Below are positions 1 through 64,000 of a stretch of DNA of 64,000 nucleotides, one piece after another (positions within the stretch are counted from its first letter, which is position 1; every line of letters starts with the position of its first letter). Both the position numbers and the translations under genes were made by a program. The notes under the pieces were generated by a model. That model worked only from the letters and a program-made list of their open reading frames with translations. It did not search any database and was not told the DNA's origin. The DNA comes from Octopus vulgaris (lineage: Eukaryota), in NCBI GenBank assembly GCA_951406725.2, contig OX597828.1, positions 65,906,001-65,970,000 on the forward strand, given 5' to 3'.

Positions 1-141
1 TTATTGCGCTGTTAACTGTGTTAGCTGTTGCTAATGAAAGACTTCTCTCCGACATGTTTGATGTTGGTGATACTATTGATGTCATTATTAGAAGTATTAC
101 TATTGATGGGGGGTATCAATATTTAATATCATGATATATAT

Positions 142-523
142 AGGAGTGGCTGTGTGGTAAGTACCTTGCTTACCAACCACATGGTTCCGGGTTCAGTCCC
201 ACTGTGTGACACCTTCGGCAAGTGTCTTCTACTATAACCTCAGGCCGACCAAAGCCTTGTGAGTGGATTTGGTAGACGGAAACTGAAAGAAGCCTGTCGT
301 ATATATGTAAGTGTGTGTGTGTGTTTGCGTGTCTGTATTTGTCCCCCCAACATTGCTTAACAACCGATGCTGGTGTGTCTACGTCCCCGTAACTTAGCAG
401 TTCGACAAAAGAGACCGATAGAATAAGTACTAGGCTTACAAAGAATGAGTCCTGGGGTTGATTTGCTTGACTAAAGGCGGTGCACCAGCATGGCTGCAGT
501 AAAATGACTGAAACAAGTAAAAG
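142..523 (+). mobile_element. tRNA-derived SINE, family A (full length)
   Basis: Head aggagtggctgtgtggtaag...ggttccgggttcagtccc (A/B-box-like), internal (TA/TG)n tract, tail gactgaaacaagtaaaag; near-identical copies at 52091-52543 and 56503-56862. Confidence 0.9.
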
Positions 524-1650
524 TGTATATAAGTGATTAAAAAACCTAATCCTTATTGTGGAATTCACAAGTGAAGATTACTACAAGTAATGAATGCTAG
601 TTTGAATAGTTTCTTATGAGTCCATTCATAACTCCTTTACTACAGAGTTTTAGAAAAGATATACATCACAGGGTCAAGAGGACTCTTTAGCCTTGCCAAA
701 GACAAGACAGCTTCTGTAGTTTCGATGTTAGGAAGGGCTTCCAGCTGTAGATAACTGGAATGTCAGAGCAAAATGTAATCCTCTGACCTGTTGTATCCTA
801 TTAAACTGTCCAACCCATACCAACATGGAAAGTAAACATAAAATGATTATGATGATGCAGCAGCTGTTAATAATATCCTTCAAGGACTTAGAAGTCTGTC
901 TTTTCAACCCATTGCAGAGTAGGGAGCTAGACCTATATATAATAAATACATGAATCATTGCACCTCACCTTCCCTAAATGTAAACAGCACACAATTAGAA
1001 CCCTTGCAATTCTTTCAAATGCTAGATCTCACTTTGCAGAGCATCTTGCTCTGTGAACACACATTCTTAGCATAGAAAAGACATCTCAAAGATTGGCCAT
1101 TTTATTCAGAGCCATAAAATGCTTCAACCTGCAGTTGAAGCTCAGGTGAAACTTTCAATAGAGTACTGCTCTCACATCTAGGATGGTGGTGCTGCTATGG
1201 ACACACAGACCTAGACCATATCCAGAGAAAGACCACAACTGATCATCATAAAGTTCCTCACTGACACTCCCTAACCCCTCACCCCCCACAGATATACTCT
1301 AGACTCTGACTCACATCTTCTAACTCCGCCTACTGTGATGGCCTCTATTCTTCAAAGCTAGCTTCACACCCCACTCCACTCAGGCTCTCTCCACGTAGTT
1401 GTTTCCCCACTTCTGGTCACTCCAAAGCCCTGCACTAAATGCTATCCCTAGTTCTTCTTCTTCAAAATGTCACCGCTTTGCAGTTTATTCCTGCACTTGT
1501 TTTCCCTTTCCTTATCAACTTGCAACACTTAAAATGCAGTATTTATGGCATCAATTTCATAATTATCTCAGAGGGCTTGTGAAGGTAATGGAAACTGCTC
1601 CTTCTTCGTAGCCTAACAAATAACGATGATAATAAAATAACAGTAATAAT

Positions 1651-1852
1651 CATCATCGTCATCATTTAACGTCCACCTTTCATGCTGACAAGGGTTGGAC
1701 AGTTTGACTGAGAACTGGCAAGCCAGGAGGTAGCACCAAGCTCTAATCTGATCTGGTAGTGTTTCTACAGCTGGATTTCCTTCCTAATGCCAACCTCTCC
1801 AAGAGTGTAGTGGGTGCTTTTTATGTGCCACCAGCACGGGTGCCAGTCAGGG
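1651..1852 (-). mobile_element. RTE-tail SINE/LINE 3' fragment, family C
   Basis: (cat)n tail then tttaacgtccacctttcatgct...gggttggac; same sequence as 22113-22408, 35529-35907, 46367-46750, 47661-47886. Confidence 0.8.
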
Positions 1853-2336
1853 ATAATACCCATTGCTTTCTTCACAAGAATTGGATGCCACCAAATTTAA
1901 GTAAAATTAAGATGCCATTATCAGACTTATGCCAGTCCAATCTCAATGTTATGATGCTTCTGATCACAGCTGATGTTGTCTGGTTCATAACATTGATGAA
2001 CAGTAACAAGGTTAATCTAGTTGTAAACTAACACTGAACTTATACTGTCCACTAAACTTACTTCACCTCTCATTGTCATCATTCATACACAGAGTAATCT
2101 TCATGGTTTCTATCAATATTACAAATACAGAAGTTCCAGTAGGTTTTATATGAAATGTTATTTCTCTTCACCATTGTGTTCTGTTCTGTCTTTTTTCATT
2201 TACAATGCATGTTAGTGTAAAACAAAGCTTTCTCTCTTTTGGTGTATGTGAGCTAAGTTGTAGTATAAGGACTTTAATTGAACCTCAAATTCTTTTGCTT
2301 TGTTGCTATAAAACATTGTGTTACTTCTGTTCTCAT

Positions 2337-2837
2337 TATATATATATATGCACACACGCGTATATATATATGCACGCACACACATACATATATATATGCA
2401 TGCACATGCATATATATGCACACACACACATATATATGCACACACACACATATATACACACACACATATATATACATACACACATATATACACACACACA
2501 TATATACACACACACATATATACACACATACATATATATACATACACACATATATATACATACACACACACACACACACATATATATATGCACACACACA
2601 TATATATGCACACACACATATATATACACACATACATATATATACATACACACACATATATATACATACACACACACACACATATACACACACATACATA
2701 CACACACACACATATATATACATACACACATACATATATATACATACACACACACACATATATATATATACATACACTCACATGCATATATATACGCATA
2801 CATATATATGATGTACGTGTGTGTCTATATATGTGTG

Positions 2838-2872
<35 letters not shown>
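2337..2872. repeat. Compound (TA)n/(CA)n microsatellite
   Basis: About 535 bp of alternating tata/caca runs; source of six spurious ORFs. Confidence 0.95.
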
Positions 2873-2878
<6 letters not shown>

Positions 2879-3506
2879 TCATTTAAAGTTAGGTACTTTG
2901 TTTTCAATTATAATTTTTTATGCACCTTTTCATTTATGTATTTTCAGGATATTTTCAATGGTCTCTATTTTGTCTGTTTAAATGCTTTTGGTAAATTAAG
3001 AAATCAAGAAAAAAAAGTAGACAAAAAAGAATTATGTTTATATTTAAAAGCAAAGTTGCTAGCAATTGGCTACTAAGTTGTATCTATGCCAAATCCATTT
3101 GAAATTGTGGTTATTTTATTTCATTTTCTTCTATTTCTATTCCTCTTGAACATTACAAATAGACTGAGAATTAAAACTGTAAAAATTAATGCCCAGTCCA
3201 GGCAGCTGACTGCAGCCATGACCTTGGAATTAGTTAATAATTATTAAGTGCAAAATTTACAACTATATTCAAATTTCCTACAATAGTCTCAATTCTGTCA
3301 TGTGATAAACATTCATTTTTTTTTTCTCTTTATTTCAGTCTAATTCATCAAACATTCATATGTTAAATAAACACTGAATTGCCTACATACTCCTCCCTCC
3401 CTCCCTCTCTATTCAGCATTCATACTCTCTCTCATTGTGCATTCTCAAATCTGACTTATTTCCAATTATTCAATCTCAAACTATTCTTTACAATTTTCAT
3501 TATTCA

Positions 3507-3772
3507 TTTTCAGCTCATTCTCTCTCTCTCTCTCTCTCATTATTTTCAACTTTCTCTCTCTCATAAATTATTTTCAACTTTCTCTCTTTCATAAATTATA
3601 TTCAACTCTCTCTCTCTCTCATAAATTATATTCAACTCTCTCTCATAAATTATATTCAACTCTCTCTCTCTCTCTCTCATAAATTATATTCAACTCTCTC
3701 TCTCTCTCTCATAAATTATTTTCAGCTCATTCTCTCTCTTTCATAAATTATATTCAACTCTTTCTCTCTCTC
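3507..3772. repeat. Minisatellite: (CT)n-cataaattatattcaa unit, about 8 copies
   Basis: Repeated cataaattatattcaactctctc with variable CT tract length. Confidence 0.85.
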
Positions 3773-4409
3773 GATTTACTCTTTCTCTCCCTTGTTTTCT
3801 CTGTATTTTTAGTGCCTTTATATCCATTAGATTCCATCCATTTATTTATCCAAACAAAAACTATTACATCTTAACCTGCTGTCCACTGTTCATTATCTTT
3901 TCCTCTCCAGTTTCTCTGGATCTTACATTTAACTTCCCATGTCTCAATTACTCCATGCATCATTACATTTTTTTCTTCTTTTTGACATGAGTAATTCTTT
4001 CTACCTGCACAACTCTGTAATTCATTAGAACCACCTCCAGCACCTAGCTACCACTAGAAATACCTACAGTTTTCCAGTAAGTCCTCCCAACAGGAACAAA
4101 GAAACTATTGAGAAAATCTTGGATAAAAATATTAAAATTATATTAGTGTTTACATTATTATAATACCATTGAAATAATTCTGTTAATATGTACTACAAGA
4201 ATACTAAATATTTCTTTTGTTTTTTTGTTGTTTCTTTCTGTTTACTTTTTTTGTACTTGTGTTTAAAATATAATTTGAAAGAGAGACACAGAAAGATACA
4301 GTTGATTTCATTGAATTTAGAAGAGAAATCCTTACTTTTCACTTCATGTTTAACATTTTAAAACCTTTCCCAGCAGTAAATTTAGTACCCTTAGTTTTTG
4401 TTGTTACAG

Positions 4410-4445
4410 AAGGATCCTGAAAAAGGGGACTTTGATCAGCCACGG
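4410..4445 (+). CDS. 36-nt internal coding exon (KDPEKGDFDQPR) of an unidentified host gene
   Basis: Acceptor gtttttgttgttacag (AG 4408-4409), donor CGG|gtaaga (GT 4446-4447); length divisible by 3, open frame, phase-0 compatible with the exon at 38643. Confidence 0.65.
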
Positions 4446-5925
4446 GTAAGATTTGCTAAACACCATTGGCAGGGTCTAAAGTTCCTTGCATTCCTTCAAC
4501 TATCAAACTTGCATGGTCCTGGTGTTTCACTTCTCAGCAGAATCCTCCTCATCATCCTATCAAGCCTTGCTCCTAATTTTTAACTTCCTCTTTTATTTAT
4601 TATTTTAACTTTATTTTTTTGGTTGGTCTTAATTTTTATTTACTTTAATAACCCATTCCTCTAACTACTTCAAACACTACTGGAATTACTAATGCACTAA
4701 CCATTCTTTTTCTCTGTGAATTTGTTTCTGGGTTCTATATATTTCAAAGATCATTAAAAATTATTCCTTTTGAATTTATACCCTAAGGACCGATCAACTA
4801 AGCCAGATATTGTGTTATGTTACTATGGTAACTAAATGTGTTAGATTTTAATTTCAAAGTCTAAAATAAGTTCAGGTGGTAGGATTTGTTGTATGTGTGT
4901 GTGTGTATATATATATACACACACACACACACACATACACAGCATTATAGTGGCATCAGACTTCCTAGCTCGTAGCCCTCTATCTAAAAGCTTCTCAGTT
5001 TCTATCCAGCACAGCAGTTTGGGTTCAGATTTCTCTAGATGCACTACATGAAGATGGTTTTCACTTGGTAACCCTCTCATTCACTTGGTTATGAGTCAGA
5101 TAGATAGATTCATATCTTCATGATTGGTTGGTTAATTAAAAATAAAAACAAACCTGTTGCCAGGGTAGAATAGTGAAACAGTGGAAGTTTCCATTACTAA
5201 CTAGTCATTTGTAATCTCCCATTGAAATTGATATATTAGTTTGAATGTGAATAAATAACTAAATAATTTTAATATGACTATTAAGGAAAAGGGTAAACTG
5301 CTTCATATATACAACTGATTATTTTTACATCAGTATAATACTTCTTCATAAGATGTCAGTTAAAACACACACCGAGGTCAACTTTGCTTTTCATCCTTTT
5401 GGGAGCACTGGGAGTTGATGTAATTGACTTACCCCACATCCCTACTCCACCAAAAAAAAAAAAATTTCAGGTCTTGTGCCTATAATAAAGAGTTATTACA
5501 AATACCTGGTTCAATAAAAATGACAAACCTTTCAATGCTAGTGTGGAAAAAAAACAACCTAAAATCATTTTATATCCCCTTGTTTTCCAGTTATTTTCCA
5601 TATAAAGCATATGTTGTGTAGGACTTATGCAGTGCAATATTTAATGAGCTGGACATTTCTAAATCTATCAGAAAATAAGTAGAATTGGAACTTGATATCA
5701 TTCCAAAAAACTGATGGAAACATTTCTGTGACTTGACAATGACCAATAGGGCTTGAACTCATTTAATGGTCACAATAGTAAGGTTGGTTGTTGAATATCT
5801 TAATCTCCCAGTCATTACACCTTTAGGTTTTAAAAAAAATTAATTACTGAGTTTACTTTGTGTATTTAGATGTTTTGACTACTGGTAAGGAATTTGGAAC
5901 TTGTAAGAGGAGAAATGCTTATTCT

Positions 5926-5963
<38 letters not shown>

Positions 5964-6142
5964 TAGAAAAAAAACCCACCTTTTATCAATTAAATTACAC
6001 CATCTAGAAAATTACATATAATAGAAATATTAAAATTAAGATAACAATAATATACTGATGATGATTATAAGTAAATTGCAAAAAAATAATAAAAGCATAT
6101 ATATTAGGTAGAATATATTAGGATTAATATTCCCTCAAATAA

Positions 6143-6190
<48 letters not shown>

Positions 6191-8359
6191 TATATGGGGA
6201 TAAATTATACATGTGAGTACCATACAAGCACTCAAGTATATTATGGGTTCCCATCGAGTAGTAAGAAGCACCTAAGATTATTTATGGTGAACAATCCCAC
6301 TAATTCATCCAATGAGTAAATCCTGGGTTCACCATCCTGAAAATATTCAATATGTATGTATTAAGATAAGATAATGTAGGTGTTTACCTTGTGAAACACT
6401 TCTGCAGACAGAGCAGCTAACTGAAAATTGCAAAAGGGGGGTATATCTCCCCTTAGGAAGCTGTTGTTTCAAATAAAACAGAAAATCTGCAAGTTGCATT
6501 TCTGACACAGAATATTGAATAACGACAATTGAAAGTTGGAGTTTATGGCATTTTTTATTTCATAGCCAACATTTGTTTCATATTCAGTAAGTCAGTAATT
6601 AATTTAATTTTGATTTTAGAATGTATGGAAGCTATTTTAGTTCTCTATTGTTTATAAATCTCACAAAAATTAAATTTCTTCCCTATAATAAGTAGACTCT
6701 GCAGTTGAGTGTAGTTTTTGACAACTATTCAAAATTCAATGTTTCAATTACCATTATTCAGATCAATAAAAGCTGTTGAGATTTAAAACCTGTTTTTCCA
6801 TTTCCCTTCCCTTACACTATCGATTTACAGTTTTAACTTATTGTATTCAGCACAACACATAAGACAAATCAGTTCTAAATCAAAAACAAAATCTTACTTC
6901 TGGTGTTTAAATTTTGTGTAAAATTACTTCAAGTTTTTTAGTCCCCCTACCACCACCACCACTTCTGTTTTGGCAGGATTCTATTGTTTTGTTTATAACA
7001 ACATAGAAGGACATTGACTAAGATTAAGAGAAATCTTATTAGGAGAAATAGAACAACTTCAAGCCCTTGATGAAATAGCTATTTTGAAGCAGTAGTAAGC
7101 AGGCTTACGAGAAATTATTCTCTGTGGTCGTAGGCTTCCATTTTGTTTGTATTTTCCAATACCAAATTCCTAGTGTTTTGTTTTGTTTTGTTTTTTAATT
7201 GAAGAAAATAAGCGTCACTCTTGAAGCTCATTTTACTTAGTGGACTTGATTTAAGTTGTGTTCCGACCAACCAACACTTCAGATTGATCTGATTCCCTGT
7301 AGTCAGCATCCTAATAAATTTCCATCTAAAACTTAGGACTCCCAGATCCTGGGTTGTTTCAGCATTGAATTAACCTTTCACCTGTAAGTGTCATCATCAT
7401 CATATTTACGTCCACTTTTCAATGATTGCATGGGTCAGACTGAATTTCTTGCTGCAGATTTTCTATGGCTCTTCCTGTTGCCAACTTGCACCTGTTTCCC
7501 CATGGCCAGACATGTTTTCACAGAAGATTGGAAATGAATGGCACCACTTGCACGATAGGGACACTCACTTACAAGTATTGCATGATGTCAAGACAAGGAG
7601 ACACCAAGACATTCACACATAATATACATGCTACAACTATACATTGGGCCTCTTTTAATTTCCCTCTACCAGCTTCACCTTACTGGCACTTGTGCTCCGT
7701 GCTAGTAGGGTGCTAAGAGCACCATCCGAGCGTAATCGTTGCCAGAGCGGCTAACTGGCTCCCGTGCCAGTGGCATGTAGGAGGCACCATTTGAACGGGA
7801 TCGTTACCAGCATTGCCTTACTGGCACCTGTGCCGTTGGTATGTATAAAAAAAGCTTCACACACAAGGCTTTTGTCAGAATGTGGCTATAGTCGAAGACG
7901 CTTCCCCAAGTGCCACACAGAACTGAGCATGAATTTGAGTAATTAAGAAGTAAGCCCCCTTAACCACTTAGCCATTTTTGAACTAAAAATTAGATAAATT
8001 ACAAAATGCCTCTAATGCTTTGTCAGCCAGTACCTATATAAAACTTTCCACCAGTCGCTTTGGAAAGCACTGCTTGATGCCATTAAAAGGTAAAATTTAG
8101 TCACATAAACATTGATATTGGACAACCAAACCACAGAACCAATATCGCAAGTGCAAAGGCAGTTGATTAAAAGGATGCAAATGGAGTTTAACTTGAGTTT
8201 AATGTACTTAATATATTCGAATAAATTCCACTCATAAATTGAAATTATCTTAAGATTTTCTGATATGACCCTTTTTTTTTCAATTAAGTTATTGAAGTTA
8301 AACTTGGTCTGTCCACTCCTTTGATCCTTGGACATATCTATCTGTATCTTAATAATGTT

Positions 8360-8560
8360 TTCAAATTTTGGCCTGCAATTTGGGAGGAGGGCGTAAGTTG
8401 ATTACATTGATTCCAATGTTCAACTGGTATTCGTTTTATCAACCCCAGAAGGGATGAAAGGCATGGTTGACTTTGGTGGAATTTGAGCTCAAACATTAAA
8501 TCAGAAGAAATGCCACAAAACATTTTTTTTTTGGCACAGTAACAATTTTGTCAGCTCACT
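8360..8560 (-). mobile_element. SINE family B, degenerate
   Basis: Reverse complement of the family-B body (gatgaaaggcatggttgac...gaatttgagctc). Confidence 0.65.
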
Positions 8561-8664
8561 TTAATAATAATAATGATAATAATGAAGATAGAGATGATAA
8601 AATTCATATGTTGAAACAACTTGAAGTTGGGTTCAAAAATTATTTTAAATAGAAATTTAGCTGT

Positions 8665-8833
8665 ACTACACTCTCGGAGTGGTTGGCATTAGGAAGGGTA
8701 TCCAGCTGTAGAAACTCTGCCAGATCAAGATTGGAGCCTGGTGCACAGCCATCTGGTTCGCCAGCCCTCAGTCATACGTCCAACCCTTGCTAGCATGGAA
8801 AGTGGATGTTAAACGACAATGATGATGATGATG
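8665..8833 (+). mobile_element. RTE-tail element, family C 3' part
   Basis: gagtggttggcattaggaagggtatccagctgtagaaac...tagcatggaaagtggatgttaaac plus (gat)n tail. Confidence 0.8.
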
Positions 8834-9177
8834 TTGACCTCAGGAAATCAAATTAAGAAAAGTGCTGGTTGATACGATACAAGCACTAACATTCAATGCT
8901 ACAACCAAGTCTACATAGCAAGAGAACTTTCATGAATAGCATTTATTTGTGTTCATTCAACAATATGCAAGATATTCTTTGCAACTCTAGATTATCTCAA
9001 GAAGTGACCCTGCCATTACAGTTTCTGTTTAATTTTACTCCATCTCGATAACCATGTGTTCTGTACTTAACCTGGCTTCATAGAATTTTGGTTAGTTCTG
9101 TGCTCTCTATATAGGATGTATAGAATAGTCTTCCATAATAACCTATTTCGAGATTGTAGAATTTTGTTTGAAGCTTA

Positions 9178-9690
9178 CCATAAATCCTCAAGTACAACCT
9201 GCATTTTTTCCCCAAAGTTTAAAGGTCAAAATCCCGAGTGCATAGTATATACGAGGTTAAAAATGAAAAATATTTTCTAAGCAATGTCCAAGTCTCTATT
9301 TGCTGTCCAGCTATGTTTATTCAGACGCATTTTGTGATGTCGGGCGCGAAAATACCTTAAGCTAAGCCTGAAAGCATAAAAGAATCATCCATAACTTGCA
9401 GTAAGCAACATTTATTAAAATAAAAGTATTCAGAACACAGAATAACATATAACAAAAACAATTTGCAAACATATTTACATTCCCATATAACAGTTAAGAA
9501 CATCACCATTATTGTATTACACATGCGCAGATGTGTTTGTTCGACTAGGTGCTGCTGGCTTAATTACATACGACTCAAGTTAGAGATGGGGTGCGTATTA
9601 TATACAAGGTTTAGATTTTTCAGAGGTACAGCCCCCTAAAAATCCCCTGCGTATTATACTCAAGGGTGGACTATACTCAAGGATTTACGT
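9178..9690. mobile_element. Tc1/mariner (pogo/Tigger-like) MITE
   Basis: TA|ccataaatcctcaagta ... tactcaaggatttacgt|TA: imperfect TIRs flanked by TA. Confidence 0.7.
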
Positions 9691-12170
9691 TAGTCGTACA
9701 GATATAACATAAGGACACACCAACCTTACTTCAGAAACAAGAGAGGTATTAACTTTTTCAAAACTCTGTGTCATGTAGGTTTTGATATTTAGGGTTATTC
9801 TCCCAAAAAAGCATTCATAACTCATTCCTGTGGTTAGCTTATTTTCTTCTCCTTTCCCCACCAATAAAATTCTAAGCTTGCATACAGCCAATACAGTTGG
9901 AACACTTCAATTTTTTTTACCAATTTTTATTATTTTTAAAGTAAGTGTTCTTATTTTGTAGATTTCTTAAGTTTATCTTCAGAATTACGTGAACCGTTCC
10001 CATTATACTTATTTTAAAATGGAGCCTAATTATAATTTTATCTTTACTTTATTCAATATAAAATAATTCAAAGGTATTAAATTATATACCGCATAAAATT
10101 ACAAGACATTGCATATTTCTGTATGCTGCAACAACAGTAAGAATATAATAATCATAAAAATGTGAATAAGAATTTCTTTAGAAGCCAAACTACCTCATAT
10201 TTACAGGTGGGAAAAATGGGAAGTTTTACAACAGAAACCAACAGCTTTTGATATTTGAAGGAAATTTCCTTTCTTTTTTTTTTTTTTTTTATATTCATTA
10301 ACAATTTTTTTTTAAAGTTTAAAAGTTTGGAAACTGAAATGTAGCTGTTTTGTTAATTTGTGTAGTCCTTTTTTTTTTTTTATATATATATATATAACTT
10401 TTATTTTTATGTTTTGTGTGTGTGTGAATGATGTCCTAGAAAACTAATTCAATGTAGAAATCCAAAGATTTTAGGTGGAAGTTAATGTTAAACCATTTTA
10501 TTTGCTTTTTTCTATGTTGGTTGTTGTATTAGTGTAGAAATAATGTGTATGTGCATATATATATATATAATATATATATATATTATGTGAATGAAGTATT
10601 CTTGCAATGCTATGCTTTTGGTATTTAATCTAACTTTTGTATTCGTAATAATGGAAACTGAAATAGTCAAGACTCAAAAATACTCAAAAATCTAGTATTT
10701 TATTCCATTTAGTGTATGCTGTTACTTAGAGCTGATATCAATAGATTTGACCAAATATGTGCAAACTTGGTGAAATCAAATTCATTCACTCAGAAGCCAT
10801 AAATATGTAACCCCTAAAGCTAATCTTTGGTAGTTGTTTTTTTATCACAGTTATTTTCAATATTTAAACTTGTTGCATTCATATCCATTCTTTTTTTTTT
10901 TTCCTCTCAATCCGTGACTTCTAATGGGTACCTTTCTATGAAAATATAACAATATTATAGAATTTAGATACCAAATATAATCACTTTATCTCATTGCAAA
11001 TTCTATTTTGGGGATTCTACTCATATATTCTTAGACTTGCTATCTTGAGTAGTCTTTTCTAAAAATACCAAATTCTTAGATTGCCAAAACTCTATCAGGG
11101 AAATATGCATTCCACTACACTGTGATGATTGTACTAAGTCTACTTAGCCAGAATATGTTCATCAGTGCTATGTCTTATTCTGCTTGTGATTGTATTCTGA
11201 AGAAAGTTCTTCACCTTGTTAGATCTTTTCACTGATGTTTCTTTTTATCCTGCTTCATTTCCACACAGTTTTTTTATTTGCTAGTATTGATCTTCCAAAC
11301 TTGACTGTCTTTCTCTGCTTATAAACTGCTTGGTATAATAATAATACCAGGTCTAACTGATATAACTGGAGAGCAGCAAGCTATGAGGACCACACCTCAT
11401 GATTTAATCAACTTCTTCTGCTCAATCAGGGATGACCTGGGACTGCACGACTAAAATTGCTTCACATGCTTCTGTTTTCCACCACCTAACACCATTTCTT
11501 TTCTTCCCTTTTTTTTTTTTTGGCTTCAGACCTTGCCAATGTAAACATACCATTCTTCATTCTATGAGTTATGGAAATATCATTCCACTCATATGTTACT
11601 AAACCAATTTCTTGCTTTGTTGTTTTTTTAAAGAAGGGTATCTGATTATTATACTTAAATGCAAAACTATAATATTTTGATTTAGCACAAGGTCAATCAC
11701 ATTGACATTTATATTAACCCCCAAAATGTGGGTTAATGTCTTTAGCAGGTTTTGAATACAGAACAGCAAAACACGGAAAGGATAATACAGTAAAGATTCT
11801 GGTCCTGCTTTTAAGTAACTTTTCCATGTCTGTCATCAGAGATATCAGTACCAAGAGCAGATCAAGACCTATTGATATCCTAAACACAGACAACCAAGGG
11901 CTTACTCTTTACTAATCTTTCCATTGTCTAACAAAATATAAACACTTAAGTGCTGAATGTGAAATAATACAATTAAATATTCAGTTTTGTTTCAGGCCAT
12001 ATCAAACTCTTTTGTTAACGTTGAAATAATGCCTTTTATTATTAGGATAACAAAGGAAAACGTGCAAATTTTCAAAACTTATATGCCTATACATATATCC
12101 CTGTATAGATATATGTGTAGAAATGTGTGTGTGTGTGTATACACACATGTATATACATATCTTTGAATAC

Positions 12171-13088
12171 TCAGAGTTTGAGAGATATTTGAGGACATAT
12201 TTGGTAATTCAAAACAAGTCTAATTCTAGCAAAAACCAAATGTATTTTAATAAAAATTTGTGCGCACATTTCTCAATAAACTTTCTTATAAGATTAGATG
12301 AATCCACCTTCAGCTTGGAAGACTGCTTCAGTGCAGAATTGGAATCCTTGACATGTTTGCACTAAATGGTCCTTATTAATTTTGGACATCACTTGGACGA
12401 CAGCAGACTTCAGTGAAGCTATGCTATTGTAAGAATGTCAGTTAGTCTACCCCTGTCAACAGTGCTCCCAATAAAGTAGTCCATGGGATTTACATCTGGC
12501 ATGTCTGGAGGCCACGTTTGGTATTAAATAGCCAGAAAGATTGTCTAGCATCCTTTCTTAGGTTATGTAGGCTGTGTGAGAATGTGCTGAGTCTTGATGA
12601 ACCACATATGGTCTCCCATTGCATACTTCATACTTCGTCTATCAAGGAAGATGGGGTGGCATAACATGACCCTCTTTACTTACCATTCCTAAAACCATTA
12701 CAATTTCTGGGAACATCAGAAGGATCTGCACATCTGTCATTTCTCTTGTTAGATTTTTGGTCTCGGTTGATCGATAATGTTTTGATCCTTTTTGATGAAT
12801 TACAGTGTCCAAATGTCCAGAATGTCTTTCCACCCCCACTCTCTGATATGGCTGAAACATTCCTACCAGAGAGGATTCCAATTCCATCTAAACTTTGTGT
12901 ACATTTAGAAAGTTGGCAATTTCTAAATCACTGTGTACCACAAATATAGCAAAAATAACTGCATGTCCTTTCATTTCTTGTGTTAGCATATTACCAGCCA
13001 TGCAGTATCTGACAAAAATAACAATCCTTTACTTGGTTTGAGGAGAGTAATATACTGATAAAGTATCCTCAAATACCCCCACAACCTG
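12171..13088 (-). mobile_element. Decayed Tc1/mariner (maT-like) transposon
   Basis: Minus strand encodes VMVLGMVSKEGHVMPPH and WPPDMPDVNPMDYF; degenerate TIRs (cagagtttgagagatatttgagga / tcctcaaatacccccacaacctg|TA). Confidence 0.75.
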
Positions 13089-14401
13089 TATATATGTGTG
13101 TGTGGATGTGTTGTGTCTCATTAATCTTGATGTTGCATGATTGTTGTAAACAAATGTCATTCATTTCCAATGTTCTGTGCAAAAATGCTATTTGGCCGTG
13201 GGAAAATATTACCTTACTTGGAACCTGGTCAATGTTGGCAACAGGAAGGACATCTGGCCAATAGAAAAATGCCTCAATAAACTCTGTCTGACTCATGCAA
13301 GCATGGGAAGGTGAGCATTAAAACAGATGATGATGATTGTGTGTGTGTCTGTATAAATATGTATATATGTATAGATGTGTATATACATACATATATATGT
13401 ACACATATATGTGTGTATATGTATTGTCAGATTTTTTTTATTCACCAATGGTTTTAACAAAGCAGTCAATAATATATTCTCCTCTGCCATTGTTCAAGAT
13501 TTCTTGTCAATGACTTGACAGTAAAAATCACTGACTCTTGGCTCAAAGAATTTGTCAAACCATGTTTTCAGCTGTTGGAGAGTGACCAAAAACAGGAGAT
13601 TATCTGATGACGCTCTCTCTCTTACTCAGAAGAATACTCTGGTAGAACTTCTCAACCAAGCTCTTGAACAGAATAACATGCATCATCTTGCTTCAATGCA
13701 GCTCTGGCTTGACTTGTATCTTGCTTGTCGAGGCTCAGCCATTCTTTGCTCTGTTTCATATTGACATAAAGTCACCATTTTTCAGAAATCTCAGTATCCA
13801 GAGATGGCCTGATGTCTAGGAAGCTAACTAATGGCAATAGAGGGGTACTGGAGTTTCTCTCTTGTTCAGTGTGGTACACATGCTCTGAGTTTCGGAACGT
13901 TACCTATCAAGTAAAGTTGTGGGCAACAGTATCATTAGTGCATTCTGTCTGCCAGGCCTATTCCTTTGTGGATTGGCACAGATCCTCATGGATGTGCTCA
14001 TTCAGTTGATTTTCAATGATGTGAACAAGTTGGTTGGAATGCGAAAAGTTTGTGAGGTCCAATTTCCCCTCCTTGAAACACGAAGACTATTTCTGTGCAG
14101 TTCTTTTGGCTATAGTGCCTTCTCTGTACACAGCACAATTGTCTGAAGTGGAACTTTGGCAGCTTGATTAAAAAGCAAAGTGAAACAGGTGTCAAAAATG
14201 CCTTTTTTTTTTTTTTTTTTAAATCCTACTGGGCATGCCATTGTCATATGTTTGAAAAGGGGTGAAATTTATTCAAATCTCAAAAGCTATAAAAGTTGTA
14301 AAGGAAGAATAGAGCTAAAACAAAACATGAAACACTACAATAAAAATATTTTTTCTGTTTATTGAAATAACACTTGAAAGTAAGAAACAAATTTATCTGA
14401 C

Positions 14402-14441
<40 letters not shown>

Positions 14442-14829
14442 ATTTCTCTCTCTCTCTCCCTGCATGTATATTTTTCCTTGAGATTTATGCAAACTCTTCA
14501 TGGAGTTATAGCTGCTCACTAACAAACTGACAGGACTTTTTGAGTTAAGACACTTCCTGGTGTTTATAAATATGTAGCTGAGTTGGTGTAGGCATTTATG
14601 TAGGTGTCTACACCTGCATTTATGTTGTGTGTGATCATGTCTCTTTAATGCTTGGGGCTTTGTGCATGTATGTCTGTATGCATCATTACTCTTTACATAT
14701 GTGTCCTTGCAGATGCACACAACATATATGTGTGTGCATATATTCATTTAATAAATCTCAAATGGAGAATCTTACAACTTTCCATTGTGTCTCTAATAAA
14801 TTAGATTTGGAGGATGCATGTCAGTTTCT

Positions 14830-15800
14830 TTCGCTCTTTCTTAGGAAATGCTAGTATTTTTAGAGTTTTGTGCAAATCCATAGATACATAGTCTAATCTA
14901 CCTATGATGATTGTACAAATGAAATTTTATAACCAGAATACAAGAGCTGTAAGTTTCACATTAGTTCACTGTAAGTAGCCTTTTTTTCATGAACTTTTGA
15001 TGGCATGTTCGCATCTGCTGATATAGGTGACCTTTCACACTGGTGGAATATAGTCAACATTTTCTATCCCAACATGAAACCTTGGTGGCAGCTTTGTCTC
15101 TCTTGTTTATCAGGTATTTAGCAGCTGTATCCTGTTTGTGGACAGCATGAGATGTAATGTATCTATCGCATGTCCCAAGCGAGGTTACTCTTCCTCTCAA
15201 AACTGCTGTTATCCTCCGGCTTGCAGGAGATGCATCCATGTATTGTTTCTTCTAGTATGGTGAATGCTTCTCTTCCAAGCTTCTGTTTAGGTAGGTCAGT
15301 TCTGCTCAAGAGTTTTTTCCTCTACTCTGAAGATATTGTTCTTTGGAGTATGCATGTAATGTACTCACCTTTTATTTTTCTTTACAGTTCAGCACATATT
15401 GTTTGAGTGATAGTGTGTACCACTCAAATGCCATTTGGACTGACCATATTCTTGTGTTACCATCTCTTCATCTTACGTAGATCTCGTCAGTATTACTCTT
15501 GATATGGATCTCATCAAGTATACAGTTTCATATCCCAAATGTTGATACTGGCACTGCAAAAGCATTGATAATATATTGTCTTATTAAATGCAGACAGCTC
15601 TGAGTTTCATATTTTATGGAGTCTGCTGAACTATTCTTTTGTTACTCTGGCTTTATTCACAGCACCAATGAATGCAACATTTTCATCATTTCCAAGATAC
15701 CCAAAGTATTCATCATCCAAGAGAGGGGAGATCGACGAGCCATTGATGTTTGCATTTTCCGTCTGATCAGCAATCTTTCCTCTATTGACTATCATGTATG
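14830..15800 (-). mobile_element. Decayed R4/Dong-like non-LTR retrotransposon, C-terminal part
   Basis: Minus-strand peptides LSAFNKTI..INAFAVPVSTFG and AVHKQDTAAKYL..DRKC resemble R4-clade post-RT and CCHC regions; many stops; boundaries approximate. Confidence 0.55.
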
Positions 15801-16193
15801 ATCATTTATTTTGCTCAAACAGCAGTCTTATGTCCTATGGGAATGTTATGGCAAGTTCTAATTGTCTTTTGATATTGTTCATGTTATTAGAATCTACCTT
15901 TAGATCATCCTCCTGAGGAGAAGCATTTACAGCTTGATGGCATGACCTTTTTTATAGTGGCAAAAATTATAGGGCATTCTAGAGAATAATCTGTTCCCTA
16001 AACCAATGTATCTGTTTTTGATGCCATGGTATATGTGTATGCATATATGTGTGTGTGCATATGTATGCTTCATTAAATACACTACTATGTTCAAGTTTAA
16101 TCCTTTTCATTTTATATTGTTCATATTTTCTGATTACCTTTTTACAGTTGGTTTCAAACAGTAGAGTTCCTGAATCTATATCTTCCTCATTGT

Positions 16194-16425
16194 AGGCGGC
16201 GAGCTGGCAGAAACGGTAGCACGCCGGGCGAAATGCGAAGCCGTATTTCGTCTGCCGTTACGTTCTGAGTTCAAATTCCGCCGAGGTTGACTTTGCCTTT
16301 CATCCTTTCGGGGTCGATAAATTAAGTACCAGTTAAGCACTGGGGTCGATGGAATCGACTTAATCTCTTTGTCTGTCCTTGTTTGTCCCCTCTGTGTTTA
16401 GCCCTTTATGGGTAGTAAAGAAATA
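16194..16425 (+). mobile_element. tRNA-derived SINE, family B, with 17-bp TSD
   Basis: Head ggcggcgagctggcagaa...gagttcaaattcc (B box); tatatcttcctcattgt duplicated at 16177-16193 and 16426-16442. Confidence 0.92.
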
Positions 16426-16449
16426 TATATCTTCCTCATTGTCCCACCA

Positions 16450-17830
16450 CCATGCCACTGTCAGTCTGGCTGGGACCTTGCATCTAGAGGCGTCTTCCTT
16501 TCTCTTATCTTATCAATCAGATATTTAATAGCCATCTTCTGTTTCTTCTAGGTGATATGTGATACATTTATCAAAGGTTCAGGTGCGACTTACTATTCTT
16601 GTCAATGTTGTTGGGATTACCCATGCATAACATTTTGCTGGTATGCTTAGTATTTCTAATCCAAGTCTCTAATTAGGTCAGCCCATCCACCCTTGGTTCA
16701 CAGATTTATTCAAGTATCTAGTCAAGTATCCCCAAATAAGCATACTGGCACCATGCAAAAGCATTGAGAAATATTTCATTAAATGCAAACATCTCTGATT
16801 TCCATGCCTTTCAGAGTTTGCTGAAGTATTTTGTTTCTGTAACTTCACTCACAGCACCAACATATGTGATATTCTCATCAATTTCAAATATATCATGGAT
16901 GACAGAGGAAATGGAGAGGCCATTGCTATCCATATTCCTCGACTGGTTGGCAATTTTTTCTTGTTTGGCCAAACTACAGTTCTGTGTCCTGCAAGAATAT
17001 TGCAGCTAGTTCTGTCTCTTGCTGTCATGACATTAATTTGTATTTCCTTAACAAAGCTGACAAGGAGTTCACACCTAGGACTAAAAACATTGCAGAACCT
17101 AATTCTTTTACTGACTATAGCAGTTGGAACTTTGGCATGATTTAGTGACTCTATAGGCGGCAAGCTGGCAGAAACAGTAGCACGCCAGGCGAAATGCTTA
17201 GCGGTATTTCGTCTGCCGTTACGTTCCGAGTTCAAATTCCACCTGGGTCAACTTTGCCTCTCATCCTTTCAGGGTCGATAAATAAAGTACCAGTTTCGCA
17301 CTGGGGTCGATGTAAACAACTTAATCCCTTTGTCTGTCCTTGTTTGTCCCCTCTATGTTTAGCCCCTTGTGGGCAATAAAGAAATATATTATCCATGAGT
17401 GAAGAACATAGTCAAATGCCATTTTATAGCCGAGTCATGCAGTTTGCAGGTTTTGCTTCCTAAAAGACAACTTTGATGAAGAGAAGCTGTTTGGCACAGC
17501 CCCAGATTCCTTATTCGCCAGTCACCACCCTGTCTTTGATAGCAGTTCTAGAGGAATGCTTTCAAGCAGCTTGTATATAATTTATACATCACATTCAAGC
17601 ATGCTATGGGTTTGAAAGTTTTTGACCACGTACATCTACTCTTTTTAGCTGTTGGTGTTGTATGTGTCACTACTGTCCAGTCTAGCACATCAAGCTCAAC
17701 ATTCTTTCAAGATCCCTTCCCAAAATTACTTGAGATCATCCTAGGCAAGGACCTTTTACCCTCCTGATAGTATGGCCTTCATACTGCAATATACTGCTTG
17801 TAGGTTTAGTATTAATTTGCTATTGGTGGT
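16450..17830 (-). mobile_element. Decayed R4/Dong-like LINE, RT region, interrupted by a SINE
   Basis: Minus strand gives PIACLNVMYKLYTSCL and QTA*LGYKMAFDYVL (RT motifs of the YKKAFDSV type); 16740-16810 is homologous to 15545-15615. Confidence 0.65.
17156..17385 (+). mobile_element. SINE family B
   Basis: Same sequence as 16194-16425. Confidence 0.9.
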
Positions 17831-18974
17831 TTCATATTCTAGTAACTTTTTTTAACAAAATTGTTCACTTATTGCTCATCGTTCGTGTTTAAAGGCAATT
17901 AATATCTCTTGTCACAGTTCTATAGACCTTAAGATAATATATCATAAAGTCGGGGCTGTTGTTAAATGAATTTCCACTTAGTGATAATGTCTTTGTCCAA
18001 TATTTATTATGTGTATGTGTGTGTGTTGTAATATACATGTATTATAGTCCTGGACAGAACAGAAGAGCAATTACCATTAGTTTCACAGTCAGGTCAATCT
18101 TCTAAGCATGCACACAGGAAGTCTGTTATAGTGGCAGATTTATAAACATTGTGTGTGTATATATGCGCACACACACATACATATATACAGGAAGTCTTTT
18201 ACTGTGACAGATTTGTAAACGTGTGTGTGTGTGTGTGTATACACAAATACACACACACGTTCACAGTAATTTCTACACTAAAGCAAAATTTATAACTAGT
18301 TTGCCAATCTTATAAATTTTAAGCAGTAAAATTAATTCATCTTGCCTTTTGTTACAATCAATACCAAACCCCCCCAAAAAGGTGCTAAGCCATGCGTAAA
18401 GTGGATAATTGTCTAACTATCCTGACTCAAGTGCTACCAGTTGAAAGGTTAATTTGATATTAGGTTTTATAAACACCAGTTTGACACCAAGGAGAAGTAG
18501 GTTTACTGATGAGTTCTCTTCATACATATTACACAAGGCCTGCCAGTGCCTCTTCATAAATCAGATATTGAAATCTATTTTTAGCTGTACTATTTTGTCT
18601 TCACAAAATAACGTATGGTGCAAAGATAAGATAAAAAAATGGGGAGTAGCAGGTACTCTGTTAATCAATAATGCAGTCACTCAACAAGCAATAATAGATA
18701 CCTGCTTTGACTCCCATCAGTAGGTCTGCTATTTTTTTCTGTCTCCAAAACTGATGCTTATAATGTCTAATATGATTTTTAAATCAATTCTGATAAGCAC
18801 GTCAAAATATCTCCGTCTTCACTTGCACACTCCCCACTCAAAACTATAATAAGAGGCATGTCACCTGAAACAGGCACCTGAAATTAAAAAATCAGTTTTT
18901 TTAAACTGTTGCAGTTCACCTTCTTTGCCTTGTGTCCAACACTAAGATCTACAGACATACTTTATATATATATA

Positions 18975-19276
18975 TGATCACCGTGACCGACCAGGCTATC
19001 AGATGTTGCTACACATTGCTGGTCACAATGCGCTTCGCATTGTTTTAGCCTTCAAATGACGCCACCCCGCTGGCTAAGCGAGCAGGCCAACAGAAGAAAG
19101 AGTGAGAGAAAGTTGTGGCGAAAGAGTACAGCAGGGATCGCCACCACCTCCTGCCAGAGCCTCGTGGAGCTTTAGGGGTTTCGCTCAATAAACACTCACA
19201 ACGCCTGGTCCTGGAATCGAAACTGCGATCGTACGACCACGAGTCCGCTGCCCTAATCACTGGGCCATTGCGCCTC

Positions 19277-19277
<1 letters not shown>
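18975..19277 (-). mobile_element. tRNA-derived SINE, family D
   Basis: Minus-strand head ggaggcgcaatggcccagtgattagggcagcggactc...gtttcgattcc (A and B boxes) followed by a GC-rich body; flanked by microsatellites. Confidence 0.8.
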
Positions 19278-19314
<37 letters not shown>

Positions 19315-19629
19315 CATATATGAGAGAGAGAGGAGTAAACACTTAGACTGACACACTGTATTTTCCACAAGCCACTGCATGCATAGGAAGTTTAAATTAT
19401 GAGTGGTAGCTAGATATGTATGTATGTTGGATGTATGGGTCAAAATTTGTTTGTCCACCTGCCTTTGGATCATAGATCTATTTGAACAGGGTTGATTAAA
19501 GCCTGCACAACAATAATATTGCATGATAAAGTGAAGCCTTCCAGGCTGCAAAATATTGATTGTTGATACTGACAATGCATTTCAGAATTCTATATTTTAT
19601 ATCTATTTCTTTTTTTAATTTGTTAAACT

Positions 19630-20572
19630 GGTGGAGTGGATACTCCAAGAGCATAGCTGCTAGAATAAGAATAAGGACAATGTTCAGAGAGCTCCTACTC
19701 CTGTTGGTAACAAAGGGCCTCTTGCTCAGAGTGAAAGGCAGATTGTATGATGCCTGTGTGTGGACAGCCATGTTACATGGCAGCGAATCATGGCTGTGAC
19801 TGCCAGGGAGATGTGTAAGCTTGAAAGAAATGAAACTAGTATGCTTTGCTGGATGTGCGATGTCAGTGTGCATGTATGACAGTGTGTAAACGTCTTGAGA
19901 GAAAATTTGGACATAAAAGACATCAGATGTGGTGTACAAAAGAGCCAATTGCGTTGTTATAGTCATATGATGAGTATGGATGTGGACAGCTGTGTGAAGA
20001 AATGCCGATCTCTACTAGTGGAAGGAAGCTGTTGAAGAGGGTGACCCAGGATGGCATGGTACACAGTAGTGAAGCATGATCTTTCAAACATTGGGCCTCA
20101 TGGGAGCAACGATTAATGACTGAGACCTTAGGCAATATGCCATGCTTGAGAAGACCTGTCAAGCCAAGGGAAATCGTAGTCGGGGCCATTGTCAGTGCCT
20201 TTTGGGCGTTGGGCCTCATGGAGGTAATGTGGCCAATGCCAGTGTCATGTAACTAGCACCCATGCTGGGGGTACATAAAAGGTACCTTTCAAGCACTGAG
20301 CCTTACAGAAGCAGTGACAAATGACCAAGACCTTTGGCAATATGCTGGGCTTGAGAAGACCCATCAAACCAAGTGAAATCGTAATCATGACGGATCCAGG
20401 TTTCACACAACTAGCATGCAAAAGCACCCATTACACTCTGAGTGGTTGACATTAGGAAGGGCATCCAGATGGAGAAACCCTGACTGGAGTCTGGTGCAGC
20501 CCCTCAGCTTAGCAGCTCTGGTCAAACCATCCAAACCGTACCAGCATGGACAATGGATGCTAAATGATGATA
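19630..20572 (+). mobile_element. RTE-clade LINE 3' fragment with family-C tail
   Basis: SIAARIRI..FRELLLLLVTKGLLLRVKGRLYDACVWTAMLHGSESW followed by the family-C 3' end and gatgat tail. Confidence 0.85.
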
Positions 20573-20625
20573 CATCTTTAATAATATCTCCCTTAGATCA
20601 GTATTAATTATTCCATAACTTATGT

Positions 20626-20711
20626 CAGTGGTTCCCAACCTGGGGTCCATGGGCCCCTGGTGGTCCACAAAGGTAGTGCTGGGGAGGGGGGGTGAACTAA
20701 ATTCAACATTT

Positions 20712-20767
<56 letters not shown>

Positions 20768-20861
20768 TACACATACACACATAAGAATAAGCATATTAAA
20801 AGGGGACTGTGGGAAAACTCATTTATATAAAAGGGTTCACAACCACTATTGGGAAACATTG
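20626..20861. mobile_element. hAT-type MITE containing (CA)n
   Basis: cagtggttcccaac ... ttgggaaacattg TIRs; 8-bp TSD acttatgt/acctatgt (7 of 8 match). Confidence 0.8.
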
Positions 20862-22112
20862 ACCTATGTCTATTTTAGTTGGCTGTTAGCAGTTTACAAT
20901 ACTTATCTCTTTTTCATATTCCTTCTTTTCTCTGTTGACGGCATTTCTCTGTGGATACAGATTATAATTCTATCTCTGCTACCTACCCTTCTTATTTGAA
21001 CGTCAGTTCTTCTAATTCATTTCACTTCTTACATATTTCTTTCTAATCTTTTCTTCCACTATTTATAAACTTTTCTTCATACTCCATATTTAAACCCCCA
21101 TACTTGCTGCATCATGTAGCCATCTTTCAATACAGTTGTAGATAAAGACAAATATACTCTAAACGGTCTAGTCATAAACTGTAGCTATTATTTTGTTATT
21201 GACCTTTTCACCAGCTATGATAAAATCAATTAACAGAACCTATCACCTAATTTCACAATGTTGTTACTACAATTTTAGTGGAGAGTACATAACTAATGAG
21301 ATAACTTATCAATCATTAATGGGAGGAGAGGGTTTGAAAAAGTCATTAGTTATTCAGCTGCAAAAGTGGTTGTAGATTTGTTTTCTATATGCCTTAGTAA
21401 ATTATTACTCAAGTTTGGAATATGGTATATAAAAGTGTATAATATGTTCAATGGAGTGGTCGTAGTAGTCTTAATATAATGATGTTTCTATAAGTCAGTA
21501 GTGCATTACGTAATATTCTTCAGCTGTAGATTTTGTTTATCAAGACAGATGTAAGGTCGGATGTTAAGTTTCATTGAGTGTGAAAGAGTCTGATGATATG
21601 CTTTTTACATAGGTGCAAAATATTCTATAGTTCATAAGGAGTGAAAGCTTTTCTAAAATTTTGTTATGTCTTAATAGTACAACCACTGGAAATCAATATA
21701 AACAGAAATATCCGGATGTTTGTTGTTGATTTTCACAGCAATTCTATTGGCAAAAACCTATGTCACTGGGCAATTCTCCAAAAACATAATGATTTTCTTC
21801 TAGCATTGAAGAGAAACTACTATATAACATTATTCATATCACAGTGGTTAATATGCTTAAAAGTGAACAGTTTTTTTCCATTATTTTGAGACTTTTAACC
21901 AGCAAAAGAATTCTAAATAAAAATTTAAAAAAAAGAAAGCAATTTTTAACACATCTTTCTATTAAAGTTTGACAGCAATCAGTTTTCATAAATTATTAGA
22001 TGCATTTTACTCGTTTTTTAATTTTCAACTAAACACTCAACCCAGACAAGTAGAAATAGAACTAACTCACAAAATTATCCCCTTCAATACTGGTCAGTAA
22101 ATTTGTTTTAAC

Positions 22113-22408
22113 ATGATCGTTACCAATGTCGAGCGTGATCGTTACCAACGTTGCTTCACTGGCACATGTAAAAAGATTTGAGCGAGGCTGTTGCCAGTAC
22201 CGCCTGACTGGCCCCCGTGCCGGTGGCATTTAAAAGCACCCACTACACTCACGGAGTGGTTGGCATTAGAAAGGGCATCCAGCTGTAGAAACTCTGCTAG
22301 ACCAAGATTGGAGCCTGGTGCAGCCATCTGGTTCGCCAGCCCTCAGTCAAAATCGTCCAACCCATGCTAGCATGGAAAGCGGACGTTAAACGATGATGGT
22401 GATGATGA
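22113..22408 (+). mobile_element. RTE-tail element, family C
   Basis: Family-C body ending catgctagcatggaaagcggacgttaaac plus (gat)n. Confidence 0.85.
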
Positions 22409-23325
22409 CCGATTAGTTCATTGCCACTTGTCTAAATATCACAAATACTCAACTCTTGATTTGCTTTCATTATTGTCTTTTTCTATTTTTCCTTTTTAAA
22501 TTTGAGCTCCCATGTTTTTATCCTTTTATAACTAAAAGAAAGATTCACAAAGTTCCTCATATTGCTCAGCTTATAAGAATGTGGTTAAAAACATGGTGAC
22601 ATCAGTTGCTTGAATGAGATGTTCACTAATATCTTTAGGTCATTGTAACGTCATTTTGTATTCCACCATTCATGCTCACTTCATTTCATTCTAATCTTCA
22701 CAAATTCTCTGCATTCAAGGCCCACATACTCAACCATGCAGCACTGCACTTCACAAAGAAGCATCATACAATCTTCTCTTTCCTTTAAGGGAGAAACCCT
22801 GTTTTTTGAGTGGGGTGGGATCTGTCTCTGTGTTTGCAGCAACAACACCATCTCAGCTATAAGAACCGTACTCCATTGTGAACCTCCTTGAAGCTTTGTA
22901 GAGTAGCATTAATTGTCTAGGGCTAAAATATCTTCTGATCCTGAAGAGAAGGGCCCCCCACCCCAGGATAATGAGATCCAACAATCAGTAATTTTGTGGT
23001 CTCCTGGTTAAGGGAGGGAGTGTGATGATGTCTTGCTATTTAAAGAGACAAGATAGCCGTATTCCAATTGGAGGATTCTTTTAAGATTTCTGTTCATGAG
23101 TGTGTGTGTATGGCCATCTGGTGTCTAGATTGCACCTGGATAATGCATAGTTGGAGAATATTAAGAGAAATGAAGAATAGTACCACCTGTGCAAGAGTGG
23201 ATGTTGTTGGATGTAGCAGAAGGAAGAAAGTAAGGAAACAAAACTGAATCCTGGAATACACCAGAATCGATAGAGAGGCAGAAAGATCTCCAACACACTC
23301 AGCAGTTGTGCAATCATATAGGAAG

Positions 23326-24845
23326 CAGGGGTCACCAAACTTTTTTCATAACGGGCCAGATAAAGCTAAAAGAATGCCAAGCATGGGCCAGATAAATATT
23401 TTGTTCAATTCAGTACAATATAGAATAAGACAGTCATCCCATTTATTTATCAATACATAAAATACACAAAATAATAAAAACAATAAATATATTATAATAA
23501 TACCAAAATATTACCAAGTTAGAATTTTTAGAAAAAGTGTGCACGAGCTGAATTGCATAAAAAGTAAGCAGCACAAAAGTTAATGAGATTTGTGAAACAG
23601 GCATTTTGCCTCCAAAATATCATCAACATTTGCTTTATGATTGCTGCAGCCAACCATAAAAATTGCTTTCAAATGTTCATCTGTAAGCCTTGTTTGATGT
23701 ATTGACTTCACACACTTCATTATGTTTGCTCACAAACATAAGTTGTTCCAAAAACTGATGCCATATCTGAGGCAAATTCTGTCAATTTTGAAAACTCATC
23801 AGCAGGCAAGCAGAGATAAAATTCAATGAGTTTTCCTTCTCTGTGCTTCTCTTTCAACAAGGCATTAGCTTGCAAGTCAATAAGCTCCAGTTGTAGTTTA
23901 GTTGGCATGTTATCAAAATTACAGCCAAAGGGATTCTCGAACAAAAGAATTTCATTCTCAATTCTGTCAAAATCTGAAAGTCTTTGAGAAAAATGCTTAC
24001 TTAAGCCCCAAATAATTTTTTCTGAAACTCGAGGTTAACATGTTCCACATTTTCTGTGCAAAACTCTTGAAAACACTGAAAATGAGGGAAGTTTCCTCCT
24101 TCAAGTTGTGCTTCAAACAATGATAGCTTTCTCCGAAATGCTGGTTTTATTGTGTAGAGATCACAGACAAGGTTATTCTTTCCTTGCAGTTTTAAATTCA
24201 ATTCATTCAATTAAAAATGACAACTTTGATAACCACGAAGGATCTGACAGCTATGGATCAGCTCTATTTTTTTTCAGTGAGAAAAAGTTCTATTCCTCTT
24301 TGGAGCATATAAAAATGAAACAGGACTTTACCGCACCTGAGCCATCTCACTTCTGTGTAGTAAGGCAAGTCACAGAAATTAGAATCCATTTCTTTAGGGA
24401 AAGCCTGAAACTGTTAGTAATTAAGCCCATGATTCCAAATGAAGTTCATCACAGTTGTAACCAGTTTTAGTACACAAGAAATATCTGTTTTCCACAGAGT
24501 GCTTGCAGTGTATAAACAGAGCTTTTGGAAGTTGAAGCTCCTCCAACTTGGTCTGGATCCGCCCTACCAAACCTTTCCCTACTCTTGCCATGTTTTTTTC
24601 TCCATCGACTGTAACACACCAAAGCTGATTCCACTGAAGGTTATAGTTTTGCAAAGTTTTCTGCAACTCTATGAAAATATCTTCTCCAGTTGTTGTTCCA
24701 TGTATACTGCAAATGGATGCCATTTCTCCTATAATCTCAAAGTTGCAATTGACACCACAAATGAACACAAGAAGTTGTGACGTACTAGAGAGATCAGCAG
24801 ACTCATCCATTGCAAGAGAATACCACAAAAATTTCTTTAAAATTT
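23326..24845 (-). mobile_element. hAT (Buster/SPIN/Charlie-like) transposon, 5'-truncated, with pseudogenised transposase
   Basis: TIR caggggtcaccaaact at 23326; frameshifted peptides AMDESADLSSTSQLLVF, HGTTTGEDIF, VTVDG, NELNLKLQG, FGTTYVCEQT typical of Buster-family transposases. Confidence 0.88.
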
Positions 24846-24849
24846 CTAT

Positions 24850-25265
24850 AAAATATTATAGTGAAGTCTCATTAACATGTTCACAACCCCTTATCAACCA
24901 AGTTGTTACCAGCAGAGGATAGGGATCCCTCAACTTTTTCAAGCGCATTCTTACCCTGGCTATTATGCTTTCAGAGCACCTCTCCCATTGCTAATTTAGT
25001 CACCTAGGTAACAGAAATTATCTACTGCTTCTCTGGAACCACCAGAGCATTTGTAAGGACCTATTTTCCATGTACTCTTTGTACTTGCTGCATATGATGT
25101 CTACCTTCTTTGTTAGATTGCCATTGATCCCTATTACACCACTTATGCAGTCACTATTTACTCTGGAATTTCTACCTACTCCTTTCCTGCATACTAAGCA
25201 AGACCATACCCCTGATAGTAGCTGAGCCTTGCTTTTTTTTTTCCTACTTGCTAAAACTTTAGTCA
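24850..25265 (-). mobile_element. RTE-clade LINE internal fragment
   Basis: WSCLVCRKGVGRNS cysteine-rich segment resembling the one downstream of RT in mollusc RTE elements (from memory). Confidence 0.65.
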
Positions 25266-25296
25266 TAAAAATGGATATGTTCTCCTTTATCTAATG

Positions 25297-25666
25297 CAGT
25301 GTTCCTCAACCATTTTGGGGCTGGATACAGCTGGTTCAAATGCTATTTGTTCCATTAGATCATTGGTTCTCGACTGGGGTCCATATGACCCTTTGATTTT
25401 GTAGCTAAAATTTATGTGCAATAAACTGTTTATACCCCTCCTCCCTTTGATTCCTATTTTACTTGATTGGACCCTCCTAAGCATTCAATGTTTCAAAGAA
25501 TTCTACAATATTTTCATAAAATATTATGAGGAATTGTATAAAAAAAAATTGTTAAAATATTTTGTGTACTGTAGGAGTATAACCAGTTTATTGCACATAG
25601 ATTTTATCTACAAAATCATATGTGGATCCCCCAAATGGCCACATGGACCCCAGTTGAGAACCACTG
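25297..25666. mobile_element. hAT-type MITE with perfect 8-bp TSD and an internal inverted duplication
   Basis: TIRs cagtgttcctcaac / gttgagaaccactg; TSD atctaatg at 25289-25296 and 25667-25674. Confidence 0.85.
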
Positions 25667-25799
25667 ATCTAATGGAACATGTAGCATTTGAACCAGCCGT
25701 ATCCAGCTTTAATATTTTACATGTTCACTGTTCAAACCAGCTAGATCTGACCTCTCACACCTATGCTACTGACATAAGGACACACACAGATAGATACAT

Positions 25800-25950
25800 A
25801 TATATATGACGAGCTTCTTCCAGTTTCCATCTACCAAATTCGCTCACAAGGCTTTGGTCAGCCCAAGGCTATAGTAGAAGACACTTGCCCAAGGTGCCAT
25901 GAAGTGGGACTGAACCCGGAACCATGTGATTGGGAAGCAAACTTCTCACC
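25800..25950 (-). mobile_element. SINE family A, 5' half
   Basis: Reverse complement of about 165-305. Confidence 0.8.
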
Positions 25951-26438
25951 TCCGATATTTTGCCACTACAAAGCAGTCTTTGTTCATTTCTTTTAACTCT
26001 TTCTAAAACTGGGAACTGAACTTAGCTTGCTGCAAGCTATTTTACTCTACAGCCATTCCCAACATGAATGCTATCATCATTAGATGATATAAAAAATTTG
26101 CAAATCTTTATCTGTTCCTCCCTTGTTACATTTTTATCACATTCCTCATTTATTTTTGCGTAGTTTGTATGATGTATATTTTATATATTTTTTGCAAGAC
26201 AATGTTTGTTAGATTGTCTTGTTGCTCTCTTAATGTTGTGAAACTTGTTTTATTCAGTATTACCCAAAGCAATATCAGCACCTTATTATTTTTAGTTGGT
26301 TATTGCAAGTTATACATAAGACTTTGTTAAACAAAAGCAATTGTTTTTTATCCCTTATGCAATTGGTAAAATTTCAATATTTAAGATTTCCTTAGAATTA
26401 TATATTTAGTAAGTACTGTGCTTCAGCCTGGGCTTGTT

Positions 26439-26472
<34 letters not shown>

Positions 26473-26573
26473 CACTTGATAATTCTAGTGATGGCCACTA
26501 CAGTTAGACAAAGTGAACCTTATCCAAGTTCAACAGTCGCTGTTCCTCTGCTTTAATTTTCGTTGGTCTATAT

Positions 26574-26859
26574 CAGTGGTTCCCAAAGTGGGCAGTATTC
26601 TCCCCCTGGGGACAGTAGAAAGTTCCAAGGAGGTGTTGAAGAAAAGTGGGTGATTCATGTAAAAAGTAGAACGATAATGGGGCTACGATTCCTGTAAAAA
26701 CAATAAAATAATGGGTTCATTAGGTTAAGTTTTATTTGTGAAATACAGTTTCTTCGAATTTGCTTCAGAAATAGGTCTGTGTTTATTTGGTGTGGGGGCA
26801 CTAGGAATGTGGCCTGGATGTCAAGGGGATGGCAGCCTGATAAAGTTTGGGAACCACTG
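26574..26859. mobile_element. hAT-type MITE with perfect 8-bp TSD
   Basis: TIRs cagtggttcccaaa / tttgggaaccactg; TSD gtctatat on both sides. Confidence 0.9.
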
Positions 26860-27809
26860 GTCTATATCCCAGTATTTGGAGCTAAGGAAGCTATTGACCT
26901 TAGGTATATGTGTTTGATGTTTGCCTTTTTCGAGGATGATGTTGTCAGTGTTCTGGAGTGTTGTAAATTATGTCCATTTATTTGGCATGGTTTTGCACGT
27001 AGTAACAAGTACTGTGGGGAACTTGCTAGGACAGGTATTGTTTGAAATACAACATAGAAACTTATCATAGTATTTTTGCTTCATTCTGTAAGTAATCTAA
27101 GTGGGTGGTCTGCATAGAGTTTATACTAGTGCAAATTGTGTTTTTTGTAATTTTATTGTTTGTTTATAGTAAGAGTGGTAAGCCAGGCAAGGCTAACAGA
27201 ATCTTTGATTGATGAAATACATTGTTTGTATGGCACTATTGTTTCTTTCTGTTAACCATACATGGCATCTGTATAGTCTGCCCTCAATGTATATCATATA
27301 TGTTGTTGAGGACCGGACTGGGTGCTCTTTTCAAAGAATAGGATACGCTGGAGTACATTTCCAAAGATTGCGATGGGATACACTTTGTTTATTTGAAGCT
27401 GCCAAAATTGAAGAAAATGAAATGTGAATCATGAAGGTTTGGGAGGAGTTTTAATGAGTGTTTGGAGATGGTAAAGTGAGCAGCAGATTTGGAGGCCTTC
27501 TCATCAAGAGTACTGACAATGAAGCCATATCCTTGTTGGAGTTGTGAATAAGAATATTCTACAAAGTTACATGCCCTTAACAGGGGATCAGAAGGTTCTA
27601 CTACAGTTTGGGTAGTAGCAAATCTTGCTAACTTTTCTAAACCCAAACACTTCCTTCACTTCTCTAATGATAGTCTTATACATGTGTTAATGAGGAAAAT
27701 CCTTCCAGTTGGTAATAATGGGTGACTTTTTCCAGTTATGGTAGGCAATGTTCTTTGCATGTATTTCTGCAACACATCTATGGTTAAATCACTTGGAGCC
27801 TCAAGTTAA

Positions 27810-28029
27810 CCCTTTCATTACTGTATTTATTTTGAGATGCTCTGTGTTTCTCTCAATTACTTTAAATATAACAAAGAGTTTAGTAAAATAACTTAGTTAT
27901 CATTCAGCTAGTGTTAGGAACATAAATTGTGGCTAAGGTTTGGTGGAAGATTTTAATTCAAAACTTATGAAAACAAGACATTTGTACTCAGAGCCAGAGC
28001 CGGTTTCAGCCGGGTTGGTATCAAAAGGG
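27810..28029. mobile_element. piggyBac-type MITE
   Basis: TTAA|ccctttc ... aaaaggg|TTAA. Confidence 0.8.
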
Positions 28030-29418
28030 TTAAAGGCTTTGGTTGTGTGAAAAATGTGAAGGGAACAGGTATACAAATTTTCTCGATGAGTTACCTGCCT
28101 TATTCTAGCATACTCTCCAGAAATAGTAGTCGCCTATCCTCTTGAATACCACAGAAAGTAAGATTATGCTCATCATTCTGAGTCCTGGTGATTTGTGAAA
28201 GCATTAATTTTACCTGTATTAAGCTATTTAAGTACATTGGTTTCAGATGAAGATTAACAAACTCTCTTCTTTTCATCTTCATTTGGTCAGTACCAGGACC
28301 CAACTGTTAAACCATTTTTACCAATTACACAGATTATATCATTTCCCTACTGACCTGCCTAACATATCTAATTGATAGATTAGATATGTCAGCAGCCAGC
28401 TTGAGAGAGTATGCCTGGTTGAAATGAAGGAGTGAAATATAATCCTCAGAAGCTGTGTAGCAGGTAACCTATTGAGAAAGACAATTACTCCAGGTGGGTA
28501 CCGGTGCAGGTTGAAGGGGGTGATTTGGTCCTCCCTGGTGCTGTTGGAGCAGTAAAATACGCTCAGTCTGCACTGGAGGATAGTACCAACATTGGTCAGT
28601 TTTTCTTTTCTTTGTACAAGTTGACATGGACCATTCAGTAGAGTGGAGCAGACATGAAATGAGGACAATGATGATAATGCATAGAAAAGTGTGTATGTGC
28701 GTGTGCACACAGAAGGGAAACTTAGAAACTGCTGGCCAGCAAATCTAAATGGAATTGTTTTTGGAGGAAAGTATATACTGAGAAAGCCATAGTGAAGGTG
28801 ACCCTTTAGAATTGCAATAACTCAGAATATATAAAAGTAACTTGGCATAAAGAGTCTGCTTTAGTTTTGACAACCTCTCTAGTGCTAGTGGCACAATAAT
28901 AAAATACACTCAGGCCATACTATAAAGCGGTTAATAATGGACAGAGCATTCAGACAATATAACTGTCAAAATAACTAGTCACAAATACTATGACTAAAAT
29001 AGTTTTGAAGACAAAAAAGATTATTGAAGTTCTTTAATGAGTAGAAGGAATCCTTTTAGATTACTCTCTCAATTGTTAGAAGTCAATAAATGATGTACAG
29101 ATATTATGACTGGAATACAAGATTCTTTCTCCTACTTTATCACTAACGGGATCAATCAGAAAGTAATTACTTCTGGATATTTACCTTATATATATATATG
29201 GCTTCTACAGATATAAAGTCCCTTAAAGACCTGTTGAAGCAAATTAGCACTTATATTGCCCAACCCTGCCAGTATGGAACATGAACATTAAATGATAATA
29301 ATTGTATTAATTAATATGCCACAGAGTTGTTCACTTTAATTTTTTTTTTCTTTTTTAACTTAAATTTCATATTGATCAAAATGAATATGTTTTGACAATG
29401 TTTAAATCAGTGTTAAAG

Positions 29419-29644
29419 AGGCGGTGAGCTGGCTGAAACGTTAACATGCTGGGCAACATGCGTAGCCGTATTTCGTCTGCCGCTATGTTCTGAGTTCAAA
29501 TTCCGCCGAGGTCAACTTTGCCTTTCAGCCTTTGATGAAATTAAGTACCAGTTACGCACTGGGGTTGATATAATCGACTTAATCCCTTTGTCTGTCCTTG
29601 TTTGTCCCCTCTATATTTAGCCCCTTGTGGGCAATAAAGAAATA
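29419..29644 (+). mobile_element. SINE family B with 10-bp TSD
   Basis: agtgttaaag at 29409-29418 and 29645-29654. Confidence 0.9.
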
Positions 29645-31304
29645 AGTGTTAAAGTTGTGTTCACCTACTTACATCTAGCACATAACTACAATGAGTTTTC
29701 CTTTTCTCATATACGCTGAGGTCTCTGTCTGTCTTCAGTGACCATAGGTGATGGTCTTAGTTGTCCACCTTACAGGGACAGCATTATCTGTAGCTGGACA
29801 GTCCAATGCTTGAATGGCCTCCTCCACACAAGCCACACCTGATTACTGTCCTAATACTGTTTGTGTTGTAATTGTATTGTTCTCCATATCATCAATGTTG
29901 TAGTCACTAATGGATCCAAAAGAACAGCACAGCCATAATAGTTTGGCTCTAGCGTTATCACAGAACTTGCCAAAAAGAGATTGTAGACAACCTTGAACTG
30001 CATTAGGGGCTAGCTCCAACTCCCAATTTTTCCCTCAAGGTTTACTCCCAAAGCCATTTTATGGCTGTGTATGGTCACAAAGCAGTGAAGGGTTGGAGTC
30101 AGAGTTTTCCTTCCCCTAGATGTGGTGCCTCCCCAGGTTAATTAGCCCCATCTGCTTGACTGACTTGTTAATTAACCTTTAGCTGGAACCCTGACAGGTC
30201 AAAGTAGTCCTCGGAACAACAGTGGTTAAGAAATGGTTTCATAATCTTCAAAACCATGAAATTCTTGAACCAATTCCTTGCTAATGGATGCAGTTTGGAG
30301 AGTTAGAAACACCACAATTATACATTTCCTTTACATTTGTAAACTGGTAGATTTATGTCTAATTAAATCTTAAATTATTTTAAACACAAGCACAAAATTT
30401 ATTCTTGGCTACCCTCAAAATAATTTACGAAATAGCTGTCTTTAAAAATAAACCTATCTTAAGTGATTAAATTCTATCAACTCAGATTCTAGCTTATGAA
30501 ATGCTTGCTATTGTTTAATTGAAATATCTAGGAATAAATATCTGCTTGATTTTTCTATTTCTCTCTCTCTCTCTCTTTCTCTCTCTGCCTCTCTCTCTCC
30601 CTCAGTCTCTTCATCCAGTTCTACCTCAGTTGGTTCGTATATTTTTGATTCTTTCCAATTATGGTAGCACCTCTCCTTTTTGATTTGGGTAGAGCCAATT
30701 CTCACTAGCCACAAGCATTTCTACTAAACATTCAGAAACTTAGTATTTTCATTCTTTCATTTGTCTTCTTTCTTTCCTCTCACTCCTTTCTGCCTCATCT
30801 GGAAGAACGACAGCTTGTTGCTGGTGCACTAGAATGTTTAACAAAATTAGTAATCTTCCATTGTAACCGACTGCAAATCATGTTCTTCTTGAGTTGCATT
30901 TATGTCTTTGAAAATGTAGTCACACAAGAATACCATCCAATGCTATATACATTTTGCTTTAAAGCTATTTTATTCTCCTTCAATCCTATCCTGCCCACCC
31001 TCCCACTCCTGATTAAAGAAACACCACCAATAAAATTACAATGGTTTTAAACAAAACTCCCAAAGTAATGATATGCAATTTCCTAGATGCTTTCACACTC
31101 CACTTCACTCACTGCTCATCAGGCAGTATTTCCAGCTGCTACTGCAATGTTATGAACAGCCCTGTAAATGAAATCTTTGTAATTTGAAATTAATCAATTA
31201 GACTTTTTTTTTTTTTTCTTTTTTTTCCACTCTGATATTTTGGGTTCTTGGTTCAGAGTTAGAATGTGATGGTTATGTATTTATTCTTCTATTTTTTTAA
31301 TTTT

Positions 31305-31510
31305 TTACTTGTTTCAGTCATTAGACTGCGGCCATGCTGGGGTACCGCCTTGGAGAATTTTTTTAGGGAATGAATTGACCCCAGTGCTTTTTTTAAAGCC
31401 TGGTACTTAATTTTATCAGGCTACCTTGCCGAACTAAGTTACAGGTCATAAACACACCAGCATCGGTTGTCAAGCGGTGGCAGGGTACAAAAACAGGCGC
31501 ACACACACAC
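31305..31510 (-). mobile_element. SINE family A, 3' half
   Basis: tttacttgtttcagtcattagactgcggccatgctgg... is the reverse complement of the family-A tail. Confidence 0.75.
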
Positions 31511-31950
31511 CCTATCCTAACAAACCAAACTACATCTTTTCTCTTCCTTACATTTCCCCTTTTCCATGCACTGTGCTTATGCGTCTCTTGCTCTTCAGTC
31601 CTGTCACTGCCCCCTACTCACTGCATCATTGCTATCTTGTGGTCCCCACCCCCACCTCCTCTATATGCCCATGTTTCATCAATCACTGCATTCATGTGGA
31701 AGTCACTGCTCCTTTCTCATACACCCTTGGCAATACTCTACCACCCCAGTTATATTCCGATTGCCTGTACCTTGAGGGTACATCCTATCACCTTGCTACC
31801 ATCTGTCTCTCTTTCTCTTTCTCTCTCTCTCTCTCTCTCGCTCTGCTCTACCATTCTATTTATATTCTGATCCCCATACCTTGGGAGTATGTCTTGGCAC
31901 ATCACCACCATATCTCCTAAACTCCCACTCTTTTCCATTCTCATTTTTGA

Positions 31951-31985
<35 letters not shown>

Positions 31986-33118
31986 CTTGCTCTCTCCCTC
32001 TGACTGGGTAACCATGTATCTCCTCAAACAGCAAGACACCTGTTTCTATTCCTTTGTGATACTCTTACCTCCCATCACCTGGCAGAAGATCATCTCCATC
32101 ATTGCCCCACAATCTCAAAGGATCTTTGTTTTTGTAGGTTTCTTGGTGACCCTGCCAGTACTGGTACATCCAGTCCACACTGTAAAGGTGTTTGAAGGGA
32201 ATCCAGTTGTAAGAACCATGCTTAAACAGGCCTCACCGGTGCTGGTGCCACTTAAAAAAACATTGTCCACTCTGCAAGCTGGCTGGTGTAAGGAAAGGCA
32301 TCCAGCCATATAAACCCTGTCAGAACAGACAGCAAAGCCCTTGCAGTCTTCTGCCTAGCCAGCCCCTGTCAAACCATCCAACCTATGCCAACACGGATAA
32401 CGGATATTAAATGAGATATATATATAATCATCTTCATCATTTAAGGTCCACCTTCCATGCTAGCGTGGATGGGGACTTCTACCAAATCCACTCACAAGGC
32501 TTTGGTCAGCCCAAACTATAGTAGAAGACACTTGCCCAAGGTGCCACGCAGTGGGACTGAACCTGGAACCATGTGGTTGGGAAGGAAATAATTTCTTAGT
32601 GGTTATTTTAACCATTAAAGTTTTTTTTTTTTACTGTAGCCAGAATAATTGCACATCATCTACTTACTGTGTATAGTGGCACTATTTAAAATAGCTGATT
32701 CTGTTGACCCGGTCGGGTGACAGTCAATCAGCCTCATGATTTAATTTTCACTACTAATCACTTCAATTTTCTTTAAATGCACCTTGTAATATTATATACT
32801 GTCACATAAACAGATCAGTAGGTAAATGAGTAGTATTTCACAGTAAATATTATTTAAATTTTGGTTTTCTATTTGCATGCCTTTCGAAAGATGGTCAAGC
32901 TGATATGTCACTATACAACTTTTACTTTGTCACTATACAACTATAGGCTCATAATCATGCGGCTGTAAGTTTGATTCTCTGACCAGGCTTCATGTTGGGT
33001 TCATGATAACACGATTCTTAGAGGATTTCATGTTGTTCCAGTTCATTCAGATGTAGAAATGAGTTGCAACATCACTGGTGCCAAGCTGATAGAGACTGAC
33101 ATGTAATGGAATTGTGTC

Positions 33119-33436
33119 TGATACCTCATACAATAAAGAAAATTCTAGAAATTTTTTCAATAGGCAACATGATTCTTAAATGTCAGCCATGGCGCTATAC
33201 ACACATTTTTATATGAAGTCACCTGACAAAACGGTTCGACTAGGAAGTAAAAGTTGTATAGTGACATAAATTAATAGCTATTAATTTATGTCACTATACA
33301 ACTTTTACTTCCTAGTCGAACCGTTTTGTCAGGTGACTTTATATAAAAATGTGTGTATAGCGCCATGGCTGACATTTAAGAATCATGTTGCCTATTGAAA
33401 AAATTTCTAGAATTTTCTTTATTGTATGAGGTATCA
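33119..33436. repeat. 318-bp spacer-less palindrome
   Basis: 159-bp arms centred on ttaatag|ctattaa (33277/33278); one mismatch seen (atatgaagtc vs gactttatat). Confidence 0.95.
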
Positions 33437-33443
33437 AAATAAC

Positions 33444-33626
33444 ACCGTGTTTCGTGGTCTGCTACCACAACAGCTCCTTTATAGGATCCAGTTAGCTCAA
33501 GACATCATCAGGAGGAACCCCGGGGCCAAAACCTGATGTGGTTCCTCCTGATGATGTCTTGAGCTAACTGGATCCTATAAAGGAGCTGTTGTGGTAGCAG
33601 ACCATGAAACATGGTTGTAATTCCTC
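33444..33626. repeat. Inverted repeat (76-bp arms, 20-bp spacer) built from the hammerhead-motif repeat
   Basis: 33444-33519 pairs with 33540-33615 with two CpG-type mismatches; the same sequence occurs at about 62775-62862. Confidence 0.92.
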
Positions 33627-35324
33627 CGCACCCACTGTAGAATGATTGGCATTAGGAAGGGCATCCAGGTGTAGAAACCAAGCCAAACCAGAGTATGGAA
33701 TCTGATGTGGCCCTTTTGCCTTACCAGTTCCTGTCAAGCTGTCCAAATCATAGCAGCTCAATGTATATTCCTGTTATGCAAATTAATAGCAACCTTGTCA
33801 GTGATACAATGTTGTAGGACAGCCCTCCACCTTTTGCCACTTGCAGCACACTTATATTCTTTTCAGAATTCGCCTGCACACCTGAACTAAAAATATAATT
33901 AAAAGTATAGGGGGAAAAAAATTATATTCAGGTTACACTGCAGCACACCTAGCATCGTCTTGTGGCACACCAGTGTGTTATGGCATACTGGTGCAGATCA
34001 CTGTTCTTGGAGACAAAAAAAAAATTGACCCTGGACTGTCAGTCTGAGTCATATATTAGATTTAAACAACCTGTGGCTAGTTGATTGTCAAGTTTTATGG
34101 TAAGAAGTACAGTCAGTCTGCTGTGTAAGAAAAATATAGAGTAGAAAAGAACAGTAGTACCACCCACTCCTATCCTACCATTCATCCACATCAACACCCT
34201 GTATACTCTCCCACACAGTATATGCCCATCCACTCACCCACACATAGTAATAAAACACAATTTTCATTTAACTTGTAAGAACTGCATGAAGAATTATCCA
34301 AAATGGAATTTAGTCTCAGTATTGGATCTTTTTTTTGTATGGCTGCCACTTTTCAGTTTCTTTAATTTTTGTTCCACTTGATTTCATATTGGGTCTTTTG
34401 GTATAGTTGTGAATGATAATCATTGACATGAAATTCATTTTTGCCATAGATCAATAAATAAAGAGTTAATAGCTTTTAAAGTTTGCAAATTTGGGGTAAT
34501 TTTAGCCAGTTGAAAATTACAGACATGAAGCTGCCTGTTTTCATAGTAACAAGCCAAGCTGTTATCAAGTCGCTTACCCCCTGTAGTAGTCTTGTCAAGC
34601 CACATGGTCATTTTTCGCTTATTAAATGCTTAAAATATTTGTGAGATGTGCTAAAAATAACAACCACATATACCTTAAATCACACTCCCCCCCAAAAATA
34701 TGAGGGTTTATATGTTGTGCATAAAGCAGAATTCCGTCAGTGTTTCATTTTTCAGTTTTCAACACATTGCTGTCACATGAAATGACAGCTTCCAAATCTT
34801 GTTTTCAGACTGGGTAAAAAGTTTCAAACTTTCAACCTCTGTAACTATTTAAAAAAAATTTTTCTGGGAAAAGTTAAATCTCCTGATATTCTTCAGCATG
34901 GAAGCTTAAATCAACACACCAAATTTTAAAATTTTCACTAAACTTTAAAACTCCACCGGTGCAACCAAAAAATAAAGATCCTGTGTATTTTATAAGCACC
35001 CTTTAACTAATATCCTGTTTTTTCACTTCATTAGGTATGGACTTAAATTAACGATGTTTATCCTTTCTTTGGCCAATGCTTCTTTCAGCTCTGTAATTGA
35101 TATAATTTTCAACAATCTTCTCTCAGCATGTTCCGATATGTTTTATTGGATTAAGATCAGGGCTTTGGGCTACGTGTTTTAGAGATTTGATTCCCTGAGT
35201 TTTTTTTCCCAAACTTGTGTTATCTTGTATGACATGCAGCTCCATCTTCTTGAAAAAGATCGGTCTTCTTACCAGTTCCTACTGATTGGAATAGATGGGT
35301 AATAGTATCTTGACAGTTTAATAT

Positions 35325-36022
35325 TAGTGATTCTCAACCAGAGTCCATATGGCCCCCGAGGATCCAGATAAGATTTAGGAGCAGGAGATCCATGCAACAA
35401 AATAAATTGGGAAATCCACAATAGTATTTTAAAGACCTGAACAAATTTTGCTTTAGATGTATGTAATGCAAGAAACAGCTGGGTTTCTTTCTCTAATATT
35501 TTCATAGTTCAACCTACACAAGTTAATGTCATCATCATCATCGTTTAATGTCCGTTTTCCATGCTAGCATGGGTTGGATGGTTCGACCGGGGTCTGGGAA
35601 GCCAGGAGGCTGCGCCAGGCTCCAGTCTGATCTGGCAGTGTTTCTACAGCTGGATGCCCTTCCTAATGCCAATCACTCCGTGAGTGTAGTGGGTGCTTTT
35701 TACGTGCCACCGGGACAGGTGCCAGGGGAGGCTGGCAACAGCCATGATCAGTTGGTGGTTTTTACGTGCCACCGGCACAGGTACCAGGGGAGGCTGGCAA
35801 TGGCCACGATCGGTTGGTGGTTTTTACATGCCACCAACACAGAAGCCAGTCAAGGTGGCGCTGGCATCGGCCATGTACGGATGGTGCTTTTTACGTGCCA
35901 CCGGCACAAATTTAAAAGAAGTATCTATGAAACTAGTTTTAAAACAAATGGCTATAGGGATCCACCAGAATAAAATAGCCATTAAAGGGGGTCTATAGAT
36001 AAAAAATGGTCAAGAACCCCTG
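35325..36022. mobile_element. hAT-type MITE containing a family-C element
   Basis: tagtgattctcaacca ... tggtcaagaacccctg ends; related to 25297-25666. Confidence 0.7.
35529..35907 (-). mobile_element. RTE-tail element, family C, with about 60-bp internal repeats
   Basis: (cat)n tail, family-C body, four repeats of a tttacgtgccacc-like motif. Confidence 0.85.
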
Positions 36023-37259
36023 ATTTAAATGATTTTTTTAAAAACCAAATTGAGCTTTGACTTACCATTTGCAACACATAAGATAGTGTCAACTCCTCCA
36101 CTAAATGTTTACATGTTCCTTACAAACAATCTGATGTGTTTCAGTTGTGTTACCTCTTGAAATGGAAAGTTGACAGAATTTGCTTCCATCACATTTTATT
36201 GACTGAATAAAATTTTTCTTCCTTATTGCAGAACATTTTTAACCCATTTGAACCTTTTTCATCTCGCCAGCTTTTGAAATTGTTGCCTTCTTTCTTTGTT
36301 ACTCAAGATCTTTCTATTATTGTTCTTATGCAATATGGTGAAATATCCATAGAATTTGCAACCTCTCTAATAGTGGCATGTCAGAGTTTTATAACAGCTT
36401 TCTTTGTCCCCTCACAAACTTTCTGCAGCCCCTCAGGTTTCTTCATTTCACTATGCTCTTCTTCAAACCACTTCTTGGATGTATTTATTCACTGTTTGAT
36501 ACCAAAAAATTGGGACATATTCTTAGACTTAGCACATCGTTACCACTTTATGACTTGCTCACATCGTTGATATTCTTCTTTTCTTATTGGTTTTCATTGT
36601 CTTTTTATCATATTTAAGTTATAATTATTCCAAAAACATAATTAAATTCATATCACCATTTTAATGTCCACTTTCCCATGTTTTTGCATGGGTTCAATGG
36701 AATTTTATGGAGAGAGATTTTCTATGGCTGAATCCCCTTCCAGTCACCAACTGTTTATGTGTCACACACACACACGCGTTTACAAATGAAAGAAAATAAG
36801 TGTACTCAACACTATTAATGAGTTGACTCAACTTCACATTTAAAGCCTGTACTCATAGATCACTGTCCCAGCTCCTGAGATGTCTGTTACCAGAGGTGAT
36901 CGGCAAGCATGTGGCTCAATTTCTCAAATTGACCAGTGGGGTCCCCTTTTTATTTTTTTTTCATTTTATTTTTTTACATACGAGAGGCTGGGCAGTGATC
37001 TATGTCAGCAAAATTTTCAGGATCTTGACCAAAAATAATGTTGGTCTTGTCAGAAGTGTGACAGTTGTTAGTGATGAAAGGGTGGAAAAATACCTGGGTT
37101 TTTTGATGAATTCTACATCATGTAAAATGTGTATCTGAGTGTATGCATGTGTATGCCTTTGCATGTATATGTATATATGCATGTATGTTTATGTTGTTTC
37201 TTTTTGTTGTTGTTTTCATTTTCTTGCATTGGCTTGGCTTAGAGGAAGGGTGTATACCC

Positions 37260-37550
37260 ATGGCCTTTTTGCAGGTTTTCCAAAACTGAAATTGATGCTG
37301 TTAATGTTCTGGTTGGACTGTTGCAAATCTACAGATACAAGGTGGAAATTGCGGTGGTGTGGTCATGCGAGAAGAAAGGACTGGACTTGTTGGGGTGGGA
37401 TGGACACAATAGGATTAAGGAGGAGAAACAACCAGGTCGAGAGTGGCCGACATGCTGTAAAAGCTGGTTCAAAAAAACTGAAAGTCACTAGTAATTGTAG
37501 GAAAGGCAGGGAGAAGAGACAACAGGTCCATGGGGCCAGAGATTGATGTG
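37260..37550 (+). mobile_element. Old RTE-like LINE 3' ORF remnant
   Basis: RWKLRWCGHARRK resembles the LRWFGHVxR motif. Confidence 0.5.
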
Positions 37551-37735
37551 TCTTTGTGAATAACTTTATACCAATTTGTTATGCAGCCATTGGATGCACT
37601 GCTCCATTATGGTCCTCAACCTGGGCTTTTTAGCAGGTTATCAGTGTTGAAGTGGAGGTAAAGTTTTATCTGGTTCTGAAGAGAAATGCCAGTTTTTGTA
37701 GTGTAGTACTGTTTCTATGTTGAGGACATGTATTA

Positions 37736-38533
37736 TACAGTTTGTTTGGGCTGCTGTTCCATAACAAGGATAGAAAACACAATATCCCATCCAAAAATGA
37801 AAGTATTTTTTCAAAAATATCATCTAGATGATCCTGGAACCTGGCATGTGCATTTATTACTGTGTCCCTCCCTAAGAAGATTTTTAAGCAACACCTTAAA
37901 CTCAGCCACCGGCTTGGCCTTGCTGTGGCAGGCAGGGCGGTTGGTGTCTTTCTCAACAGCATCCTACACATAGTAAATCCATGGGATTACAATCAGGGAA
38001 ATAGGATGACAGGAATTAGGGCTGGTGAAGTTCTAGAAATTCCTGCAACAGCTTGTAACTGTTAACAAAAGTATGGCAAGGAACTGAATTCTGCTGCCAC
38101 ACATACAGCCTTCCAGCAGCAGCAGCCTTCTCCATACAGGGATTGAACACAGTCTCCAGTAGCGCCACATAACCATATGTTCAAAGATGTCGGGCTGCTT
38201 TATGTTACCCTCACTGGAGACACACCCAAAGACCATCCCTCCTGCTGGCCACAACTTCATAGTCCCTGTTGCAGCTGTCCATGTCTTGTCTTACAACCTT
38301 TACAGTGGTCATAGAGCAGGGAGCAGCAGTCGTGATGTTGGCATTTTGACACCCAATGTGAATCCTCATGATACAAGTGGCTTCCAATCCTCCATCTCAG
38401 CTAACTTTTTCTCAACTCTAGCCATAGTCTTTATGCTCCCCAGTGCCATTGAGTGTTCACTAATACATCAGGTTGTTCCTGAAAAAAGGAGGCATAAAAA
38501 TAAAATGATCAAATTTAGTCCAGACACCCTGTA
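37736..38533 (-). mobile_element. Decayed Tc1/mariner (maT-like) transposon
   Basis: MVFGCVSSEG and PDCNPMD on the minus strand; TIR end ccagacaccctg|TA near 38531; degenerate partner tacagtttgtttgggct at 37736. Confidence 0.72.
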
Positions 38534-38642
38534 TATATGTATAATGTGTATGTAATAAAATATATGTAACATATGTGTGCTCATACATATACACCCATTT
38601 CAACATTTAAATTCTTTTACTTTCTTTGTTTTATCTTTGTAG

Positions 38643-38828
38643 GAAGAACTAAGTAGCGATTCTTCAGAGGCTACCCCAGTCGTCTCACAGCCAACTGCTT
38701 CAGGCCACCCAGCAGAAGGAGAGGGAGTTCAGGAAGCTACCGGAAATGTGACAGAAACAACAGTTTTAAGTCAAGACGCCAAACCAAACTACGGTGCTGA
38801 TGGTGCAATTCCTTTACCGGAATCTTAA
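38643..38828 (+). CDS. Terminal coding exon of an unidentified host gene (EELSSDSSEATPVVSQPTASGHPAEGEGVQEATGNVTETTVLSQDAKPNYGADGAIPLPES*)
   Basis: Strong acceptor ttttactttctttgttttatctttgtag; 61 open codons plus TAA in phase 0; higher GC, non-repetitive; acidic, disordered-looking C-terminal tail. Confidence 0.8.
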   Translation, partial: EELSSDSSEATPVVSQPTASGHPAEGEGVQEATGNVTETTVLSQDAKPNYGADGAIPLPES

Positions 38829-41800
38829 ATTGTCTTTGCCTAACCTGCATGTAGGTGCCCCTGGTCCTTGTAGAAACTGTGCCAATTGGTGGCGTGATGA
38901 AAGGAACACATACCTATGCTTTTGATGAACTGGATCTCATTTGGTTGAGGAATTCTTTAATAATTCTTATCTAGATTATTCTGCCTCTTTTTCATTTTAT
39001 ATTGTTCGCCCACTTTTTTTTACCCAAATTCTCTTTTGTCTTTTGTTTCTTTTTTTCTTTCCTTTTGGCTCATCTTCATCGTTATTCTCAGATGGCAAAC
39101 TGACAGAATTGTTTTTCTGTGTTGGACAAAATGCTTAGCAGCATTTCGTCCGGCTCTCCACTTTCTATTTTGAAATTTCGCCAAGGTCAACTTTGCCTTT
39201 CATCCTTTTGAGGTCAAAAAATAAATACCAGTCAAGTGCTGGGGTTGATGTAATCAACTAAGCCTCTCCACTTAAAGTAGCTGGCCTTGTGCCTAAATTA
39301 GAAATACTACTACTACTACTATTATTATTATTATTAGATGGCCAGCTGGCAAAATTGTTTAATGTGTCAGAGAAAATGCTTTGTGGTATTTTATCTGATT
39401 CTTTAAGTTCTAAATTGAAATTTCTCCAAGGTTGACTTTGCCTTTCGTCCTTTCGAGGTCAAAAAATAAGTACCAGTCAAGCACTGGGGCTGATGTAATC
39501 AACTAACCCCTTCCCTTAAAGTAGTTGACCTTGTGCCTAAATATCATTATTACTACTACTACTACTACTATTACTTAAGGCAGTGAGCTGGCATAATTGT
39601 TAGCACGCTAATCGAAATACTTAGCAACATTTCATCTGTCTACACATTCTGAGTTCAAATTCCACTGAGGTTGACTTTACTTTCCATCCTTTCAGCATCA
39701 ATAAAAATAAGTACCAGTTGAATACTGGGGTCAATTCAATCGACTCACCCCTCCCCGAAATTGCTGGCCTTGTTACCAAAATTTGAAATCATTATTACTG
39801 TTGTTAATATGGTGATGGTGTGGACTGGCAGAATCGTTAGATCATAGAAGAAATGACTTGCTACAATTCGTCCCAGCTCTTTACATTCTAAGTTGAAATA
39901 TCCCTGAAGTCAAGTTTGCCTTTCATCCTTTGTGGGGTGGGGGTCGATAAAATTAGCATCAGTCCAGCACTGTGATCAATGCAATTGACTTACCCTTTCC
40001 CTCAAAATTGTTGGCCTTGTGCCAAACATTAAGAATTATTATTCTTAATTTTACTTCTCTCTTTTTGGGTAAATATTCTTTGGGTTATTTTCTTTTACTT
40101 TTTTTCATTCGATATAATTATTATTATTATTCCTTTACCATTAATTTCCAAGTTGTATTTAATATCTTTAAATTCAAAACCTGGTTAAAAACTAAAGACA
40201 AGAATACAATGGTGTTTCAGGAGTTCCAGGAGCCATCCTCTTTACACTCTCCAAATGTATTATTAATATTCCCTACTGGCTGTAGTCACTTCATTTGTAC
40301 TTTAAGCATTAAACCTTTGAAATATATCCAGTTTACTTACTAGACTGTGTTTAATGTGTTTTCAGTTTATTTTTTAACATGCTTTTTAATCATTGAAATT
40401 GTTTTTAAAAGGGGTTTTGTTTTACTATTGTATTAATAAAATTTGATTTTGGTGGGGAAAGTATGTATGAGTGTGTGTTCAATTCTAAATACTGCAAACA
40501 CTGTTTGTGATTCTGGTTTGTTGTTCTACCCTGGAGCATTTCGGGTAGTAGTTAGTCTGCATAAACTTTCAGTTTCGGCAGTGCATTGCTGAATACTGTT
40601 ATCTGTAAACCCCCCCCCCCCCACTTATTAATTCTCTACTTCCAATAAAAAAAAAGAATACTCTTTCCATAACTGTATTTACTAAAGATTTTGAGAAATG
40701 ACATAGGAATGTTCCTAATTAGTTATCTCTTCATTATGCTTTCCGTATGCATGTGGAATGTGAGCATATGTGTGTGTTGTATTTAAATAATTTCTTGGCA
40801 ATGGTGAGAAAACTATGAAGTAGAATGTAACACTGAATGTATATAAAGTTAGTGATTTATAATTTATTTCATCTTCTCCACTAAATAACTTGTATTTATC
40901 TGACTTCAAAATTGACCTTCATGACTCAGAATATATTCATCATGCTGACATAGGATTCTCCTCCTCCTCCTTATTTTTCATCTTTTCTATGGCAGCACTC
41001 ACAGACATGGAACTTACATGTCTCCTAATTTCTACTGAATCAGAAAGTGTTTTAGTTTTTTTCATATTGTTTTTATTTCATTATCTTTCCTACAGTTCAG
41101 CTCTTTAATCAAGGCGAAATATGCATGACAGTCTCTAGTAATTAGCTATCTTGTGTGTGTACACATGCAAGCAAGCACACATGCACACACACACACACAC
41201 ACACACTTACTCACTCACTCACACACACACAAATAGATAGTAAATAGATGTATAAGGTGTTTTTATTTCATTTTGGTTTTGGAGTTTCTTTAAAATCAAG
41301 ATTCAAAGCCAAACCATATAACAGGTTGGCAATTTTATTATTATTATTATTATTTGCAGTGGAGAAGCCAAAATGACCACGGGATAGATGACATGTTCTT
41401 TGCTGTAATCCCTCCAGCATCAACTTTTATCCTTTTATCCATCCACAGTTGATAAAATAAGAATCAGTAGTCAAATACTGGAGTAAAATCAACTATTCTT
41501 TTTTACCAAAATGTGTAGCTTTGTGCCTATGCTAGAAATTATTATCATCATCATCTCTTATTTGAAGAATTTCAGTAATACTTCATTGCGTCAAAGTTTT
41601 TCTTTTCCCTGAGAAAATTATAATTTTCCTAACATAAATCTGAAACATGGGGAAAATTTTAATCAACTAATAATGTGTAAGTTTGTCATCAAACTTTTTA
41701 AAATTGTACCAAGTTTTTTTTTTTTTTTTTTGCATAATTGTTTCCTCACCCTCTCTGTCTTTTCAGTCTCTCTCTAAAATTGGGTATAAATTTTAAAACT

Positions 41801-43380
41801 CAATGTGACATCTAGTCTAACAATTATTATAAACTAATCGGAAAGTCTCAGTAGATATTAAAACCCCACTCTGGAGCTATTATTGTTATTGCTTCCATTT
41901 GTAGGTATCATGTGGTGTGTTGTATGTGTGTGCAACAAGGAGTTGAGCTGTTCTAATCCTAGGTTTTTAGCATTGTCAAAAACAGTCTTGCCACAAATAC
42001 ATGCATCCCTTATTAACACACTTTTAATAAAAATAAACAACTTTTACCAATATGCGACAACTATTAACTTATACCAAAGAAGAGATTTTCAGGTAGCTGA
42101 TATAGTGTGGAATGTACAACATACCATCATACAATCAGTAAGTTCTCACCTAACAGAAACAGCAACCTTGTTTAATATATCTTTTAAATGGGAAGGAAAG
42201 ATATGGGAAACTGGAGAATTACTTAAGTAATTTCATCTCTTTTCATGTATTATTTTCTTATAAATCTGATTCTTTTGTAGAAATGTTAGAAGTGTCTTTA
42301 TATTTGTATGTTTTTTTTTTTATTATGAAATATTAGAGAAGTTGTTTTTAGGTTTTTATGCTTGGTTTGTGTGTTTGACTTGGTTTGTGTGTGTTAATCC
42401 TATATTTATACACATACCTATTTATGTATGCCTCTGAATATATGTATATAAACACACGTACATGTACATACTCTAAACATACACACACACACATGTATAT
42501 GTGTGTGGAAACAGTAATTTCTAAAAGAAATATTCTTCACTTAACACTGTAGTACCATTTGTGGAAATGTAATTATGCTGATTCCAAATAGTTCTTTAAA
42601 TAAAATCTAAGATTCTAATTTCATTTGCTTTAGAATTTATAAGCTAGGTATATTACAGGCAAACATCCAAATGCATTCAAGCATGTAAAACTGCGATATA
42701 TATACATCAAATTTTGATGTCTCAAAATGGGTTTCCGGGTCAGATTTAGACATTTGTTCTAATTTTAATTTTTTGTTTTTGTTTGTTTCTTTCTTTCTTT
42801 TTTTCCATTTTTCTTTTATACTTTTAAAACATTTGACTTGTTTGATAATTCATAAGTATAGTGACCATCAACTACAATATTTCATATTAATAACACTGTT
42901 AAAAATAAGTATGAAATATCTGTGAGACTGTTGTTTTTGTCTCTTTTTTTGTCTTTTTTTTTTTGTTTGTTATTTTAACATTATGCCCATCATTATGCAT
43001 GATCAAGAAATATTTTAAGTTTACATATGTCAATAAAGTATCATATACAACATGTTGAAATATTTAAAACGTTTTCTTTTGCTTTTCAATAGCAAGTTAA
43101 AATATTTGAGACAGTAGAATTATTTGTGTCTCAGTTGTGCCATTAGAAATGATTGATTAATCTGTAGTAGAACCTTTGTATTGATATTGCCAAATCACAT
43201 TCTGTAAAATCATATTGTATAAAAAGTAAATCTCACATTAAAGGACAAAGAACAAGCTAAACCGTTTTCTTTTCATATTGCAAAAATATTCCGTTAGGTT
43301 TACATTATGGTTTCAATATTTTAGCGGTGTAAATTTTGGCCTTAAAAACAAATTAATGCGATTCCAGTGTGCCAATAAAA
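38829..43380 (+). other. Probable long 3' UTR; true end uncertain
   Basis: U-rich, mostly unique sequence after the stop; candidate AATAAA at 40435, 43032 and 43374. Confidence 0.4.
39090..40042 (+). mobile_element. Four head-to-tail family-B SINE copies
   Basis: Copies start near 39090, 39338, 39578 and 39816, each with a gtcaactttgcctttcatcc-like core and separated by (tat/tac)n tails. Confidence 0.85.
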
Positions 43381-44304
43381 TGTCTTGGGATTCTAAATCT
43401 CTCTTTGAAAAATTCTCTTACTTTTAATTAGAATTTCTCTTCCTCCACCCACACCAAAATTTCTTCCTGATATTCTAAACAATATTCTAAAATTCTATTT
43501 AATCTTTCTAGGTTTTTTAGTTTTCTTTAGTTTTTTTTTTTTTTTTTTTTTGGTTTTTGTTTTTAAAATTCTGTTCTCTCACAAGAACTTCAACATTGAC
43601 ATGATAATGATCTTAATCTTGATGTAGACAAAAACTATAAAACTAGAGATTTCCTTTAAACTTTTTTTTTTCCTGCCCACTAATTTTAGGCTCTAAATAA
43701 TCTTAATGAAGCACCTGATCTACCTGTTTCTTCATTGTCATCACTGAAGATATGTTTGTTTTTTTGGAGACATTGTTGGGACATTGTGACATCAAATGAA
43801 ATTACAAAATACAAATTCACACAATTGTTTCTTCTTTGTAAAATGCTTTCCCTATTTCTTTGTTAATCTTCTTCAGCATGTATTAAACAAGTTACGAAAT
43901 TTCATACAAATGTTGTTTCTTTCTTTTTTTGTCTTTTTAAAACAATATCCATACACAATGTTTACAAAATTGGAAAATATCAGTAGCACTCTTTGGTACC
44001 TTTAGTTGAGTCCACTTTATTACAGGTATTTTGGCCAGGTGCCTCATCTGAGTGGTGTAACTTATTCCCTTACACCAGTTACGGACCACTTGAAGGCAGT
44101 TATGGGTGCTACCCTTCTTACTCTGACCAAGATAGCAAAAAAAGAACTTGTAAAATCAGTCACAAGATTCTTTTTTTGGAATTTAATTCCTTACCATCTC
44201 CATTAACTTATGTGAAATATTAGATATGAACAAGGACATTCTATGCATTGATAACTGGATGCAGATTAATCCATGATAAAAGAAAAATTTTTTTTTAATT
44301 TAAT

Positions 44305-44615
44305 TAGCACTCTGTCAGTTATAAGGACGAGTGTTCCAGTTGATCCAATCATCGGAATAGCCTGCTCGTTAAAAATGTGCAAGCGGCTAAGCATTCCTCA
44401 GACATGTGCACCCTTAGTGTAATTCTCAACAAGATTCAGCGTGACACAGAATGTGACAAGGACAGCCCTTTAAAATACAGGTATTACTCGTTTTTGCCAG
44501 CTGAGTGGACTGGAGTAACGTGAAGTAAAGTGTCTTGCTTAAGGACACAATGCAACACCAGGAATTGAACATACGACCATGAGTCAAATATCCGACCCAC
44601 TTAGCCACATGCCTT
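44305..44615 (-). mobile_element. tRNA-derived SINE, family E
   Basis: Minus-strand head ggcatgtggctaagtgg...gttcaattcc then gtgtccttaagcaagacactttac, a common SINE central motif. Confidence 0.75.
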
Positions 44616-44766
44616 CTTCACTCATTCATATCTGTCTGCATGAATGTACATGTAATTCCATGTTCATCGTTCCACAAACCACCAAATACATCACATCACC
44701 CGATACTATGAAACCATCTTAAAAGATATAAATACATTGTTCTGTGGTAGATCTTTTCAGCATTAA

Positions 44767-45394
44767 CCCTTTAGCATTCAAACTGGCCACATCCAGCCTA
44801 AATATTTTACCCCCTTTTTGTTCAAAACCAGTCAGATCCAGCCTTTTACCCTATCCTACAATATTATTCCCAAAGTAACTTACTTGTACTTGTGGCAACA
44901 TTCACCCTGGGTGGGTTGAGTCGGCTTCTTCCACCACCCTTGAGGCATCTCGAACCATGGCTGGAAGAAGTTTCGTGGGAATATGAATTTCACAAGAGGT
45001 CCCCAACAATCCCGCATGTAGAGACATCCTGTTTGCCGCAGATTGTCCGCAGACGCAGGGACAGAACGACCGAGGAGCCGCCAGTTACCGAAACAGACAC
45101 TCCGAGGATTTTCACTAGAAACCCCATCTGCCGGGTTGTGGCCCTAATACTACTCGGTGTCAGACCAATCCGCCTTGGGTGGCCCTACCAGGAACCGAAG
45201 TTCCCGACGGCATAGCTTTGACACTACCTGTTGCCAGTGTCCCCACCACGGTGAGGAGGGGTTAGACTTTGGGGACGCCAAAGTAAAGAGTCACATCACA
45301 GAAATCTCAAAGCTTTGAGATAATGCAGGATTAATTCAATGCAATGTGAATAAACAAGCATCACATTTGGTAGAATAATGGGAATACTAAAGGG
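44767..45394. mobile_element. piggyBac-type MITE hosting an RTE-derived insertion
   Basis: TTAA|ccctttagcattc ... gaatactaaaggg|TTAA. Confidence 0.8.
44879..45277 (-). mobile_element. Short non-autonomous RTE-derived retroelement (5' UTR fused to 3' end) with 9-bp TSD
   Basis: Minus strand gctatgccg...agggccacccaaggcgga resembles RTE/BovB 5' UTRs; caagtacaagtaag tail; ccaaagtaa at 44870-44878 and 45278-45286. Confidence 0.75.
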
Positions 45395-45782
45395 TTAAAG
45401 AATTTCTGTTTACTCAAAATTTCAAATACAAGCTTGATACCAAACAAGGTGCAGTATGTCTTGATAGCCACATTACACTCTGTTGGTCCCCATCATTTGT
45501 TATATTAGATCTGTGTTCCCTGTTGCTATGACAAGGATTTTGTTTTACTGTCAATAACAGATTAGACACTGTTGAATTTCATTCTTAATTTTGGTAATGA
45601 AAATATTTGTGTATTAACAGTTTAAATAGGATTCCTTTACAGTTATAATTATACCAGACAGCTTATACAGGCAGAGCTGTAACTTAAGAATAGACAGGAG
45701 CTAATTGAAAGGTAATGTGATAAATAAATGCACATATATTAATTAACATTATGAAAGACAAGTAGACCTAAATGATATGCAT

Positions 45783-46140
45783 CTTTTACTGGTTTTGGTC
45801 AATGGACTGTTGCTGTGCTGTGGCACTGCTTTGAAGGGTTTACTCAAATAAATCTACCCCAGTACTTTAAAAAAAATTTTTTTAAAGCTTAGTACTTATT
45901 AGTCTCTTTTGCTGAACTACTGAGTCATGGGGATATAAATAAACAAAGCAGAACATCAAATGGTGATGGGAGATATAAACAATGACACACACACACATTT
46001 ATAGGGTGAATTTCTTTTAGTTTTTGTCCACCAAATCTACTTACAAGGCTATAGAAGAAGACTCTTGCCTTAGGTGCCACACAGTGGGACTGAACCCAGA
46101 ACCATATGATTGGGAAGCAAACATCTGACCATGTAGCCAT
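45783..46140 (-). mobile_element. SINE family A, degenerate
   Basis: Colinear with the reverse complement of 142-523. Confidence 0.7.
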
Positions 46141-46366
46141 ACCTCTAACATGAAGCAATCACATGGAGATGATTTTACCACCATAGAATTTGATTGAAGT
46201 GATCCAAACTAGATACGACATGGTGGCCATTTTCAGTTCTTGTTGGATCCTTTACCAATTGTGATGCAGTTAATATAGCTTGTCATTTTCTGTGTGCTCT
46301 GTTTTTAAAGAGATGGCAGAAATATGAAATAACTAAGAATGCAAAAGTTGTTATATAATTACATAT

Positions 46367-46750
46367 TCATCATCATTTAACGTCCGCTTTCCAAGCTAGC
46401 ATGGGTTGGACGATTTGACTGAGGTCTGGTAAACCAGGCTCCAATCTGATCTGGCAGAGTTTCTACAGCCAGATGCCCTTCCTAATGCAAGCCACTCTGA
46501 GAGTGTAGTGGGTGCTTTTACGTGTCACTGTCATGAGGGCCAGTCAGGCGGTACAGGCAACGGCCATGCCCAAATGGTGCTTTTTACGTGCCACCTGCAC
46601 AGAAGCCAGTCCAGCGGCACTGGTTACGACCTCGCTTGAATGTTTTTCACGTGCCACCAGCCCAAGTGCTAGTAAGACGACATGGTAACGATCACACTCG
46701 AATTGGGTGCTTAACGTGCCATTGGCACAGAGGCCAGCTTGTTGCTCTGG
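46367..46750 (-). mobile_element. RTE-tail element, family C
   Basis: (cat)n tail plus family-C body. Confidence 0.85.
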
Positions 46751-47136
46751 CAATAAATAATAGCAACGTGGGCTTGGAGAAAATTATTTGTCATATAATT
46801 CTTTACTAGAGTAAAATTTCTTTGACCGCTGGTATAAAGGTATGGAACTGTCTTGCATGCAGAATGTGATGTAGATTCATCAACAATGTAAGATGTGAAG
46901 AAAAAAACAATAAAAAATAACAATGTTTTGCCAGGACTGGAAGTAAGAAAATTATCCAAATTAGAAAGAAAAATTAAAATGTAGGTAAATACACAGGGAA
47001 AAGGTTATTGCTGTTATGTAATGGTGGCAGAAGTTTGGTGATGACGGGATAAAGGAGCAGTTCTTAAATGAGTTTCTTATTTTATTTTAAAATCTCTTAA
47101 AGGAACAATAATGGTCATTGAACATGCTAAAATATT

Positions 47137-47349
47137 CTTTTCTACTCTAGGCACAAGGCCTGAAATTTTGGGGTAGGGGGCCAGTCGATTAGATCAGCCC
47201 CGGTATGCAACTGGTACTTAATTTATCAACCCTGAAAGGATGAAAGGCAAAGTTGACCTCGGCAGAATTTGAACTCAGCACATTAAGACAGATGAAATAC
47301 CACTAAGCATTTTGCCCTGTGTGCTAACATTTCTGCCAGTTCACTGTCT
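47137..47349 (-). mobile_element. SINE family B with about 18-bp TSD
   Basis: tgaacatgctaaaatatt / tgaatatgctaaaatatt flank the reverse-complement family-B body. Confidence 0.85.
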
Positions 47350-47660
47350 TGAATATGCTAAAATATTTCAAGAGCAATTAAATATTTGAAAACACTTTCA
47401 TTATTCAAATGGCTGGCTCCCTTAGTTTAAGGTAAGACAAAGTATCAGTCAATGTGATGATTGAAGATGCTCCTTCACCTAGCAACACTGTACTAAATTC
47501 CTTTGTAATAGTGTCAAGGATTCCATATCATTCTATTAAGTATTAACAATCACATGTAGTAGCGTAAACAGAGATAACTATCCTATATAACAGTGTTATT
47601 TATCTTCTATGATACTGTTAATAATCACAATGTTTACCATTGGGTGTAAGCATTTATGAT

Positions 47661-47886
47661 CCCTGTGCCGGTGGCACGTAAAAAGCACCAACCAATCATG
47701 GCCGTTGCCAGCACCCACTACACTCACAGAGTGGTTGGCATTAGGAAGGGCATCCAGCTGTAGAAATTCTGCCAGATCAAGATTGGAGCCAGGTGCAGCC
47801 TTCTGGCTTCCCAGATCCTGGTCGAACCGTCCAACCCATGCTAGCATGGAAAGCGGACGTTAAATGATGATGATGATGATGATGAT
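47661..47886 (+). mobile_element. RTE-tail element, family C
   Basis: Family-C body plus (gat)n tail. Confidence 0.85.
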
Positions 47887-47939
47887 CCACTGTTGATTCT
47901 GCTAGACTTTACAGCATGAGAGCTACAACACAAGGTACC

Positions 47940-48140
47940 TGAGAGTTAGCACGCTGGATGGAATACTTAGTGGTATTTCGCCTGTCACTACGTTCTGAGT
48001 TCAAATTCCGCTGAGGTTGACTTTGCCTTTCATCCTTTCATGGTCAATAAATTAAGTACCAGTTGAGTACTGGGGTCGATATAATGGACTTAATCCGTTT
48101 GTCTGTCTTTGTTTAGCCCCTTGTGGGTAGTAAGGAAATA
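47940..48140 (+). mobile_element. SINE family B
   Basis: Matches 16194-16425 from gttagcacgc to aaggaaata. Confidence 0.8.
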
Positions 48141-48309
48141 GGTATTTACGCCGTGCCAAGAAGGCGCCATACGTATACGAAGAGTTAATTCAAATCGGAA
48201 AGATCTGTGCCTGCGACCTCTACTTATAAAAAGCTTGGTGGCATTTTCTTAGGTGTGACCAAATTTCAGTTGCAGTTTAAAAGTTTTTTTGTACATGTTT
48301 GTAATAATA
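48141..48309. repeat. Unclassified dispersed repeat, copy 1
   Basis: ggtatttacgccgt...catgtttgtaataata recurs at 53412-53561. Confidence 0.8.
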
Positions 48310-49013
48310 TTTGGGATCAATAAATTAAATACCAGTTGAGTACTGGGGTCAATGTAATCAACTTAACCCCTCCCCCAAATTTCAGGCTTTGTGCCTATTG
48401 TAGAAAGGATTATTATCCTCGTCAACATTTAATGTCTGTCTTCCAATTTGTGACGGATTTGGTAGATGGAAACCAAAAGAAGCCCATTGTATATATGTAT
48501 GTCAGACAGCTTGACAGGAACTGGCAAGGTCAGGGGCTACACCAAGTTCCATGGTCTGTTTTGGCTAGATACCATTCCTAATGTCAGCAACTTTACAAAG
48601 TGTACTGGGCGCTTTTTACATGGCACAAGAACCCACACGAAGGCTTTTAATGTGGCACCTTGGTTTTAAGATTTCAATTCTATTGTGGTGGGCAGGTCTA
48701 CTTGAGTACAGCAATGCACCACATATCTCAGTCCTTTGTCATCTAACTTAAAAACTACCCGTGGCAAATGATACTTGCCTTTTGTTTTCTCTATCTCTAT
48801 TGCTCTCTTTCATGTTCACATAACTACAGAGCCAGATCACAACCATTCCACTGTACAAAATAAACTTTATTTGCTACTTTATAATTCCCTATCAGACTAT
48901 CATATCCAAATCTTTTAACAATAAACATGATGAATCAAATACAACTTCTAATCTTTCAATTCACTTTTTAGTGATATACGCTCTTCTGCTGTATATTTTA
49001 ATTTCTCCCTTTA

Positions 49014-49484
49014 ACTTGTACTTACTTGTACTTGTGGCGACATTCACCCTGGGCAGTTTGAGTCGGCTTCTTTCACCACACTCGAGGCATTGTATTCGCC
49101 ATTGAGAATTCATGGAAGAAGTTTCGTGGGAATATGTGGATTTGACAAGCGGTCCCCAACAATCCCGTATTTAGAGACATCCTGTTGCCGCAGATTGTCC
49201 TCACACACAGGGGCAGAACGACCGAGGAGCCGCCGGTTGCCAAAACAGACACTCTGAGGATTTTCACCAGAACCCCGTCTGCCGGGTTGTGGCCCTAATA
49301 CCACTCGGTGTCAGACGAATCTGCCTTGGATGACCCTACCAGGAACTGAAGTTCTCGACGGCAGAGCTCTGACACTACCCGTTGGCAGCGTCCCCACCAC
49401 GGTGAGGAGGGGATGGACTTTGGGGACGCAGTGAGGGGGAGATGGACTTTGGGGACGCCAGTAAGGAGGGGATGGACTTTGGGG
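49014..49484 (-). mobile_element. Second copy of the short RTE-derived element, with a triplicated 5' end
   Basis: Colinear with 44879-45277; three about 30-bp repeats start at 49402, 49431 and 49461. Confidence 0.8.
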
Positions 49485-50027
49485 CTTTCAGAATTAAATT
49501 GGTTAATAATACCTGACTACTTCTTCAGAAATGAATTCATAGTTATGTGTGAGGGCACCAACTTTGAGTTTTTTACTTTAAGTAGATACTTTTCAGAATT
49601 CCATTACAGTTAGAGCATTATTTTAGTTTATGGTCACAAACTGAAACCAGAAGTCAAAGAAGAAACTCATCAAAAATTGGAAATGTCTGCAAAAATCCCC
49701 TCAGCTCAAAAATGAATGACTGGGATAAGAAGTCTACAACCCAACCACATGGTTCTGGGTTCAATCCTACTGTGTGGCACTTTGCCAAAATGTTGTTGAT
49801 AAACTACGGCAGAAATTGTATTCACCTCAACAGACGTCATTGATTGGTTGAAATTGCCGAAATGCAAGAAATTAAACAACAAATAGCTTACAAACTACAG
49901 AATTTTCTCAAGAAAACCAAGAGAAAAAGATGTTTTATGTAACACATTCTACCAGTATATGAAGTTTAAAAGTGTTTGGTTACAAAGAAATTATTTTAAA
50001 AATCTGCCGGTCAAAGCGAAAAGATCC

Positions 50028-51599
50028 GAGTAATTTCCCGCAGTAATATGACAAAGTATTCATGGTACTACCTGAGAACAGTGGTCCGGGTGCGCGTAGT
50101 CGCGCATCCGCGCTAGCTAGTCGTGACTAGTCGATCCTACAACGACTACCTAGCAAAGTAAATAAAACACAAAATAATTTTTTTACACTAAGTAAATAAT
50201 TTTTGTTAAACAAAGTAAATAAAACACAAAAACGCAAAGTAAATATTTTTTAAACAAAGTAAATAACACAAAAACACAAAGTGAGGATCGACTAGTCATG
50301 ATTAGTGAGCGCGGATGCGCTAATACGCGAGTGCGCGCACCGGGACCCCTGTTCTCAAGTAGTACCGTAATTCATGTGAAATTAAAGTTTTTTTAAAAAA
50401 CTTTTTAAAAACTTTTTTCGGACTTTTTTCAATCAATCTACGCGGGAAAAGGCGATCTTTCGTCTCTAGTAGACCTTTCCGACGATTTCCGTAAAAATTT
50501 TTTTTTTTTCCATATGGGCTTGCGGGAACTTTTGAAGTAATATACATACATATACACATACACCGAGTAAAAAATTTCAGGGCGAAGTTTCGCATGTCGT
50601 AGCGCAGATTTCCGTCGATTTCCGTAAAAAACTTTTATTTTTTTACATAAGTAATGAGAGCGAAAGAGACTAAGAGGAAGCGATTTTACGACGAGAAGGT
50701 TTCACTTTGAAGTCGGCCTGTGTGTGTTTGATGGGTGGGTGGGAGACAGACAGTATGTTGTGTAAGTGAAGTGCTTCTGTTAGTGTGTGCGAAGAGACAG
50801 AGAGAGTAATGTGTGAAAGAGAGAGATAACTGATTATTTACTCGGTGTATGTGTATCTGTATGTATGCATGTATGTGTGTGTGTGTGTATGTATCTATGT
50901 ATGTGTGTGTGTGTAAGTATGTGTGTGTGTATGTATGTATGGCCGATTCATCGTAATTTTTTACTCGGTGTATGTGTATATGTATGTATGCATGTATGTG
51001 TGTGTGTGTATGTATCTATGTATGTGTGTATGTATGTATGTATGTATGTGTGTATGTATGTATGTATGGCCGATTCATCGTAATTTTTTACTCGGTGTAT
51101 GTGTATATGTATGTCTGCATGTATGTGTGTGTGTGTATGTATCTATGTGTGTGTGTGTGTGTGTAAGTATGTGTGTGTGTATGTATGTATGTATGTGTGT
51201 GTGTGTGTATGTATCTATGTATGTGTGTGTGTGTATGTATGTATGTATGTACTCGGTGTATGTGTATATGTATGTCTGTCTCTTCACACACACTAACAGA
51301 AGCACTTCACTTACACAACATACTGTCTGTCTCCCACACCCCATCAAACACACACAGGCCGACTTCAAAGTGAAACCTTCTCGTCGTAAAATCGCTTCCT
51401 CTTAGTCTCTTTCGCTCTCATTACTTATGTAAAAAAATAAAAGTTTTTTACGGAAATCGACGGAAATCTGTGCTACTACAACCGAAACTATGCCAATTTC
51501 AGTTATCTCTTTCTTTCACACATTACTCTGTCTCTTCACACACACTAAGAGAAGCACTTCACTTACACAACATACTGTCTGTCTCCCACACCCCATCAA

Positions 51600-51630
<31 letters not shown>

Positions 51631-51972
51631 CATCAATGCTCCCATGCACGGTAACTTCAAAAGAACTTCCCTCGTCATACAATCGCTTTCTCTTAGTCTC
51701 TTTCGCTCTCATTACTTCAAAAGTTCCCGCAAGCCCATATGTAAAAAACAAAAAAAATTTTTTATGGAAATCGACGGAAAGGTCTACTAGAGACGAAAGA
51801 TTGCCCGGGAAAATACTGAGATTAAGAATATGGAAAAAATAAACACAAATTCAAATTTTTTATGAGAAACTCCGACCCAAAATTCCTCCGCCTTTCCCGC
51901 CGTCTAAAAGAAAACAAACGGCTATTTTGTCTATTTCACTTGACTTTGTCATATTACTGCGGGAAATTACTC
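50028..51972. mobile_element. Non-autonomous DNA transposon with perfect 30-bp TIRs (GAG...CTC, Sola-like termini) and nested inverted repeats
   Basis: gagtaatttcccgcagtaatatgacaaagt (50028-50057) is the reverse complement of 51943-51972; no TSD visible. Confidence 0.75.
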
Positions 51973-52090
51973 TGAAAGAAATCTTTGCAGAAGGGTGAGT
52001 AGATTGATTACATTACGTTATCGCAGTTTTGTGAGATATGACTGTTATTTTTAGCATGTGGCTAGCCTGCTTGAAGGCCTGGGGTATATT

Positions 52091-52308
52091 CTTTTACTTG
52101 TTTCAGCCATATGACTGCGGCCATGCTGGAGCACCGCCTTTAGTCGAGCAAATCCACCCCAGGACTTATTCTTTGGAAGCCTAGTACTTATTCTATTGGT
52201 GTATTTTGCTGAACCGATAAGTTACGGGGACGTAAACACACCACCATCGGTTGTCAAGCGATGTTGGGGGACAAACACAGACACACTAAAACATACACTC
52301 ACATACAT

Positions 52309-52390
<82 letters not shown>

Positions 52391-52543
52391 GACGGGCTTC
52401 TTTCAGTTTCCGTTTATCAAATCCACTCACAAGGCTTTGGTTGGCCCGAGGCTATAGTAGAAAACACTTGCCCAAGGTGCCACGCGGTGGGAATGAACCC
52501 GGAACCATGTGGTTGGTAAGCAAGCTACTTACTACACAGCCAT
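52091..52543 (-). mobile_element. SINE family A, full length, with expanded (TA)n
   Basis: Reverse complement of 142-523. Confidence 0.9.
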
Positions 52544-52696
52544 TGTTGAAAATTTGAAATTTTACAGACAAATTTTTTCCAGAATCGTAATCTTCGTAAA
52601 GTATTTCGCACAAAACAAAATTTCCGGAAAAAGTGAAAAATGAAGAGGGTGGGGTTGGGGTGTTGAAAGTTTGAAAATGTTTTTTTCAGAATCGGC

Positions 52697-53040
52697 GCAC
52701 AGTTCTGGGTTCAGTTCCACTGCATGGCACATTAGACAAGTGCTTTCTGCTATATCCCTGGGTCGACCAAATCCTTGTGAGTGGATTTGGCAGACGAAAA
52801 TTGCGTGGAAGCCCATCGTTTATATACATATGTGTGTGTGACTTTGTGTTTGTCCATCTCCTCTCCGCTTGACAACTGATGTTGGTTTGTTTACATTCCC
52901 TCAGTTTAACAGTTCACCAAAAGAGATCAACAGAATAAGTACCAGTTTAAGAAATAATACTGAGATCAATTCGATCAGCTGAAACCCTTCAGTGTGGTCC
53001 TCCTTCATAACTGCAGTCTAATGACTGAAATAAGTAAAAG
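52697..53040 (+). mobile_element. SINE family A, diverged
   Basis: gttctgggttcagttcc...gactgaaataagtaaaag. Confidence 0.8.
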
Positions 53041-53411
53041 TTTGTAGCTCTTTCGAGCTACTTTTTGTTAATAAATATCGGGAAGTTTTTCATTTTTATA
53101 AGAGCGAGGTGGGGGTTGTTTTCAAGAAACCACGTTACATTGCTTTCATTCCTGTCGAAGTATGTGTAACGAAGTTCGACTGAGCTCGAAAAGCCATCTT
53201 ATGAATGATTTTCTTGTCCACATTTCTTCCTTATCTGTTTCGCTGCATAATTTTATTTAGCTGAAGAATAAAGTGTCGCTGTTAATCGAAAGTTTTTTTT
53301 TTTTATTTCCATCGTTTTCCATGCAACTCATGAGAAACAAGATTTTGTATTAAAAGGCCCAGAGACACGACCTTTCCAGCTAAAAGCTAAAAAGGGGATA
53401 GTTATCTTCCT

Positions 53412-53561
53412 GGTATTTACGCCGTACCAAGAATGCGCCATACGTATACGAAGAGGTAATTCAAATCGGAAAGATCTGTGCCTGCGAACTCTACTTTTTC
53501 TTGGGTGTGACCAAATTTCAGTTGCAGTTAAAAAATTTTTTTGTACATGTTTGTAATAATA
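53412..53561. repeat. Unclassified dispersed repeat, copy 2
   Basis: Matches 48141-48309 with a short internal deletion. Confidence 0.8.
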
Positions 53562-55893
53562 CTAGGCAGTAGTGTAAGTGTGTAACGCCAAATCGTCCCT
53601 TATCGACTGCACCTATAATTGAATTAGTTCCACCCGTGATCATCCCGTCTTTTGTACCCCAAGGACAAAAATGCTAGCATGCAGTTTACCAATGTAATAT
53701 AGTGGAAGTAAGTCATCTTTGAAAAATGAAAGTATTTGCCATAGAAACCAATGACGACAGAAATATACCAAAATTTCATAAAATATGTAACCTTAAAGAG
53801 ACACCTGTACGCTAAGAAGCGACTTATGCTACAATGTGGGACTAATGATGATTTATTTACATCATATCTTCAAGAGCATGTCAGGCGAAACAAATTTAGG
53901 GATCGGGAAAAATTTATTTGCGAATGTCCTTTGGTGCAGCAACGATTTCCCATAAATGTGATTATTTTCAAAGAAGACATCAAAATTGAAAGTATTCGGC
54001 AATTTCCTTAAAAATTTAAACTTCAATTCTTTTTTTCAGCTGAATCACTTATTTATGCAATATTTTGTGCCTTCACCTTTTTTGTGTATGTAAGTATATG
54101 TGTTTGTGTGCATGTAAGTATATTTGTGTATGTATATGCATGCACAACTATACACATACATGCGCAAATATATATACATGCATATAAACATACATATGCT
54201 TATATGCACACACACGCACACATAGGCGCATACATACATAAAAAATACAGAAATAAGCGATTCAGTTGAAAAACAATAAAAAATTCTTTACGGAAATGAC
54301 CAAACAATTACTTTCAATTGTCATGTACTTTCTGCGACGTACCTTATATGTATTGATGTCACACAGTGTTTACATGTAATTACAGGATTTCATTGTCGTC
54401 ACTTTCGGTTTTTATCGCAATATACTTTCATTTATAAGAACAATTTACTTTCACCACTTTACGATGTTAAATTGCATGCTAACCTAACATCTAATATAAC
54501 CCTTACCAAGAAAGTGGAATGTATTGAGAGAATTTGGCTGTTATTTCTAGCTGATTGAGTAACCACGTTAAGAGTTCTTAATTGGTTTTTGTTGATCTCC
54601 AAATCTCTTTTATTTACCCCTACGGCCGTGAGGAAAATTCGTCACTTATTTTTGAAGAAATTTTAATCTATTAATCATGTTTTATTGGAATACATCATTT
54701 GTTCAGTTTAGGCGCAAAAAGAAAATATGTTTCCCCTCTTTGTGATCGATAGTTAAATAATAATAGAGGTGAATGCTATTTCTTTTTAACACTAAAATAT
54801 TCTCCAAACAATTCCGACTGGTGCCAAACAAGTCAATCAATGTTGTAATTCACAATAACCTCTGAAAAATAAATTAACGCGTTTTCTTATTTAATATATT
54901 AAAAAAATATATTTTGCGTTTTGTTAAATTTCTTCCAATACTTGAAGAATCTCATATTTTCTCCAGTTCAGAGGCTAAAATTAAATAACTTTAATTGCTT
55001 GTAACTACTTTATAATTAATTTCTTAGAATGCGATTTTCATCATCAGCATACAAAACTGCATTTCTTGGGAATAATCTGAAGATCTGAAAAAATTCAAGT
55101 GGTTGGAAGAAATTTAACGTTTTTTTTTTTTTTAACTTCCTTATTCGTCACTTATTTGCATAATTTCTTTCATTTTCTTTCATGAGGGCGCTTAGATCCC
55201 TTGACCTGCTAGAAATAGCAGCCAAATCTTTTAACCACCCTCTCCTAGCATATCAACAATATACAAACACATAGTAAGTCGACCGTCTCTCAATGTATGA
55301 ACACAGAATGATCACACAAAAAGTTTCTTAATCAGGAAGTAAAAAATAATCGATGAAGGTGGTATGTATCCATTAGCAACGTCTTGTTCATAGTCAAGGA
55401 AAGTAAGACAAATTAATTTAGGGCATTGATCCATGTCCTTCAAACGAAATCAACGTCTTTTTTTTCTTTTTGACTTAAAAAAGAAATATCTAATAGAATT
55501 AGCAAGCATTAAAGAATGTACCAGTGAATCAGGAAGCTCATCTATTAATAATGCGACCATGGTAAAGCAAAAGAGACGGCAATCCTCATTTTAATAGTTT
55601 CCATTCATCACAAAATCAGCCTTTAAAAAATAGGTGTAGTAGTATATGAGACTTGTTTTATTGACCTCATTTAAGGAGTGGATGACAAAAGCCATTCACA
55701 TTCAAAGACGACCTTAAAATATCGTTTACAACTGTCCACTGTTATTGCACAAGTCGCTATTTGCCAACAAATGAGACATTTAATTCAAATAAAACGTCGC
55801 GGACCCATTCACCATAAACAAACATGATGCAACCAATCAAAGAAACGTTTATATTATTTTAAATATTATTTCTAAACAACCGCTTTCGCTTGT

Positions 55894-55965
55894 GGCTCGT
55901 TGGTCTAGGGGTATGATTCTCGCTTTGGGTGCGAGAGGTCCCGGGTTCGAATCCCGGACGAGCCC
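55894..55965 (+). tRNA. tRNA-Pro (anticodon TGG)
   Basis: GGCTCGTTGGTCTAGGGGTATGATTCTCGCTTTGGGTGCGAGAGGTCCCGGGTTCGAATCCCGGACGAGCCC; acceptor GGCTCGT/ACGAGCC, anticodon arm CTCGC-TT-TGG-GT-GCGAG, intact T arm. Confidence 0.98.
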
Positions 55966-55970
55966 CAACA

Positions 55971-55978
55971 TTATTTTT
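55971..55978 (+). terminator. RNA polymerase III oligo-T terminator
   Basis: ttattttt a few bases after the tRNA discriminator. Confidence 0.8.
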
Positions 55979-56502
55979 AAATGCATTTTTTCTAAATATT
56001 TTTGTATTTATCTTTCCCAGTGTGGTTGTGGACGGGTATTCGAAAGAATTATCGTTTCTGTTTCTGAACGATATTTTAAATTTTCTTTATTTCAAGATTT
56101 CCTGGTGATGATTCAAAGTTTGTAAAAAAGGAAAAAAATATTTCGTTTCTTTAAAAAATATCCATCCATGTATAATAATATGTAGGCGGCAAGCCGTTCC
56201 ATCTTCAGAGTGTCGGGGGAAGGGGAAAATGCCATGCGATATTTCTTCGGAATCTTTACTTCTAGGTTCAAATTTTACCGAAGTCATCTTTGCTTCTCAG
56301 CCTTTCGGAGTTGATAAAGTATAGTACTTGTCACATACTAGAGATCGATAATTTTAACTAATTAATCTCTACTTCTCAAAATTGTTAGCTTCGAGCCTAA
56401 AAGAAAAATGATAATTTTTATTGCATTCCTTCACAAGTGTGCCCCCTGCTCGACTTTTCCCCCTCATAACTTTCAGAAAATAGATACTTTTTAACGAAAT
56501 TT

Positions 56503-56862
56503 TGTGTGGTAAGTAGCTTGCTTACCAACCATATGGTTCCGGGTTCAGTCCCACTGCGTGGCACCTTGGGCGAGTGTTTTCTACTATAGCCTCGGGTCGA
56601 CCAAAGCCTTGTGAGTGGATTTGGTAGACGGAAACTGAAAGAAGCCTGTCATATATATGTATGTGCGTGTGTGTGTATATGTTTGTGTGTCTGTGTTTGT
56701 CCCCCCAACATCGCTTGACAACCGATGGTGGTGTGTTTACGTCCCCGTAACTTAGCGGTTTGTCAAAAGAGGCCGATGGAATAAGTACTAGGCTTACAAA
56801 GAATAAGTACTGGGGTCGATTTGTTCCACTAAAAGGCTTATCCCTGCATGAAACAAGTAAAA
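56503..56862 (+). mobile_element. SINE family A
   Basis: Close match to 151-523. Confidence 0.9.
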
Positions 56863-57739
56863 CGTAGAATATATCATAAAATAATTTGAAAAAAAAATAT
56901 ATATCAGCGATTAATAAGATGGTAAGCATGGCTGTTTTTGATATGCTATAGGTCTTAGAACATACCCATGGGATCCCTGCTATTTCTAGCATGCGAAATG
57001 AGTGCGCACAGGATGGGTTCCATTTGAGTTTGTTGAAAAGAGAGAGATTATGTCTGCTATAAAAATAATGAAAGAAATATCTATCTAATAATTAGTCAAC
57101 CTTTTACAAAGATTTTTTTCAGGGATAGAAACTGACAGCAGTCAAAACTTCTGGGTTCTATTGGAAGTTAAAAACTTTGAAGTAATTAGACTCTGGATCT
57201 TTAACCATGAATTAAAACCTCAGTCGGAAATTTTTCCTCGGAGTTATTTCCATTATTCTCTGGATTTGCGCTCAGAAATTTATGAGAATCGGATGTCACG
57301 TTCTTGACTGAGGTCAAGGCCAGTTCATCCTTGATTACCCACTGTTATGAATTATAATATCCTATCATTAATTCCTTCCTTTCTACAATAGTAAATAATA
57401 GTTAAAAATATAAGATATCTTATTCTGTATTGAGTACGAAAATGTGGCGTAGTATCGATAGATGGATACTGTCTTTACCTAATATAAAATCACGCATCTT
57501 AATCGATGGATCGTCGTGATTAACGGATTAGGCGGCGAGCAGAAACAAAATTTGTCATACACCAGTTCAAAGACGGCTTTTATTGTTCAAAGAAGGCTTG
57601 ACATGAACATGCAGAATGACACAGGATTTCGCAGATTTCGTGATTAACAGATTAGACGGCGATCAGAAATAAAGTTTGAATAAAAGCCTTCTTTGAACTG
57701 ATTTATGACAAGTTTTATTGAAACGTTATTTTAAATAGA

Positions 57740-58732
57740 TGCCGAAGTGTTCGAGAGGACCCTACCAGACGATCCAACCGAAGAAGATTATATTTACTGG
57801 AAACGGATGCTACACATCTACATCGCAAGAGCAAAAGTTCCAGATGAATCTAAACTGGAGGTACTCTTAACACCTACCCCATCGTCGAAGAATCCGAAAC
57901 CTTCGAGGCAGCAATAGAACGCCTGGACTTAAAGTTCATAAAGAAAGGTTTAAACATAATAATGAGCCATAAGCTACGAACTCGAAAACAAAAGGAAAAC
58001 GAGTCTATAGAAGAATTTATATCAAGACCTCAGGTGTTGGCCAAGAAGTGTAAAATCCAAGCCCCACCAGCAGACTGTTAACGAGAATTTCTAATTGGTG
58101 ATGCCTTTGTAGCTGGGCTTCAATCACCATCAATTAGACTAAGACTTCTCGAGCTATCAGACGACAATCTAGAAACACTATAAGCTTGCTCAAACCATGG
58201 AGGTGGCCATTAAAGACCCTCGCAACCTATCGCAAGGCTCAGCTGGTATCGATCAACCACCTCATCTCGCAGCCGCTAAATCAGCATGTTTTTGGTGCGG
58301 TGGAGACATCGATAAAAAAAAAATCAATGCCCGGTGAGAAACTCCACTTGCAAAAAGTGTCAGAAGTAAGGCCACTGGGAGAAAGTCTGCCTCTCAAAAA
58401 AGCCACCAAGTAACAAACAAAACTTTCTCAAAACAGCAGCTGTCACAGAGCCCGAGAGCAACTAAGAGGAAGACAGTGATGGGACCTTGTTATCCATCAT
58501 CTTAGCAGTAACAAACGGTGCAGGACAGCTGGTACCCGTTAAAATTAAGGACAACAATACACAAGCCCTTCTTGACACGGGTTCTTACCGGGCATTTGTA
58601 GAAGCGAATCTTCTTGCAGTCGGGATTGCAATACGATCATACCTGCCCAGAAAAAGTTAACTTGGCCAACAATACAGCACTGGAAATTAAAGGCAAATTC
58701 AGTAGCAAACTACAACTGGGGAATATTGCATA
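57740..58732 (+). mobile_element. Ty3/Gypsy LTR retrotransposon remnant (gag and aspartic protease), frameshifted
   Basis: YWKRML; HKLRTRKQKENESIEEFISRPQVLAKKC; DAFVAGLQSPSIRLRLLE; zinc knuckle CKKCQK*GHWEKVC; protease active site ALLDTGS near 58565-58585. Confidence 0.88.
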
Positions 58733-59108
58733 CTAGCACTATGACCTGGCAACGCTGGGTCATAGTGCTAGTGCATGCATATACAGCTGTGTGCGTGCGC
58801 ACATACACGCGAGTACTGTCCAAATCTCCAACCAATCACATACAGCTAGCTGGCATTCAATTGGCGTATCAAGTTTCGGGCATTTTGATTGGGTTTTGGA
58901 TAGAAAATTCACAAAATAGTCACTTCTACTGATTTTTTTTAATGGCTTTGCAGGGTGACTGGGGAAATGTAAAGATGTGCATGACCACCCTTGGATGGTT
59001 TTGAATGACCATAGAAAGTGCGAGCCCTCTAACTGAAAAATTGTGGATTTGTATAAAGGGGACACACACACACATAGACAGACATTTTGCCGTTTATATA
59101 TATAGAGA
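58733..59108 (-). mobile_element. Non-autonomous Helitron
   Basis: Minus strand starts A|TCTCTATATATATAAA and ends CTAG|T; 15-bp-stem hairpin at the 3' end (58732-58772); no TSD. Confidence 0.8.
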
Positions 59109-59698
59109 TAACGTTAATTTTTTTTTGTGGCTGACCACCTTGTAGCTCTGTTCATAATCGGAATCAATATCCTCAGTCAACACTCGGTAGTTGACTTCAA
59201 GGGCACGCTCAAACCTATGTCAGTCTGCATGTCTATGTCAAGCCTTCTTTGAACTGGTTTAGACACCCACGAAATATCCATTGTTATAGTGGCCCAATTT
59301 AGCTATGGAATTGTTATAAACAGGCTTTGTTAAAAATGCATTGCAGAGCTTGCAATAAATTTATTTCGTTGCAATGAATTTATTGCATTTTATTTTTTAT
59401 TTTTTTTTGCAATAAATTAATTTTCTAAAAATTCTTATGCCACCTGCCAGAATCAACCACCAATGTGTGATATGACCTAGGATGGAAAAACATGCCTACA
59501 ACACTCCCCTTAGGGCCCATACCACCCCAATCAAGACAGAAAAAAACGTATGAATGGAAAAAGGACGGTTTCATACTACTAGCAATTAAAATGAGTATGC
59601 ATTTAACATATGGAAGGGATGTAGGCTCACACCAAACGCAACTATCGCCAGCTTTATGGTACCTCCTCATACTGGTTTCCTACATATTTGATTGAAGC

Positions 59699-60672
59699 TG
59701 TAGAACGGCCGTACGAAAGGAGATGGTGACGAATGAATGTCTCCTTTTAAACACCGCACGGTTGCCTTATAATAAAAGCCAAAATAAGTGCCAAAAGGAA
59801 TAAGAAGACGACACAACTGATATAATGTAAGAGAAAGGTTTTATTTAGGTGTTGATATGTGAGTAGCAGTCTGTATGTGTGTGCATTGTAAGAACATACA
59901 TAATAAGAACAATAATAATAGACAGGCCGTCATACATACAATAATGTGTATGGGTGTACAAACAAAGTGTATGCGTGTGAGATAAAATACAGAGCATAGA
60001 AATGAGTCTATAACAGGACGCTAGAAGAATGTTCAGACACAAGGTAAAGATAATACCAGTTCGTAGTAAGAAACGCAATAGTAAAGTTCTGTAACAATGA
60101 GGTTGAGGTCACAAGGCAGAGGCCGGTTGAACACATGACGTGTAGTGGTTGTGGCTTCAATGCTGTGCCGGGTTACTTAGTACAGAAGGATCTCGCAGGT
60201 AGAGCTAGCTGTTAACCTTGGTGAGTATTCACAAACAGCGTGAAGTTAAACCTGGGCGATGTTACTGTGTACATATTGATGTTGGTGGCATTGATAAGCT
60301 GAAGGCGACGTTAAGTTGAAGGTGACATTAAGATGAAGGCGATGGTGATGGAGGTCCTGAAATGCTGCTGTAACTGACTGTCTATCGCTAGATGCTCTGT
60401 GGTCAATGGTCTAGGACCAAAGACGCGCGATTCAATGAATCGCTGGGTTTTATAACAATCTAGAGGCTCAAACGAGCTTTAGAAAAACAGTATCATGGGA
60501 CCTTATCAGGTTGGTTTGCACATTGGCACGAAATAAAGCAAGAGGCAAACTGCACCAAAATCAACCAATCAGAGCAGCAAACACAACTGGGCTTAAGCTA
60601 ACTGTTATCTGCTACGTCTGTATTTGTGTTATATATGTCAGAGAGAGAGAATTTCACTAAGGGTCCGCTACA
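59699..60672 (-). mobile_element. Probable solo LTR (974 bp)
   Basis: TGTAG...CTACA termini; in minus orientation CCAAT box (60565-60569), TATAAAA (60448-60454) and AATAAA (59840-59845) fall in U3-R-U5 order; no TSD seen. Confidence 0.55.
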
Positions 60673-61380
60673 AATTCATGTGGCAGAAGAAGTACCCCAA
60701 TAGAAAGATTGAAAATTTACTTATTCAAATAGTTGATTAATATAGATTTTGAACACATACAAACATTGGCATTCCTACAGATGTGTACCCCACCCTGACC
60801 TTGTTACAATATTTGTTGAAAATTTCTTTAAAAGTATCCATTTTTCTGGAAGCTATGAGGTGAAAAAAAAAAGAATCATAAATTTTCCAAACTTTTTCAT
60901 AAAACGATGCCCCACCCATCATTTCGAAGGCCGTGGTGAAAAACAAATTCCCTTTCAAAACAGAGAAATTCCAACGTATGTAAACTTCCTGGTCCGGAAC
61001 TCCTTTCTTCACCCCTTCAGAAAACATTTTCCCAACAAATTCCTTTATGAACGTAATCTATGCAGTTTGAAAGGTATTTGTATAAAATTTCATTAAAAGA
61101 TAATCATTTTCCTGAAAGTTATTAGGAAAAAAATTTGGGTCGTATGAATTTTCCAAAACTTCTCTCCTCACCCTCGGAAAAATTCTTTTCAACAAATCCT
61201 TATATATTCTGAATCTACAGAATGTTCAAAATTTTGATAAAAGGTCTCCAATTCCCTGGGTTAATATCTAGTTTAACACCAGGCCACCAAAAAAAATGTA
61301 AAAGGTGTAAAAGAATGTAGTAAACGAATCTGAAAAACAAAATTTGCGCAAACGAAGCGGGGGTGGAGAGAGGACTTTTG

Positions 61381-62245
61381 GAAAATTCACACAATCCAAT
61401 TTTTCCCCCTCATAACTTTCAGGAAAATGGATATCTTTTAATGAAATTTTAGATACAAATACCTTTCAAATGGCATAGATTACAATTATAAAGAAATTTG
61501 TGGGGAAAATTTTGAGATGATTTTGGGAAAATTCACACAATCCAATTTTTCCCCCTCATAACTTTCAGGAAAATGGATATCTTTTAATGAAATTTTAGAT
61601 ACAAATACCTTTCAAATGGCATAGATTACAATTATAAAGAAATTTGTGGGGAAAATTTTGAGATGATTTTGGGAAAATTCACACAATCCAATTTTTCCCC
61701 CCTCATAACTTTCAGGAAAATGGATATCTTTTAATGAAATTTTAGATACAAATACCTTTCAAATGGCATAGATTACAATTATAAAGAAATTTGTGGGGAA
61801 AATTTTGAGATGATTTTGGGAAAATTCACACAATCCAATTTTTCCCCCTCATAACTTTCAGGAAAATGGATATCTTTTAATGAAATTTTAGATACAAATA
61901 CCTTTCAAATGGCATAGATTACAATTATAAAGAAATTTGTGGGGAAAATTTTGAGATGATTTTGGGAAAATTCACACAATCCAATTTTTCCCCCCTCATA
62001 ACTTTCAGGAAAATGGATATCTTTCAATGAAATTTTAGATACAAATACCTTTCAAATGGCATAGATTACAATTATAAAGAAATTTGTGGGGAAAATTTTA
62101 AGATGATTTTGGGAATATTCACACAATCCAATTTTTCCCCCCTCATAACTTTCAGGAAAATGGATATCTTTTAATGGAAGTTTATACAAATCCCTTTCAA
62201 ATGGCATAGATCACATTTATAAAGAAATTTATGGGGAAATTTTTC
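61381..62245. repeat. Tandem array, 146-147-bp unit, about 5.9 copies
   Basis: Units start at 61381, 61527, 61673, 61820, 61966 and 62113 and are nearly identical; a diverged inverted copy lies at about 61020-61155. Confidence 0.95.
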
Positions 62246-62774
62246 TGAAGGGATGGGGAGAGGAGTTTCGAAAGAACGAAGGTTCAGATCAGGAAGATCA
62301 CATAAGTTCATTTTTTAACTCCACCCCCATCATACATCACAATAATATTTTTCTGTTCCTTTCATATCCCTAAAAAAAAAAAAAATTAATGGTTACACAT
62401 TTTGGCACAAGGCCCAAAAATTTAGGGTGGTTGTGGTGAGGGGGTCAAGTCGATTCCATGGACTCCGGATAAAAAGTTTTCATTTATTTTGTTATCATGA
62501 TGTGTCGAAGGCATTTGCCATGCAGTTTCACTTTTCACCAAATTCAAAGCAAATGTTACCTTCCACACATCATGAAAATGAAAGTAAATAAATAAAAAAA
62601 GATTTATAGAAATTATTGAACATCCAACTGTAATGATTGACAAGTCTGAGACCAAAAGATGATTGATTGCCTTTTATCGATTCCGAGGATGAAAGGCAAA
62701 GTCATAATGATAACATCTTTGTTCTTTTCTCCATTTCCCAGCGTTCCAGTATATTTTCCCCTCTACTATCTTAG

Positions 62775-63280
62775 AGGAATTACAACTGTGTTTCGTGGTC
62801 TGCTACCACAACAGCTCCTTTATAGGATCCAGTTAGCTCAAGACATCATCAGGAGGAACCACGTCCGGCCCCTACTCCTCTACCGTTTTGACGTGGCGGG
62901 GCCCCCGCTTTCGGAGGTGTCTTCAGTTCTGGTGTCGGGTGCATGTCTTCTTTCTTCTGTTCCCTGGCCTCTTCGATGTATCGTCAGTGAGTGTCAGCCG
63001 GTGACTGACTGACTTGTCAAATTTTTCCTTTTAAATACCTGCCGCTAGGCTCCAGCAGGTAATCCCAGCAAGTTGTCATGTGACACTGTCTCACCTTAAC
63101 TGACTAGTGAAGGCACGTAGTCTTAGCCCGTGCATTCTCTAAACGACTGTCACCTGTCAGTCAGCGAAGCTGATTCAGTGTCAGCTTGTCTCACCTAGTG
63201 ATGTTATTTCCTACCAGCATGCTATGACTTTCAAGCCATTTTTGGTCTTCTCGCTTCAGCCATATATAGAAGCTGGCTTT
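62775..63280 (-). mobile_element. Non-coding repeat carrying the hammerhead motif (Penelope pLTR-like or retrozyme-like)
   Basis: GC/CpG-rich block whose end is also present at 33444-33626; TATA-like tatttaaaa on the minus strand near 63030; class and right boundary are inferred. Confidence 0.45.
62783..62890 (-). ncRNA. Putative hammerhead ribozyme (type III topology, long stem II)
   Basis: Minus strand: GTA|GAGGA-loop-TCCTC-CTGATGA-50 nt-CGAAAC; stem I closes exactly between the NUH triplet and CUGAUGA; stem III is weak. Confidence 0.6.
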
Positions 63281-64000
63281 TTACAGTATTTTCTCTTCTT
63301 GAATTTTCACCAATTTGAACTTTTTGATTATTTTGTTCTTTGTTTTTCTGACACACACATCAAAATACACTTTCCTCCCTAAGATGCATTTTTGTTTACG
63401 TGCACTCACACAAATAATGTCCCCTTGCACACCCCATCCTACATAAAACTTACTTGACACCTTTACCATTCACCTGACAATTACACACTGACCAACATCC
63501 TCCACACTCCCACTAACACCACCATTTTATACACGTACACGAATCTGTATACAGTCTGAGATCTTTCTGACCAGAGACATTAAGTCATTCTCCACAGCCA
63601 TCCCTAACAGCAACAGCCTATCTCCCACTCAGCACCACCACACTCCTTCACTAAGCTGAGCTCATCTTAACCCTCAATTACTTTTCTTTCTCTGGAGAAT
63701 TTTACAAACAGTGGGATGGCTAAGGAAACTAAGATGAATCCCAATCATGCAAATTTCTTTGTAAACCACATTGAAGAGCAAATCTTTGCCCAATCCATAT
63801 GACCCTTCCAGAGTTGCATGCTCAATGTATTGAGGAGTGAGTCAGTTGTACTACTCTCATCTTGATTGTAAATATGAGATCATTGATTATAGCTAAATTA
63901 CTCTCTATGGCAACAACAGAATTTTTTTCTTTTGATACTGAACTGCAAACAGCTTGTTTGTCATTGACGATATCTCTTATGCAATTAAGAATAATTTGGG

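What the first reader, a model, noticed from the sequence alone, without database searches (positions are those of the whole stretch)
62783..62890. Type III-topology hammerhead ribozyme with an unusually long stem II in a mobile repeat
Seen: the minus strand reads aaacg-GTA-GAGGA-gtaggggccggacgtggt-TCCTC-CTGATGA-tgtcttgagctaactggatcctataaaggagctgttgtggtagcagacca-CGAAAC-acagttgta. GAGGA/TCCTC closes stem I exactly between the GUA triplet (62883-62881) and CUGAUGA (62852-62846). The 50 nt before CGAAAC (62795-62790) fold by eye into an extended stem (gtct/agac, gcta/tagc, aac/gtt, tcct-ataa-agga). Established: CUGANGA, GAAA and NUH form the hammerhead core; Penelope-like elements and metazoan retrozymes usually carry small type I hammerheads. 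Inference: a closed stem I and a long stem II are atypical, so this could be an undescribed ribozyme-bearing retroelement family. Caveats: only two clean stem III pairs are obvious and the base of stem II is imperfect. An upstream CTGAAGA...caaaacggta and a downstream GTA-GAGGGG allow dimeric or type I alternatives.
Basis: partly seen in the sequence, partly recalled or inferred. Interest (0 to 1): 0.8.

Follow-up and report, generated by a model that had tools for sequence, protein, structure and literature searches.

The report
Split-core hammerhead ribozyme in LINE tails
The flagged stretch is a broken copy of an RNA fold conserved in the tails of a family of jumping genes; intact copies hold all parts of a self-cutting hammerhead ribozyme in an order not found in the papers searched, and it likely lets these elements copy themselves from a circular RNA.

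Summary
The letters are real, but the type III fold is wrong. The motif is the 3' tail of a 5'-truncated, high-copy non-LTR retrotransposon (RT plus restriction-like endonuclease, likely HERO clade). The window copy lacks six bases, including the true GAAAC, that 29 of 29 other copies have, so it is predicted dead.

Intact copies, four other families in this genome and two metagenome relatives share one architecture: Pc - hairpin P0 - stem IIa - GUH - stem I - IIb - GAAAC - CUGANGA - Pc. Across six lineages 137 of 138 cells pair and 18 of 23 pairs covary; only N7 and H17 vary in the core. A seventh lineage fits out of sample. This is the S-G-C order of Eckert 2023, but opened between A9 and G10.1, which that paper assumed cannot be interrupted; a zero-nucleotide four-way junction bridges the gap.

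Long insertions have no fixed 5' end and run through an exact 3'-to-5' junction and the cleavage site (12 of 30 and 8 of 29 copies), as expected from a circular or multimeric template. Cleavage and circles are untested. No description was found in nine literature searches or in Rfam.

The parts
62776..63283 (-). 5'-truncated copy of an RLE non-LTR retrotransposon (family A): last codons of the ORF plus the 3' UTR
   Evidence: fixed 3' end near 62776, variable 5' ends; longer copies continue into an RT / CCHC / PD..ELT ORF; unit 3916 bp
62918..62932 (-). 5' strand of closing helix Pc (core part 62923-62918)
   Evidence: 23 of 24 cells paired over six lineages; pair probability 0.96 in the window copy
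62904..62917 (-). Hairpin P0, abutting Pc and G10.1 with no spacer (one mismatch in this copy)
62898..62903 (-). Stem II 5' strand (G10.1 first), placed upstream of the cleavage site and not joined to A9
   Evidence: 30 of 30 cells paired, three positions with changes on both sides, G10.1-C11.1 invariant
62890..62896 (-). 5' strand of helix I' (stem I / stem II bridging helix); partner at 62865-62859
62881..62885 (-). Stem III strand and GUA triplet; predicted cleavage between 62881 and 62880
   Evidence: GUH in 7 of 7 lineages, H = A, C or U, never G; cleavage itself untested
62875..62880 (-). Stem I strand 3' of the cut; partner at 62858-62853
   Evidence: 30 of 30 cells paired, all five positions covary
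62866..62872 (-). Stem II 3' strand (62872-62867), followed by the 6-nt deletion that removes G12-A13-A14-A15.1-C15.2 and the next base in this copy
   Evidence: 29 of 29 other copies hold six more bases here; window gives no descriptor hit
62846..62852 (-). CUGAUGA core segment; A9 leads directly into Pc
   Evidence: CUGANGA in 7 of 7 lineages, N7 takes all four bases
62829..62845 (-).
62776..62800 (-).
   Evidence: a clean hairpin in older subfamily copies; 3' ends ragged by 0-5 nt along the tandem continuation

Best explanation
The finding is a deleted, predicted-dead copy of a conserved RNA fold in the 3' UTR of RLE-type (likely HERO) LINEs; intact copies are predicted to be a hammerhead ribozyme whose core is opened between A9 and G10.1, and they likely cut and re-join the element's RNA into a circle that the reverse transcriptase copies from an internal start. 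SHOWN: the conserved core, the covarying helices, the strand order IIa - S - G - C, the zero-nucleotide Pc/P0 junction, longer-than-unit insertions with an exact junction and no fixed 5' end, and ragged 3' ends that follow the continuation. INFERRED: (1) Pc stacks on P0, and stem II on the G12.A9 pair, as a four-way junction that replaces the A9-G10.1 bond. (2) A transcript of a partial-tandem copy is cut at two successive GUH sites into a unit-length RNA. (3) That RNA starts with the 3' half of the ribozyme and ends with the 5' half; four helices (Pc, II, III, I') join the halves, so the ends re-pair and ligate, by the ribozyme or a host ligase. (4) Target-primed reverse transcription starts about 110-125 nt downstream of the cut and may run more than once round, rebuilding the tandem overlap and removing the need for a protected 5' end.
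For: Core: CUGANGA, GAAAC, GUH, G10.1-C11.1, U16.1-A15.1 and G16.2-C15.2 are kept in 6 of 6 lineages and in family E, tested afterwards on the majority of 25 copies. Only N7 and H17 vary, the two core positions that hammerheads leave free (established knowledge). Helices: 137 of 138 cells pair and 18 of 23 pairs change on both sides; slid controls give 56-68 of 138 and cross-lineage pairing 48-73%. The lineages were chosen by protein homology and share 28-55% identity in the RLE domain. The descriptor gives 0 hits in 3.84 Mb of shuffled window. The S-G-C order with an I' helix and a 0-nt III-I' link cleaves in vitro (PMC10085705). Template: family C 12 of 30 copies cross the 3'-5' junction and 9 pass the cut site, with no 5' ends at either point; the junction has one length in 11 of 11 read; family A 8 of 29 cross and 6 pass the cut site. 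The two rounds of one locus share lineage variants (L262: 12 shared against L135, 5 different). 3' flanks follow the continuation for up to 10 nt, with the subfamily's own letters. In run X1 a 1283-nt contig closes on itself, keeps the ribozyme and lacks most of the ORF, depth 76.
Against: No cleavage, ligation or RNA end was observed; all runs laid were contigs and only guessed to be RNA. No natural hammerhead with a broken A9-G10.1 link was found in the papers read, so activity rests on analogy. The longest insertion seen is 1.53 units; none reaches two. A closed contig can also come from a tandem DNA array; the X1 deletion was not among 30 family C loci nor in the part of X15 read, which does not exclude it. 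In a Penelope-like element with similar partial tandems, hammerhead mutants still inserted in vitro and uncut RNA was the main substrate (PMC11167929). Within family A the downstream GAAAC is as conserved as the upstream one (42-45 against 39-42 of 46), so the case depends on the cross-lineage comparison. The anchors for the pair counts used the core motifs, families B, D and E are majority sequences, and seven related lineages are not independent draws. No clean target-site duplication was seen around four family C insertions.
Confidence: 0.6

Rival explanations
1. The ribozyme is real and cleaves, but the template for insertion is an uncut linear multimer, as in the Penelope-like element PAc. 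Cleavage serves something else: releasing the unit from host read-through, making a translatable 5' end, or limiting RNA life.
For: Partial tandems and internal starts occur in PAc without need of cleavage (PMC11167929). Insertions keep the cut site intact, and none reaches two units.
Against: A linear template cannot lengthen the overlap, and 5' ends reach about 1970 nt upstream of the junction with no common start. The closed contig in X1 is simpler as a circle.
Confidence: 0.22
3. Tandems arise by template jumping between linear RNAs, or by insertion into the start of an existing copy; the ribozyme is unrelated to them.
For: R2-type enzymes jump templates (recalled), and RLE elements can insert in tandem (PMC4640811 passages).
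Against: No solo copy starts at the junction (nearest +47, -22, -22). Junctions carry no added bases. Rounds within a locus share variants.
Confidence: 0.04
4. The first reader's type III monomer with a long stem II is the active form.
For: The motifs lie in S-C-G order in family A and are conserved among its young copies.
Against: No downstream GAAA in 4 of 6 lineages; stem II probability 0.0; those bases form covarying Pc.
Confidence: 0.02

Closest known systems
Type-SGC (HRIMA-1), CSG and GCS non-circularly permuted hammerheads (Eckert et al. 2023, PMC10085705; parts 1-6 of 8 read, two supplement searches)
   Same: Cyclic order S-G-C; 1-5-nt link from stem I to stem II; extra helix joining the far ends of stems I and II; 0-nt link from stem III to that helix in some members.
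   Different: Here the chain is opened inside block C (stem IIa comes first, CUGANGA last), which the paper assumed cannot be interrupted; two extra helices, Pc and P0, form a four-way junction there. [quoted passage not shown]
Penelope-like elements with pLTR hammerheads, e.g. PAc of Anolis (PMC11167929; passages and second half of main text read)
   Same: Hammerhead near an internal start of reverse transcription; tandem and partial-tandem copies; ragged tail.
   Different: The protein is an RT with C-terminal CCHC and restriction-like endonuclease, not GIY-YIG; the ribozyme is not a minimal type I.
Retrozymes of plants and animals (PMC6155905 and bioRxiv 10.64898/2026.07.22.740005, passages)
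   Same: Proposed double cleavage, circularisation and reverse transcription of a circle.
   Different: Retrozymes are non-coding and use type I or III hammerheads; these are 3.7-3.9-kb autonomous elements.
R2 and other RLE non-LTR retrotransposons; HERO clade (PMC4640811, PMC7650587, passages)
   Same: Single ORF with RT and RLE; 5' truncation; best solved-structure matches include R2 proteins; non-specific insertion as described for HERO.
   Different: R2 uses a self-cleaving ribozyme (HDV-like) to release its RNA from a co-transcript and has defined ends; here a hammerhead lies in the 3' UTR and no 5' end is defined.
Hairpin ribozyme four-way junction (PMC2777235, passages)
   Same: A natural four-way junction in a small ribozyme.
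   Different: Different catalytic class; here one arm of the junction would be the hammerhead core itself.

Membership tests
Hammerhead ribozyme | CUGANGA, GAAA and NUH core with A15.1-U16.1 | tested here: met
   7 of 7 lineages; not met in the window copy itself
Hammerhead ribozyme | Stems I, II and III in register with the core, with covariation | tested here: met
   84 of 84 cells paired; 10 of 14 pairs change on both sides
Hammerhead ribozyme | CUGANGA directly joined to stem II (block C intact) | tested here: not met
   Stem II partner lies upstream; the strand after A9 gives 0-4 of 5 pairs and never pairs at 10.1-11.1
Hammerhead ribozyme | Site-specific self-cleavage after NUH | not testable with these tools
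   Only contigs were available
Type-SGC hammerhead | S then G then CUGANGA, short I-II link, I' helix | tested here: met
Type-SGC hammerhead | Stem IIa 3' of CUGANGA | tested here: not met
Rfam hammerhead families | Covariance-model hit | tested here: not met
   None in the window or in seven intact or near-intact loci
RLE non-LTR retrotransposon | Single ORF with RT, CCHC finger and PD..E endonuclease; fixed 3' end, truncated 5' ends | tested here: met
   the CCHC and endonuclease motifs were read by eye, Pfam gave RVT_1 only
HERO clade | RT phylogeny with named HERO references | tested here: inconclusive
   No labelled references on hand. Relatives come from Branchiostoma, lamprey and teleosts; lancelet and pufferfish names stand among the HERO entries listed in PMC7650587. 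The label itself is recalled.
Penelope-like element | GIY-YIG endonuclease | tested here: not met
   No such Pfam hit; RLE-type motif instead
Retrozyme | Non-coding short unit | tested here: not met
   Units of 3738 and 3916 bp with an RT ORF
Retrozyme | Circular RNA intermediate | tested here: inconclusive
   One closed contig in a run guessed to be RNA

The most novel reading that the evidence does not exclude
A whole clade of autonomous R2-related LINEs, probably including fish elements, replicates through a ribozyme-made circular RNA. It uses a seventh hammerhead arrangement in which the catalytic core is split at A9-G10.1 and held by a four-way junction whose stacking could act as a protein-controlled on/off switch. 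ORF-deleted circles of about 1.25 kb ride on it as viroid-like satellites.
Probability: 0.4. Interest if true: 0.95.

Novelty: new variant of a known kind. Interest (0 to 1): 0.85.

Why it matters
It would overturn the stated assumption that block C of the hammerhead cannot be interrupted, and explain why Rfam models and block-based searches miss a high-copy eukaryotic ribozyme. It would place hammerheads in RLE-type LINEs, for which the papers read link self-cleavage to HDV-like ribozymes. It would make rolling-circle retrotransposition testable in an autonomous LINE: family C is young (about 99.5% identical copies, open frames above 1100 aa). Because R2-type proteins are being developed for gene insertion, a relative that starts internally on a circular template would be of practical interest.

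Tried and rejected
Rfam: no hammerhead or HDV-like hit. Type I using the terminal GTA: no stem I partner, and its T is kept in only 32 of 46 copies. Type I using GTA-GAGGGG: flank. Upstream CTGAAGA as core: it overlaps the Pc strand and is absent in L082. Standard SGC stem II: rejected. Exact-pattern scans of viral and prokaryote contigs: 0. L084 and L152 lack a usable 3' UTR. Sequencing runs: no holder on record as RNA, so no statement on expression or RNA ends. Target-site duplications: none clean in four family C insertions or the window copy. The recalled tolerance of one extra base between A9 and G10.1 in a viroid hammerhead could not be confirmed from passages (title of the reference only). 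A search with an Ulp1-bearing relative gave no evident new family among its top loci, judged by place only. Nested folding cannot show stems I, II and III together (stem I probability 0.0 in intact L024), as expected for a double pseudoknot.

Full report
What is there. A search of the window's genome (2.8 Gb, 227 contigs) gave 1831 candidates, 40 scored and 30 fetched. The copies share a fixed end near 62776 and differ at the other end. Longer copies run into an ORF with an RT domain (RVT_1, E 1e-23), a CCHC finger and a PD..ELT endonuclease motif read by eye. Its solved relatives are R2 and L1 proteins; its 104 database relatives include lancelet, lamprey and fish proteins. So the window holds the last 508 bp of a non-LTR retrotransposon, likely HERO (label recalled, not tested against references).

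The window copy is broken. All 29 other copies have six more bases between 62867 and 62866, which restore a GAAAC between stem I and CUGAUGA. That model fails: no folding signal, pair probability 0.0 for its stem II, and no downstream GAAA in 4 of 6 lineages. Among 46 protein-selected family A copies (4 of 50 dropped for lacking the UTR) both GAAAC motifs are about equally conserved, so the family alone cannot decide.

Distant relatives decide it. I took 3' UTRs by protein homology: metagenome loci L082 and L083 and families B, C, D and E of the same genome. The RLE domains of A-E and L082 are 28-55% identical, and family B groups with fish elements (support 96/94). All show one order: Pc 5' strand, hairpin P0, stem IIa, helix I', stem III strand, GUH, stem I strand, short link, stem IIb, GAAAC, stem III strand, helix I', stem I strand, CUGANGA, Pc 3' strand. 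Over six lineages (real copies for A, C, L082, L083; majorities of 10 copies for B and D) 137 of 138 cells pair and 18 of 23 pairs change on both sides, against 56-68 of 138 when partners are slid. Family E, examined afterwards on 25 copies, fits by eye with all helices and zero-base junctions. In the core only N7 (all four bases) and H17 (A, C, U) vary. A descriptor for this order hit 58 of 185 loci then held (many redundant or without a UTR; 35 also with Pc and P0), not the window, and nothing in 3.84 Mb of shuffled window. Caveats: anchoring used the core motifs, the lineages are related, and no R-scape test was available.

Topology. The cyclic order S-G-C, the short stem I - stem II link and helix I' match the type-SGC hammerheads of Eckert et al. 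2023, which cleave in vitro at 0.007-0.19 per min (PMC10085705). That paper assumes CUGAnGA and its neighbouring paired bases must follow one another directly, giving six permutations. Here stem IIa is the first strand and CUGANGA the last, so the A9-G10.1 bond is missing; the strand after A9 cannot serve as stem II. Pc and P0 meet the core with no spacer in A, B, C, E, L082 and L083, and in D with one mismatch. That is the geometry of a perfect four-way junction. I infer that Pc stacks on P0 and stem II on the G12.A9 pair, holding A9 beside G10.1; the other stacking would switch the core off.

What it may do. The cut would fall 111-118 nt before the element's 3' end, yet insertions keep it. 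In family C, 12 of 30 copies found with a 5' query run through an exact junction from 3' end to 5' UTR; 9 also pass the cut site; 5' ends are scattered from +606 to beyond -886 with none at either point. Family A behaves alike (8 and 6 of 29; unit 3916 bp). Rounds within one locus share variants. 3' ends are ragged along the continuation. So the template has no physical end at the junction and is primed internally. A circle explains this: a doubly cut monomer begins with the 3' half of the ribozyme and ends with the 5' half, and four helices join the halves, which favours ligation (inference). In run X1 (RNA is a guess) one 1283-nt contig goes 3' end, junction, 5' UTR, deletion, 3' end and closes on itself at depth 76, against about 4-25 over most of the ORF; runs X5 and X8 show a similar deletion. 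Against this: no insertion above 1.53 units was seen among the few fetched whole, contigs show no RNA ends, and in the Penelope-like element PAc an uncut multimer is the main substrate (PMC11167929). I put self-cleavage of intact copies at about 0.8 and the circle at about 0.55-0.6.

Novelty. Nine searches of the paper library and Rfam gave no hammerhead in HERO or other RLE LINE tails and no hammerhead split at A9-G10.1. The library lacks most subscription papers and Repbase Reports. Passages only were seen of PMC4640811, PMC7650587, PMC13725137, PMC3088659, PMC6155905, PMC2777235, PMC2632901, PMC3376415 and bioRxiv 10.64898/2026.07.22.740005; PMC13725137 mentions variants with added helices in references I did not read, and the bioRxiv supplements were not seen. 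The Eckert supplement was searched by terms only and lacked the family A motif.

Verdict. Interest 0.85.

Noticed in passing
window 61368-62244: 147-bp tandem repeat, 6 copies, 97% matches, about 530 bp from the element's 3' end.
   Followed up: no
window 55894-55965 +: tRNA gene with TGG anticodon (Pro), 56.7 bits.
   Followed up: no
window 35688-35908: 62-bp tandem unit, 3.5 copies.
   Followed up: no
L135 (G000:C10:113820500-113830000) and L136-L147: Family C is very young: about 99.5% identical copies, open frames of 1100-1175 aa, 3' ends often at AT microsatellites; a ready test system.
   Followed up: partly
L201 (G000:C3:42228584-42231802): Internally deleted family C unit of about 1.43 kb that still begins 22 nt upstream of the junction, as if a deleted unit had itself been copied round.
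   Followed up: partly
L142 (G000:C11:84627400-84634600): Two family C copies head to head in inverted orientation sharing one breakpoint.
   Followed up: no
L083: The metagenome relative is also arranged as 3' UTR followed directly by what reads as the element's 5' UTR and ORF start.
   Followed up: partly
L151 3' UTR, about 40-90 nt after the ORF: Family E carries a tRNA-like stretch (T-arm-like motif) upstream of the ribozyme fold.
   Followed up: no
L155: A distant RLE retroelement ORF lies on a 4.5-kb contig filed in a Bacteroidales MAG, probably eukaryotic contamination.
   Followed up: no
P0061-P0084, P0085-P0103: Many longer relatives carry PF02902 or PF00443 protease domains; whether their tails hold the fold is unknown.
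   Followed up: no
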